Source of the DNA: a virus
Lineage: Duplodnaviria; Caudoviricetes
IMG/VR virus record: IMGVR_UViG_3300036546_000268
Coordinates: 1 to 32,661 of that record
Reading direction: 5' to 3' (one strand)
DNA: 32,661 bases
Shown here: one piece after another, positions 1 through 32,661 of the stretch
Position numbering within the stretch: the first letter of the stretch is position 1
Layout of the letters: the number at the start of each line of letters is the position of its first letter
Notes under the pieces: model-generated
The model's database searches: none
What the model saw: the letters and a program-made list of their open reading frames with translations, nothing else
Told to the model about the DNA's origin: nothing
Program-made: the position numbers and the translations under genes

Positions 1-32
1 TCGGGAGCTGCATGGTTTGAATTACAATTACG

Positions 33-224
33 GGAGAGATGGCGAAATTGGAAGACGCTAATTTGGCAGATGAGGATTAGATGTGTTTTTGATGCAGATA
101 TACAAGTTTCGTAAACAAAAGTGACTGCATACATCTATTGATTAATGTGAAAATTGCTATGTCCCAGAAATGGTGGAAACTAACACATTAAAAATCCATG
201 TGGGTTCGATCCCCACTCTCTCCC
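33..224 (+). ncRNA. tRNA-like RNA with degenerate anticodon arm and ~125-nt structured variable arm
   Basis: Acceptor stem GGAGAGA(33-39)/TCTCTCC(217-223); Leu-type D arm TGGCGAAATTGGAAGACGC; T arm GTGGG-TTCGATC-CCCAC(200-216); insert closed by GGAT(74-77)/ATCC(194-197). Confidence 0.75.
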
Positions 225-227
225 CTA

Positions 228-388
228 TACGCTTGAAATGATACACAGCGTAGAAAGACCAGGTAGCTTTTAAAGCTAAATATAATATTAAAAGAGATGA
301 AATATCCTGGCTAAAAACATCTCAAAGACTGAGTCACATTACATTTCGATGTTCAGTTATAAGGGGGTGAGAAAACTATTCCCCTTAT
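228..388 (+). ncRNA. Structured pseudoknotted RNA, copy 1 (family unknown)
   Basis: Five hairpins plus pseudoknot CCAGG(259-263)/CCTGG(306-310); same architecture as copy 2 with compensatory changes. Confidence 0.75.
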
Positions 389-395
389 CATCCGA

Positions 396-566
396 TTCTG
401 TGTTGTAAAATGCTTATAGCACAGAAATTCCACTCTGGGATGCATACCAGATATATAAAATCTTTCTGTATAGTGGTGTTAGAAAGATAAAGACCGTGTC
501 TCCTATAGATAGAACATAGACGTTCGGTTATAGACAGGTGAGAAAACTATTCCTGTCGTTTTTTTT
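396..566 (+). ncRNA. Structured pseudoknotted RNA, copy 2 (family unknown), ending in hairpin plus T8
   Basis: Pseudoknot CCACT(430-434)/AGTGG(472-476); identical 17-mer GGTGAGAAAACTATTCC at 366-382 and 537-553. Confidence 0.75.
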
Positions 567-712
567 GACATTCTCTACCCGTAGGGATGTAGTCAAGGCT
601 TTTAAGGTTGTGCCCGAATCAACCTGACTGGATATGGCATGATGTTGTTAGAGAAGTAGCAATCCCGCCATATCTCACCCGCATCTCATTTGTTTGGGTT
701 GCGGGAACAAAT
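565..712 (+). ncRNA. Putative third structured RNA (four consecutive stems)
   Basis: Stems TTGAC..GTCAA, AGGTTG/CAACCT, GATATGGC/GCCATATC, CCCGCA/TGCGGG; no credible ORF. Confidence 0.5.
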
Positions 713-813
713 TTTCTTAGATAGCATACACGTTTTTGCGCTAACTTTGAATTTTACGTGTTTTTTAAATTGTTTTTTGGCTGCAGGGCGTTGTGAAACG
801 CTCTGTCTGCAAC

Positions 814-884
814 GCTTCAGTCATATAACGGTATTATACCATTTTTGTAAAATGGTAATCGCAGTTCGACTCTGCGCTGAAGCT
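814..884 (+). tRNA. trnT: tRNA-Thr(TGT), CCA not encoded
   Basis: GCTTCAG/CTGAAGC acceptor; CCATT-TTTGTAA-AATGG anticodon arm (TGT at 846-848); CGCAG-TTCGACT-CTGCG T arm. Confidence 0.9.
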
Positions 885-925
885 CACGTTAAACTAATTA
901 TTAATTTTTTAATAAAAAAAACAAA

Positions 926-2254
926 ATGGAAAGGATTTTATTCAAGGATGGGAGTTATATCGAAATAAAAAAAGATGATATAACAGGAGAGACAAATATT
1001 GAACTTGTTTTTAAATCTAAGAAAGAATTTAAATTAAAGAATGGAGATTTTTTGTTCGAGGACGGCAGGATAATGATAGTCAAAAGCTATCCTTCAAACT
1101 ATCATGCTTTGATATATCCAGTAAGGGACGACAAGGTTCAGTACAATAGAAGATATGGCCTTCATTTTTCGCATCCGTCGTTTAGATACGCAACAGAAGT
1201 AGAAAAGCATGCGTTATTGGACGCTATAAGGAAAGATGGGAAGTATTGGGACGAAGATAATAAGTGCATAAAAGACATTCCTTCTAAAGATTTTGTTCCG
1301 AAGGATGGGGATTATGTCACAATAGAATATTCTGGAGATTCAAATTTTGAACCCGATTGTGAAACGAATAAGGTAGTTGGAATTTTGCGTGGAAAACTGT
1401 GCAAAGGGAATAATGGTTTTCCATTTTATGCAGGGATAAACTTGTCAGGCGAGCTGTGTTTATATGGAAGCTTTGGAAACAATGAAGGAGATATTTCGCG
1501 TCCCTCCACTGAAGAAGAGAGAAAGGAGTTGCTGGATATGTTGGAGGACTTTGCATTCTGGGAAAAGGCAGATAAAAAAGGTGGCGATGATAAAACCAAA
1601 AATCCACAACGAAAATTCAAGACTGGAGATAAGGTGCGTATAAAAGATGGCATTTCGAGTGAAACGCATTTTAGCGATTCTTTTGTTCCTGGGATGGATA
1701 AATTTTTAGGGAAGGTTCTTACAATAAAAGGATACGTTGCCGATGGGGATGTTGATATTATGGAAGATCCAAATTTTTTCTGGTTTTCTGAAGAATGGCT
1801 TGAACCGTGCATTGAAGAAATAAAACAAGACGACTGTCAAAAGCTACAGTCAAAATTCAAAATTGGTGATAAGGTGAGAATAAAGGACGGCATTTCGAGT
1901 GAAACGCATTTTTATAATGGATTTATTCCGCAAATGGATATATTGTTAGGAAAAGTTCTCACTATAAAAGAATGTATCGAAGATAAACGCGTCAGTATTG
2001 AAGAAGATTATTACGGCCTTTACTTCTCTGAAGATTGGCTTGAACCGGTTCCCGAATCCATAAAAATAGGAGATTGGGTAATTTATTTCCCTGATGAAAA
2101 CAAGAAATTAGCAACAGTCGGTATATTGAGCGACGTTGTTATTCATGATGGGAAGTTAGGATTTTTGATTGATAACAAGGTGTTTGTTCAACAGATAATC
2201 AAGTGGGAAGGCACTAAAGAACAATTAGAAAATGTTAGAAAGGGAGAATCGTGA
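926..2254 (+). CDS. Phage repeat-domain protein (two RxATEEEK-type domains and two SH3/KOW-like 'FKxGDKVRIK' domains)
   Basis: 442-aa ORF with AT-rich leader and visible internal repeats. Confidence 0.85.
   Translation: MERILFKDGSYIEIKKDDITGETNIELVFKSKKEFKLKNGDFLFEDGRIMIVKSYPSNYHALIYPVRDDKVQYNRRYGLHFSHPSFRYATEVEKHALLDAIRKDGKYWDEDNKCIKDIPSKDFVPKDGDYVTIEYSGDSNFEPDCETNKVVGILRGKLCKGNNGFPFYAGINLSGELCLYGSFGNNEGDISRPSTEEERKELLDMLEDFAFWEKADKKGGDDKTKNPQRKFKTGDKVRIKDGISSETHFSDSFVPGMDKFLGKVLTIKGYVADGDVDIMEDPNFFWFSEEWLEPCIEEIKQDDCQKLQSKFKIGDKVRIKDGISSETHFYNGFIPQMDILLGKVLTIKECIEDKRVSIEEDYYGLYFSEDWLEPVPESIKIGDWVIYFPDENKKLATVGILSDVVIHDGKLGFLIDNKVFVQQIIKWEGTKEQLENVRKGES
1612..2047 (+). repeat. Intragenic direct repeat, 240-bp offset
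   Basis: 1612-1807 resembles 1852-2047; GGCATTTCGAGTGAAACGCATTTT is identical in both. Confidence 0.9.
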
Positions 2255-2601
2255 GCACAGCAAAAATTATATCAGAAGTTATATCTTATATTGCCGATAG
2301 AAATGAAGAATGGGGAGAATTTACGATAGTACATGATGGATATACTTTCCATATTTACTATGACGCAGCCTTTGATACATTAGAATTTGAGCAGGTGATA
2401 TATAATGTCATAAGCGGAGAATACGTGTTCACTAATGAATTGCCATCATGGTTTGAAGATGATATTTTTAAATCGGTTGTTTTCTCAGTTATGGAATTAC
2501 GATATAAAGAGATAAAAGAGGAGAGAGAGATTGAATCGATGGAAAGGGGATTGGCCAAACAAAAATCCGAAAAGAAGAAAATAAACACTAATAATTCGTA
2601 A
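2251..2601 (+). CDS. Hypothetical protein
   Basis: GTGA overlap with upstream stop; 116 aa. Confidence 0.75.
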   Translation: MSTAKIISEVISYIADRNEEWGEFTIVHDGYTFHIYYDAAFDTLEFEQVIYNVISGEYVFTNELPSWFEDDIFKSVVFSVMELRYKEIKEEREIESMERGLAKQKSEKKKINTNNS

Positions 2602-2630
2602 AATGATTATTAATTTTTAAACAATAAAAT

Positions 2631-3323
2631 ATGAAAGAGATTGCAACAGCTTTTTTAAAAGCACAAAGTGAGATGAGCAACAAATCATATTATGTATATC
2701 TCCATAAAACTGTTAAAAATGGAATTGTATTTTATGTAGGGAAGGGATCTGGGTATAGGATGTTTGCTACTGGAAATAGAAGTAACGGGTGGAAACGAAT
2801 AGCAAAAAAATATGGGTTTATACCGGAAATAATAGAGGATAATTTAACAGAAGATGAGGCTTACAAAAAAGAGATTGAGTACATTAAATATTTCAAGGAT
2901 ATTGGATTGTGCGATGCAAACGTTTCGCTTGGAGGTAAGGGTGTCAACGTTCCTAAAAGATGGTGGGGAGAAAACATCTCTAAATCATTAATTGGCCTAA
3001 AAAGGGAATACGGGATTTTTAATAAATCTTATAAGAATTTTATAGACAAGGATACATTATTCGACCTTTATGTAAATAAAAACATGTCGTCAGTAGAAAT
3101 ATCTAAAAGATATGGAGTATCAATTGTCACTGTTTTGGCAAGATGTAGGGACTATGGAATTGAAGTATATCACGGAAAGAAAATACAGTGTACAACAGAC
3201 GGAAATATGTTTAACTCAATATCAGAAGCAGCTGAATACTACGGTGTATATCGTGAGAATATAAGAAAGGTTTTAGCTGGGAAATACAAAAAAACAGGAA
3301 ATAAACATTTTAAATATATATAA
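2631..3323 (+). CDS. GIY-YIG-like homing endonuclease with HTH/NUMOD1-like C-terminus; first 17 aa resemble the ERF N-terminus
   Basis: YVYLH...FYVGKG..R, EAYKKE, N-x-x-x-GG; C-terminal FNSISEAAEYYG. Confidence 0.85.
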   Translation: MKEIATAFLKAQSEMSNKSYYVYLHKTVKNGIVFYVGKGSGYRMFATGNRSNGWKRIAKKYGFIPEIIEDNLTEDEAYKKEIEYIKYFKDIGLCDANVSLGGKGVNVPKRWWGENISKSLIGLKREYGIFNKSYKNFIDKDTLFDLYVNKNMSSVEISKRYGVSIVTVLARCRDYGIEVYHGKKIQCTTDGNMFNSISEAAEYYGVYRENIRKVLAGKYKKTGNKHFKYI

Positions 3324-3324
3324 T

Positions 3325-3939
3325 ATGAAGAATATAGCAGCGGCATTATTAAATGCTCAGACACAAATGTCTAATCCGAAAAAAGATAATGAAAATCCAT
3401 TCTATCGGAATAAATATGCCGATTTGAATTCTGTTAGGGAGGCAGTTATTCCTCCGCTTAACGCTAATGGAATTGTAGTCTTGCAACCGATGACGGTTGT
3501 GGACGGGAAAAACTACATTAAGACGGTGTTTCTTCACGAAAGTGGAGAGACGATGGAAAGCCTAACGGAGATTATTTATTCCAAGCAGAACGATGCGCAA
3601 GCGCAGGGTAGCGGGATTACGTATGCCAGGAGATATGGGCTTCAGTCGTTGGCTTGTGTAGGCGCTGATGACGATGATGGGAATAAGGCGAGTAATCCAC
3701 AAGAGAAAGACGCTTCTGACAAACAGAAACCAACGCCTAAAACAATCCAAAAAGTTACTTCAAATCCGAAAGCAGATGAGATCGCTGTTGATTTGGCAGA
3801 GGCGAAAAAAGGAATTGCAAAATGTAAGACATCCGCTGACTTAATGGAAGTGTGGAATGTTTATAAGAATTTACAGGGAATAGCGGAATTTAAGCAAGAA
3901 ATGGCAGATGCAAAAAAACGACTTAATATTAAGAAATAG
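3325..3939 (+). CDS. erf: ERF-family single-strand annealing protein
   Basis: NPFYRNKYADL, QAQGSGITYARRYGL, DDDGN motifs. Confidence 0.93.
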   Translation: MKNIAAALLNAQTQMSNPKKDNENPFYRNKYADLNSVREAVIPPLNANGIVVLQPMTVVDGKNYIKTVFLHESGETMESLTEIIYSKQNDAQAQGSGITYARRYGLQSLACVGADDDDGNKASNPQEKDASDKQKPTPKTIQKVTSNPKADEIAVDLAEAKKGIAKCKTSADLMEVWNVYKNLQGIAEFKQEMADAKKRLNIKK

Positions 3940-4813
3940 CGGTGTCATACTGACTGAAGGACACGAGTACTGGCTGGGGGATGTTCGGCTACAAGGAATT
4001 ACCGGTATCATCTCCCGCCAGCTATTCCCAGATAAGTATAGTGCAGTACCTGACAAGATTCTTAAAGGTGCAGCTGAGCGCGGTACAAAGGTTCATGAAT
4101 CGTTGCAGGTATATGATATGTTTGGGGAAATAACCTGTGAAGAGGCGAGGTTATACGCTGAGCTGAAAGAGAAAGAAAAGTTTGAGGTTATAGATAGCGA
4201 ATATATCGTCACGGACTACAAAGATTTTGCGACGCCAGTGGATAAGGTTGTTCGATTTAAAGATACCCCTGATGGCACTGTCGATTTAGCAGACGTCAAA
4301 AACACGTCAGTACTTGATCAGAAGTATCTATCATGGCAATTATCAATATGCAAATACCTTTTCAGCATAGTCAATCCAGATATAAAGGTTGGTAAACTCT
4401 ACGCCGTATGGACAAAGAATGGCGTATCATTGCATCCTATAGATGAGATACCGCAGGAAGAGGTTATAGAACTCCTCAATTGTGAGAGAGACGGTAGGCA
4501 ATATGTAATGAAGGATATCTTAACTATTTCTGACGAGAAGGCTGTAGCTATTGTTCAGCAGATGTCTGAAGTGCTTGTAGAAATTGCTGAATTGCAAGCC
4601 AAACATGATACGTTTAAGCGACAGTTAGAACAGCTGTTCGAGGCATATGGCGTAGATAAATGGGATAACGATTTGTTTACAATAACACGGGTGAAAGAGT
4701 ATGAAAAATCAACGTTTGACAGCAAGAAATTCAAGGATGAGCATCCAAAAATATATGACAAGTATGTAAAAACGACGAGTGTTGAGCCAACAATTAGAAT
4801 AAAATTAAAGTAA
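3908..4813 (+). CDS. PD-(D/E)XK exonuclease, likely recombination partner of ERF
   Basis: AAERGTKVH, SEYIV, PVD, LADVKN, WQLSI motifs; adjacent to erf. Confidence 0.8.
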   Translation: MQKNDLILRNSGVILTEGHEYWLGDVRLQGITGIISRQLFPDKYSAVPDKILKGAAERGTKVHESLQVYDMFGEITCEEARLYAELKEKEKFEVIDSEYIVTDYKDFATPVDKVVRFKDTPDGTVDLADVKNTSVLDQKYLSWQLSICKYLFSIVNPDIKVGKLYAVWTKNGVSLHPIDEIPQEEVIELLNCERDGRQYVMKDILTISDEKAVAIVQQMSEVLVEIAELQAKHDTFKRQLEQLFEAYGVDKWDNDLFTITRVKEYEKSTFDSKKFKDEHPKIYDKYVKTTSVEPTIRIKLK

Positions 4814-4830
4814 TTAAAAACTAAAAAATC

Positions 4831-5136
4831 ATGATTAATTTAGGAATTTGTCTGAGTGACGTGCCAAAAGAACGTATTGTCACAGCTAAGAACGGGAAGA
4901 AGTATTTGAATGTAACAGTTGATGAACGAAGAGCCGAAGGTAAGTTTGGAGAGACACACACTGTCTATCTAACGCCATCGAAAGAAGAGCGTGAAGCAAA
5001 AGCTGACAAGGTTTATGTCGGAAGCGGGAAGGAGTTGGTTTTTGAAAACAGAGGACAGCATAAACCTGCGCCAGAAGAAAGGTATTCAGAACCAGAGGAT
5101 GCTCCGCTTGATGCAGGAGACGGTCTCCCTTTTTAA
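4831..5136 (+). CDS. Single-stranded DNA-binding protein-like
   Basis: KNGKKYLN motif, acidic tail ending in LPF, recombination-module position. Confidence 0.7.
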   Translation: MINLGICLSDVPKERIVTAKNGKKYLNVTVDERRAEGKFGETHTVYLTPSKEEREAKADKVYVGSGKELVFENRGQHKPAPEERYSEPEDAPLDAGDGLPF

Positions 5137-5174
5137 AATCACAGTCATGGATGATATTTTTAAAAATCACTGAT

Positions 5175-5327
5175 ATGGACGATATCGATAATGCTTATTG
5201 GGCTCGTGTGTTTAAGCGAGAAGCGGAGCAGTATGCAGGAATTGGGAAGGCTATCCTTGCAAACAGAGAGCGGGTAAAGGTTGGCAGCAATACAATCAAA
5301 TTGGTTCGCAAACATGCAACAAGATGA
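5175..5327 (+). CDS. Small hypothetical protein (50 aa, not in ORF track)
   Basis: MDDIDNAYWARVFKREAEQY...; fills the gap and overlaps the next start. Confidence 0.55.
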   Translation: MDDIDNAYWARVFKREAEQYAGIGKAILANRERVKVGSNTIKLVRKHATR

Positions 5328-5541
5328 ATTGCTTTCGATAATATCTGATATAGAAAATGAGTGCAGGCAGGCGCATACAGAGCCTGTCTGTGCCCCTTTC
5401 GTTGAAATAGATAGGAGATGTACGCCAGAGCAGAGAAAGACGCTCAGGGATGATTTAAATGAGCTTTACGCCGAAGGAAAGATACGTGTGTGGCAAGCAA
5501 TTAATGACACGATAATAAAATTAATAGAAAATGGAATTTAA
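5314..5541 (+). CDS. Hypothetical protein, possibly winged-helix
   Basis: ATG at 5314; N-terminus resembles 31705-31899. Confidence 0.7.
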   Translation: MQQDELLSIISDIENECRQAHTEPVCAPFVEIDRRCTPEQRKTLRDDLNELYAEGKIRVWQAINDTIIKLIENGI

Positions 5542-6409
5542 AAAATATCAACACGTTGAGCGGTTAGGAACAGTCGAAACAGATGGAATCGAGAATGGAC
5601 TCTGTTTTGTCTTCCCAAAAATCGACGGAAGTAATTCGCAATTGTGGTGGGATGCTGGATTACACGCTGGAAGCAGAAATCTGCAACTTTCGCATGAAAA
5701 AGATAATGCAGGCTTTTACAACTGGGCAATGGGTCAGGATAAATTTATCCAATTCTTTGCAAAATATCCCAATCTAAGGTTATACGGAGAATGGCTTGTA
5801 CCGCACACCTTGAGGACATATGTTGATTCAGCGTGGAGAAAGTTCTATGTTTTTGACGTTATGGAGGACGGAGAATATCTGCCGTACGAAAAATATAGTG
5901 TCATCCTTGATGAGTTCGGAATTGAATATATCCCACCGATTTGTAAGATTGAAAATCCTACCTATGAGCAGCTTATATCCCAGCTCGAGAAGAATACTTA
6001 TCTTATTGAGGATGGGAAAGGTGTTGGTGAGGGTATAGTCATAAAAAACTATGACTACAGGAACTGCTACGGACGTGTGACGTGGGCGAAAATTGTGCGT
6101 AATGAATTTAAAACACAGCACGGAAAAATTAAAGTTCCCGAGTTGAAGGGTGCGAAAGTAATCGAAGCGGAAATAGTCAATAAGTATGTTACACAAGCAT
6201 TGGTCGAAAAGGAGTTTTCCAAGATTGATAATGAGGTTGGGTGGAGTTCAAAACAGATACCCCGTTTACTAAACACGGTTTATTACTGTTTAGTAAAAGA
6301 AGAGTGTTGGAATTTCGTAAAAGAGTTCAAGAATCCGACTATTGACTTCAAGAAACTTGCAGTTTTTACAAACAACAAAGTTAAAGTGTTTTTGCCACAC
6401 TTATTTTAA
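5531..6409 (+). CDS. ATP-dependent RNA ligase (Rnl2-like)
   Basis: Nucleotidyltransferase motifs KIDGSN, LYGEW, FYVFDV, GEGIVIK, WAKIV. Confidence 0.88.
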   Translation: MEFKKYQHVERLGTVETDGIENGLCFVFPKIDGSNSQLWWDAGLHAGSRNLQLSHEKDNAGFYNWAMGQDKFIQFFAKYPNLRLYGEWLVPHTLRTYVDSAWRKFYVFDVMEDGEYLPYEKYSVILDEFGIEYIPPICKIENPTYEQLISQLEKNTYLIEDGKGVGEGIVIKNYDYRNCYGRVTWAKIVRNEFKTQHGKIKVPELKGAKVIEAEIVNKYVTQALVEKEFSKIDNEVGWSSKQIPRLLNTVYYCLVKEECWNFVKEFKNPTIDFKKLAVFTNNKVKVFLPHLF

Positions 6410-6411
6410 AA

Positions 6412-6858
6412 ATGAAACTAAATCTACTCAATACAACATCTGGACTTATTCCGCTATCGGATGATGATTATGACGAAAAGCATAAGCTAAAGATAGGAGA
6501 AGTATATGAGGCATCTATTGTGCTCAAACGCAATTATAGATTGCACAAACTTTTCTTTGCTTTAATAAATTGTGCTTTTGAGTATCTCAATGAAGAACAA
6601 ACAGAGAGGCTTGGCGGTTACAATCGTATCGGAAAAGAAAATTTCCGCAAAGACATGCTTATCGCAGCAGGTGTAACAACAAGCTACTATTCAGCTGTTG
6701 ATGGAGATTTTCGTGTTGAGGCAAAATCTTTAGCTTTTGACCGGATGGATGACGCCGAGTTTCGCGATGTTTATGATTCCGTTAAGGATGCTATTTTTCG
6801 TACAGTGTTGCGTGGAATAAGTGAAGAGGAATTTAATAAACGATTAATTGGATTTTGA
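6412..6858 (+). CDS. DUF1367/NinB-like protein
   Basis: RNYRLHKLFFAL and KSLAFDRMDDAEF motifs. Confidence 0.75.
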   Translation: MKLNLLNTTSGLIPLSDDDYDEKHKLKIGEVYEASIVLKRNYRLHKLFFALINCAFEYLNEEQTERLGGYNRIGKENFRKDMLIAAGVTTSYYSAVDGDFRVEAKSLAFDRMDDAEFRDVYDSVKDAIFRTVLRGISEEEFNKRLIGF

Positions 6859-6894
6859 CATAAACTACCACCAGCATAGCAGGTGATTTTAAAC

Positions 6895-8001
6895 CTAAGC
6901 AGAATGCAAAGAGCAATACATACTCGATTTTTCAGGTCGGTTTATGGCTACCCCCAGCGTAGCGATATTTATAGCCGCATTAAAATCGGCATCCATATCG
7001 TTTCCGCAGTTTGTACACTTGAAAGACTTGTTTTTTCGAGTGCCAATACAGTGGCAAACGCTGCAAGTCTGGGAAGTGTATGCAGGTTCAACGACAACAA
7101 TCTCAACACCGTTCAGTTTAGCTTTATACTCGATAAAGGAACGCAACTGGTAAAAAGACCAATTTCCAAGTTTTACTCTAAGCTTTTTATTTCTACGTTT
7201 AGAAGTGAACCGAATGTGAGTCAAATCTTCAATTGCAATACCTTTGCCCTGTTGCTTGGCAGACTGAACGAGTTTTTTAGAAATAGTGTGATTGATGATT
7301 GTTGCGGTAGTTTTTTCTTTGCCTTGAAGCCGTTTAGACAATTTCCGGCAATTCCTCTTAGTGGAACGCTTGGAAGTGTCTGCCTTTGCTTGAATAGAAC
7401 TACGAACCTTTTGCCTATGCTCACGGTAATTATTGAGAGTTTCGGCTGTATATTTTTCGCCATCAGAAGTGACAACTATATCTGTGATTCCTGCGTCAAC
7501 GCCAATAAAATCATCGACGTCGATAATATTCTCTTCTGGAACATCAACGATTTGAAAAAGATAGAATTTCCCTTTCTTATAAACCAAATCAGCTTGCCCC
7601 CTGATAAAATGGAAATAAGCAGTGTTATGGCAAATGAAATTGATTTTCTGCCTGCCACCTATACACCACAAAGAGACGACATTATTAGGTTTATATGTCA
7701 TTATGTCATGGTCATAAGTAATAGCACCAAGTGTTTTAAAGACACGTTTTGTTTTCTTATCCAGTTTGTAAGCGTTAGCAACTTTGGAGATTTGTCTTAT
7801 AATCATCTGCGAGGCAAGTTGAAATGTGGCCTTAATCGGATAATAAACTTCGTGGTGCAGTTTGAAATTATTGAAAATCTTTCTTTCCCAAGCCACGTCA
7901 GAAATGGCATTACAAACAGTATTTGCTTCAGTCATTGTTTCGAGAAGCAAATTGGCCTGTTCATCAGTAGGCAAGAGTTTTATTTTCAACGTCAATTTCA
8001 T
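6895..8001 (-). CDS. tnpB: TnpB RNA-guided endonuclease
   Basis: RuvC motifs GVDAG, IEDL, DADFNAAINI; zinc finger TSQTCSVC..FKCTNCG. Confidence 0.95.
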   Translation of the reverse strand: MKLTLKIKLLPTDEQANLLLETMTEANTVCNAISDVAWERKIFNNFKLHHEVYYPIKATFQLASQMIIRQISKVANAYKLDKKTKRVFKTLGAITYDHDIMTYKPNNVVSLWCIGGRQKINFICHNTAYFHFIRGQADLVYKKGKFYLFQIVDVPEENIIDVDDFIGVDAGITDIVVTSDGEKYTAETLNNYREHRQKVRSSIQAKADTSKRSTKRNCRKLSKRLQGKEKTTATIINHTISKKLVQSAKQQGKGIAIEDLTHIRFTSKRRNKKLRVKLGNWSFYQLRSFIEYKAKLNGVEIVVVEPAYTSQTCSVCHCIGTRKNKSFKCTNCGNDMDADFNAAINIATLGVAINRPEKSSMYCSLHSA

Positions 8002-8005
8002 GTAG

Positions 8006-8037
8006 CAAATATACTAATAACTTATTTAATATTCAAA
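8006..8037 (-). promoter_or_regulatory. Bacteroidota housekeeping-sigma promoter of tnpB (leaderless)
   Basis: TTTG-N20-TATATTTG ending 4 nt before the ATG. Confidence 0.75.
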
Positions 8038-8119
8038 TATATGAACAAAAAGCTATCAACTAAAGCCTGTAAGGAGCAGGATATGACCACAATACAAGGA
8101 TGTGGTTCTTAAAAATTAT

Positions 8120-8395
8120 ATGAAAAAAATATATCTTGCTTGCTATGATACTGGAGATTATGAAGATAAAGATGTTATTATTGTTTTTGCATCTAACAAC
8201 AAGCGTCTTGTAACAAAATGGGTTACAAAATTCAATAAGATTAAAAAAAGATGGGACGAATACTATAATCAATATTGTGATTTTAGATATTCGATATTAT
8301 GGGTGAAGGATGATTGTCCTGAATATATTTATAAAAGATGGTATAAAAATCGTTCTATAGGTAGAGCATACTATAAAGAAATAGAAATACGATAA
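8120..8395 (+). CDS. Hypothetical protein
   Basis: ORF in operon; ATG at 8120 preferred over GTG at 8102. Confidence 0.7.
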   Translation: MKKIYLACYDTGDYEDKDVIIVFASNNKRLVTKWVTKFNKIKKRWDEYYNQYCDFRYSILWVKDDCPEYIYKRWYKNRSIGRAYYKEIEIR

Positions 8396-8397
8396 CT

Positions 8398-8859
8398 ATG
8401 GGAAAGAAAACTAATAAAACCGAGTTCAAGGATTATTTGATTACGGTTTTGAGGACAGTGCCTGTTGGAGCTCCTGATTTATACTATGAATCAACCGCTC
8501 AAATGATATTCAATATGGCAAAAAGAGTGTTCACTGAAGAAGAAGAACAAACTGTAAGTGAGGATGATGTTAATGAAGTGTATGCGGCTTATCCGAGTAA
8601 ATGTGTTATAACGGGTAGAACATTGGGCAAGAGTTCTTCAGACAAGAGAAAGATTGAACGTTTGTTAAGAGACAAGACTAAAGAACAGCTTGTTAAAACC
8701 ATTCAGAGATACGTTGAAGATTGCAAGAGGGATAAAGTGTATATGAAGAATTTCTCAACATTTCTTAACAATCTTCCGGACTATGATATGAGTGAGAAAC
8801 CTAAATCCTTAGAAATTGGAGGATACAGAGATTTAAGAAAAATACATGAAGCGCAGTAA
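8398..8859 (+). CDS. Putative replication initiator / helicase loader-like protein
   Basis: YAAYPSK...YMKNFSTFLN C-terminal pattern; directly upstream of the primase-helicase. Confidence 0.6.
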   Translation: MGKKTNKTEFKDYLITVLRTVPVGAPDLYYESTAQMIFNMAKRVFTEEEEQTVSEDDVNEVYAAYPSKCVITGRTLGKSSSDKRKIERLLRDKTKEQLVKTIQRYVEDCKRDKVYMKNFSTFLNNLPDYDMSEKPKSLEIGGYRDLRKIHEAQ

Positions 8860-8861
8860 CA

Positions 8862-10934
8862 ATGGATGAAACGCAAGTTAGGTTGGCGATTGACCTTATC
8901 AAGAACAATGGTTTGGTCGAGGTAAGGGTTATAGGTGATAAGGTTTATAGCGGGTATTTCAAGAACATAGATAAGTTAATAGAAGCGCTAAGGCCTTATA
9001 GCCGCGAGAACATTTATTTTGTCTTTAATGATATTGCTGAAGGGTGTTATGACAGGGAGCAACAAGAGTGTTTCCGCTTGTCTAAAAACACAACTTCAGA
9101 TGTTGATATTACTGACAGAAGATGGCTGTTGATTGATATAGACCCTACGAGACCGGCCGGAGTTAGTGCAACTAATGAGGAGAAGTCAGAAGCAAGAGGA
9201 GTTGGACTGAAGGTATTCAAATTCTTACGTGACATAGGATTTTCATCGCCCATATCTGCTGATAGCGGAAACGGGTTTCACTTACTTTATCCTATCTTTT
9301 TGCGGAATACGCTTGAAAATACGCAGCTCATAAGAGAAGTGCTGCAGGTGCTCGACATGTTCTTCTCGAATGACAAAGCTCGCATAGATGTATCAGTATT
9401 CAACGCTTCACGCATTACTAAGCTGTACGGAACTTCTGCGAGAAAAGGAATAAACGCACCGGATAGGCCGCATAGGGGAAGCAGGATAACGAAAGCTCCT
9501 AAAGAGATTAAGCCGACAGACATATCGCTGCTTAAGAAGGTGTCAGCGATGCTGCCAAAGCCTGACGATAAGAGCAGGTGGAACAGGTACGGAGCAGACA
9601 GATTTGATATAGATGATTTTATTATCAAACATGGTATCCCAGTAAAAGATCGAACCAAGTATGCCGGTGGTGAAAAATACGTCTTAGAACATTGCTTGTT
9701 CGATCAAACCCATACAGGGAAAGATGCTGCGATATTTAAGCTCGATAACGGTGCTATAGGATACAAATGTTTCCATAATTCTTGTTCAAGTTATAAGTGG
9801 CAGGATGTGCGAAAAATGTTTGAACCTGGTGCATATGAATATTCATCACATAAAAACAAGTCTTATGGCGTAGCACCTGTTGTAAAAAAGGCACAGTTAG
9901 AGGATAAAGGCGAAAAGTTCTTAGAGATGTCAAATATCCATGACGTTGATAGGAGCAATATTGTTTATATTCGTTCGCACTTTGAGGAGCTTGACAAGAA
10001 GATCATCGGGTTTATGAAGGGAGAGCTTTCGATATGGACTGGAAATTCTTCAAGTGGAAAATCTACATTATTGGGACAGCTGTCACTATCATCTGTTAAT
10101 GACGGGTTCGGCGTATTGATGTATTCCGGAGAGTTGAGACCTCACAGAGTAAAGAATTGGTTACATTTGCAGGCGGCCGGTAGGCAGTTCACGCAACCAA
10201 CAGAGTACGAAAACCTGTACTATGTTCAAAAGAAACATGGAGAATTGATAGACAAATGGATGGATAAAAAGTTTTATCTTTATAACAATGATTATGGGAG
10301 TGAATACACGCAGCTTCTGGCCGATCTGCGAGAGCGGCTAAACAAAAAAGATATTGACGTTGTCGTATTGGATAACATCATGACTTTGGATTTAGACGAG
10401 CTTGGGAATGAGATGAACGGACAACAGACGTCTGCTGTAAAATCACTGTCTGCATTGGCTAAAGAATACGACGTCCATATACACGTTGTAGCTCACCCAA
10501 AGAAGGCGAAAACATTGCTTAGACCCGATGATATAAGTGGCACAGGGAATATCAGGAATCTTGCTGATAACGTGTTCATTGTCCACCGTGTTAATAATGA
10601 TTTCATAAGGCAGAGTAATGAATATTTTGGCGAAGCTGTTGCATCTAAATATCACGATTTTAACAATGTAGTCGAAGTTGCAAAAAATAGGGATTTAGGT
10701 GTGCAGGATTACTTGGTCGGATTGTTCTTTGAGATAGAGAGCAAGAGGATGCTGAATGAACCTTACGAAAACTTCGTATATGGATGGCAGGAGTTAGACC
10801 CGAGTATATCGGTAACTTCTTTCACTATGCCCGAAATAATTCCGCCAACTATTGAGTTTAAAGTTAATGAGAAAGAGTTTCTAAAAGCAGAGAAGGATTT
10901 GCCGTTTGAACAAACTGATAAATTACCATTTTGA
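8862..10934 (+). CDS. AEP primase fused to DnaB-like (SF4) helicase
   Basis: LIDID, SGNGFHL, RITKLYG; Cys/His cluster; GNSSSGKST Walker A, VVLDNI, VAHPKK, DISGTG. Confidence 0.9.
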   Translation: MDETQVRLAIDLIKNNGLVEVRVIGDKVYSGYFKNIDKLIEALRPYSRENIYFVFNDIAEGCYDREQQECFRLSKNTTSDVDITDRRWLLIDIDPTRPAGVSATNEEKSEARGVGLKVFKFLRDIGFSSPISADSGNGFHLLYPIFLRNTLENTQLIREVLQVLDMFFSNDKARIDVSVFNASRITKLYGTSARKGINAPDRPHRGSRITKAPKEIKPTDISLLKKVSAMLPKPDDKSRWNRYGADRFDIDDFIIKHGIPVKDRTKYAGGEKYVLEHCLFDQTHTGKDAAIFKLDNGAIGYKCFHNSCSSYKWQDVRKMFEPGAYEYSSHKNKSYGVAPVVKKAQLEDKGEKFLEMSNIHDVDRSNIVYIRSHFEELDKKIIGFMKGELSIWTGNSSSGKSTLLGQLSLSSVNDGFGVLMYSGELRPHRVKNWLHLQAAGRQFTQPTEYENLYYVQKKHGELIDKWMDKKFYLYNNDYGSEYTQLLADLRERLNKKDIDVVVLDNIMTLDLDELGNEMNGQQTSAVKSLSALAKEYDVHIHVVAHPKKAKTLLRPDDISGTGNIRNLADNVFIVHRVNNDFIRQSNEYFGEAVASKYHDFNNVVEVAKNRDLGVQDYLVGLFFEIESKRMLNEPYENFVYGWQELDPSISVTSFTMPEIIPPTIEFKVNEKEFLKAEKDLPFEQTDKLPF

Positions 10935-10935
10935 G

Positions 10936-11637
10936 ATGATAGAACCAACAGATATATTAGGTAACATTAAGCTATACAATGCAGATTGTATGGATATATT
11001 GCGTAAAACGCCTGACAAGTATTATTCTTTAAGCATAGTCGATCCTCCGTTTGGAATCAGACAGCCTAAACAAGGAAACCTAAAAGGATATAATGGTAGA
11101 AAATCACTTGAGGATAGATTGAAAAAAAATAGACTAAATGCTGGTGTTGGGAAGCCCCAAAATGGGACATTGAGCACATCAAATTGTGAATGGGATAATG
11201 CAATACCTACAGATGAATACTTTGATGAACTTTTCAGAGTAAGCAAAAATCAAATTATTTGGGGCGGGAACTATTTTTATTTGCCTCCTACTCGTGGGAT
11301 CATATGTTGGGATAAAGTACAGCCGTGGGACAATTTTTCACAGATAGAATATGCTTGGACATCCTTCAATGTTCCTGCTAAATTATTTAGGTTTGATAAT
11401 AGGACTGGTGATAAGATTCATCCAACACAAAAACCTGTACAACTTTACAAATGGTTGCTTTTAAACTACGCAAAAGAAGGTGATACAATACTGGATACTC
11501 ATTTTGGCAGTTTGTCAATCGGAATTGCCTGCCATGATATGAAGTTTGATTTAACTGCTATTGAGCTTGATAAGGATTACTACGAACAGGCGAAGAAGAG
11601 ATTACAATTACACCAACGACAATTGACATTATTTTGA
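10936..11637 (+). CDS. DNA N6-adenine/N4-cytosine methyltransferase (beta class)
   Basis: DPPF, HPTQKP, ILDTHFGS motifs. Confidence 0.92.
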   Translation: MIEPTDILGNIKLYNADCMDILRKTPDKYYSLSIVDPPFGIRQPKQGNLKGYNGRKSLEDRLKKNRLNAGVGKPQNGTLSTSNCEWDNAIPTDEYFDELFRVSKNQIIWGGNYFYLPPTRGIICWDKVQPWDNFSQIEYAWTSFNVPAKLFRFDNRTGDKIHPTQKPVQLYKWLLLNYAKEGDTILDTHFGSLSIGIACHDMKFDLTAIELDKDYYEQAKKRLQLHQRQLTLF

Positions 11638-11638
11638 G

Positions 11639-11908
11639 ATGACAGAATTTGAATTTTTATGTAAGAAAGCAGGTTTTTCAGACCTGAGAGTAAAAGACAG
11701 GCATAAAGAGATATCTTTGCAGCGACAAGGTGTGTTCTTTAGAATGCGCCTGAATGGGAACAAAATCGTCGATATTGCAAAACAAGCTGAAAGAGACCCT
11801 GCTACAATAATGTATGGGATAAGAACTTTTAGCAAATTTTTGGGAACGGGTGATGAATATGCCGAAGCTTTGTGGTATAGAATTAATAACGGTGTGGATC
11901 TTGGCTAA
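11639..11908 (+). CDS. DnaA domain IV-like HTH protein
   Basis: IVDIAKQAERDPATIMYG resembles the DnaA signature RDHTTV. Confidence 0.6.
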   Translation: MTEFEFLCKKAGFSDLRVKDRHKEISLQRQGVFFRMRLNGNKIVDIAKQAERDPATIMYGIRTFSKFLGTGDEYAEALWYRINNGVDLG

Positions 11909-11919
11909 ATAAATAAGAC

Positions 11920-12108
11920 ATGAATGAATATTTTTTACCAAACGATGTTGCTCGGTGTGAAAACGAGAGCTGTGATAAGAATGTCAAGTGTTCGAGATTT
12001 CTGGATGTTCTCCCGATGGAGAATTATACGTTTATTAAATTCAAAGCCGAAAATTGCGATTTTTTTATTGAAAAACAGAATATTAAACCTAAAAAAGAAA
12101 AGAAATGA
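11920..12108 (+). CDS. Small Cys-rich protein
   Basis: DVARC..C....C.R...C pattern; overlaps next start. Confidence 0.7.
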   Translation: MNEYFLPNDVARCENESCDKNVKCSRFLDVLPMENYTFIKFKAENCDFFIEKQNIKPKKEKK

Positions 12109-13244
12109 CAGATTTTAAAATTGGGAATAAAGTAAAGCTAAAAGACGGATTCAACCCGGAGGAACATAGGGAAGATAATAATCCGTTTGTTCAAGAGATG
12201 GATAAATACATTGGGACTACATTCTTTGTTGAGAAAATTGATGAGGACTACATAATCAGCGACGTTTGGCATTTTTATAAAGATTGGATTGAGATTGTTC
12301 CTAATCAAGATTCAAAAGAAGATGACGGTCAAGAAGAAAGTGTTTGCCTTGATGCGCGTCAGGACGAAAAGGCAAATCCAATATCCGGACTCCTTTCTTT
12401 CAATGGAGAGCTCAAAGCCGACGAAGTGATGAATCAAAGCACGATTCAAAAAGGAGACGCCTTGCGCTATGACAAAGGGAAGACTCAATTAGACCTTATA
12501 CCGCCGTTCGTTATAGAGCAACTTGGTAAGGTTCTTACTTTTGGGGCAGAGAAGTATGATAAAGATAATTATCGCAAAGGCATGAAGTGGAGCAAGGTCA
12601 TAGGTTCTTTAATGCGGCATATCAATGCGTTTAGGGCTGGTGAAGATTTTGACAAAGAAACGGGCATCTATCATATCGCGCATGCTATGTGCAACCTTAC
12701 GTTCCTGCTTGAATATTATCGTATTTACCCGCAAGGTGATGACAGGGTTCAAAAATATCTTGAAATGCCAACCGTTGGACTGGATATAGACGATGTGCTT
12801 GCAGATACTGTCAATTATTGGTGTAAATATCATCAATGCGATATCCCTGCATGGTGGCATGATTCAAACTTTAAGAAAGAGAGGTTTGATGCTCTCAATA
12901 ACAATAAAGATTTTTGGCTGAATATACCACCTAAAATAAAGCCGGAAGACCTTAACTTTGAACCTGTATGTTATGTGACGTCACGCTCTATACCGCAAGA
13001 GTGGACAAGAGAATGGCTTATAAAGAACGGATTTCCGGATGTAACGCTTATTTCTGTAGGTTACGGAAAAAGTAAGGTAGATGCTCTAAGGGGCATGTGC
13101 GACATATTCATTGATGACAGATTTGACAACTTTGTAGAGTTAAACCGGAATGGCATTTGCTGTTACCTCATGGATGCTCCTCACAATAAGAGATACGACG
13201 TTGGATATAAAAGGATTACGAACATTAAAGAATTTTTGAGATGA
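12105..13244 (+). CDS. Fusion: SH3-like domain + dATP/dGTP diphosphohydrolase (DUF5664) + HAD 5'(3')-nucleotidase
   Basis: RYDKGK, GAEKY..DNYRKG, SLMRH, ETGIYHIAHA; LDIDDVL, VTSR, FIDD. Confidence 0.85.
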   Translation: MTDFKIGNKVKLKDGFNPEEHREDNNPFVQEMDKYIGTTFFVEKIDEDYIISDVWHFYKDWIEIVPNQDSKEDDGQEESVCLDARQDEKANPISGLLSFNGELKADEVMNQSTIQKGDALRYDKGKTQLDLIPPFVIEQLGKVLTFGAEKYDKDNYRKGMKWSKVIGSLMRHINAFRAGEDFDKETGIYHIAHAMCNLTFLLEYYRIYPQGDDRVQKYLEMPTVGLDIDDVLADTVNYWCKYHQCDIPAWWHDSNFKKERFDALNNNKDFWLNIPPKIKPEDLNFEPVCYVTSRSIPQEWTREWLIKNGFPDVTLISVGYGKSKVDALRGMCDIFIDDRFDNFVELNRNGICCYLMDAPHNKRYDVGYKRITNIKEFLR

Positions 13245-13546
13245 GCGGCGGACATTGGGATTATTTACAATTTAGGCTTTCGCAGGTAATCGAAGAGCTT
13301 ACCGATATCATTGACTGGAATGGTCAGAAGAGGGCGTGGAAAACAAATGATTATGATTTCGATTATCACGAGGATTACCCAGAAGAAGTGATACAAAAAT
13401 TCAAAGAGGCAAGGCTCTCAATCGCTGAAGCACAGGAGCATATGCAGCGATTAGATTGGCTGTTCTCTTGCGATGATGACGAAAAAAGCTATTTGATAAG
13501 ATTAGATGAAAATTTAAAGGAACTAAGAAAAAAATATAAATTATGA
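13241..13546 (+). CDS. Hypothetical protein
   Basis: MSGGHWDY...RLDWLFSCDD; ATGA coupling to upstream gene. Confidence 0.8.
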   Translation: MSGGHWDYLQFRLSQVIEELTDIIDWNGQKRAWKTNDYDFDYHEDYPEEVIQKFKEARLSIAEAQEHMQRLDWLFSCDDDEKSYLIRLDENLKELRKKYKL

Positions 13547-13653
13547 TATACAGGGATAAATGGAGTAAATGGTTCAATCCGCCTCAAGATGATGTGAATG
13601 CGGATGCAGATGATGATAACGATAAAGATGTAGATAATGCGGTGGAAGTATAA
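13543..13653 (+). CDS. Small acidic peptide (36 aa, not in ORF track)
   Basis: MIYRDKWSKWFNPPQDDVNADADDDNDKDVDNAVEV; ATGA overlap. Confidence 0.5.
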   Translation: MIYRDKWSKWFNPPQDDVNADADDDNDKDVDNAVEV

Positions 13654-13834
13654 TAACGGACGAATGATATTGGAGACCCCTCTTCGGACTTATGTTATAT
13701 ATCCACAAAATGTTGAAGGAGAAATACACTATATCCTCAATTGTTCTGACATGTGGTGTGACATGTTTTATGAAAGGGCGGACGCTAAACATGCGGCAGA
13801 AGAGGATTATAGGAAAATAAATTCAAAAATATAA
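13637..13834 (+). CDS. Hypothetical protein
   Basis: ORF in operon. Confidence 0.65.
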   Translation: MRWKYNNGRMILETPLRTYVIYPQNVEGEIHYILNCSDMWCDMFYERADAKHAAEEDYRKINSKI

Positions 13835-13839
13835 CTTTC

Positions 13840-14283
13840 ATGAGAGAAAAAATAGCGATTGACCCGGATGTTGATAAGTCCGGCGTGGCATTATGGAAAG
13901 ACAATAAGATAACAGTCATGAACATGGCATTCCCAGACCTTCTTGATTACTTACAACAACACAAGGATGCTACGGTTATCGTCGAGGGAGGATGGCTTAA
14001 CAAGAAGTCTAACTATCACGGAGGGTATGGCGGTGTAGGACAAAAGATTGCGAATGGTGTCGGCAGAAATGCGGAGGTGGGGCACAAAATCGTTGAAATG
14101 TGCGAACACTATGGGATAGAGGTTGTTATTAAACCACCACTAAAAAAAGGATGGGCAGGCGGTAAGATATCACATGAAGAGATATCACGTTTTATCCCTG
14201 ACTTTCCAAAAAGAAGTAATCAAGAGACAAGAGATGCAGCATTATTACTGTGGGATGAACTTGGAAAACCGATAAGATCATGA
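13840..14283 (+). CDS. RuvC-like Holliday junction resolvase
   Basis: IAIDPD..SGVA, VIVE, RDAALL. Confidence 0.75.
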   Translation: MREKIAIDPDVDKSGVALWKDNKITVMNMAFPDLLDYLQQHKDATVIVEGGWLNKKSNYHGGYGGVGQKIANGVGRNAEVGHKIVEMCEHYGIEVVIKPPLKKGWAGGKISHEEISRFIPDFPKRSNQETRDAALLLWDELGKPIRS

Positions 14284-14762
14284 TGATAGAAGAGAAAATT
14301 TTAAACGCTGTTAGTGAAGTCACTGGTGTACCTCAACAAAAAATCAAAAGTGATGACTCTACCCTTGATGTTGTTCGGGCAAGGCTGATGTATTATTATC
14401 TTTGTGATGAGAACCGGATATTATCCGAGATATATAGTGTTTATGTTGGAAGAAGCTCGAGCACGGCCAGAAACGGAGTAAAATCATTTAAGGATTTTAT
14501 GCAAAGAAATGAAAAGTACAAAAAGCTGGCAGATGACGCACTGAAGATAATACGCGGATACGGCGAAACGGATAAGTATGCCGGCATGATAAAACCGGGT
14601 GAGGATAGTCTTTACATAGAAGGAAAGAAATATTCTATTCTTGACGTGTCATCTCGTTATTTCGGAAATGGCTTTCTTGGCATGATTGATGGCGAACTTG
14701 CCTGTTATTCTGACTCAAAAGATTGTGTAGCAAGAGAACTAATAGAGAAGTCCAACAATTAA
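14280..14762 (+). CDS. DnaA domain IV-like protein with C-terminal extension
   Basis: ILNAVSEVTGV...VVRARLMYYYL...GRSSSTA. Confidence 0.6.
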   Translation: MMIEEKILNAVSEVTGVPQQKIKSDDSTLDVVRARLMYYYLCDENRILSEIYSVYVGRSSSTARNGVKSFKDFMQRNEKYKKLADDALKIIRGYGETDKYAGMIKPGEDSLYIEGKKYSILDVSSRYFGNGFLGMIDGELACYSDSKDCVARELIEKSNN

Positions 14763-14776
14763 TTAAATTAAATATT

Positions 14777-15049
14777 ATGGATTATAAGAAAATTTCAATT
14801 CAGGATGTGAATGATGTACTTGGTTTCGACATTACAGAAAGGAATAAGGATATTAAGTATATCAGGGCAAGGCAGGGTGCTTGGCTATGCTTTTATATCA
14901 ACGGATATAGCTACAGCGATATTGGGCATATGTTTGGGTATAGAACCTCAACGGTTAACGAGGGTGTTGATACTTTTGAGGATAAGCTAAAAGAGGGTGA
15001 TAAGTTGACATTAGAGTTGTGGCAAAAGTTGAAAGTGTATGAGCTATGA
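14777..15049 (+). CDS. DnaA domain IV-like HTH protein
   Basis: YIRARQ...YSYSDIGHMFGYRTSTV. Confidence 0.65.
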   Translation: MDYKKISIQDVNDVLGFDITERNKDIKYIRARQGAWLCFYINGYSYSDIGHMFGYRTSTVNEGVDTFEDKLKEGDKLTLELWQKLKVYEL

Positions 15050-15335
15050 CGGTGATGCGTATAGGCTGGCAAAGGAATATGCTGCTGAAGAATTTGACCC
15101 GTGGAGTGAAATGTACTGGGTTGTTGTTGGCGCATACATCAAAGGCTATGATACTGGGGTAAAAGGGCTGGAGAAGATTACAAATGGAGTAAAAATAACA
15201 AGGATAACATTTTTCTTTTCAGCTGTTCCACGAAGTTTTGAGCTGAAGCATCCAGTTATGGTTGCTGACAGATTCACATTTTTACATCAATTAAGACATA
15301 TAACAGGAATAAAGGAGGTATCAGTCTATGAGTAA
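15039..15335 (+). CDS. Hypothetical protein
   Basis: Overlapping ORF in operon. Confidence 0.7.
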   Translation: MSYDGDAYRLAKEYAAEEFDPWSEMYWVVVGAYIKGYDTGVKGLEKITNGVKITRITFFFSAVPRSFELKHPVMVADRFTFLHQLRHITGIKEVSVYE

Positions 15336-15609
15336 GTATGATAGATTAAAAGAATTAGAGTCTCAGAAGCTGAGGTATGAAAAGTTTTTTAGAGACAGTA
15401 AGGGTTATGACTACGTATGTTTATCAACACACCCGCATAAGCAAAAGTCGTTCTTTGAGCAAACGGATACGACGAAAAGGGTGTCAGGTATCCCGCAGAT
15501 AATCGATCTTCCAGATACGCTTAATTTAATAAAAGTGATTTTTGATTTGGTGGACGAGGATTACAGGCGTATATGCAAAGAATTTGCAGAATTGCAAAAA
15601 GATTTGTAG
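15328..15609 (+). CDS. Hypothetical protein
   Basis: Overlapping ORF in operon. Confidence 0.7.
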   Translation: MSKYDRLKELESQKLRYEKFFRDSKGYDYVCLSTHPHKQKSFFEQTDTTKRVSGIPQIIDLPDTLNLIKVIFDLVDEDYRRICKEFAELQKDL

Positions 15610-15657
15610 ATTACAAAAATTTGTTGTATATTGCGGAAATTTTAAATTTCTAAAAAG

Positions 15658-15876
15658 ATGATGAGGAAAAGTGACAATACAGGAATGGGTCTAATAGATA
15701 CTTTGTTGGTACTATTTATCGTTCTTAAATTAACCGGGAATGTAACTTGGTCGTGGCTATGGGTACTTTCGCCAGTCTTGATATGGGGTGTAGCATACAT
15801 TCTCGTTATATGCATTGCAGCAATAATTACAGCAATAGAAAACAAAAAAAGATATGGCAAAGAAAACAAATTCTAA
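15658..15876 (+). CDS. Small two-helix membrane protein (transmembrane Fragile-X-F-like)
   Basis: LFIVLKLTGNVTWSWLWVLSP. Confidence 0.75.
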   Translation: MMRKSDNTGMGLIDTLLVLFIVLKLTGNVTWSWLWVLSPVLIWGVAYILVICIAAIITAIENKKRYGKENKF

Positions 15877-16312
15877 ACTGACAAAAATCAAGCGTCGTTT
15901 TGGCGCATTTGAGGTACGTATAAGCGACGTTAAGGTCGAGGTAGAGGATTATACCCGCAAGCAGAGAAAGTACGTGTACGGCAACCAAACAATCGAATAC
16001 AATGCTTTCCTTATTCTGCTTGGTGAAATGAAAGCGACGGAAGAAGGTTATGTTCCTAAGTCTTCATCTGAAAAAAAGGAGAATGACCGTATTGCTGAAT
16101 TTCTGGTTTATATGCTTAACGCAACGCAGCTGTTGTTTAATGATGAATCCGTCAGGGGAGCATTTATCGAAGCGGTGAATAATGCAATACAGAAACAAAC
16201 GCCCCCGGCTGATGACGAAGAGACAGAGGAAGAGATTCTATCCAACTTAAAGGCAGAACAAGAGGCGAAGGAAATACTGGCAAAAGATGAGGCGGTACAA
16301 AGCGAGGATTGA
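15854..16312 (+). CDS. Hypothetical protein
   Basis: 152-aa ORF with acidic tail. Confidence 0.75.
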   Translation: MAKKTNSKLTKIKRRFGAFEVRISDVKVEVEDYTRKQRKYVYGNQTIEYNAFLILLGEMKATEEGYVPKSSSEKKENDRIAEFLVYMLNATQLLFNDESVRGAFIEAVNNAIQKQTPPADDEETEEEILSNLKAEQEAKEILAKDEAVQSED

Positions 16313-16434
16313 GGTGATTAAACTCCCGATGGAAGCCGGCAATTCCGTACCAATTATATTTGTCGGGAGTGGCTTTGGTTGCTTTAAAGTACAATTGCTA
16401 TGGCTGACTTTAACAATAACAAAAAATAAGGATT

Positions 16435-16680
16435 ATGGACGAAGAAATGGCGGAAGAGGTTACCGAAGCTGCATTTGAGGCAATTGTTCAGGCTCTTTAT
16501 ATATTACAGCAATATGGTGTAAAAGGATACATGTCCACGTGCCCTGTAGCTTTAATGAATTTGGAAGGCGTCGATGTCCAGGTGCAGATAACAATTACTC
16601 CGAACAAGTCTGATTGGATTGGAGAGGATAATGTATTCATTGATAGTGTCTTTCATTATGGAGACTTAACGGTAAATTGA
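16435..16680 (+). CDS. Hypothetical protein
   Basis: AT-rich leader, ATG start. Confidence 0.7.
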   Translation: MDEEMAEEVTEAAFEAIVQALYILQQYGVKGYMSTCPVALMNLEGVDVQVQITITPNKSDWIGEDNVFIDSVFHYGDLTVN

Positions 16681-16695
16681 TTTAGGATGATATAA

Positions 16696-16938
16696 ATGAT
16701 GACAAGTTTTTTATACAGTCTTAGAGACAATACGTCATCCGGCATTAGGCTAAAAATAGAGCCTGTATTTGACGGAATAAGTACGGCTGTTACACAATAT
16801 AAAGTAACTGATGATAGCGGCATGATGTGGATTATAGGGACAAGAGAAGAGTGTGAAGAGTATTTAATGTGTTCACGTATATTTACTAAAAAGAGGCATG
16901 ATATACAAGGGATTGACGAAAACAGGGGAATGGGTTAA
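16696..16938 (+). CDS. Hypothetical protein
   Basis: ORF in operon. Confidence 0.65.
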   Translation: MMTSFLYSLRDNTSSGIRLKIEPVFDGISTAVTQYKVTDDSGMMWIIGTREECEEYLMCSRIFTKKRHDIQGIDENRGMG

Positions 16939-17347
16939 GGGTTTTCTTGTAGGTTACTTTGAGGATGTTGAAAGAACAAAGATAAGAAGTCATCAAATCT
17001 TTGAGGGCATTGAAGGCGTTCAGCCCATCCCTGTCGTCCCTGAAACTATATGTGAGTACGTGTGTAGGTCTAAAGACGGAAAAGAAGCCTTCGTTAATGA
17101 CCTTATACAGCTTTGGGAAGGTGATAGGCATATATTATGCTTATTGATAAAAACGGATATGGGTTATGATATTTTCCCACGCTACCAAGACGGATCTCTA
17201 TGGAAGTTAAGTATTGTTAATGGTGTTGGAAATTTCACTGTGTGGGGGAACAAATTTGATAACCCTGAAACTGTCAAATGGCTCGAGAAGAAGCATGAAT
17301 CATTTTTAGCAAAGACAAAAGAAAAATGGCAAAAGTTTTCTGGTTAA
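16898..17347 (+). CDS. YopX-family protein
   Basis: YKG..TGEWVKG, V.PETICEY, DGKEAFVNDL, VWGNKFDNPE. Confidence 0.8.
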   Translation: MIYKGLTKTGEWVKGFLVGYFEDVERTKIRSHQIFEGIEGVQPIPVVPETICEYVCRSKDGKEAFVNDLIQLWEGDRHILCLLIKTDMGYDIFPRYQDGSLWKLSIVNGVGNFTVWGNKFDNPETVKWLEKKHESFLAKTKEKWQKFSG

Positions 17348-18015
17348 AATATGACGTCGAGTCTGGAGAAATAATCCTTGACCAATCAAAGAAGAAGGTC
17401 AGTTCCAGCGAATTGCTTGTTTTGCAAAACAAAATAACAGAGGCGCAGGGCGGAAGGCTAAAGAAAAGGTTAAAGGAAAGAGAGCAGTTTAAAAAGCGTA
17501 AGCTATTCCTTAATGAGGTAGAGTATGAATTTCGCCGTTTATTCTCTATATGTAAAAGGTGCGGTTATGTTACTGACAAAGCGAAAATAAACAAAGCATG
17601 GCACGGGTTATGCAGAAAATGCTTTAAGGATTATCAAGAAGAAAAAAAGAGGGAATACTGGGCTACAAAAGATTATCGCAAAAAGATAAACAGGTACAAG
17701 GAGTATTTGAAAACAGAGCAAGGTATTATAGATTCTGTACCTATCTCTGTAATAGAAAGTAACGTGAAGATGGAGGTCGTTCGTCAGGGCAAGACTATGC
17801 GAGAGGTTGCTCGGCACTTGAATTTGTCTGATAAGCAGACGACAGAGCTGTTCAATGCTAAAAGAATTGATGCTGATATTTTAGAAGCGATATGTGAATA
17901 CCTTATGACACCTATAGAGCGGATGATAAGGCGGCCTCGAGGAGTGCGGATAAAGAGGAAGGATGGAGTACCTAAGTTTTGGTTAGACACTGATTTTAGA
18001 ATAAAAGGAGAATAA
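17326..18015 (+). CDS. Zinc-ribbon plus Cro/CI-type HTH protein
   Basis: CKRC..CRKC; TMREVARHL...LEAICEYL. Confidence 0.7.
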   Translation: MAKVFWLKYDVESGEIILDQSKKKVSSSELLVLQNKITEAQGGRLKKRLKEREQFKKRKLFLNEVEYEFRRLFSICKRCGYVTDKAKINKAWHGLCRKCFKDYQEEKKREYWATKDYRKKINRYKEYLKTEQGIIDSVPISVIESNVKMEVVRQGKTMREVARHLNLSDKQTTELFNAKRIDADILEAICEYLMTPIERMIRRPRGVRIKRKDGVPKFWLDTDFRIKGE

Positions 18016-18019
18016 TGTT

Positions 18020-18283
18020 ATGGGTGAATTTATTGTAAAACAACCAAACGGATTATTATGCAGATTTTCTACGACAATTTGGTGTCCTACGTCATGGAAT
18101 ATGACGGAGGAAGAGTATATTGCCATGTGCGTAGAAAAAGCGAAGCATGAAGCCGAAAAAGAGGCAATGTACGTTATCTCAAATGAGCTTCATCCATTTG
18201 AAGATATGATTGAGGATTTCCATCCAGATGTTATGTCGGAAGAAAGATTTAAGAAGGCTTTAGAGGAGATGTCTGTTCGGTAA
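18020..18283 (+). CDS. Hypothetical protein
   Basis: FIVKQPNGLLCRFST; last gene before terminator. Confidence 0.8.
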   Translation: MGEFIVKQPNGLLCRFSTTIWCPTSWNMTEEEYIAMCVEKAKHEAEKEAMYVISNELHPFEDMIEDFHPDVMSEERFKKALEEMSVR

Positions 18284-18299
18284 CATTATGGTTGTTTGG

Positions 18300-18327
18300 G
18301 GGTGCGCTTCACGGTGCGCCCTTTTTT
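18300..18327 (+). terminator. Intrinsic terminator
   Basis: GGGTGCGC/GTGCGCCC stem followed by T6. Confidence 0.85.
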
Positions 18328-18388
18328 GTTCACCATTGTTTGCCGTTTACGTCCCGTGAACACTGCCTTTTTGTGAACATAAGCATGA

Positions 18389-18481
18389 TCGTTCGGGTTG
18401 TCTTAACCCTCCGTCGTTCGAGTAGCGTTAACCCTGAGTCGTTCGGATTGTATTAACGGCAACTGTTCGGATATTCCGAAC
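18389..18481. repeat. Four 17-bp GTTCG-N9-AAC sites at 24-25-bp period (candidate att or protein-binding array)
   Basis: GTTCG at 18391, 18416, 18441, 18465; the last is the palindrome GTTCGG-ATATT-CCGAAC. Confidence 0.8.
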
Positions 18482-18530
18482 CGTCTATTAAAGTCTGAAA
18501 CATGCTACAATTAAACGTCAATATTTACAC

Positions 18531-18560
18531 AAAAAAGGGTAAGGATAATATCCCCACCCT
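18531..18560 (-). terminator. Intrinsic terminator of the leftward module
   Basis: Minus strand AGGGTGGGGATA-T-TATCCTTACCCT followed by T run. Confidence 0.8.
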
Positions 18561-18637
18561 ATTCCCCGTTTAATTCTGTCGCAAAAATAGTATATATATG
18601 CGACATGCGCTTATCAACTTGATTTATATATGATACT

Positions 18638-18952
18638 TTATTTAAATGGAGTATTGACACGTATTATATTTTGTATCCTGTTTTCTATCATATCGTTAAT
18701 CTGTGTCAATTCCGGAAAATCCGATTCATTAATATGCTCGAATCCATGTTCGCCAATACTTCGATATATCAATATAGTATATATCTCTGCTTGTTTCTCG
18801 CGGAGAACATTAAGTACCCTGTCATTTATTATTTCCTCAAGAATAGTCCTTACATAGGGTGCATTTTTATCCGCAGCGTTATTAAGTCCATTTTCTGTTA
18901 GTTTATTCATTATGTTTTGAACCGTTAGTTCAGTATTAATTATTTTTTTCAT
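18638..18952 (-). CDS. Hypothetical protein
   Basis: 104-aa ORF downstream of the recombinase. Confidence 0.7.
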   Translation of the reverse strand: MKKIINTELTVQNIMNKLTENGLNNAADKNAPYVRTILEEIINDRVLNVLREKQAEIYTILIYRSIGEHGFEHINESDFPELTQINDMIENRIQNIIRVNTPFK

Positions 18953-18983
18953 AACTTGCTTTTTTATTTGTTTATACTCTATA

Positions 18984-19946
18984 TTATAAAACCAATTTAT
19001 CCTTTATCCCCTGTACTATATTTTCGGCATCCTCTTCGCATAATCCGAGCTGGAACATCAATTGTTTTTTAACAGCTGCCATTTTGTCAGGGTCTCCAGT
19101 CTTATCCGGATTAAGGTAACGTTTCTCTCCTGTAACGTTATCTGCAAAAGAAGAGATGATATATCTCTCTGTTTGATTCGTGTTCTTGTGCCCCATCATG
19201 GTCGATATCTGCTTTATAGTGTATCCATCCAGGTACAGGTTTGTCGCAAAACTCCTTCTCGCAGTGTGTGTAGCGACAAATCTCCATTTAGGTAGTGTTT
19301 GCCTCTTTCCTCTCTGGTATAAAGTCACTGGCTCGTTTATACCAACTTTTCTGCAAATATCTTTAATATATTGCCCGACGAGGGATGCCGGGTTTGCATA
19401 ATTATAAGCCCGCAGCTCTTCGATAAGAGATGGCACGAGAGGGTGTAGGGGCATGCGTGCGCTTACCTTTGTTTTTTCGGCCGTAAACCGAAGCTCATTC
19501 CCGTAAAAATTTGCTTCTGTTATGAGGGGATAATCTGTTACCCTGCATCCCGTATAAGCACACAATAAGAATGCCGCACGTGTAAATCGTTCAGTATCAA
19601 GTGACGGTGTGTAGTTCTCTATCATTTTTAGTTCAACAGGATTTAGGTACACGTGTTCTGACGCTTCCTGGCGAATAGATAACATCTTAACGACGTCTTC
19701 CTGGCTTATCGGAAACGTGTATCCAGATCGTTCTGCCTTCCAGAAGGCTTTTTTAAAATATCCAAGATAAACCCTTGCGCTATTCGGGGCTACTCTTCCC
19801 ATAGCATATGCCTTCAACCTCTCGAGAAATTCTAAGGTTATATCACTGTCGTTTATCTCATCCTTATATGATAAGAAATCAAAGAAGAACGTCCCGGCTT
19901 GGGTACGCTCCGTTTCCTTCAATAGAAATTGTTTGAATGTTACCAT
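18984..19946 (-). CDS. Tyrosine recombinase / integrase
   Basis: TGCR, K (AEKT), HTARRSFAT, MGH, TERY catalytic residues. Confidence 0.93.
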   Translation of the reverse strand: MVTFKQFLLKETERTQAGTFFFDFLSYKDEINDSDITLEFLERLKAYAMGRVAPNSARVYLGYFKKAFWKAERSGYTFPISQEDVVKMLSIRQEASEHVYLNPVELKMIENYTPSLDTERFTRAAFLLCAYTGCRVTDYPLITEANFYGNELRFTAEKTKVSARMPLHPLVPSLIEELRAYNYANPASLVGQYIKDICRKVGINEPVTLYQRGKRQTLPKWRFVATHTARRSFATNLYLDGYTIKQISTMMGHKNTNQTERYIISSFADNVTGEKRYLNPDKTGDPDKMAAVKKQLMFQLGLCEEDAENIVQGIKDKLVL

Positions 19947-19948
19947 GA

Positions 19949-20905
19949 TTATTCTGCTTTTTTGTTATAAAACCCTTGTCCTCTCACTAAACCATTATAT
20001 TCTGGTGAGCTGATTAAAAAGTCACCATGCCCGTTTAGTGTCTCAGCACCGTTTTCATCGAGCATAACACGTGAATCAGTGTGAGATGGCACTCGGAAAC
20101 ACATCTTAACCGGATAATTGACTTTTGCGTCTCCAGTTATTATCTTTGTTGACGCTCTCTGTGTAGCTGAAAGAATCCTGAATCCTGTTGAACGTCCTTT
20201 TTGTAATAACAGGCGCATATTTTCCTCGAGAGACTTATCATTCCCGAGCTGTTTCCAATTACGGGAATTTGCAAAAGCATCCGCAAACTCGTCAAATAGA
20301 ATAAGCGTTCTCTTGTTATAACCCTCTCTTATCCGTTTATTCATTTCATCAACGGCGATAGAAACAAATAGTTCAATTGATTCAATATCGTTTACTACAA
20401 GAATATTCCCTCCGTTATCGTATTCTGTAAATTCATATTTCGGGTCTAAAATGATAATCTCATCCATACCAGCCAGTATTGCATACTCAATTGTTGATCT
20501 GATGCAAACCGATTTCCCTGAACCAGTCGCTCCGCCAATAAGTATGTGCGGTGTTGCAGGATTATCTAAATCCCAGGTTATAGTACGTCCGAAGTTGTCA
20601 ATTCCCATAGGAATCTTTTGTTCGACCAATTTGTCCGGATCAAAATACAATATTTTATCTGATTTTATTCCAGCTTCGATTGGCAAGTACGATTTTCCGT
20701 TGTAAACCGTTAGTTTTGTTCCTATCCTCACGTTAGAGACGTTTAAAGATTTTGCTATATCGAGGGCGTATCGGTGTACTTTTTTTATTTGTACTCCATC
20801 ATCTACGTCGAGCAGGTAGGTAACACTCGAGTATCCATCGAAGGCATACGCCACCTTTGATTTTATTCCGAATGTTTTTAGCGTGTCCTCTATTCTTGTT
20901 CTCAT
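19949..20905 (-). CDS. FtsK/SpoIIIE-like ATPase (alpha/beta motor only)
   Basis: PHILIGGATGSGKS, ILDPK, LFDEFAD, LLQKGRSTG, ATQR, GAETLNGHGD. Confidence 0.9.
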   Translation of the reverse strand: MRTRIEDTLKTFGIKSKVAYAFDGYSSVTYLLDVDDGVQIKKVHRYALDIAKSLNVSNVRIGTKLTVYNGKSYLPIEAGIKSDKILYFDPDKLVEQKIPMGIDNFGRTITWDLDNPATPHILIGGATGSGKSVCIRSTIEYAILAGMDEIIILDPKYEFTEYDNGGNILVVNDIESIELFVSIAVDEMNKRIREGYNKRTLILFDEFADAFANSRNWKQLGNDKSLEENMRLLLQKGRSTGFRILSATQRASTKIITGDAKVNYPVKMCFRVPSHTDSRVMLDENGAETLNGHGDFLISSPEYNGLVRGQGFYNKKAE

Positions 20906-20922
20906 TGTTCTTAATTTGTTAT

Positions 20923-21072
20923 TCAGTTTATCTGATCGGACAATACTCCTGAATCAGTTTCAAGTCTCCCAGAGAACAAGTATAAAAAGTCGTACCAATC
21001 TATTCCTTCCCCGTTGAGATTCCATTCGCGTCGTATTGTGTGTCGTTCTTCTGTAAAATATTCCGCTTTCAT
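20923..21072 (-). CDS. Small hypothetical protein (49 aa, not in ORF track)
   Basis: MKAEYFTEERHTIRREWNL...; AT-rich leader. Confidence 0.55.
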   Translation of the reverse strand: MKAEYFTEERHTIRREWNLNGEGIDWYDFLYLFSGRLETDSGVLSDQIN

Positions 21073-21211
21073 AATGTCATTTTTTAAATTGTTATTCGGC
21101 CAATATTGACTATCTGTCAGTGCCGCAGTCTTAACGAGCCTCCTCTACAGCACCGGTTGTTCGGTTATTTACGAACAGGATTATAGTTTTGCTTTTTGTT
21201 CAATGTCTCTT

Positions 21212-21343
21212 CTAAAAATAATCAATCTGCGTCAAATTGATTACGTTGATTATCGACAAAATAAGCATCACCACGAAATAAATTCCAATCAATCCTACAA
21301 CAATGAGCATCACTTTTTCGATAATATCATTTTTATTTTTCAT
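21212..21343 (-). CDS. Small single-pass membrane protein (43 aa)
   Basis: MKNKNDIIEKVMLIVVGLIGIYFVVMLILSII. Confidence 0.55.
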   Translation of the reverse strand: MKNKNDIIEKVMLIVVGLIGIYFVVMLILSIINVINLTQIDYF

Positions 21344-21368
21344 AATTATAATATTTTTTTTCAGTTGT

Positions 21369-21545
21369 TTAATAACGTTCTGCAATTTTCCAATATTCAT
21401 AACCAGATGGCAAAGAACCACCGGCTTGTCTCGTTACGATTTTCTTAGCTTTTGCGATGATTATATCATCATCGTCTTCGGGATCGCATTGTATTGTAAT
21501 TTCTCCCGCATACGTTGCAACTCTATATCTTACTTTTGCTATCAT
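21369..21545 (-). CDS. Small hypothetical protein (58 aa, not in ORF track)
   Basis: MIAKVRYRVATYAGEITIQCDPEDDDD...; AT-rich leader. Confidence 0.7.
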   Translation of the reverse strand: MIAKVRYRVATYAGEITIQCDPEDDDDIIIAKAKKIVTRQAGGSLPSGYEYWKIAERY

Positions 21546-21583
21546 GATTTTTATTTTTACGCCTTTAGGCGGTAATTGCTATA

Positions 21584-21796
21584 TCATCGAATGTCTTCCT
21601 CATAAACAGTTTCTCCTGTCTCATTACAGACAATCGATACAACGCCTCCCTTATAATCGGGAAAGTAGCTGTTGTCCGTTCCGTTATTACGATCAATGTA
21701 TTCTTTGCAATAATCGTAATCAGTTTGGTAGCCCTTGCTGTTGCTGTTACTGTCGTCGTTAAAATGAACGTCGTAAGTTAAATCATTTGTTTTCAT
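21584..21796 (-). CDS. Hypothetical protein
   Basis: MKT start, AT-rich leader. Confidence 0.8.
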   Translation of the reverse strand: MKTNDLTYDVHFNDDSNSNSKGYQTDYDYCKEYIDRNNGTDNSYFPDYKGGVVSIVCNETGETVYEEDIR

Positions 21797-21827
21797 AATC
21801 GTTGTTTTTTAATTGTTTTTGTTTAGA

Positions 21828-22046
21828 CTACATGCATATCAATGCTTCCCTATAAAACTTATTCCTTGTCATTACCTCTTGCCCTCTGTTACCGTGACGT
21901 TCGAGGTATCTATCCGCGTCTCTCTTGTTTGTGAATTATTTTTCGATAGTGGCTATCGTTTCATCGTTGATAACTTCAAACTGCACGATCACATACGGGT
22001 GAGCCTTTTCAAACTCTTCTTTGCTGCTGTACATTTTTGTTTTCAT
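21828..22046 (-). pseudogene. Small gene interrupted by an in-frame TAA
   Basis: MKTKMYSS...IEK*FTNKRDADRY...ICM*; internal stop at 21936-21938. Confidence 0.6.
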
Positions 22047-22100
22047 AATTGTTTGTTTTTAAATTGTTATTGTTTATAGCTCCTTTAATTGTTCGCTATA

Positions 22101-22131
22101 CAAATGTAGTTATTAGTGATTTTACACGCAA
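22101..22131 (-). promoter_or_regulatory. Bacteroidota promoter
   Basis: TTTG-N19-TACATTTG. Confidence 0.7.
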
Positions 22132-22166
22132 ATATTCCATGTTAAATCTTTGTTAAACTTCGCTAA

Positions 22167-22210
22167 TCGTTCGGGTATTCTTAACTCCCAGTCGTTCGGC
22201 ATCAAAGAAC
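22167..22210. repeat. Two 17-bp GTTCG-N9-AAC sites 25 bp apart
   Basis: GTTCGGGTATTCTTAAC (22169) and GTTCGGCATCAAAGAAC (22194). Confidence 0.75.
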
Positions 22211-22375
22211 CTCCCAGAGATCGTTTACTCCGTCATGCTCTCTTATCTGCTGCCCTATAGAATAGTTGACAATTTTTCTCGCATGTTCTAAGGTAAACCA
22301 GCTTTGTAAACCTGTTCCGTTGTTCAAATATGTTCCGTTCGCATTTCTAATTTTATACCGATATTCTCTTTTCAT
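22202..22375 (-). CDS. Hypothetical protein
   Basis: MKREYRYKIRNANG; ATG at 22375 after AT-rich leader. Confidence 0.7.
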   Translation of the reverse strand: MKREYRYKIRNANGTYLNNGTGLQSWFTLEHARKIVNYSIGQQIREHDGVNDLWEVL

Positions 22376-22399
22376 TTCTGTAATTATTAGTTTTGTTAA

Positions 22400-22467
22400 T
22401 CGTTCGGGTGATCCCAACCCTAAATCGTTCGCCCTGCATGAACCACAGTCGTTCGGTCGGTCTTAAC
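22400..22467. repeat. Three 17-bp GTTCG-N9-AAC sites at 24-25-bp period
   Basis: Sites start at 22402, 22427 and 22451. Confidence 0.8.
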
Positions 22468-22708
22468 CATATGCAGTTTTTCAGTCGGATTGCAAATTTG
22501 CACCCAGGTACTTTGCTACATTGTAGTACTATGTTTAACAAAGTACTATATTTGCACCCTGTTTTTATTACATAGCGCAAATAGGTACTTTTTAGACCGT
22601 CTGAGACACTTTTATAGCTTTTTAGTAGGTAGGTATTACTTTTCATTTTGGATTGAAGAGAGAGGCTACAAATACGTCGGAATAAACTCTTACTATCTTT
22701 GTGAACAT

Positions 22709-22741
22709 AAAAAAGCCAGAAACTTTTTACAGTTCCTGGCT
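22709..22741 (-). terminator. Intrinsic terminator downstream of the Com-like gene
   Basis: AGCCAGGAAC/GTTTCTGGCT stem followed by T run. Confidence 0.75.
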
Positions 22742-22771
22742 ATCTTTGTAGCTCTTTTTTTCGTTATAACA

Positions 22772-22885
22772 CTATAGTACATTCATTTTTTTGCACCTGT
22801 GGCAAAGAATGTAAATATTCTTTTTTGTTGGGAAAATCGATTTAAACAACAACTTTCCGCAAAATTGGCATCGATATTCATTCAT
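22772..22885 (-). CDS. Mu Com-like zinc-finger protein (37 aa, not in ORF track)
   Basis: MNEYRCQFCGKLLFKSIFPTKKNIYILCHRCKKMNVL; ATGA overlap with the upstream gene. Confidence 0.75.
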   Translation of the reverse strand: MNEYRCQFCGKLLFKSIFPTKKNIYILCHRCKKMNVL

Positions 22886-23088
22886 ACATAAAAAATTCTA
22901 GTTTTTATTTCTGTGCATTCTTCGATAAAACAGTCTTTTTTTATTATCACAGAGTACAATTTACCGCTTTTTTCTATCACAAATTGGATGCAATTGTCAC
23001 CGTAACCGCCTATGTAGGTTATTTTTTCGGGACAAAACGAATCATCTATGTACTTTGCATAGTAAGCAATACTTTTTTCTTTTTTCAT
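22882..23088 (-). CDS. Hypothetical protein
   Basis: ORF in leftward module. Confidence 0.7.
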   Translation of the reverse strand: MKKEKSIAYYAKYIDDSFCPEKITYIGGYGDNCIQFVIEKSGKLYSVIIKKDCFIEECTEIKTRIFYV

Positions 23089-23097
23089 AGTTGTAAT

Positions 23098-23370
23098 TTA
23101 TTTTATTGAATTAAAAAATTTCTTTGCGTCGTTTATTTTGTCAAAACTTTCCCAGCTTGTAAGGGTTAAAAGCTCATCATCCACAATCCCAAGGCATCCA
23201 ACGCGGCCGGGGGTGCTACTTACATTAAAAACTTTAACATGATAAACGCCGTGTTCTTTAAACATTTGCACCTCTTTAGTGTTGTTCTTTGTCCTTCTTT
23301 TTTCTACATACCCGCAATTAAAGCCGTACGCTGTCAATTTTCCATTTTTGTTAAGTAATTCTGTTTTCAT
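23098..23370 (-). CDS. Hypothetical protein
   Basis: GKLTAYGFNCGYVE; MKT start. Confidence 0.8.
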   Translation of the reverse strand: MKTELLNKNGKLTAYGFNCGYVEKRRTKNNTKEVQMFKEHGVYHVKVFNVSSTPGRVGCLGIVDDELLTLTSWESFDKINDAKKFFNSIK

Positions 23371-23380
23371 AACTTTGTTT

Positions 23381-23584
23381 TTATTTTACTGAAAAATTAA
23401 AAGGATTGAAAAGAACAAAAGGGAAATTGCGGTCAACCCCGTTAAAAATTTTTTCCTCTTCAGTTTCACAAATGAGCACCGCAAATTGAGAGCTTTTCAT
23501 GTTCTCTTTTATTTTTTGAACATCGTAACCCATCAGTTCGCACCATTTTTTTGTTGTTTTTGATAATTTTTTTACTGTTTTCAT
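23381..23584 (-). CDS. Hypothetical protein
   Basis: MKT start, AT-rich leader. Confidence 0.7.
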   Translation of the reverse strand: MKTVKKLSKTTKKWCELMGYDVQKIKENMKSSQFAVLICETEEEKIFNGVDRNFPFVLFNPFNFSVK

Positions 23585-23617
23585 AACTTCTTTATTTAAA
23601 TTGTTTAGAATATTGTA

Positions 23618-23671
23618 CCCGCTTAAAAGTTCAACTTTTACGCGCTTTTATTTGCAAAGCGCTAAAGCGGG
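23618..23671 (-). ncRNA. Intergenic three-way-junction RNA element
   Basis: CCCGCTT/AAGCGGG encloses GCGCTTT/AAAGCGC and TAAAAG/CTTTTA hairpins. Confidence 0.5.
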
Positions 23672-23680
23672 CGAACCCAT

Positions 23681-24082
23681 TTAAATTTCGAAAAATGTTA
23701 GGATCGTCTCTCTTTTCACAAAATCCTCCCAGTTTTTAAATTTTTGCGGCATCTCTCCGTTATACCATGCCGGGCAAACTGTGTTTATTGCAGCATAAAT
23801 TAGATTAATGTCTTCGCTTTGAATACAGTTATAATGTGCCGACAAAGAGAAACCTGTACCGGTTTTTCGGTTCGGTTTGTGCACGGTACTATATGAAACG
23901 CCGCCAAAATGTGCAGAGATACTACCAATTTTATCGTTTTTTACAACAAAAACTTGGCTTATCTTTGTGTCTTTTTGAAAAGAAAAACAGCGAAAACCGT
24001 TTTCTTTTGCAAGTTTGTAGGCTTTAAACAACACACTGTTTTCGAAGCCTTTTTCAGTTACTTTTTTTACTTCTGTTTCCAT
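23681..24082 (-). CDS. Hypothetical protein
   Basis: 133 aa; STVHKPNRKTGTGF. Confidence 0.8.
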   Translation of the reverse strand: METEVKKVTEKGFENSVLFKAYKLAKENGFRCFSFQKDTKISQVFVVKNDKIGSISAHFGGVSYSTVHKPNRKTGTGFSLSAHYNCIQSEDINLIYAAINTVCPAWYNGEMPQKFKNWEDFVKRETILTFFEI

Positions 24083-24094
24083 TTTTGTTTGTTT

Positions 24095-24454
24095 TTAAAT
24101 TGTGTTTTGAATGTAGTTTTGTGTTGCATCACGGAAAAACGAAAACATCTTATTTGCAATGATATTATAAATGTTCCTCATTTCTCCAAACAACCGGTTA
24201 TTGTTATAATCGTAAACATTCCACCCATTATCGAAGTCAGGATAAATTTCCCTGATTCTTTTTGCGTACTCCGCCGGGTAGGCAGTATCAATTTTGCTTT
24301 GATCCATTTCCGGTGCAAAGATGTTCAAAAGTTCGCGGGTGCTGATAATGTTTTCCAAGTTAAAAAGATTATCCATGAAATCTATTTCCTCCTCATTCAT
24401 GTTTTCAATAATCGAAATTAAAAACTCTCTTTTTTCATCAGTTGTTGTTTTCAT
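24095..24454 (-). CDS. Hypothetical protein, first gene of the leftward module
   Basis: MKT start downstream of a promoter. Confidence 0.75.
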   Translation of the reverse strand: MKTTTDEKREFLISIIENMNEEEIDFMDNLFNLENIISTRELLNIFAPEMDQSKIDTAYPAEYAKRIREIYPDFDNGWNVYDYNNNRLFGEMRNIYNIIANKMFSFFRDATQNYIQNTI

Positions 24455-24496
24455 CGTTCTTTGTTTTTTAATTGTTTGTTGTTTCTTTAAACACTA

Positions 24497-24528
24497 TAAA
24501 GATACGAAAATCATTTGTACCACACAAA
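24497..24528 (-). promoter_or_regulatory. Bacteroidota promoter of the leftward module
   Basis: TTTG-N20-TATCTTTA. Confidence 0.65.
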
Positions 24529-24662
24529 TAAACACAAGTTTTTTGCGTTAAAAAATAGCCTATTTCGTTAACAAAACGAACATAACAAGTTAAACATTCT
24601 AAAAAATTGTAACAGAAAAAAAAGAGAAAAAAGTAACAAAAAAGAGAAAAACAGTGTTATAA

Positions 24663-24701
24663 AACTATGTTTAAAAAGTATGTTTAAGAAGTATGTTATA
24701 T
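24663..24701. repeat. Three AT-rich 13-mers
   Basis: AACTATGTTTAAA / AAGTATGTTTAAG / AAGTATGTTATAT. Confidence 0.7.
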
Positions 24702-24730
24702 AACATATATATGTAACCCTGCTAAACGTT

Positions 24731-24863
24731 ATACGAAATTTAAATAGTCCTACGAAATGTTCGTAGAAATACGAAATTTAAATAGTGATACGAAATATAA
24801 ATAACATTATGAAAATCCCATAATATTACGAAATGTTCGTAGCAATACGAAGTTTTAGTAACC
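24731..24863. repeat. Seven 19-bp tandem units with TACGAA core
   Basis: TACGAA at 24732, 24751, 24770, 24789, (TATGAA 24808), 24827, 24846. Confidence 0.85.
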
Positions 24864-25563
24864 GTCTCTGTTCGTAATTTACCGAACATTAAAATTTGTT
24901 AAAATCTGAGCTTAAATTATACCTATAACTTAAGTAACCGGCTATCTTCACCCGCGACGAGAACAACATTAATAAGCTGACATCCTGGAACGTAGGGTAG
25001 CACCCCCTTTTGGATAATCAGAACGGGTATCATCTATCCCCCATAAAATTTTTCCAATTTTTTCCAAAATATTCCGTTATTTTCACTGTTATGAATAGCC
25101 TTTATGGTATAAAAAGTGTGGAATATACACGGATAAGGGCTGTTGTTTGGGTATTATTTTTATTGTTGGTGTAATCATATACGTTTTAATACCCGTGTCG
25201 CTTATTTCCCTTGCCTCTGTTGAACTTTTGCTATTGTTCCTATACGGATATACATTAGAGGTTAGAAAGTGTCTTAAATCGCCTTAAAATGGATTGTTTT
25301 ACATATGGTGTCTTTTCGGCTATAAAATCATCGTTAAGGAGTGTCATATTTGTGGATTAGTTTAAATATTTTAGTACGGTTGCAATTATATTGCCGCTAC
25401 GCTTATTTTTTTAAGCAAATAATTAAGATTTAGGATAGAGTAAAAACATTAGTATAATATTTTAAAGTAACAAATGATGATGATCTATGATATAATAGGA
25501 ATTTACTCTGTTTTTCGACATTCAAACGCTTTCCACACGCCTGTTTGTGTAATTTAAGTGGTA

Positions 25564-25659
25564 GTCATATGAAAAGTCAGTTTGACTGTCATATAAGAAG
25601 TCAGTTTGACTGTCATATAGAAAGTCAGTTTGATAGTCATATAAGATGACAGTTTCATA
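25564..25659. repeat. Four 24-bp iteron-like tandem repeats
   Basis: GTCATATnnnAAGTCAGTTTGACT-like unit x4 (fourth degenerate). Confidence 0.9.
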
Positions 25660-25684
25660 AAAAAGCATAATAATTCTAAATTCA

Positions 25685-25716
25685 CTTGCGCAATTCAAAT
25701 ATTATATGTATATTTG
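25685..25716 (+). promoter_or_regulatory. Bacteroidota promoter of the RepL-like genes
   Basis: CTTG-N20-TATATTTG. Confidence 0.7.
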
Positions 25717-25737
25717 TGCCATAATTATGAATAAAAT

Positions 25738-26130
25738 ATGCGAAAGCTTATTATAGTGGATAGAGATACTGGTGAAATAATCGATGATGGAAAATCTGTA
25801 AAATATAGCTGTTTTGTTCATACAGGCGGCATTGATTGGACGTCTATCGTAAATTTTAATCAATTAAAAGCGATGCATTTTATGGCGTGGAAAATGAATA
25901 ATGATGGAAGCATTCATCTTGTTGGTAAAAAGAAACAGGAATTAATGGAATATCTTGGGGTTGCCGAGCGGCAATATAACAGGATATTAAAGCAAATGAT
26001 GAGGCTTGATCTTATTCGAAGAATTTCTAATGGGGAGTATATGGTTAATCCATCTATTGTCTTCAGAGGCTCATCAAATAGGCTAAATTATTTTATAGAG
26101 AAATATAGTGAACAAAAACATCAAAAATAG
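25738..26130 (+). CDS. RepL-like winged-helix protein
   Basis: VDRDTGEI N-terminus; HTH; LIRRISNGEYMVNPSIVFRG. Confidence 0.7.
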   Translation: MRKLIIVDRDTGEIIDDGKSVKYSCFVHTGGIDWTSIVNFNQLKAMHFMAWKMNNDGSIHLVGKKKQELMEYLGVAERQYNRILKQMMRLDLIRRISNGEYMVNPSIVFRGSSNRLNYFIEKYSEQKHQK

Positions 26131-26136
26131 TGCATT

Positions 26137-26475
26137 ATGGAAACAGAAAAAGAAGAGACTTATTTAATATTTTGGTTTACAGGGGGCAAAGACCCACGAT
26201 TAAAGATGAAAAAGCGTGAATTTATGGTATATGTAGAGATGGCTTCGACCGCCGATAAAAACGGTAAGATAACACTCTCCCCCATGATTAAAAAAAAGAT
26301 AATGGATAATTGTGACATGTGTTTAAGAACATTCAGCTATGCCATTTCAGGCGTTGTTAAATCCGGATTAGTGAAAAAACTATCCGCACATGATTTCGTC
26401 CTAAACCCTAATTATACTACGTCTAATTCTTCTAATGATAGGGATATGCTTATCGAAGAATATGCCAAACTTTAA
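26137..26475 (+). CDS. RepL-like winged-helix protein (paralog)
   Basis: GLVKKLSAHDFVLNP. Confidence 0.6.
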   Translation: METEKEETYLIFWFTGGKDPRLKMKKREFMVYVEMASTADKNGKITLSPMIKKKIMDNCDMCLRTFSYAISGVVKSGLVKKLSAHDFVLNPNYTTSNSSNDRDMLIEEYAKL

Positions 26476-26608
26476 TAACAAACAGATGAATATAATATTT
26501 TGAATAATAGACGAAAAATGGCTAATTATACCAGAATTATTTGAATATTCTGGGCATTTTCTGTCAAAATGGGCAAAAAGGTAAAATTACAATAAATAAT
26601 AAACAAAT

Positions 26609-26836
26609 ATGGCTATAAGCACAAGACTATCGTTTAAGCCTGAATGGGTTGCTGAAAGATCAAACGATTTTACCTGCAAGAGGTGTGGAGAGGAGTTCCG
26701 TATTGGAGTTGTGGATGTGTATCGCCTATGGGTGCTCGGATATAGGGATGACAAGGCAATTTCCGGTACAAAGACCGACACCGTTATCTGTGAAAATTGT
26801 TATGATGATGTAAAATTGGAACGACATGGAGATTAA
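26609..26836 (+). CDS. Small zinc-finger protein
   Basis: CKRC...CENC. Confidence 0.7.
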   Translation: MAISTRLSFKPEWVAERSNDFTCKRCGEEFRIGVVDVYRLWVLGYRDDKAISGTKTDTVICENCYDDVKLERHGD

Positions 26837-27116
26837 ATCAAACACAGAATTAGATAACGGCCATTTGAGGGATACAAACTTTAAAGCCGAAAAAGACGGA
26901 ATGGATCTGGTGTTCTCCGTAACAGTCGATATTGACTACAAGGTGTACCGGCCGGATTACGACAGCCCACCAGAATATGAGGTCAAACATAGATATATCT
27001 ACGCAATATTAAAAGAAGTGTGGAGTGGTGGGGAAAAAATAAGGCTCCATGCTAAAGAAGAGGTAAAGCTTGAGGAAGAGCTTGAGAAGCAGTTAGAAAA
27101 GTTATATCACGATTAA
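26826..27116 (+). CDS. Hypothetical protein
   Basis: Overlapping ORF. Confidence 0.75.
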   Translation: MEIKSNTELDNGHLRDTNFKAEKDGMDLVFSVTVDIDYKVYRPDYDSPPEYEVKHRYIYAILKEVWSGGEKIRLHAKEEVKLEEELEKQLEKLYHD

Positions 27117-27128
27117 AAAACAACGAAA

Positions 27129-27419
27129 ATGGAAACAAAAAAACCTACGAAAGAAATGAAGACTCAAATGGACGTATTTATGGCACAAGCAGCTTACTAT
27201 CAAAAAGGGCTGCACGAGATTGTCCAGGCGTATCGCGAAAAAGGATTAGACGTCGCTGGAATGTCTATTGTTCACTGTGGATCTACTCCAGGAAAAACAA
27301 GGGTCGGTCGTTCCATTTTAGCTGATCCAGCAGATGTGTTATCGATGTTAGACGATATTAATAAGGCCTTTCCTGGAATAATAAAAATGTATGTATTGAA
27401 AAACAAAATAGAGAAATAA
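27129..27419 (+). CDS. Hypothetical protein
   Basis: AT-rich leader. Confidence 0.75.
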   Translation: METKKPTKEMKTQMDVFMAQAAYYQKGLHEIVQAYREKGLDVAGMSIVHCGSTPGKTRVGRSILADPADVLSMLDDINKAFPGIIKMYVLKNKIEK

Positions 27420-27445
27420 GTTAAAAACGATAATTGCAGAAAAAA

Positions 27446-27880
27446 ATGACAAAAAGGGAAATGGTATATAATAAATTCGGCGGACTTTGTGCCTATACTG
27501 GTAAACCGTTGGATGATGACTGGCAAGTTGATCACATAAACAGTAAGATAAAGCACTGGTACGATACCGTACACTCAACTCCACATGTTGGAACGATAGA
27601 AGAGTATAAGAGAGAGTTCAACAAGAGGTTAAAAGATGGTGATAATATTGACAATCTTTTACCGGCTCTTCGGATCGTAAATCATTACAAACGCTCATTA
27701 GATTTAGAGGGATTCCGGAGCAGGATGATAAACTTCCATAAGAGGCTTTCAAAGCTTCCTAAGAATCCCGTTAGTGAACAGTCTATACGGAGGAAAGAAT
27801 ATATGCACCGCGTAGCTGATGCGTTCGGCATAACACCTGATAAACCATTTACCGGTAAATTTTATTTTGAAACGATTTGA
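27446..27880 (+). CDS. HNH endonuclease
   Basis: GGLCAYTG, WQVDH, NLLPA...NHYK. Confidence 0.85.
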   Translation: MTKREMVYNKFGGLCAYTGKPLDDDWQVDHINSKIKHWYDTVHSTPHVGTIEEYKREFNKRLKDGDNIDNLLPALRIVNHYKRSLDLEGFRSRMINFHKRLSKLPKNPVSEQSIRRKEYMHRVADAFGITPDKPFTGKFYFETI

Positions 27881-27900
27881 AAAATTTAAAAATAAAAATT

Positions 27901-28155
27901 ATGACTTACAGACAGCTTAAACAAAAGATTGAATCGATGCCGGAAGTATGGCTAGATGCAGATGTTCAGGTTATGGGAGAACGAACTCCGGCTACATCCG
28001 CTTATTTGGATAAAGTTGATGATGACATGTTTTGTCTCATTGACTGTGACGAGGTCTATTTCAGGAGTGATCTTAGTAGTGAAGAGATTGACGACGAAGA
28101 AAAATTCGGACTTATCGCAAATAAAGGAGATTACTTTATATTTTTAGATGAATAA
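27901..28155 (+). CDS. Hypothetical protein
   Basis: MTYRQLK start. Confidence 0.75.
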   Translation: MTYRQLKQKIESMPEVWLDADVQVMGERTPATSAYLDKVDDDMFCLIDCDEVYFRSDLSSEEIDDEEKFGLIANKGDYFIFLDE

Positions 28156-28181
28156 TAAAATAATTAAACAACAAAAAGATT

Positions 28182-28373
28182 ATGACAACAATACAAGTAG
28201 TTAAAATTATGAGAGAAAAAAATTCAAAGTGGGAAAAGGCACTTGAGTTAAACATTGACCAATTTGATGCGATCAATCGAATCTATGATGAAAATGGATT
28301 TGAAATTGATGAATTTTATGACATCAAACGGCCAAAGAACAATGAATTAATTGATATCCCGTCTTTTCCTTAA
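28182..28373 (+). CDS. Hypothetical protein
   Basis: AT-rich leader. Confidence 0.65.
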   Translation: MTTIQVVKIMREKNSKWEKALELNIDQFDAINRIYDENGFEIDEFYDIKRPKNNELIDIPSFP

Positions 28374-28420
28374 AATTGGAGGTAACGCAGTATTTACAAA
28401 TGTTTAATAAAAACCAGCTT

Positions 28421-28576
28421 ATGAAATATTTAATAATAGACAACGGTGAGGCGTTTTTCACGCACTGGTTTGATATCGATTATGTAAGAGAAGGAATGAT
28501 AGTTGTCGATCTGATAAATGATTTAATCAGTTTCGACGGGTTTACATGGATACAAATTGAGGAAGATTCTTTATAA
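28421..28576 (+). CDS. Hypothetical protein
   Basis: MKYLII...WIQIEED. Confidence 0.65.
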   Translation: MKYLIIDNGEAFFTHWFDIDYVREGMIVVDLINDLISFDGFTWIQIEEDSL

Positions 28577-28588
28577 TTAAAACAGAAA

Positions 28589-28774
28589 ATGATGTGGGGA
28601 GACGACAATAGCGACAACAGCGGATATATAGTGCGTCACACTAACGGAAAAACCGGACGCACGTATCATAGGAACGGACTGATAAACGGGAAGGTTCCTG
28701 TTTATTTTGATGGCGAAAAAACTGCTGTACTTTGCAGTGCAGAAAAACTAAATGTTATAGGATTAATAGATTAA
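28589..28774 (+). CDS. Hypothetical protein
   Basis: GRTYH...INGKVPVYF. Confidence 0.7.
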   Translation: MMWGDDNSDNSGYIVRHTNGKTGRTYHRNGLINGKVPVYFDGEKTAVLCSAEKLNVIGLID

Positions 28775-28800
28775 TAACAAAAACAAAAGAGGATAAAATT

Positions 28801-29157
28801 GTGAACAAATTAAGAGATGAAATTCACGAAAATGCAAGGGCAAAAGGGTTCTACGATAATGAGAGAGAAATAGGTACTCTTTTGATGCTGATTGTTTCGG
28901 AGATTGCAGAAGCAATGGAGGCAGACAGAAAATGTTACAGGGCAACAAAGATAGATTTTGTAGAAAAGCAAGAAGGCGAGTCATTCGTTAATCACTTTAG
29001 AGACAAGGTGAAAGATACATTTGAAGACGAACTGGCGGATACTATTATTCGTGTGCTTGACCTTTGCGGATATATGGATATTGACATCGATAAGCACGTC
29101 GCACTGAAGATGAGATATAATAAAGAGAGGGAAAAAATGCACGGAAAAAGATATTAA
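28801..29157 (+). CDS. MazG-like NTP pyrophosphohydrolase
   Basis: LIVSEIAEAMEA, EDELAD, KMRYNKER..HGK. Confidence 0.85.
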   Translation: MNKLRDEIHENARAKGFYDNEREIGTLLMLIVSEIAEAMEADRKCYRATKIDFVEKQEGESFVNHFRDKVKDTFEDELADTIIRVLDLCGYMDIDIDKHVALKMRYNKEREKMHGKRY

Positions 29158-29158
29158 G

Positions 29159-29344
29159 ATGGAAACAGCAGATATTAAAAGACTTGGTTTAATTTTAGCT
29201 ATTCAGGCTGAAATAGAGGGAATGAAAGTTGAAAATGAAATCATAAAAATGAAAGGTGATTTACCTGTTTATAGAGAGGATAGTTTTTTCCAACTTAGTA
29301 TAAATTTAAGAGATATTATTCATAAGAAAGATGAAGAACTATGA
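29159..29344 (+). CDS. Hypothetical protein
   Basis: Coupled ORF. Confidence 0.7.
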   Translation: METADIKRLGLILAIQAEIEGMKVENEIIKMKGDLPVYREDSFFQLSINLRDIIHKKDEEL

Positions 29345-29550
29345 AAACAGCAGAAGAGATTGAACAACTGGCAGCCAAACTGTATCCGGACGTATCGTTC
29401 AAAAAAGACGTCGAATCAGAAGATACATTCAGGACGAATGAAATAAGGCGCATAGAAAGGCTTGCCTTTGCTGAAGGATACAAGCAAGGGTATGATTATG
29501 GCTACGAGATAGGGAAAAAGGCTTGGCATAGAGATGGTTATAAAAAATGA
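29341..29550 (+). CDS. Hypothetical protein
   Basis: ATGA overlap; N-terminus shared with 30205. Confidence 0.7.
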   Translation: MKTAEEIEQLAAKLYPDVSFKKDVESEDTFRTNEIRRIERLAFAEGYKQGYDYGYEIGKKAWHRDGYKK

Positions 29551-29581
29551 TTACTTTATTAATTTAAACAATAAATGGACA

Positions 29582-29863
29582 ATGGGATTTGACCAGGATT
29601 TATACAACGGATATAAGGAAATAGTATCAACATTTGTTAGAAACATGCCTTTCCTGTACAATGGCGAACCGTTAGACTGGATAATGGCGGATGTTGGGAT
29701 GATGAAAGATTTAATGGATAGTGGGGATTACGAAGCAATGAAAGCGATAAAGGATTCTATTTCAGAATACATGAAAGAAACTTTTAAAGATTTTCTTACT
29801 GAAAAAGAAATAGATGATTTTGTTGAAAAGAGTATAGACAAAGAATTAAAAAACAAATTATAA
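29582..29863 (+). CDS. Hypothetical protein
   Basis: ATG at 29582 after AT-rich leader. Confidence 0.7.
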   Translation: MGFDQDLYNGYKEIVSTFVRNMPFLYNGEPLDWIMADVGMMKDLMDSGDYEAMKAIKDSISEYMKETFKDFLTEKEIDDFVEKSIDKELKNKL

Positions 29864-29878
29864 TTAAAAAAACAGAAT

Positions 29879-30208
29879 ATGAAAAACAGGGAGTGTGTAA
29901 CTACAAATGGACGAGCAGTTTTCTATGCAGCTATGTGGCCTGATTTAAGGGATGCTGCAATGGATAAAGGGTGGGCGTTAGCCTTGCATGGAAGTCTTAT
30001 AAGTGACATGGATATAATGGCAATGCCTTGGACTGACAAGGCCTCATCTGCAAATGATATGGTGGAGGCATTAAGAAACTGCTTCACAGATGCAGAGTGT
30101 ATAGAAATCCAGGTATCTGATATGCCAAATAACAGACAAGTAATTACACTTTCAATTTGGGAAGATTTCTATCTGGATATAAGTATAAGTAAAACAAACC
30201 TATTATGA
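29879..30208 (+). CDS. Hypothetical protein with nucleotidyltransferase-like GS-x3-DxD motif
   Basis: ALHGSLISDMDIMAMPW. Confidence 0.7.
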   Translation: MKNRECVTTNGRAVFYAAMWPDLRDAAMDKGWALALHGSLISDMDIMAMPWTDKASSANDMVEALRNCFTDAECIEIQVSDMPNNRQVITLSIWEDFYLDISISKTNLL

Positions 30209-30468
30209 AACCAACAGAAGAGATTGAGAAATTGGCAAACAAATTATATCCCGGCGCTTCATTTGAAGAGGATTACGATCTTGATGACGATCTGTTAGGT
30301 TGTTGCCCTAAATGCGGAAGGTATTACGATGAAATTGGAGCCGATTTACAATACTGCAAAGCATGTGGGTGGGATGCAGAAAATAAAAAATTTGATAAAC
30401 CAATAAAGCCAACGGATGATGATTTTATGGCGGGAGAAGCAGATATACTAACAGGAAAATGGAATTGA
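30205..30468 (+). CDS. Zinc-finger protein
   Basis: CPKCG...CKACG. Confidence 0.7.
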   Translation: MKPTEEIEKLANKLYPGASFEEDYDLDDDLLGCCPKCGRYYDEIGADLQYCKACGWDAENKKFDKPIKPTDDDFMAGEADILTGKWN

Positions 30469-30470
30469 TT

Positions 30471-30866
30471 ATGACAGCAGAAGAAAAGGCAAAAGAATAT
30501 GCTGATTCAATACACCCAGCATATGTGCCAGAAACAATAGTCGAAAATACTGTATTAGATTTAAATAAATTTGCTCAGACTGATTATTTAGCCGGATATA
30601 ATGAGGCTAAAAGATGGATAAACACAGAAGAGGAGCTACCTCCGATCCTTCCAAACCTCAATTACAGCGCACCTGTGTTAGCTAAGGTGAAAGATAGTAC
30701 TGACTTGCAGGTTATGTGCCTGCTGTTAGTCGCTGATGGTGATGATGAAGATGATGATTTGGAATATTCGTATTCATATTCTTGGGGAAATTGCTATGGA
30801 AATATCAACGGCGATCCTTACTGGGATGATGCGTACGAGGTTATCGCCTGGAAACCAATAGAATAA
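30471..30866 (+). CDS. DUF551-like protein
   Basis: WINTEEELP...VIAWKPI. Confidence 0.7.
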   Translation: MTAEEKAKEYADSIHPAYVPETIVENTVLDLNKFAQTDYLAGYNEAKRWINTEEELPPILPNLNYSAPVLAKVKDSTDLQVMCLLLVADGDDEDDDLEYSYSYSWGNCYGNINGDPYWDDAYEVIAWKPIE

Positions 30867-30884
30867 ACATTAAAATAAACAAAT

Positions 30885-31346
30885 ATGGAAACAATAGAAA
30901 TCAGTATTGAAAGATTGAGAGCAGCATACAAAAATTCAACACCGGAGATGAAAAAATTTCTGGAATATACTTTCGGAGAGAAATGTTTTCCAGAAAATGA
31001 GAAGAGTAAAAATAATAATGACAAAACAAACATACACAAACAAAAGGAGGGACAACAAATGAGTAAACAACAGATGAACAAAGAATTTGAATATAGAGGA
31101 TTTAGGTTTAACATTAAGGTTGAGCTTAACTCAAGAGTCGAGAAAAGTTTGAATGGTAATCGGTGGCATACGGTTATTCTTAATTGTATGGGCGGTGATA
31201 ATTTTTATATAAAAGAAGAAATTCCTGATGATGAACTTGTTTCTTATGTAACAAAATGCGAAAGATTTGCAAAAGAGTATGTAGATGGGAAATTAGATGG
31301 AGAGCAACCATATGATGAAAGATTAACTGAGCTTGGTTTTAAATAA
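30885..31346 (+). CDS. Hypothetical protein, possibly two fused genes
   Basis: 153 aa with a low-complexity linker before an internal Met. Confidence 0.7.
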   Translation: METIEISIERLRAAYKNSTPEMKKFLEYTFGEKCFPENEKSKNNNDKTNIHKQKEGQQMSKQQMNKEFEYRGFRFNIKVELNSRVEKSLNGNRWHTVILNCMGGDNFYIKEEIPDDELVSYVTKCERFAKEYVDGKLDGEQPYDERLTELGFK

Positions 31347-31355
31347 ATTACAATT

Positions 31356-31685
31356 ATGAAGATAGAGGAAGAAAGACTCGGGTCAGCAATAAAATTAGCA
31401 AACGAACTGGCGGTTAAAGAAGGTCTTCAAACTGTAGGTTACCCGGAATACTGGTATAAGTTTTCAGCATATACACTATCAACTGATGTTGAAGATGCGG
31501 GAAGATTGTATCTGATTCTAAAATATGGTTGCAGGCACAAGTGGACAAAAGGAACAACCTTGTATATTGATCTCTCTAATTTTAGAGTAGTACAGGGATG
31601 GAATGATGATTGCGATACTGATGAGCATAACCGCATGAAACAGATCGCTAATAAGGTTATGGAATATCTTAAAGAGATAGAGTGA
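31356..31685 (+). CDS. Hypothetical protein
   Basis: ORF in operon. Confidence 0.75.
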   Translation: MKIEEERLGSAIKLANELAVKEGLQTVGYPEYWYKFSAYTLSTDVEDAGRLYLILKYGCRHKWTKGTTLYIDLSNFRVVQGWNDDCDTDEHNRMKQIANKVMEYLKEIE

Positions 31686-31704
31686 AATATTAAAATAAAT
31701 CGAA

Positions 31705-31899
31705 ATGGATAGAAAACAGGAAATATTTACTGTGATAACCGATATCATAGAAGAGAAAAAGCGAACCAGTATATATCCGCCAATAGCAACAATTGAAGAA
31801 ATTGCTGAGAAAACAGAAAACTATGTTCCTATTTTAGACTTTGGAATATTAAAGGCTTATGACCTAATGAATAATAAATTTAAAATGTCAGATAAATAA
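31705..31899 (+). CDS. Hypothetical protein
   Basis: N-terminus similar to 5314-5541. Confidence 0.65.
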   Translation: MDRKQEIFTVITDIIEEKKRTSIYPPIATIEEIAEKTENYVPILDFGILKAYDLMNNKFKMSDK

Positions 31900-31901
31900 C
31901 T

Positions 31902-32225
31902 ATGGCACTATTTATATGCGAGAATTGCGGGTGCATTGAGAACACGGCACTTGGTTTTTACTGGGGAAGGGAATTTGTTAAGTTTAAGGATGAATCAATG
32001 GACGGAAAAGCCCTTTGCTCCGAGTGTGCACCTTCTCACTTTGCTGACGGGACGCGTGCGGGAAGGTGCGTATGGCATGGGAGGTTTGAGAAAGTGAAGT
32101 TTGATCCGCTTATACATAAATTTGAGGATTATGTAAACGGAGAGCAGATAAAGAAACAATTACAAAAGGAAGCTCTTGTTGACATGATGAAAAAAGATGA
32201 GGAGTTGGGGTTATATAGAGAATAA
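31902..32225 (+). CDS. Cys-rich hypothetical protein
   Basis: CENCGCIENTA...LCSEC...WHGRF. Confidence 0.8.
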   Translation: MALFICENCGCIENTALGFYWGREFVKFKDESMDGKALCSECAPSHFADGTRAGRCVWHGRFEKVKFDPLIHKFEDYVNGEQIKKQLQKEALVDMMKKDEELGLYRE

Positions 32226-32256
32226 AAAAGGCGGGGAACTAATCCTCGCCTCTTTT
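32224..32256. terminator. Bidirectional intrinsic terminator
   Basis: A-tract, AGGCGGGGA/TCCTCGCCT stem, T-tract, between convergent genes. Confidence 0.85.
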
Positions 32257-32272
32257 ACGCTATTCGCATCTG

Positions 32273-32656
32273 TTATTTCTTCCACTTTTTCGCTTCTTCA
32301 CAGCACCCGGCAATCCACCCGAGAACATATTCAAACGGTTCATGTTCTTTAATATCCGCTCCAATGTGTTCAAAAAGATGTTTTGCTGCATGTGATGATT
32401 CGTGAGCAACAATCTCGAAAGTCATGCTCTTCTTGTTTGGAAAAAATAATACAGCCCCGTATTTATGCTTGTCTTTGCTTTGAACACAAGCCGTAAACGC
32501 ATCAGTTTTGTTCATATATCCAGCTTCAAGATTAAGAGGATACCCATCGTAATCTTTGAATTTTTCAGCTATGATATCCGGTGTTTTGTTGATCACGATC
32601 CATATTTTGAATGGATATATGACCGGGTCAAACTCGTGTACGATTGCTTCTTTCAT
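32273..32656 (-). CDS. HExxH-motif protein
   Basis: IVAHESSHAA...EPFEY. Confidence 0.75.
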   Translation of the reverse strand: MKEAIVHEFDPVIYPFKIWIVINKTPDIIAEKFKDYDGYPLNLEAGYMNKTDAFTACVQSKDKHKYGAVLFFPNKKSMTFEIVAHESSHAAKHLFEHIGADIKEHEPFEYVLGWIAGCCEEAKKWKK

Positions 32657-32661
32657 ATTGA

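Follow-up and report, generated by a model that had tools for sequence, protein, structure and literature searches.

The window is the whole viral contig analysed (32.7 kb; 32,661 nt). It contains 129 ORFs, 29 of which were scanned against PHROGs; matches were obtained to Erf, a RecE-like exonuclease, an RNA ligase (E 1.6e-43), NinB, a primase/helicase, a methyltransferase, a resolvase and an integrase. The RNA ligase gene spans positions 5531-6409, and the protein encoded at 12105-13244 features a weak polynucleotide-kinase match (E 5e-6); taken together, the two matches suggest some capacity for RNA repair. A transposase-like gene (6895-8001, minus strand) is inserted with an orientation contrary to that of the replication operon. 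The long non-coding region separating divergent gene blocks at 24454-25738, marked by repeats of an ACGAAAT motif and, near its right end, by short tandem repeats, is possibly an origin or control region. The similar gene order of a Petrimonas prophage points to a host belonging to the Bacteroidales.

The element described here (32-227, plus strand) heads a non-coding stretch closed by a tRNA-Thr(UGU) gene (814-885, plus strand), recognised by ARAGORN and by the Rfam model and missed when the entire window was scanned at Rfam gathering thresholds, an insensitive search. As the element begins 31 nt from the contig end, its promoter lies outside view. Two tandem structured non-coding modules of ~171 nt (225-395 and 396-570, plus strand; fold z -4.27 together) start at its 3' end. 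They have in common a hairpin on the 5' side, in which changes are compensatory, and a conserved one on the 3' side, and homologues were found at L101/L515 (first module 74% identical) and L520, partial ones at L513, L518, L521 and L523. The modules (225-570) have no Rfam match, and look like an uncatalogued phage RNA family.

Among the 77 loci retrieved by an Erf search, only the closest phage, L001 (Erf 87% identical), shares the cassette region; positions 618-950 are 95% identical, and the element is missing. At the corresponding place L001 carries a tRNA-Met(CAU)-like gene that is degenerate and whose D arm is truncated (L001:4998-5065). The non-coding interval 618-813, 93% identical to L001, contains two hairpins. 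One of them (676-711) recurs beside members of the class described below in L096, L272, L108 and L347; window bases 660-676 are 82% complementary to bases 34-50 of the element.

Anatomy of the element

Read from its 5' end, the element is made, all on the plus strand, by G32 in position -1 and the acceptor 5' strand 33-39 (32-39; sequence, fold, Rfam alignment); residues U8-G9 and a Leu-type D arm with a 3-pair stem (40-58; Rfam alignment, tRNA-Leu parse); a 15-nt linker with no canonical stem-loop, which replaces the anticodon arm (59-73; class linker profile); a 124-nt domain in the variable-arm position (74-197; fold), closed by the helix 74-77/194-197, with arms predicted at 78-137 and 142-191; two unpaired bases 5' of the T stem (198-199); a T arm with a 5-pair stem and a 7-nt loop (200-216; fold, Rfam alignment); and the acceptor 3' strand 217-223, followed by C224 in position 73 and by CTA, CCA not being encoded (217-227; sequence). 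The acceptor strands form seven Watson-Crick pairs, to which G32:C224 is additional, and all pairs are intact (8 acceptor, 3 D, 5 T). Residues typical of tRNA-Leu are in place, namely A15 (A47), its partner U48 (T199), G18-G19 (G50-G51) and A20a (A53).

An earlier reading of the same DNA, made from sequence only, had described intact acceptor, D and T arms, a Leu-like D loop, and about 14 nt (60-73) where an anticodon arm belongs. All this was borne out: every stem closes, the pattern running from the D arm to the T loop has a single match in the window and none in 100 shuffles, and the D arm is that of the 34 ordinary tRNA-Leu genes parsed. No canonical anticodon arm, as the 5-pair stem and 7-nt loop of tRNA-Leu, is found at 60-73, and the region between the D and T arms (the middle) measures 141 nt, versus 23-35 nt in ordinary tRNA-Leu. 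The element cannot decode, and is a non-decoding scaffold with the shape of a tRNA. There is no need to call its acceptor Ser-like, as done in the sequence-only reading: GGAGAGG is also the start of ordinary tRNA-Leu genes whose anticodons are GAG and CAA (L094, L098, L112).

The tRNA scaffold is real. The Rfam tRNA model aligned end to end around the long insertion (23.7 bits, E 0.025; cut-off 29), and the fold of the whole element (z -2.74) was equalled by 1 of 200 shuffles. The element was not called by ARAGORN at default settings. By itself the 141-nt middle has a z of +0.12, 265 of 500 shuffles folding equally well; in helix content 72 or 85 of 1000 shuffles did as well, depending on the measure, and its helices have pair probabilities of 0.34-0.84 (about 0.7 for the closing helix 74-77/194-197). 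Because the middle is no more stable than shuffles, the branched fold, as opposed to the scaffold, is only predicted. The junction of long helices proposed earlier is there in that its three helices can be placed (78-84/131-137, 92-97/125-130, 142-149/184-191), in a fold that does not surpass those of shuffled sequences.

It is barely conceivable that the insert, too short for a group I intron according to the sequence-only reading, is an intron whose removal yields a working tRNA. The phage has an RNA ligase, and ARAGORN with the relaxed settings proposed earlier calls a tRNA-Val(AAC) with a 116-nt intron; this call is weightless, because the program in intron mode also reports a tRNA when the middle is shuffled (291-300 of 300 controls). 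No single deletion of at least 60 nt creates a canonical anticodon arm, while 8 of 300 shuffles allow one, and no intron family is matched.

Anticodon-less tRNA-Leu scaffolds in phages

The element is very probably a member of a large phage class of tRNA-Leu scaffolds devoid of an anticodon. A scan for a GGAGAG acceptor joined to a Leu-type D arm identified 23 viral loci: 13 carry the same closed scaffold around unrelated middles, 5 are ordinary tRNA-Leu genes, and 5 do not close. In the loci fetched, 245 of 279 Leu-type D arms close an acceptor (at least 6 of 7 pairs). Unique genes (209) have been sorted into 170 class members, 34 ordinary tRNA-Leu, 4 tRNA-Leu(UAA) with loop inserts, and 1 short gene; a canonical anticodon arm was found in only 1 of the 170 long-middle class members. 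Two length-bounded IMG/VR scans returned at least 114 and at least 117 stretches, from which totals near 1,300 and 900 were estimated, the second range including some tandem tRNAs; the class may thus count up to about 2,200 IMG/VR stretches, some tandem tRNAs included.

The tRNA-Leu(UAA) genes of L082/L085 (1501-1696, minus strand), L224, L231 and L315 have anticodon-loop inserts of 40-70 nt. Those of L082, L231 and L315 end with ACC(A) and resemble a nested mini-tRNA, with a T loop in L315; such inserts might be excised by tRNA-processing enzymes. L082 also bears a ROOL RNA.

By blastn clustering the 170 members form 143 insert families; 7 with an inner T loop were removed, leaving 136 representatives. 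Acceptor pairing was a selection criterion for these; U48, A73, C74 and U-1 lie outside the search pattern and are conserved. U48 is present in 135 of the 136, C74 in 110, and CCA is encoded in 9; U-1 is found in 85 (62%) versus 213/680 (31%) immediately upstream. Position 73 is A in 105 representatives, G in 14, U in 10 and C in 7, so that 31 feature no A73. The representatives have 75 different acceptor strands. Acceptor-branch lengths vary (7/5, 8/5, 7/6 and longer), and inserts measure from 41 to 175 nt across the class.

In 22.8% of the 136 representatives a helix with 6 or more pairs terminates precisely 2 nt 5' of the T stem, versus 9.0 +/- 2.3% of shuffles. When 184 representatives were considered, the 5' strand of the closing helix began 8-19 nt past the D arm in half of the confident cases (52 of 104), versus 9.4 of ~72 in shuffles; the offset in the window, 15, falls within this range. 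Such profiles depict the typical member as a class II tRNA in which a linker is what is left of the anticodon arm, and the variable arm is enlarged to a domain. Features shared by the window's element with the class are a Leu-type D arm and a T arm in tRNA order, a closed acceptor of at least 7 pairs, a middle longer than 40 nt with no anticodon arm, U48, a helix ending 2 nt 5' of the T stem (74-77/194-197), and location in a non-coding or tRNA cluster of a phage. Middles of at least 141 nt are found in only 4 of the 184 representatives, long ones being under-sampled by the scans, and the copy in the window has one of the longest inserts of the class.

Some members form a sub-type whose T stem has 6 pairs and whose acceptor has 7-9 (acceptor branch of 13-15 pairs); its T loop is often a variant one. 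The sub-type accounts for 13 of the 136 representatives and 38 of 59 families in a sample selected for G-1 (see below), and includes L229, L253, L359, L375, L390 and the SPP1 member (L357, D arm at 6654).

Class members are known from T5, SPP1 and cultured Bacteroides, Lactiplantibacillus and Leuconostoc phages; they reside in phages BF1-TP2, Gut-P1 and phiLM33_01, and in SPP1 between genes 9 and 11. The BF1-TP2 member (L349:1506-1621; PQ571263.1) lies under an annotated hypothetical CDS, gp8, and that of SPP1 (L357, near 6650-6760; NC_004166.2) partly under gene 10, on the opposite strand; the overlapping hypothetical CDSs may be spurious. Among 170 genomes of the Petrimonas family, a likely host family, the 55-85 gap pattern was found in a single one, and is therefore not that of a core cellular gene. 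Members in 20 and 13 loci tested against Rfam gave only generic tRNA matches. No account of the class was met in the literature searched, which covers older T5/T4 papers scarcely; the sections consulted of PMC10690425 and PMC8040213 deal with tRNA-like candidates or tRNA screening and do not describe this architecture, and models of some class sub-families may be among the 10,006 candidate viral RNAs of the former. One class member has a GenBank annotation; as a family the class is undescribed. Added here are the geometry of linker and variable domain, the covariation of G-1 with N73 and its explanation by an eighth acceptor pair, and a copy departed from Leu identity.

Unique middles (247) fall into 204 families. 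In the 25 families with multiple members, 38 pairs are compensatory, 31 one-sided, 14 broken and 398 invariant, as counted on structures predicted on those same alignments with no shuffle control. Class inserts are modestly structured, i.e. slightly more stable than shuffles (mean z -0.68, 14/136 below -2; downstream control -0.37, 12/133), and by their sequence comparisons they look selected. A single acceptor strand may be found with up to 32 unrelated insert families (8 for the acceptor of the window), and 13 of the 25 multi-member families are associated with more than one acceptor; this suggests that chassis and cargo are exchanged. Locus L101/L515 carries the same scaffold (33-69, 86% identical) and the same downstream module, with a 55-nt middle, and in the Petrimonas prophage the same scaffold, upstream of Erf and RecE, hosts a different insert. 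Homologues displaying an ordinary tRNA with a recent, unconserved insertion, named earlier as the finding that would speak against a tRNA-shaped scaffold, are not what was encountered in the class, made by at least 143 insert families with covariation within sub-families.

The insert of the window is a singleton, and no homologue was identified in collections that may lack the records nearest to this genome. A blastn search of 50,697 phage records gave arm-sized matches only, and one against all 523 loci collected gave no homologue of the insert. The exact 5' pattern had 0 matches in IMG/VR; a two-ended pattern had 0 matches in metagenomes and 13 loci in IMG/VR, set aside as mostly tandem tRNAs. 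The G-1 plus GGAGAG pattern identified 5 metagenomic loci, all with other inserts, and a scan for the downstream modules 11 loci, none with a homologue of the insert; in 170 Petrimonas-family genomes the best match measures 23 nt, and was taken as chance. The search for homologues and covariation, proposed with the sequence-only reading, thus revealed covariation in other sub-families of the class and no relatives of this insert.

The same data bear on the possibility that this copy is decaying, or is a dead tRNA-Leu hit by a random insertion, functionless now. Its singleton insert, a fold no better than shuffles, the loss of A73, the absence from L001, and closing-helix surroundings faintly resembling a Leu(UAA) anticodon arm would all agree with decay. 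Still, no pair is lost from the acceptor (8), D (3) or T (5) stems, U48 is kept, the architecture is that of the class, and known decayed members, as L091/L345 with an unclosed acceptor, look different; decay is judged improbable.

Rather unlikely, if less so, is a second alternative, in which the tRNA body is mainly a cutting signal, through which RNase P and a 3' nuclease would set the ends of neighbouring RNAs, the insert being of minor importance. It would account for a structured module beginning exactly at the 3' end of the element (225), for the conservation of U-1 and C74 with CCA seldom encoded, and for the variable lengths of acceptor branch and insert (41-175 nt). However, inserts are conserved and covary in sub-families despite changes of the acceptor, the same module lies ~200 nt away from the element in L101, and a cutting signal needs neither A73 nor a Leu-type variable-arm geometry.

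Phage C4 RNA is a tRNA-shaped antisense regulator. A similar function here, the insert pairing with phage or host mRNAs, would be compatible with an RNase P-type body and exposed loops. Yet, in comparisons covering the window and the SPP1 genome, 8- to 12-mer matches are not in excess, whether those of the insert to other parts of the window or those of the SPP1 member to the whole SPP1 genome (all p at least 0.17), and no Rfam match was obtained; antisense regulation is considered very improbable.

The acceptor end and its identity

Leucine identity in E. coli is made by A73, A15:U48, G18-G19 and A20a; tRNA-Leu deprived of anticodon and variable arms is still charged, an ability abolished by the change of A73 to C73. 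SerRS requires G73, as listed in an identity table, and HisRS charges G-1:C73 minihelices (all from the consulted part of PMC9976931). Precursors with G-1:C73 are cut by RNase P one base upstream (PMC12439589, in part).

Judged from these identity elements, most class members fit Leu identity. A73 is found in 34 of 34 ordinary tRNA-Leu; the discriminator of the window's copy is C224, or C225 if 8 acceptor pairs are counted. Since it is C rather than A, charging by LeuRS is unlikely, as is charging by SerRS: the long variable arm is not joined to G73. The tRNA-His pair G-1:C73 is present (G32, C224), with neither a GUG anticodon nor an anticodon loop. The proposal, made earlier, of a chargeable RNA is weakened for Ser and Leu; histidylation of this copy is possible, if rather unlikely.

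The association of G-1 with C73 extends beyond the window. In the first sample G-1 accompanies C73 in 4 of 7 members, versus 1 of 129 of the others (p 1.3e-5; 2e-4 excluding the window). An independent G-1 scan retrieved 116 loci and 117 matches, 91 of them closed, which make 59 long-middle families. In these N73 is mostly C (36 families), the others having U (13), A (9) or G (1); C73 thus marks 36/59 families with G-1 and 3/131 without it (p 1e-19). Sixteen members combine G-1:C73 with a 5-pair T stem; the base that follows is A for 10 of them, and U or C for 3 each. As the next base is mostly A, in most cases G-1:C73 extends the acceptor to eight pairs and a Leu-type A comes after it, and a His subclass was discarded on the basis of this independent sample. 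The window's copy belongs to the minority with C in that place; it is either His-type, or an 8-pair member minus its A. The His element seen earlier in G32:C224 is therefore present as a pair, His identity being only possible.

The acceptor end may be what matters: the RNA would be aminoacylated, mostly with Leu and here with His, for a non-decoding use: it might sequester EF-Tu or a synthetase, serve a transferase as donor, or signal to starvation sensors. A73 in 105 of 136 representatives, the retention of A15:U48, G18-G19 and A20a, the charging by LeuRS of anticodon-less tRNA-Leu and by HisRS of G-1:C73 minihelices (PMC9976931, same extract), the link of G-1 with C73, and the next base C in the window, as a His-type end needs, would fit. 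But 31 of 136 members have no A73, the eighth-pair pattern (A in 10/16, C in 3/16) prevails at G-1:C73 ends, and conserved inserts are left unexplained, which makes this use of the acceptor unlikely, and a little more so than that of a cutting signal.

Known counterparts and putative role

A close counterpart is RNA1 of phage T5 (AY543070.1, 30501-30644), annotated as 'tRNA-like stable RNA with unknown functions' and found also in BF23. It shares with the element a Leu-type D arm, a closed acceptor, a T arm, a helix ending 2 nt 5' of the T stem, and a long middle (80 nt) with no anticodon loop. In T5 RNA1, however, the extra domain prolongs the helix in the anticodon position, and an ordinary variable hairpin remains, whereas the window features a 15-nt linker for the anticodon arm and a domain in the variable-arm position; T5 RNA1 has U73 and no G-1, and its insert has no sequence similarity to that of the window. 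With its domain on the anticodon-position helix, it represents a different sub-type. Matches to T5 RNA1 were obtained in 487 phage records, and in 424 of these they cover 80% or more of the RNA. In an alignment of T5 with 11 sequences chosen among the 40 matches listed, 11 of 38 pairs are compensatory, 7 of these in the insert (12 sequences). T5 RNA1 has no Rfam match.

Bacterial class II tRNA-Leu (RF00005) has in common with the element the D arm, A15:U48, G18-G19, A20a, the T arm and two unpaired bases after the variable helix, but keeps the anticodon arm, a middle of 23-35 nt (141 in the window) and A73 (34/34; C73 in the window). T4 species 1 RNA (rnaC) and species 2 RNA (rnaD) are small stable RNAs of the tRNA cluster; rnaC has a T arm, and both lack a Leu-type D arm. 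In tmRNA an acceptor and a T arm are joined, with no anticodon arm, to a large domain which departs from the variable-arm position. This layout resembles that of the element, which differs because of its D stem and the lack of G3:U70, and is not called tmRNA by either ARAGORN or Rfam, as anticipated by the sequence-only reading; many class inserts are too short for a tmRNA tag frame.

T4 RNAC and RNAD are reported as late RNAs of unknown function (PMC9697503, in part). YrlA (PMC4201824, in part) is a phage-borne, non-decoding module with tRNA-like D, T and acceptor parts, and some YrlA RNAs are cut by RNase P and receive CCA. It is permuted, T preceding D, has a loop-closed acceptor and adjoins Ro60, whereas the element follows the tRNA order; no Ro60/TROVE gene was found among the 29 of 129 ORFs scanned, in a contig which begins 31 nt upstream of the element. 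Allo-tRNAs, as described in the parts consulted of PMC5389517 and PMC7609411, have 8/4 or 9/3 branches and an anticodon arm. Non-canonical acceptor length, G-1 in some, and residence in mobile DNA make them similar to the element, which differs in its 7/5 branch with G-1 (or 8/5), its 5-pair T stem and the lack of an anticodon arm. tmRNA, YrlA, allo-tRNAs and intron-containing tRNAs were each discarded on at least one defining feature.

In engineered tRNA scaffolds an inserted foreign RNA is protected, and host factors recognise the whole (PMC3753655, in part). They keep acceptor, D and T arms as the element does, and differ in being artificial and in carrying the insertion in the anticodon stem-loop. 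By analogy the element most likely works in the same way, and its maturation into a stable RNA is probable. Transcribed inside the non-coding cassette of the phage, it would be matured by RNase P, 3' nucleases and the CCA-adding enzyme of the host, as reported in the parts consulted on engineered scaffolds and on M. smegmatis YrlA, with cleavage 5' of G32, as in G-1:C73 precursors. In the resulting stable, non-decoding RNA the extra domain would be both shielded and presented by the tRNA body, and would most likely act as a decoy for a host protein. A fixed chassis combined with hundreds of folded, exchangeable domains makes display the best use. The partner is the least certain step; the best candidates are defence nucleases or sensors by which class II tRNAs are read at their elbow and variable arm, since enzymes of this sort exist and inserts are diverse in a way that resembles an arms race. 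The decoy for anticodon nucleases suggested by the sequence-only reading is unlikely, as there is no anticodon loop to cut. In the escape from retron-Eco7, the rescuing T5-like tRNA-Tyr is inactive once its anticodon is changed (PMC11555353, in part), which for that system favours supplementation over a decoy.

The model of a chassis displaying a decoy, taken as a whole, is held with about even confidence. The anatomy, class membership, conserved elbow and processing bases, and the covariation of inserts within sub-families are shown and support it; the RNA ligase encoded by the phage also counts in its favour. Counting against it are the insert of the window, with no homologue and no stabler than shuffles, the loss of A73, the absence from L001, the modest structure of class inserts and the 14 broken pairs. 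A broader proposal, more tentative and less probable than the model itself, is that of a natural system run by phages of many bacterial groups, in which a fixed tRNA-Leu body, matured by host enzymes, would display hundreds of exchangeable folded domains against proteins of host defence or translation surveillance; its acceptor end would be tunable, and in the window's copy would have switched from the Leu signal (A73) to a His-type end (G-1:C73).

Annotation tools miss or mislabel the class, i.e. up to about 2,200 viral stretches. Members reside in T5 and SPP1, so that the role of phage 'tRNA-like stable RNAs' is directly testable, and the copy in the window is a natural identity variant, useful for probing the relevance of aminoacylation. 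If chassis plus cargo is the correct description, the class would be a naturally occurring collection of RNA domains that selection has directed against host proteins; the display system, if real, would be counter-defence by RNA of a new kind, and account for the stable RNAs of T5.

Follow-up and report, generated by a model that had tools for sequence, protein, structure and literature searches.

Our comparative analyses show that the non-coding start of the window, which is the whole 32.7 kb virus record, carries two tandem copies of an RNA that belongs to a family under selection for its structure, the fold itself being predicted from the sequences. The family is apparently undescribed; its broad kind, the passenger RNAs of phage tRNA clusters, is known, and its fold is its own. 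As judged by comparison of its members, this conserved non-coding phage element likely acts as a small stand-alone RNA, and the explanation that we tentatively favor is that of a dispensable RNA that would be cut out by tRNA processing and would bind a host factor in trans.

Copy 1 occupies positions 225–386 and copy 2 positions 396–557 of the plus strand, on which all elements named in this paragraph lie, and both have the layout that we term class I, in which a P1 hairpin, a pseudoknot, P2, and P3 precede a core. In copy 1, which is supported by shuffles, covariation, and a check of its helices, P1 (228–233/247–252) has 6 bp and a 13-nt loop that is kept across class I. It is followed by an H-type pseudoknot domain (259–323), in which the strand 259–263 pairs with positions 306–310 in the loop of P3 (294–299/318–323), and which encloses P2 (264–269/273–278) and an A/U linker. 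An AAA junction (324–326) leads into P4 (327–332/353–358, with a GU bulge and then three further pairs), and an AUA junction (359–361) into P5 (362–367/381–386); the conserved core (323–386) thus consists of C-AAA, P4, AUA, and P5 with its invariant GG/CC and its UGA…CUAUU loop. Copy 2 repeats this order with P1 at 399–408/414–423, which folding extends to 396–426 and whose loop deviates from the family consensus, a pseudoknot domain at 430–488 (pseudoknot 430–434/472–476, P2 434–438/447–451, P3 460–468/480–488), and a core at 489–557 that comprises the AAA junction (489–491), P4 (492–496/525–529), the AUA junction (530–532), and P5 (533–538/552–557). The last hairpin and the U run behind it, at about 559–567, give copy 2 a terminator-like end. 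The core model scores 58.7 bits for copy 1 and 58.3 bits for copy 2, and the class I model scores 161 bits for copy 1, which is itself in the training set of that model. The original prediction of two tandem structured RNAs between positions 228 and 566 was borne out, as all of the proposed helices were located and the folding energies of copy 1 (z −3.25) and copy 2 (z −3.70) each beat 200 of 200 shuffles; for the pseudoknot domain of copy 2, none of 20 shuffles was as good. A 17-mer common to both copies has two occurrences at up to three mismatches, versus 0.07 expected.

The placement of the helices could be kept, but the 5′ end of copy 1 is probably at 225 and not at 228, directly behind a discriminator at 224, because P1 begins 3–4 nt past the discriminator of a tRNA or tRNA-like gene in 6 of the 14 class I copies (by eye in the case of locus L104). 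The gene that likely supplies this end is a tRNA-like gene at 33–224 on the plus strand, in which the acceptor, D, and T arms are kept and about 127 nt replace the anticodon and variable arms; its tRNA model score of 23.7 bits is below the gathering score. A tRNA-Leu-like scaffold of this kind recurs in L003, L026, L033, L034, and L104, often directly before the RNA, with conserved acceptor, D, and T arms and anticodon/variable regions of very unequal length, which are normal in L026 and in L033 even longer than in the window; it is possibly a tRNA mimic or decoy. Two short resemblances to tRNAs were seen within the copies themselves. Seven bases at the start of the P1 loop (232–238) read like a tRNA-Ser(UGA) anticodon loop, and the P1 loops are 13–15 nt long, not 7; copy 2 and the anticodon region of the adjacent tRNA-Thr have 10 bases in common, a chance-level match here.

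Homologs of class I were collected by scans with the P5 and P1 loop motifs, which gave 14 full-length copies, including the window pair, as well as one copy with a long P1 (L001) and one reduced to the 5′ half (L106). The P5 motif is independently supported, because L012, L015, L085, and L104 were found via the P1 loop alone and carry it. In a 13-row MAFFT alignment, some rows of which are closely related so that the cells do not count as independent events, the pairing of P1 holds in 100% of the cells, with changes on both sides in 4 of 6 pairs, that of the pseudoknot in 93.8%, with such changes in 3 of 5 pairs, and that of P4 and P5 in 98.7%; overall, 22 of 29 pairs have changed on both sides, and four and five distinct pair types are found at pseudoknot positions 4 and 5. 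In an unsupervised helix search of this alignment, the four longest helices with good pairing were P4, P1, P5, and the pseudoknot, and RNAalifold recovered the same helices as the covariation count. The covariation score of 0.658 was reached by none of 500 shuffles, and slid controls scored 0.165 at most. P3 is out of register in the MAFFT alignment and only 56% paired there, yet it has 5–10 bp in every copy. The strands come in the order pseudoknot 5′, P3 5′, pseudoknot 3′, P3 3′, with P2 inserted in the first loop, and this is the order of an H-type pseudoknot. The earlier claim that the stems of the copies covary, including the pseudoknot, therefore extends from two sequences to 13 aligned homologs, and the paired base changes in P1, the pseudoknot, P4, and P5 confirm that selection acts on the RNA structure.

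The RNA had been described as a family of about 165 nt. This form is real, but it is only one class, and the constant unit is a 3′ core of 60–70 nt that can be written as helix-(C)AAA-G[P4]Y-AUA-4 bp-GG-UGA-[variable cap]-CUAUU-CC. The succession AAA-P4-AUA-P5 was found behind other 5′ sequences and was structured in 7 of 11 loci of one scan and in 17 of 18 loci of another, with several of these loci representing the same phage. Allowing a variable cap length added 68 loci, and 19 of 70 hits passed the stem filter. A descriptor of the core detected 53 distinct cores, three of them doubtful, versus a single hit in three shuffles of the same DNA, a lenient control given that the searched loci had been selected for the motif; there are thus about 50 distinct cores, nearly all in uncultured phages. 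In 36 representative cores, the base preceding AAA is C in 27, the opening pair of P4 is G-C in 19 and G·U in 16, the junction between P4 and P5 is mostly AUA, P4 spans 18–91 nt, and the cap 5–11 nt. As the opening G·U would be A·C on the opposite strand, the plus strand is fixed. Doubtful cores that lie in ORFs or are without P4 (L054, L201, L211, L055, L198, L207, and L219) were left out of these statistics; L205 and L212 have a P5 without a clear P4, and L231 has a weak P4.

The helix between AUA and GG has 4 bp in 32 of the 36 cores and 3 bp in the other 4, and its pairs covary freely, whereas GG/CC never changes in these rows, for whose selection a partial stem filter was applied. The search patterns themselves imposed some of this invariance, and they were relaxed as a test: other G/C closing pairs in place of GG/CC yielded eight new loci and a loosened UGA/UAY yielded 14, none of which was structured. 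About 20 bases are near-invariant, and they are found in the junctions and in one internal loop. Because the spacing from AUA to GG is fixed at 4 bp, the data suggest a model in which the two junctions, AAA and AUA, form one tertiary surface with the P5 loop. The junction AGC is seen only in the cores of L012 (1379–1435) and L085 (1373–1429, minus strand), and UACU in the P5 loop again only in these two, a coincidence that amounts to one or two events and possibly reflects tertiary or protein-mediated coupling.

This 3′ core is joined to differing 5′ domains, sometimes in tandem. The modules travel separately, because the class I 5′ domain occurs without a core in L106 (1496–1600, directly after tRNA-Met), which has retained the 5′ half alone, and the P1 hairpin occurs without the rest of class I in L013, L082, and L100; most 5′ types are without any P1. 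A pseudoknot can be drawn before 29 of 40 cores, but likewise in 53.5% of shuffles, and it is matched by at most one of 20 shuffles in 20 of the 40 cores. A pseudoknot in every 5′ type is therefore not established; it is convincing before 20 of 40 cores. Minimal tandem units of about 90–110 nt are present in L192, L247, and L256, the shortest natural forms, in L192 and L247, measuring 70–90 nt, and one 177 kb record has three core copies and a fourth weak match inside an ORF. Separated modules, with the P1 hairpin alone or before other folds, were also seen in loci such as L017, L020, and L021, and in L004 the core is flanked, immediately 5′ and 3′, by two copies of a short unit that looks like a pseudoknot. 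A 244 kb metagenome contig has three identical copies (L023, L024, and L029) at intervals of 92.9 kb and is probably a concatenated assembly of one phage genome.

Outside these uncultured phages, the RNA was hardly found. No cultured carrier emerged: with blastn, the window region and the regions or motifs of four relatives gave nothing, or chance hits in ORFs, among 50,697 phage records; five whole named phage records had no match to the core model in a run without a positive control; and the best of 77 loci around Erf relatives scored 22.9 bits, not near the scores of members. Among 185,579 genomes, two motif hits were obtained, of which one was structured and lay on a 5.4 kb contig. The loop pattern occurred in 18 of 401 genomes versus 13 control matches, with the full core in none, and 151 genomes of the phylum of a Flavobacteriaceae genome gave four weak model matches, none with a sound P4 and a consensus loop, and hence no host RNA that the core could mimic. 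As cellular genomes are almost without the core, an origin from, or mimicry of, host genomes was rejected.

The expectation that the RNA belongs to no Rfam family held for the window and for 40 related loci. With Rfam 15, no match at the gathering score was obtained in the window, only short, cut, or opposite-strand noise touched 228–566 at E values up to 10, and only tRNA, tmRNA, and tRNA-derived models matched in the 40 loci at E values up to 0.5. The C-AAA-G junction may resemble the c-di-GMP-I riboswitch, and the P5 loop twister sister, but the models of both had no match to the RNA. The hammerhead core consists of CUGANGA and GAAA around a three-way junction; this motif is absent from both copies and occurs near 2 of 36 cores, both in L068, and Rfam gave no hammerhead match. 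Type III antitoxin RNAs consist of short repeated pseudoknots, with a conserved gene for an RNase toxin directly downstream, and this candidate was dropped, as the 41 loci share no neighboring protein and the units measure 70–170 nt with two extra hairpins. For a theta/HDV-like RNA, a descriptor of the nested double pseudoknot with the J4/2 cytosine, the latter taken from PMC10879173, and run without a known positive, had no hit on either strand of either copy and one in 20 shuffles. Twister, twister sister, pistol, as well as hatchet were rejected because their topologies, as described in PMC6154101, differ from the covarying helices (in pistol, the P1 loop pairs with J2/3; hatchet has P1–P4, with P2 and P3 separated by conserved bulges; a pseudoknot is absent from twister sister), and because Rfam gave no match. 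The original impression that the RNA could not be matched to hammerhead, twister, pistol, hatchet, or HDV/theta ribozymes or to a riboswitch thus agrees with the Rfam searches and with the negative topology and descriptor tests.

Nevertheless, several known RNAs are similar in part. According to PMC6154101, twister sister, pistol, hatchet, and hammerhead ribozymes are likewise small, with about 10–20 invariant bases, and found in phage-type neighborhoods; the RNA described here differs by having three helices in series without a closing stem. Theta ribozymes also contain pseudoknots and, in phages of Bacteroidota and Bacillota, directly follow tRNAs on the 3′ side (PMC10879173), whereas here there is no nested double pseudoknot and no J4/2 cytosine, and the distance between core and tRNA is variable. 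In T4, rnaC and rnaD (species 1/2, RNAC/RNAD) are small RNAs beside tRNA genes in the phage tRNA cluster, a precedent for passenger RNAs of such regions with a role that is unknown (PMC3014915 and PMC9697503). T4 rnaD begins 1 nt after tRNA-Arg, and rnaC ends with a T-arm-like hairpin, unlike the present RNA, in which none of 36 cores has CCA directly after P5; neither the T4 tRNA region nor the whole T4 record contains a core match, and no motif is shared. GOLLD and ROOL are phage or prophage RNAs near tRNA islands whose function is unknown, and GOLLD likewise combines a conserved 3′ part with a variable 5′ part (PMC12286853 and PMC5737381); however, GOLLD is often longer than 800 nt and both assemble into cages made of RNA alone, whereas the units here measure 70–170 nt, and the Rfam models of both have no match to the RNA. 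In a full-text literature search, the RNA family was not described and the motif strings appeared in no paper searched. They were also absent from the searchable supplements of the Fremin catalogs (PMC10690425 and PMC8040213), and the family may be among the thousands of unnamed candidates in the supplements of these two papers and of PMC5737381.

The original prediction had placed the RNA in a tRNA cluster, and this linkage is not confined to the window. Counted over 65 sequence clusters of motif hits, a tRNA, tmRNA, or tRNA-like gene lies within 1 kb in 14 of the 30 clusters with a full P5 stem versus 3 of the 35 others (p = 6e-4), the three being themselves members with one mismatch, and 41 of 41 tRNA genes are on the same strand as the RNA. 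The remaining 16 stem-bearing clusters have no tRNA in the DNA examined, up to 1 kb on each side. P5 ends 7–8 nt before a tRNA in L043 and L050, and in L027 (1165–1768, minus strand) a whole class I RNA is contained in the segment that separates the two pieces of a permuted tmRNA gene. The distance of the core ranges from 57 to over 900 nt for the upstream tRNA and from 7 to over 400 nt for the downstream tRNA. Copies in L008, L012, L085, L104, and L068 end 24–26 nt ahead of an ORF, which in L008 and L012 encodes 67 aa without a Pfam match and begins 24–25 nt downstream; many other copies are far from any ORF or upstream of tRNAs. When neighboring proteins were compared, no family was common to more than 3 of 41 loci, and the RNA therefore has no fixed gene to regulate and no partner in cis. 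Same-strand tRNA linkage without a fixed partner gene, as it characterizes the small RNAs of phage tRNA clusters, is thus what we found.

A new class of small self-cleaving ribozymes would be another way to account for these data, though we regard it as unlikely. C-AAA-G, Y-AUA, and GG-UGA/CUAUU-CC would then be the active site, the 5′ pseudoknot an accessory folding domain that is interchangeable between fusions, and the substrate the polycistronic phage transcripts; with the same low probability, such a ribozyme could have spread in phages of more than one bacterial phylum, cutting tRNA-cluster and early transcripts. The roughly 20 near-invariant junction and loop bases, the fixed spacing of AUA and GG next to free peripheral lengths, and the tandem minimal units would fit such a ribozyme, and so would the tRNA-adjacent phage setting, which is like that of theta ribozymes (PMC10879173). 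However, the cleavage site of theta ribozymes lies no more than 5 nt from the tRNA, whereas the register of core and tRNA is not fixed here, even if the 5′ edge adjoins a discriminator in 6 of 14 class I copies. Together with the 16 of 30 clusters without a tRNA, the variable register weakens a theta-like role in tRNA 3′-processing, one form of the processing ribozyme that had been considered originally. Furthermore, no known ribozyme family matches the RNA or adjoins it in 40 loci, comparably conserved motifs such as DUF3800-I, FuFi-1, as well as skipping-rope failed in self-cleavage tests, and a downstream terminator, as the end of copy 2 resembles, is at odds with self-cleavage (both PMC5737381).

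The RNA is absent from a close relative. The complete 63 kb phage L257 is 91–97% identical over window positions 618–8257, and the similarity ends 60 nt after copy 2, where L257 carries other non-coding DNA and has kept the tRNA-Thr(TGT) (814–885, plus strand) that ends the non-coding cluster of the window. A search with the core model detected no core in L257, and the RNA is dispensable, as this near-identical phage lives without it and retains the same downstream operon. Because L257 carries other non-coding DNA at this place, the RNA pair and its tRNA-like neighbor represent an exchangeable accessory cassette. In the window, positions 1–925 have no ORF of 60 aa except a weak one at 690–968, and a run of further hairpins at 560–812 (z −3.4) is mostly common to L257; a hairpin resembling the one at about 678–712 also stands ahead of the RNA in L015, L034, and L036. 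The DNA that replaces the cassette in L257 (about 1990–2540) contains a tRNA-like gene with a CAT triplet and, probably, another structured RNA; it has no Rfam match, and on visual inspection part of it looks similar to DNA upstream of the copy in L003.

The dispensability bears on a put-like cis element, in which the nascent two-hairpin core would, by analogy, bind the host RNA polymerase or an elongation factor and suppress termination in early and tRNA operons, a reading that we consider rather improbable. The RNA stands close behind a promoter-like site in L008, L012, and L033, sites that we assigned by a promoter consensus, and class I copies precede recombination or replication operons in the window, L003, L008, and L104. 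According to PMC9378689, the putRNAs of HK022 are about 70 nt long with two stem-loops, non-canonical pairs in stem II, and two copies per genome downstream of early promoters, so that the core matches them in size and layout, in having more than one copy per genome, and in its early-operon position in some phages. However, L257 dispenses with the RNA before the same operon, tandem copies and a copy in a tmRNA spacer would be unneeded for antitermination, the copies of L361 come last in a series of genes and are followed by a new promoter-like site and a terminator, and the RNA has no sequence match to any Rfam family. PutRNAs also differ in that the present RNA has a 5′ pseudoknot domain, a 3-nt junction between the stems, and sites in tRNA clusters and a tmRNA spacer.

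Two further readings are weaker. The pseudoknot, the purine-rich invariant junctions, and the copies that end shortly before an ORF would suit an aptamer, either as a riboswitch-like cis regulator or as an RNA sponge for a small signaling molecule, which we think improbable: the downstream gene is inconsistent, many copies are distant from ORFs or upstream of tRNAs, and there is no Rfam riboswitch match. A riboswitch as such was rejected, since neither a consistent 5′ UTR position before one gene class nor a recurring expression platform was found. Interdigitated T-loop pairs occur in T-box stem I, RNase P, and the L1 stalk, and the P1 and P5 loops could form such a pair and bind the tRNA elbow, as U-G-N-R-A starts both loops in both window copies and the RNA is linked to tRNAs. 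This version of the originally suggested tRNA-binding RNA is weakened, because only 19 of 36 P5 loops start with the T-loop pattern U-N-N-R-A; the cap length varies between 5 and 11 nt and P1 is missing from most 5′ types, and the double T-loop idea, to which we attach very little probability, was dropped.

The trans-acting host-factor site fits best because the invariant paired GG/CC and the asymmetric loop come with no fixed gene and no fixed tRNA distance, and it agrees with an invariant core with free periphery and the bead-like packing in tRNA clusters. On the other hand, 16 of the 30 stem-bearing clusters have no tRNA in the DNA examined, a U-rich tail after the core is present in only 2 of 36 cases, the placement between a promoter-like site and an ORF in L008 and L012 would fit a leader equally well, and self-cleaving ribozymes just as typically combine a small invariant core with helices that vary. 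In our proposal, the cluster would be transcribed as one precursor with the neighboring tRNA genes, and host tRNA-processing nucleases would likely free the RNAs, of about 160 nt, with the cut after the upstream discriminator giving the 5′ end and RNase P at the next tRNA, or the terminator U run after copy 2, giving the 3′ end. The 5′ pseudoknot domain may shield the 5′ end, a tertiary fold may place both junctions, AAA and AUA, close to the loop of P5, and a host protein is likely bound and sequestered by the predicted 3′ core. A defense or translation-control protein would be only the most plausible guess for this target, as no host RNA mimicked by the core was found.

The host of the window phage is likely a member of Bacteroidota, as had been presumed, because its primase-helicase is closest, over the full length, to that of a Bacteroides uniformis phage (42%). 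The host range of the family is probably wider, as far as sequence similarity can tell; the integrase beside the L250 copy is closest to those of Enterocloster phages, at 33% only. Further genes of the window code for an annealing protein of the Erf type, an exonuclease like RecE, an RNA ligase, and an integrase, the latter beside an FtsK/SpoIIIE-like gene (18984–20905, minus strand) against the main gene direction. The RNA ligase (5531–6409) is not tied to the RNA, as L257 has a ligase region too; together with a dATP/dGTP diphosphohydrolase that carries a fused region weakly matching polynucleotide kinase (12105–13244), it represents possible RNA repair and base-modification functions. An ORF-free gap of 1.2 kb between divergent gene blocks contains a repeat with a 19-bp period and three 24-bp direct repeats (24732–24860 and 25564–25655), like a replication origin, an operator array, or a packaging region.

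In summary, dozens of unrelated uncultured phages carry a compact, strongly covarying motif that no Rfam family contains, and its exchange between phages that are otherwise nearly identical would point to a role in conflict with, or adaptation to, the host. Whichever of the leading readings is true, the outcome would be new: a ribozyme class, a second type of protein-free antiterminator beyond HK022 put, or a named target, and the latter, if true, would account for one of those small RNAs in phage tRNA clusters that have long lacked an explanation.
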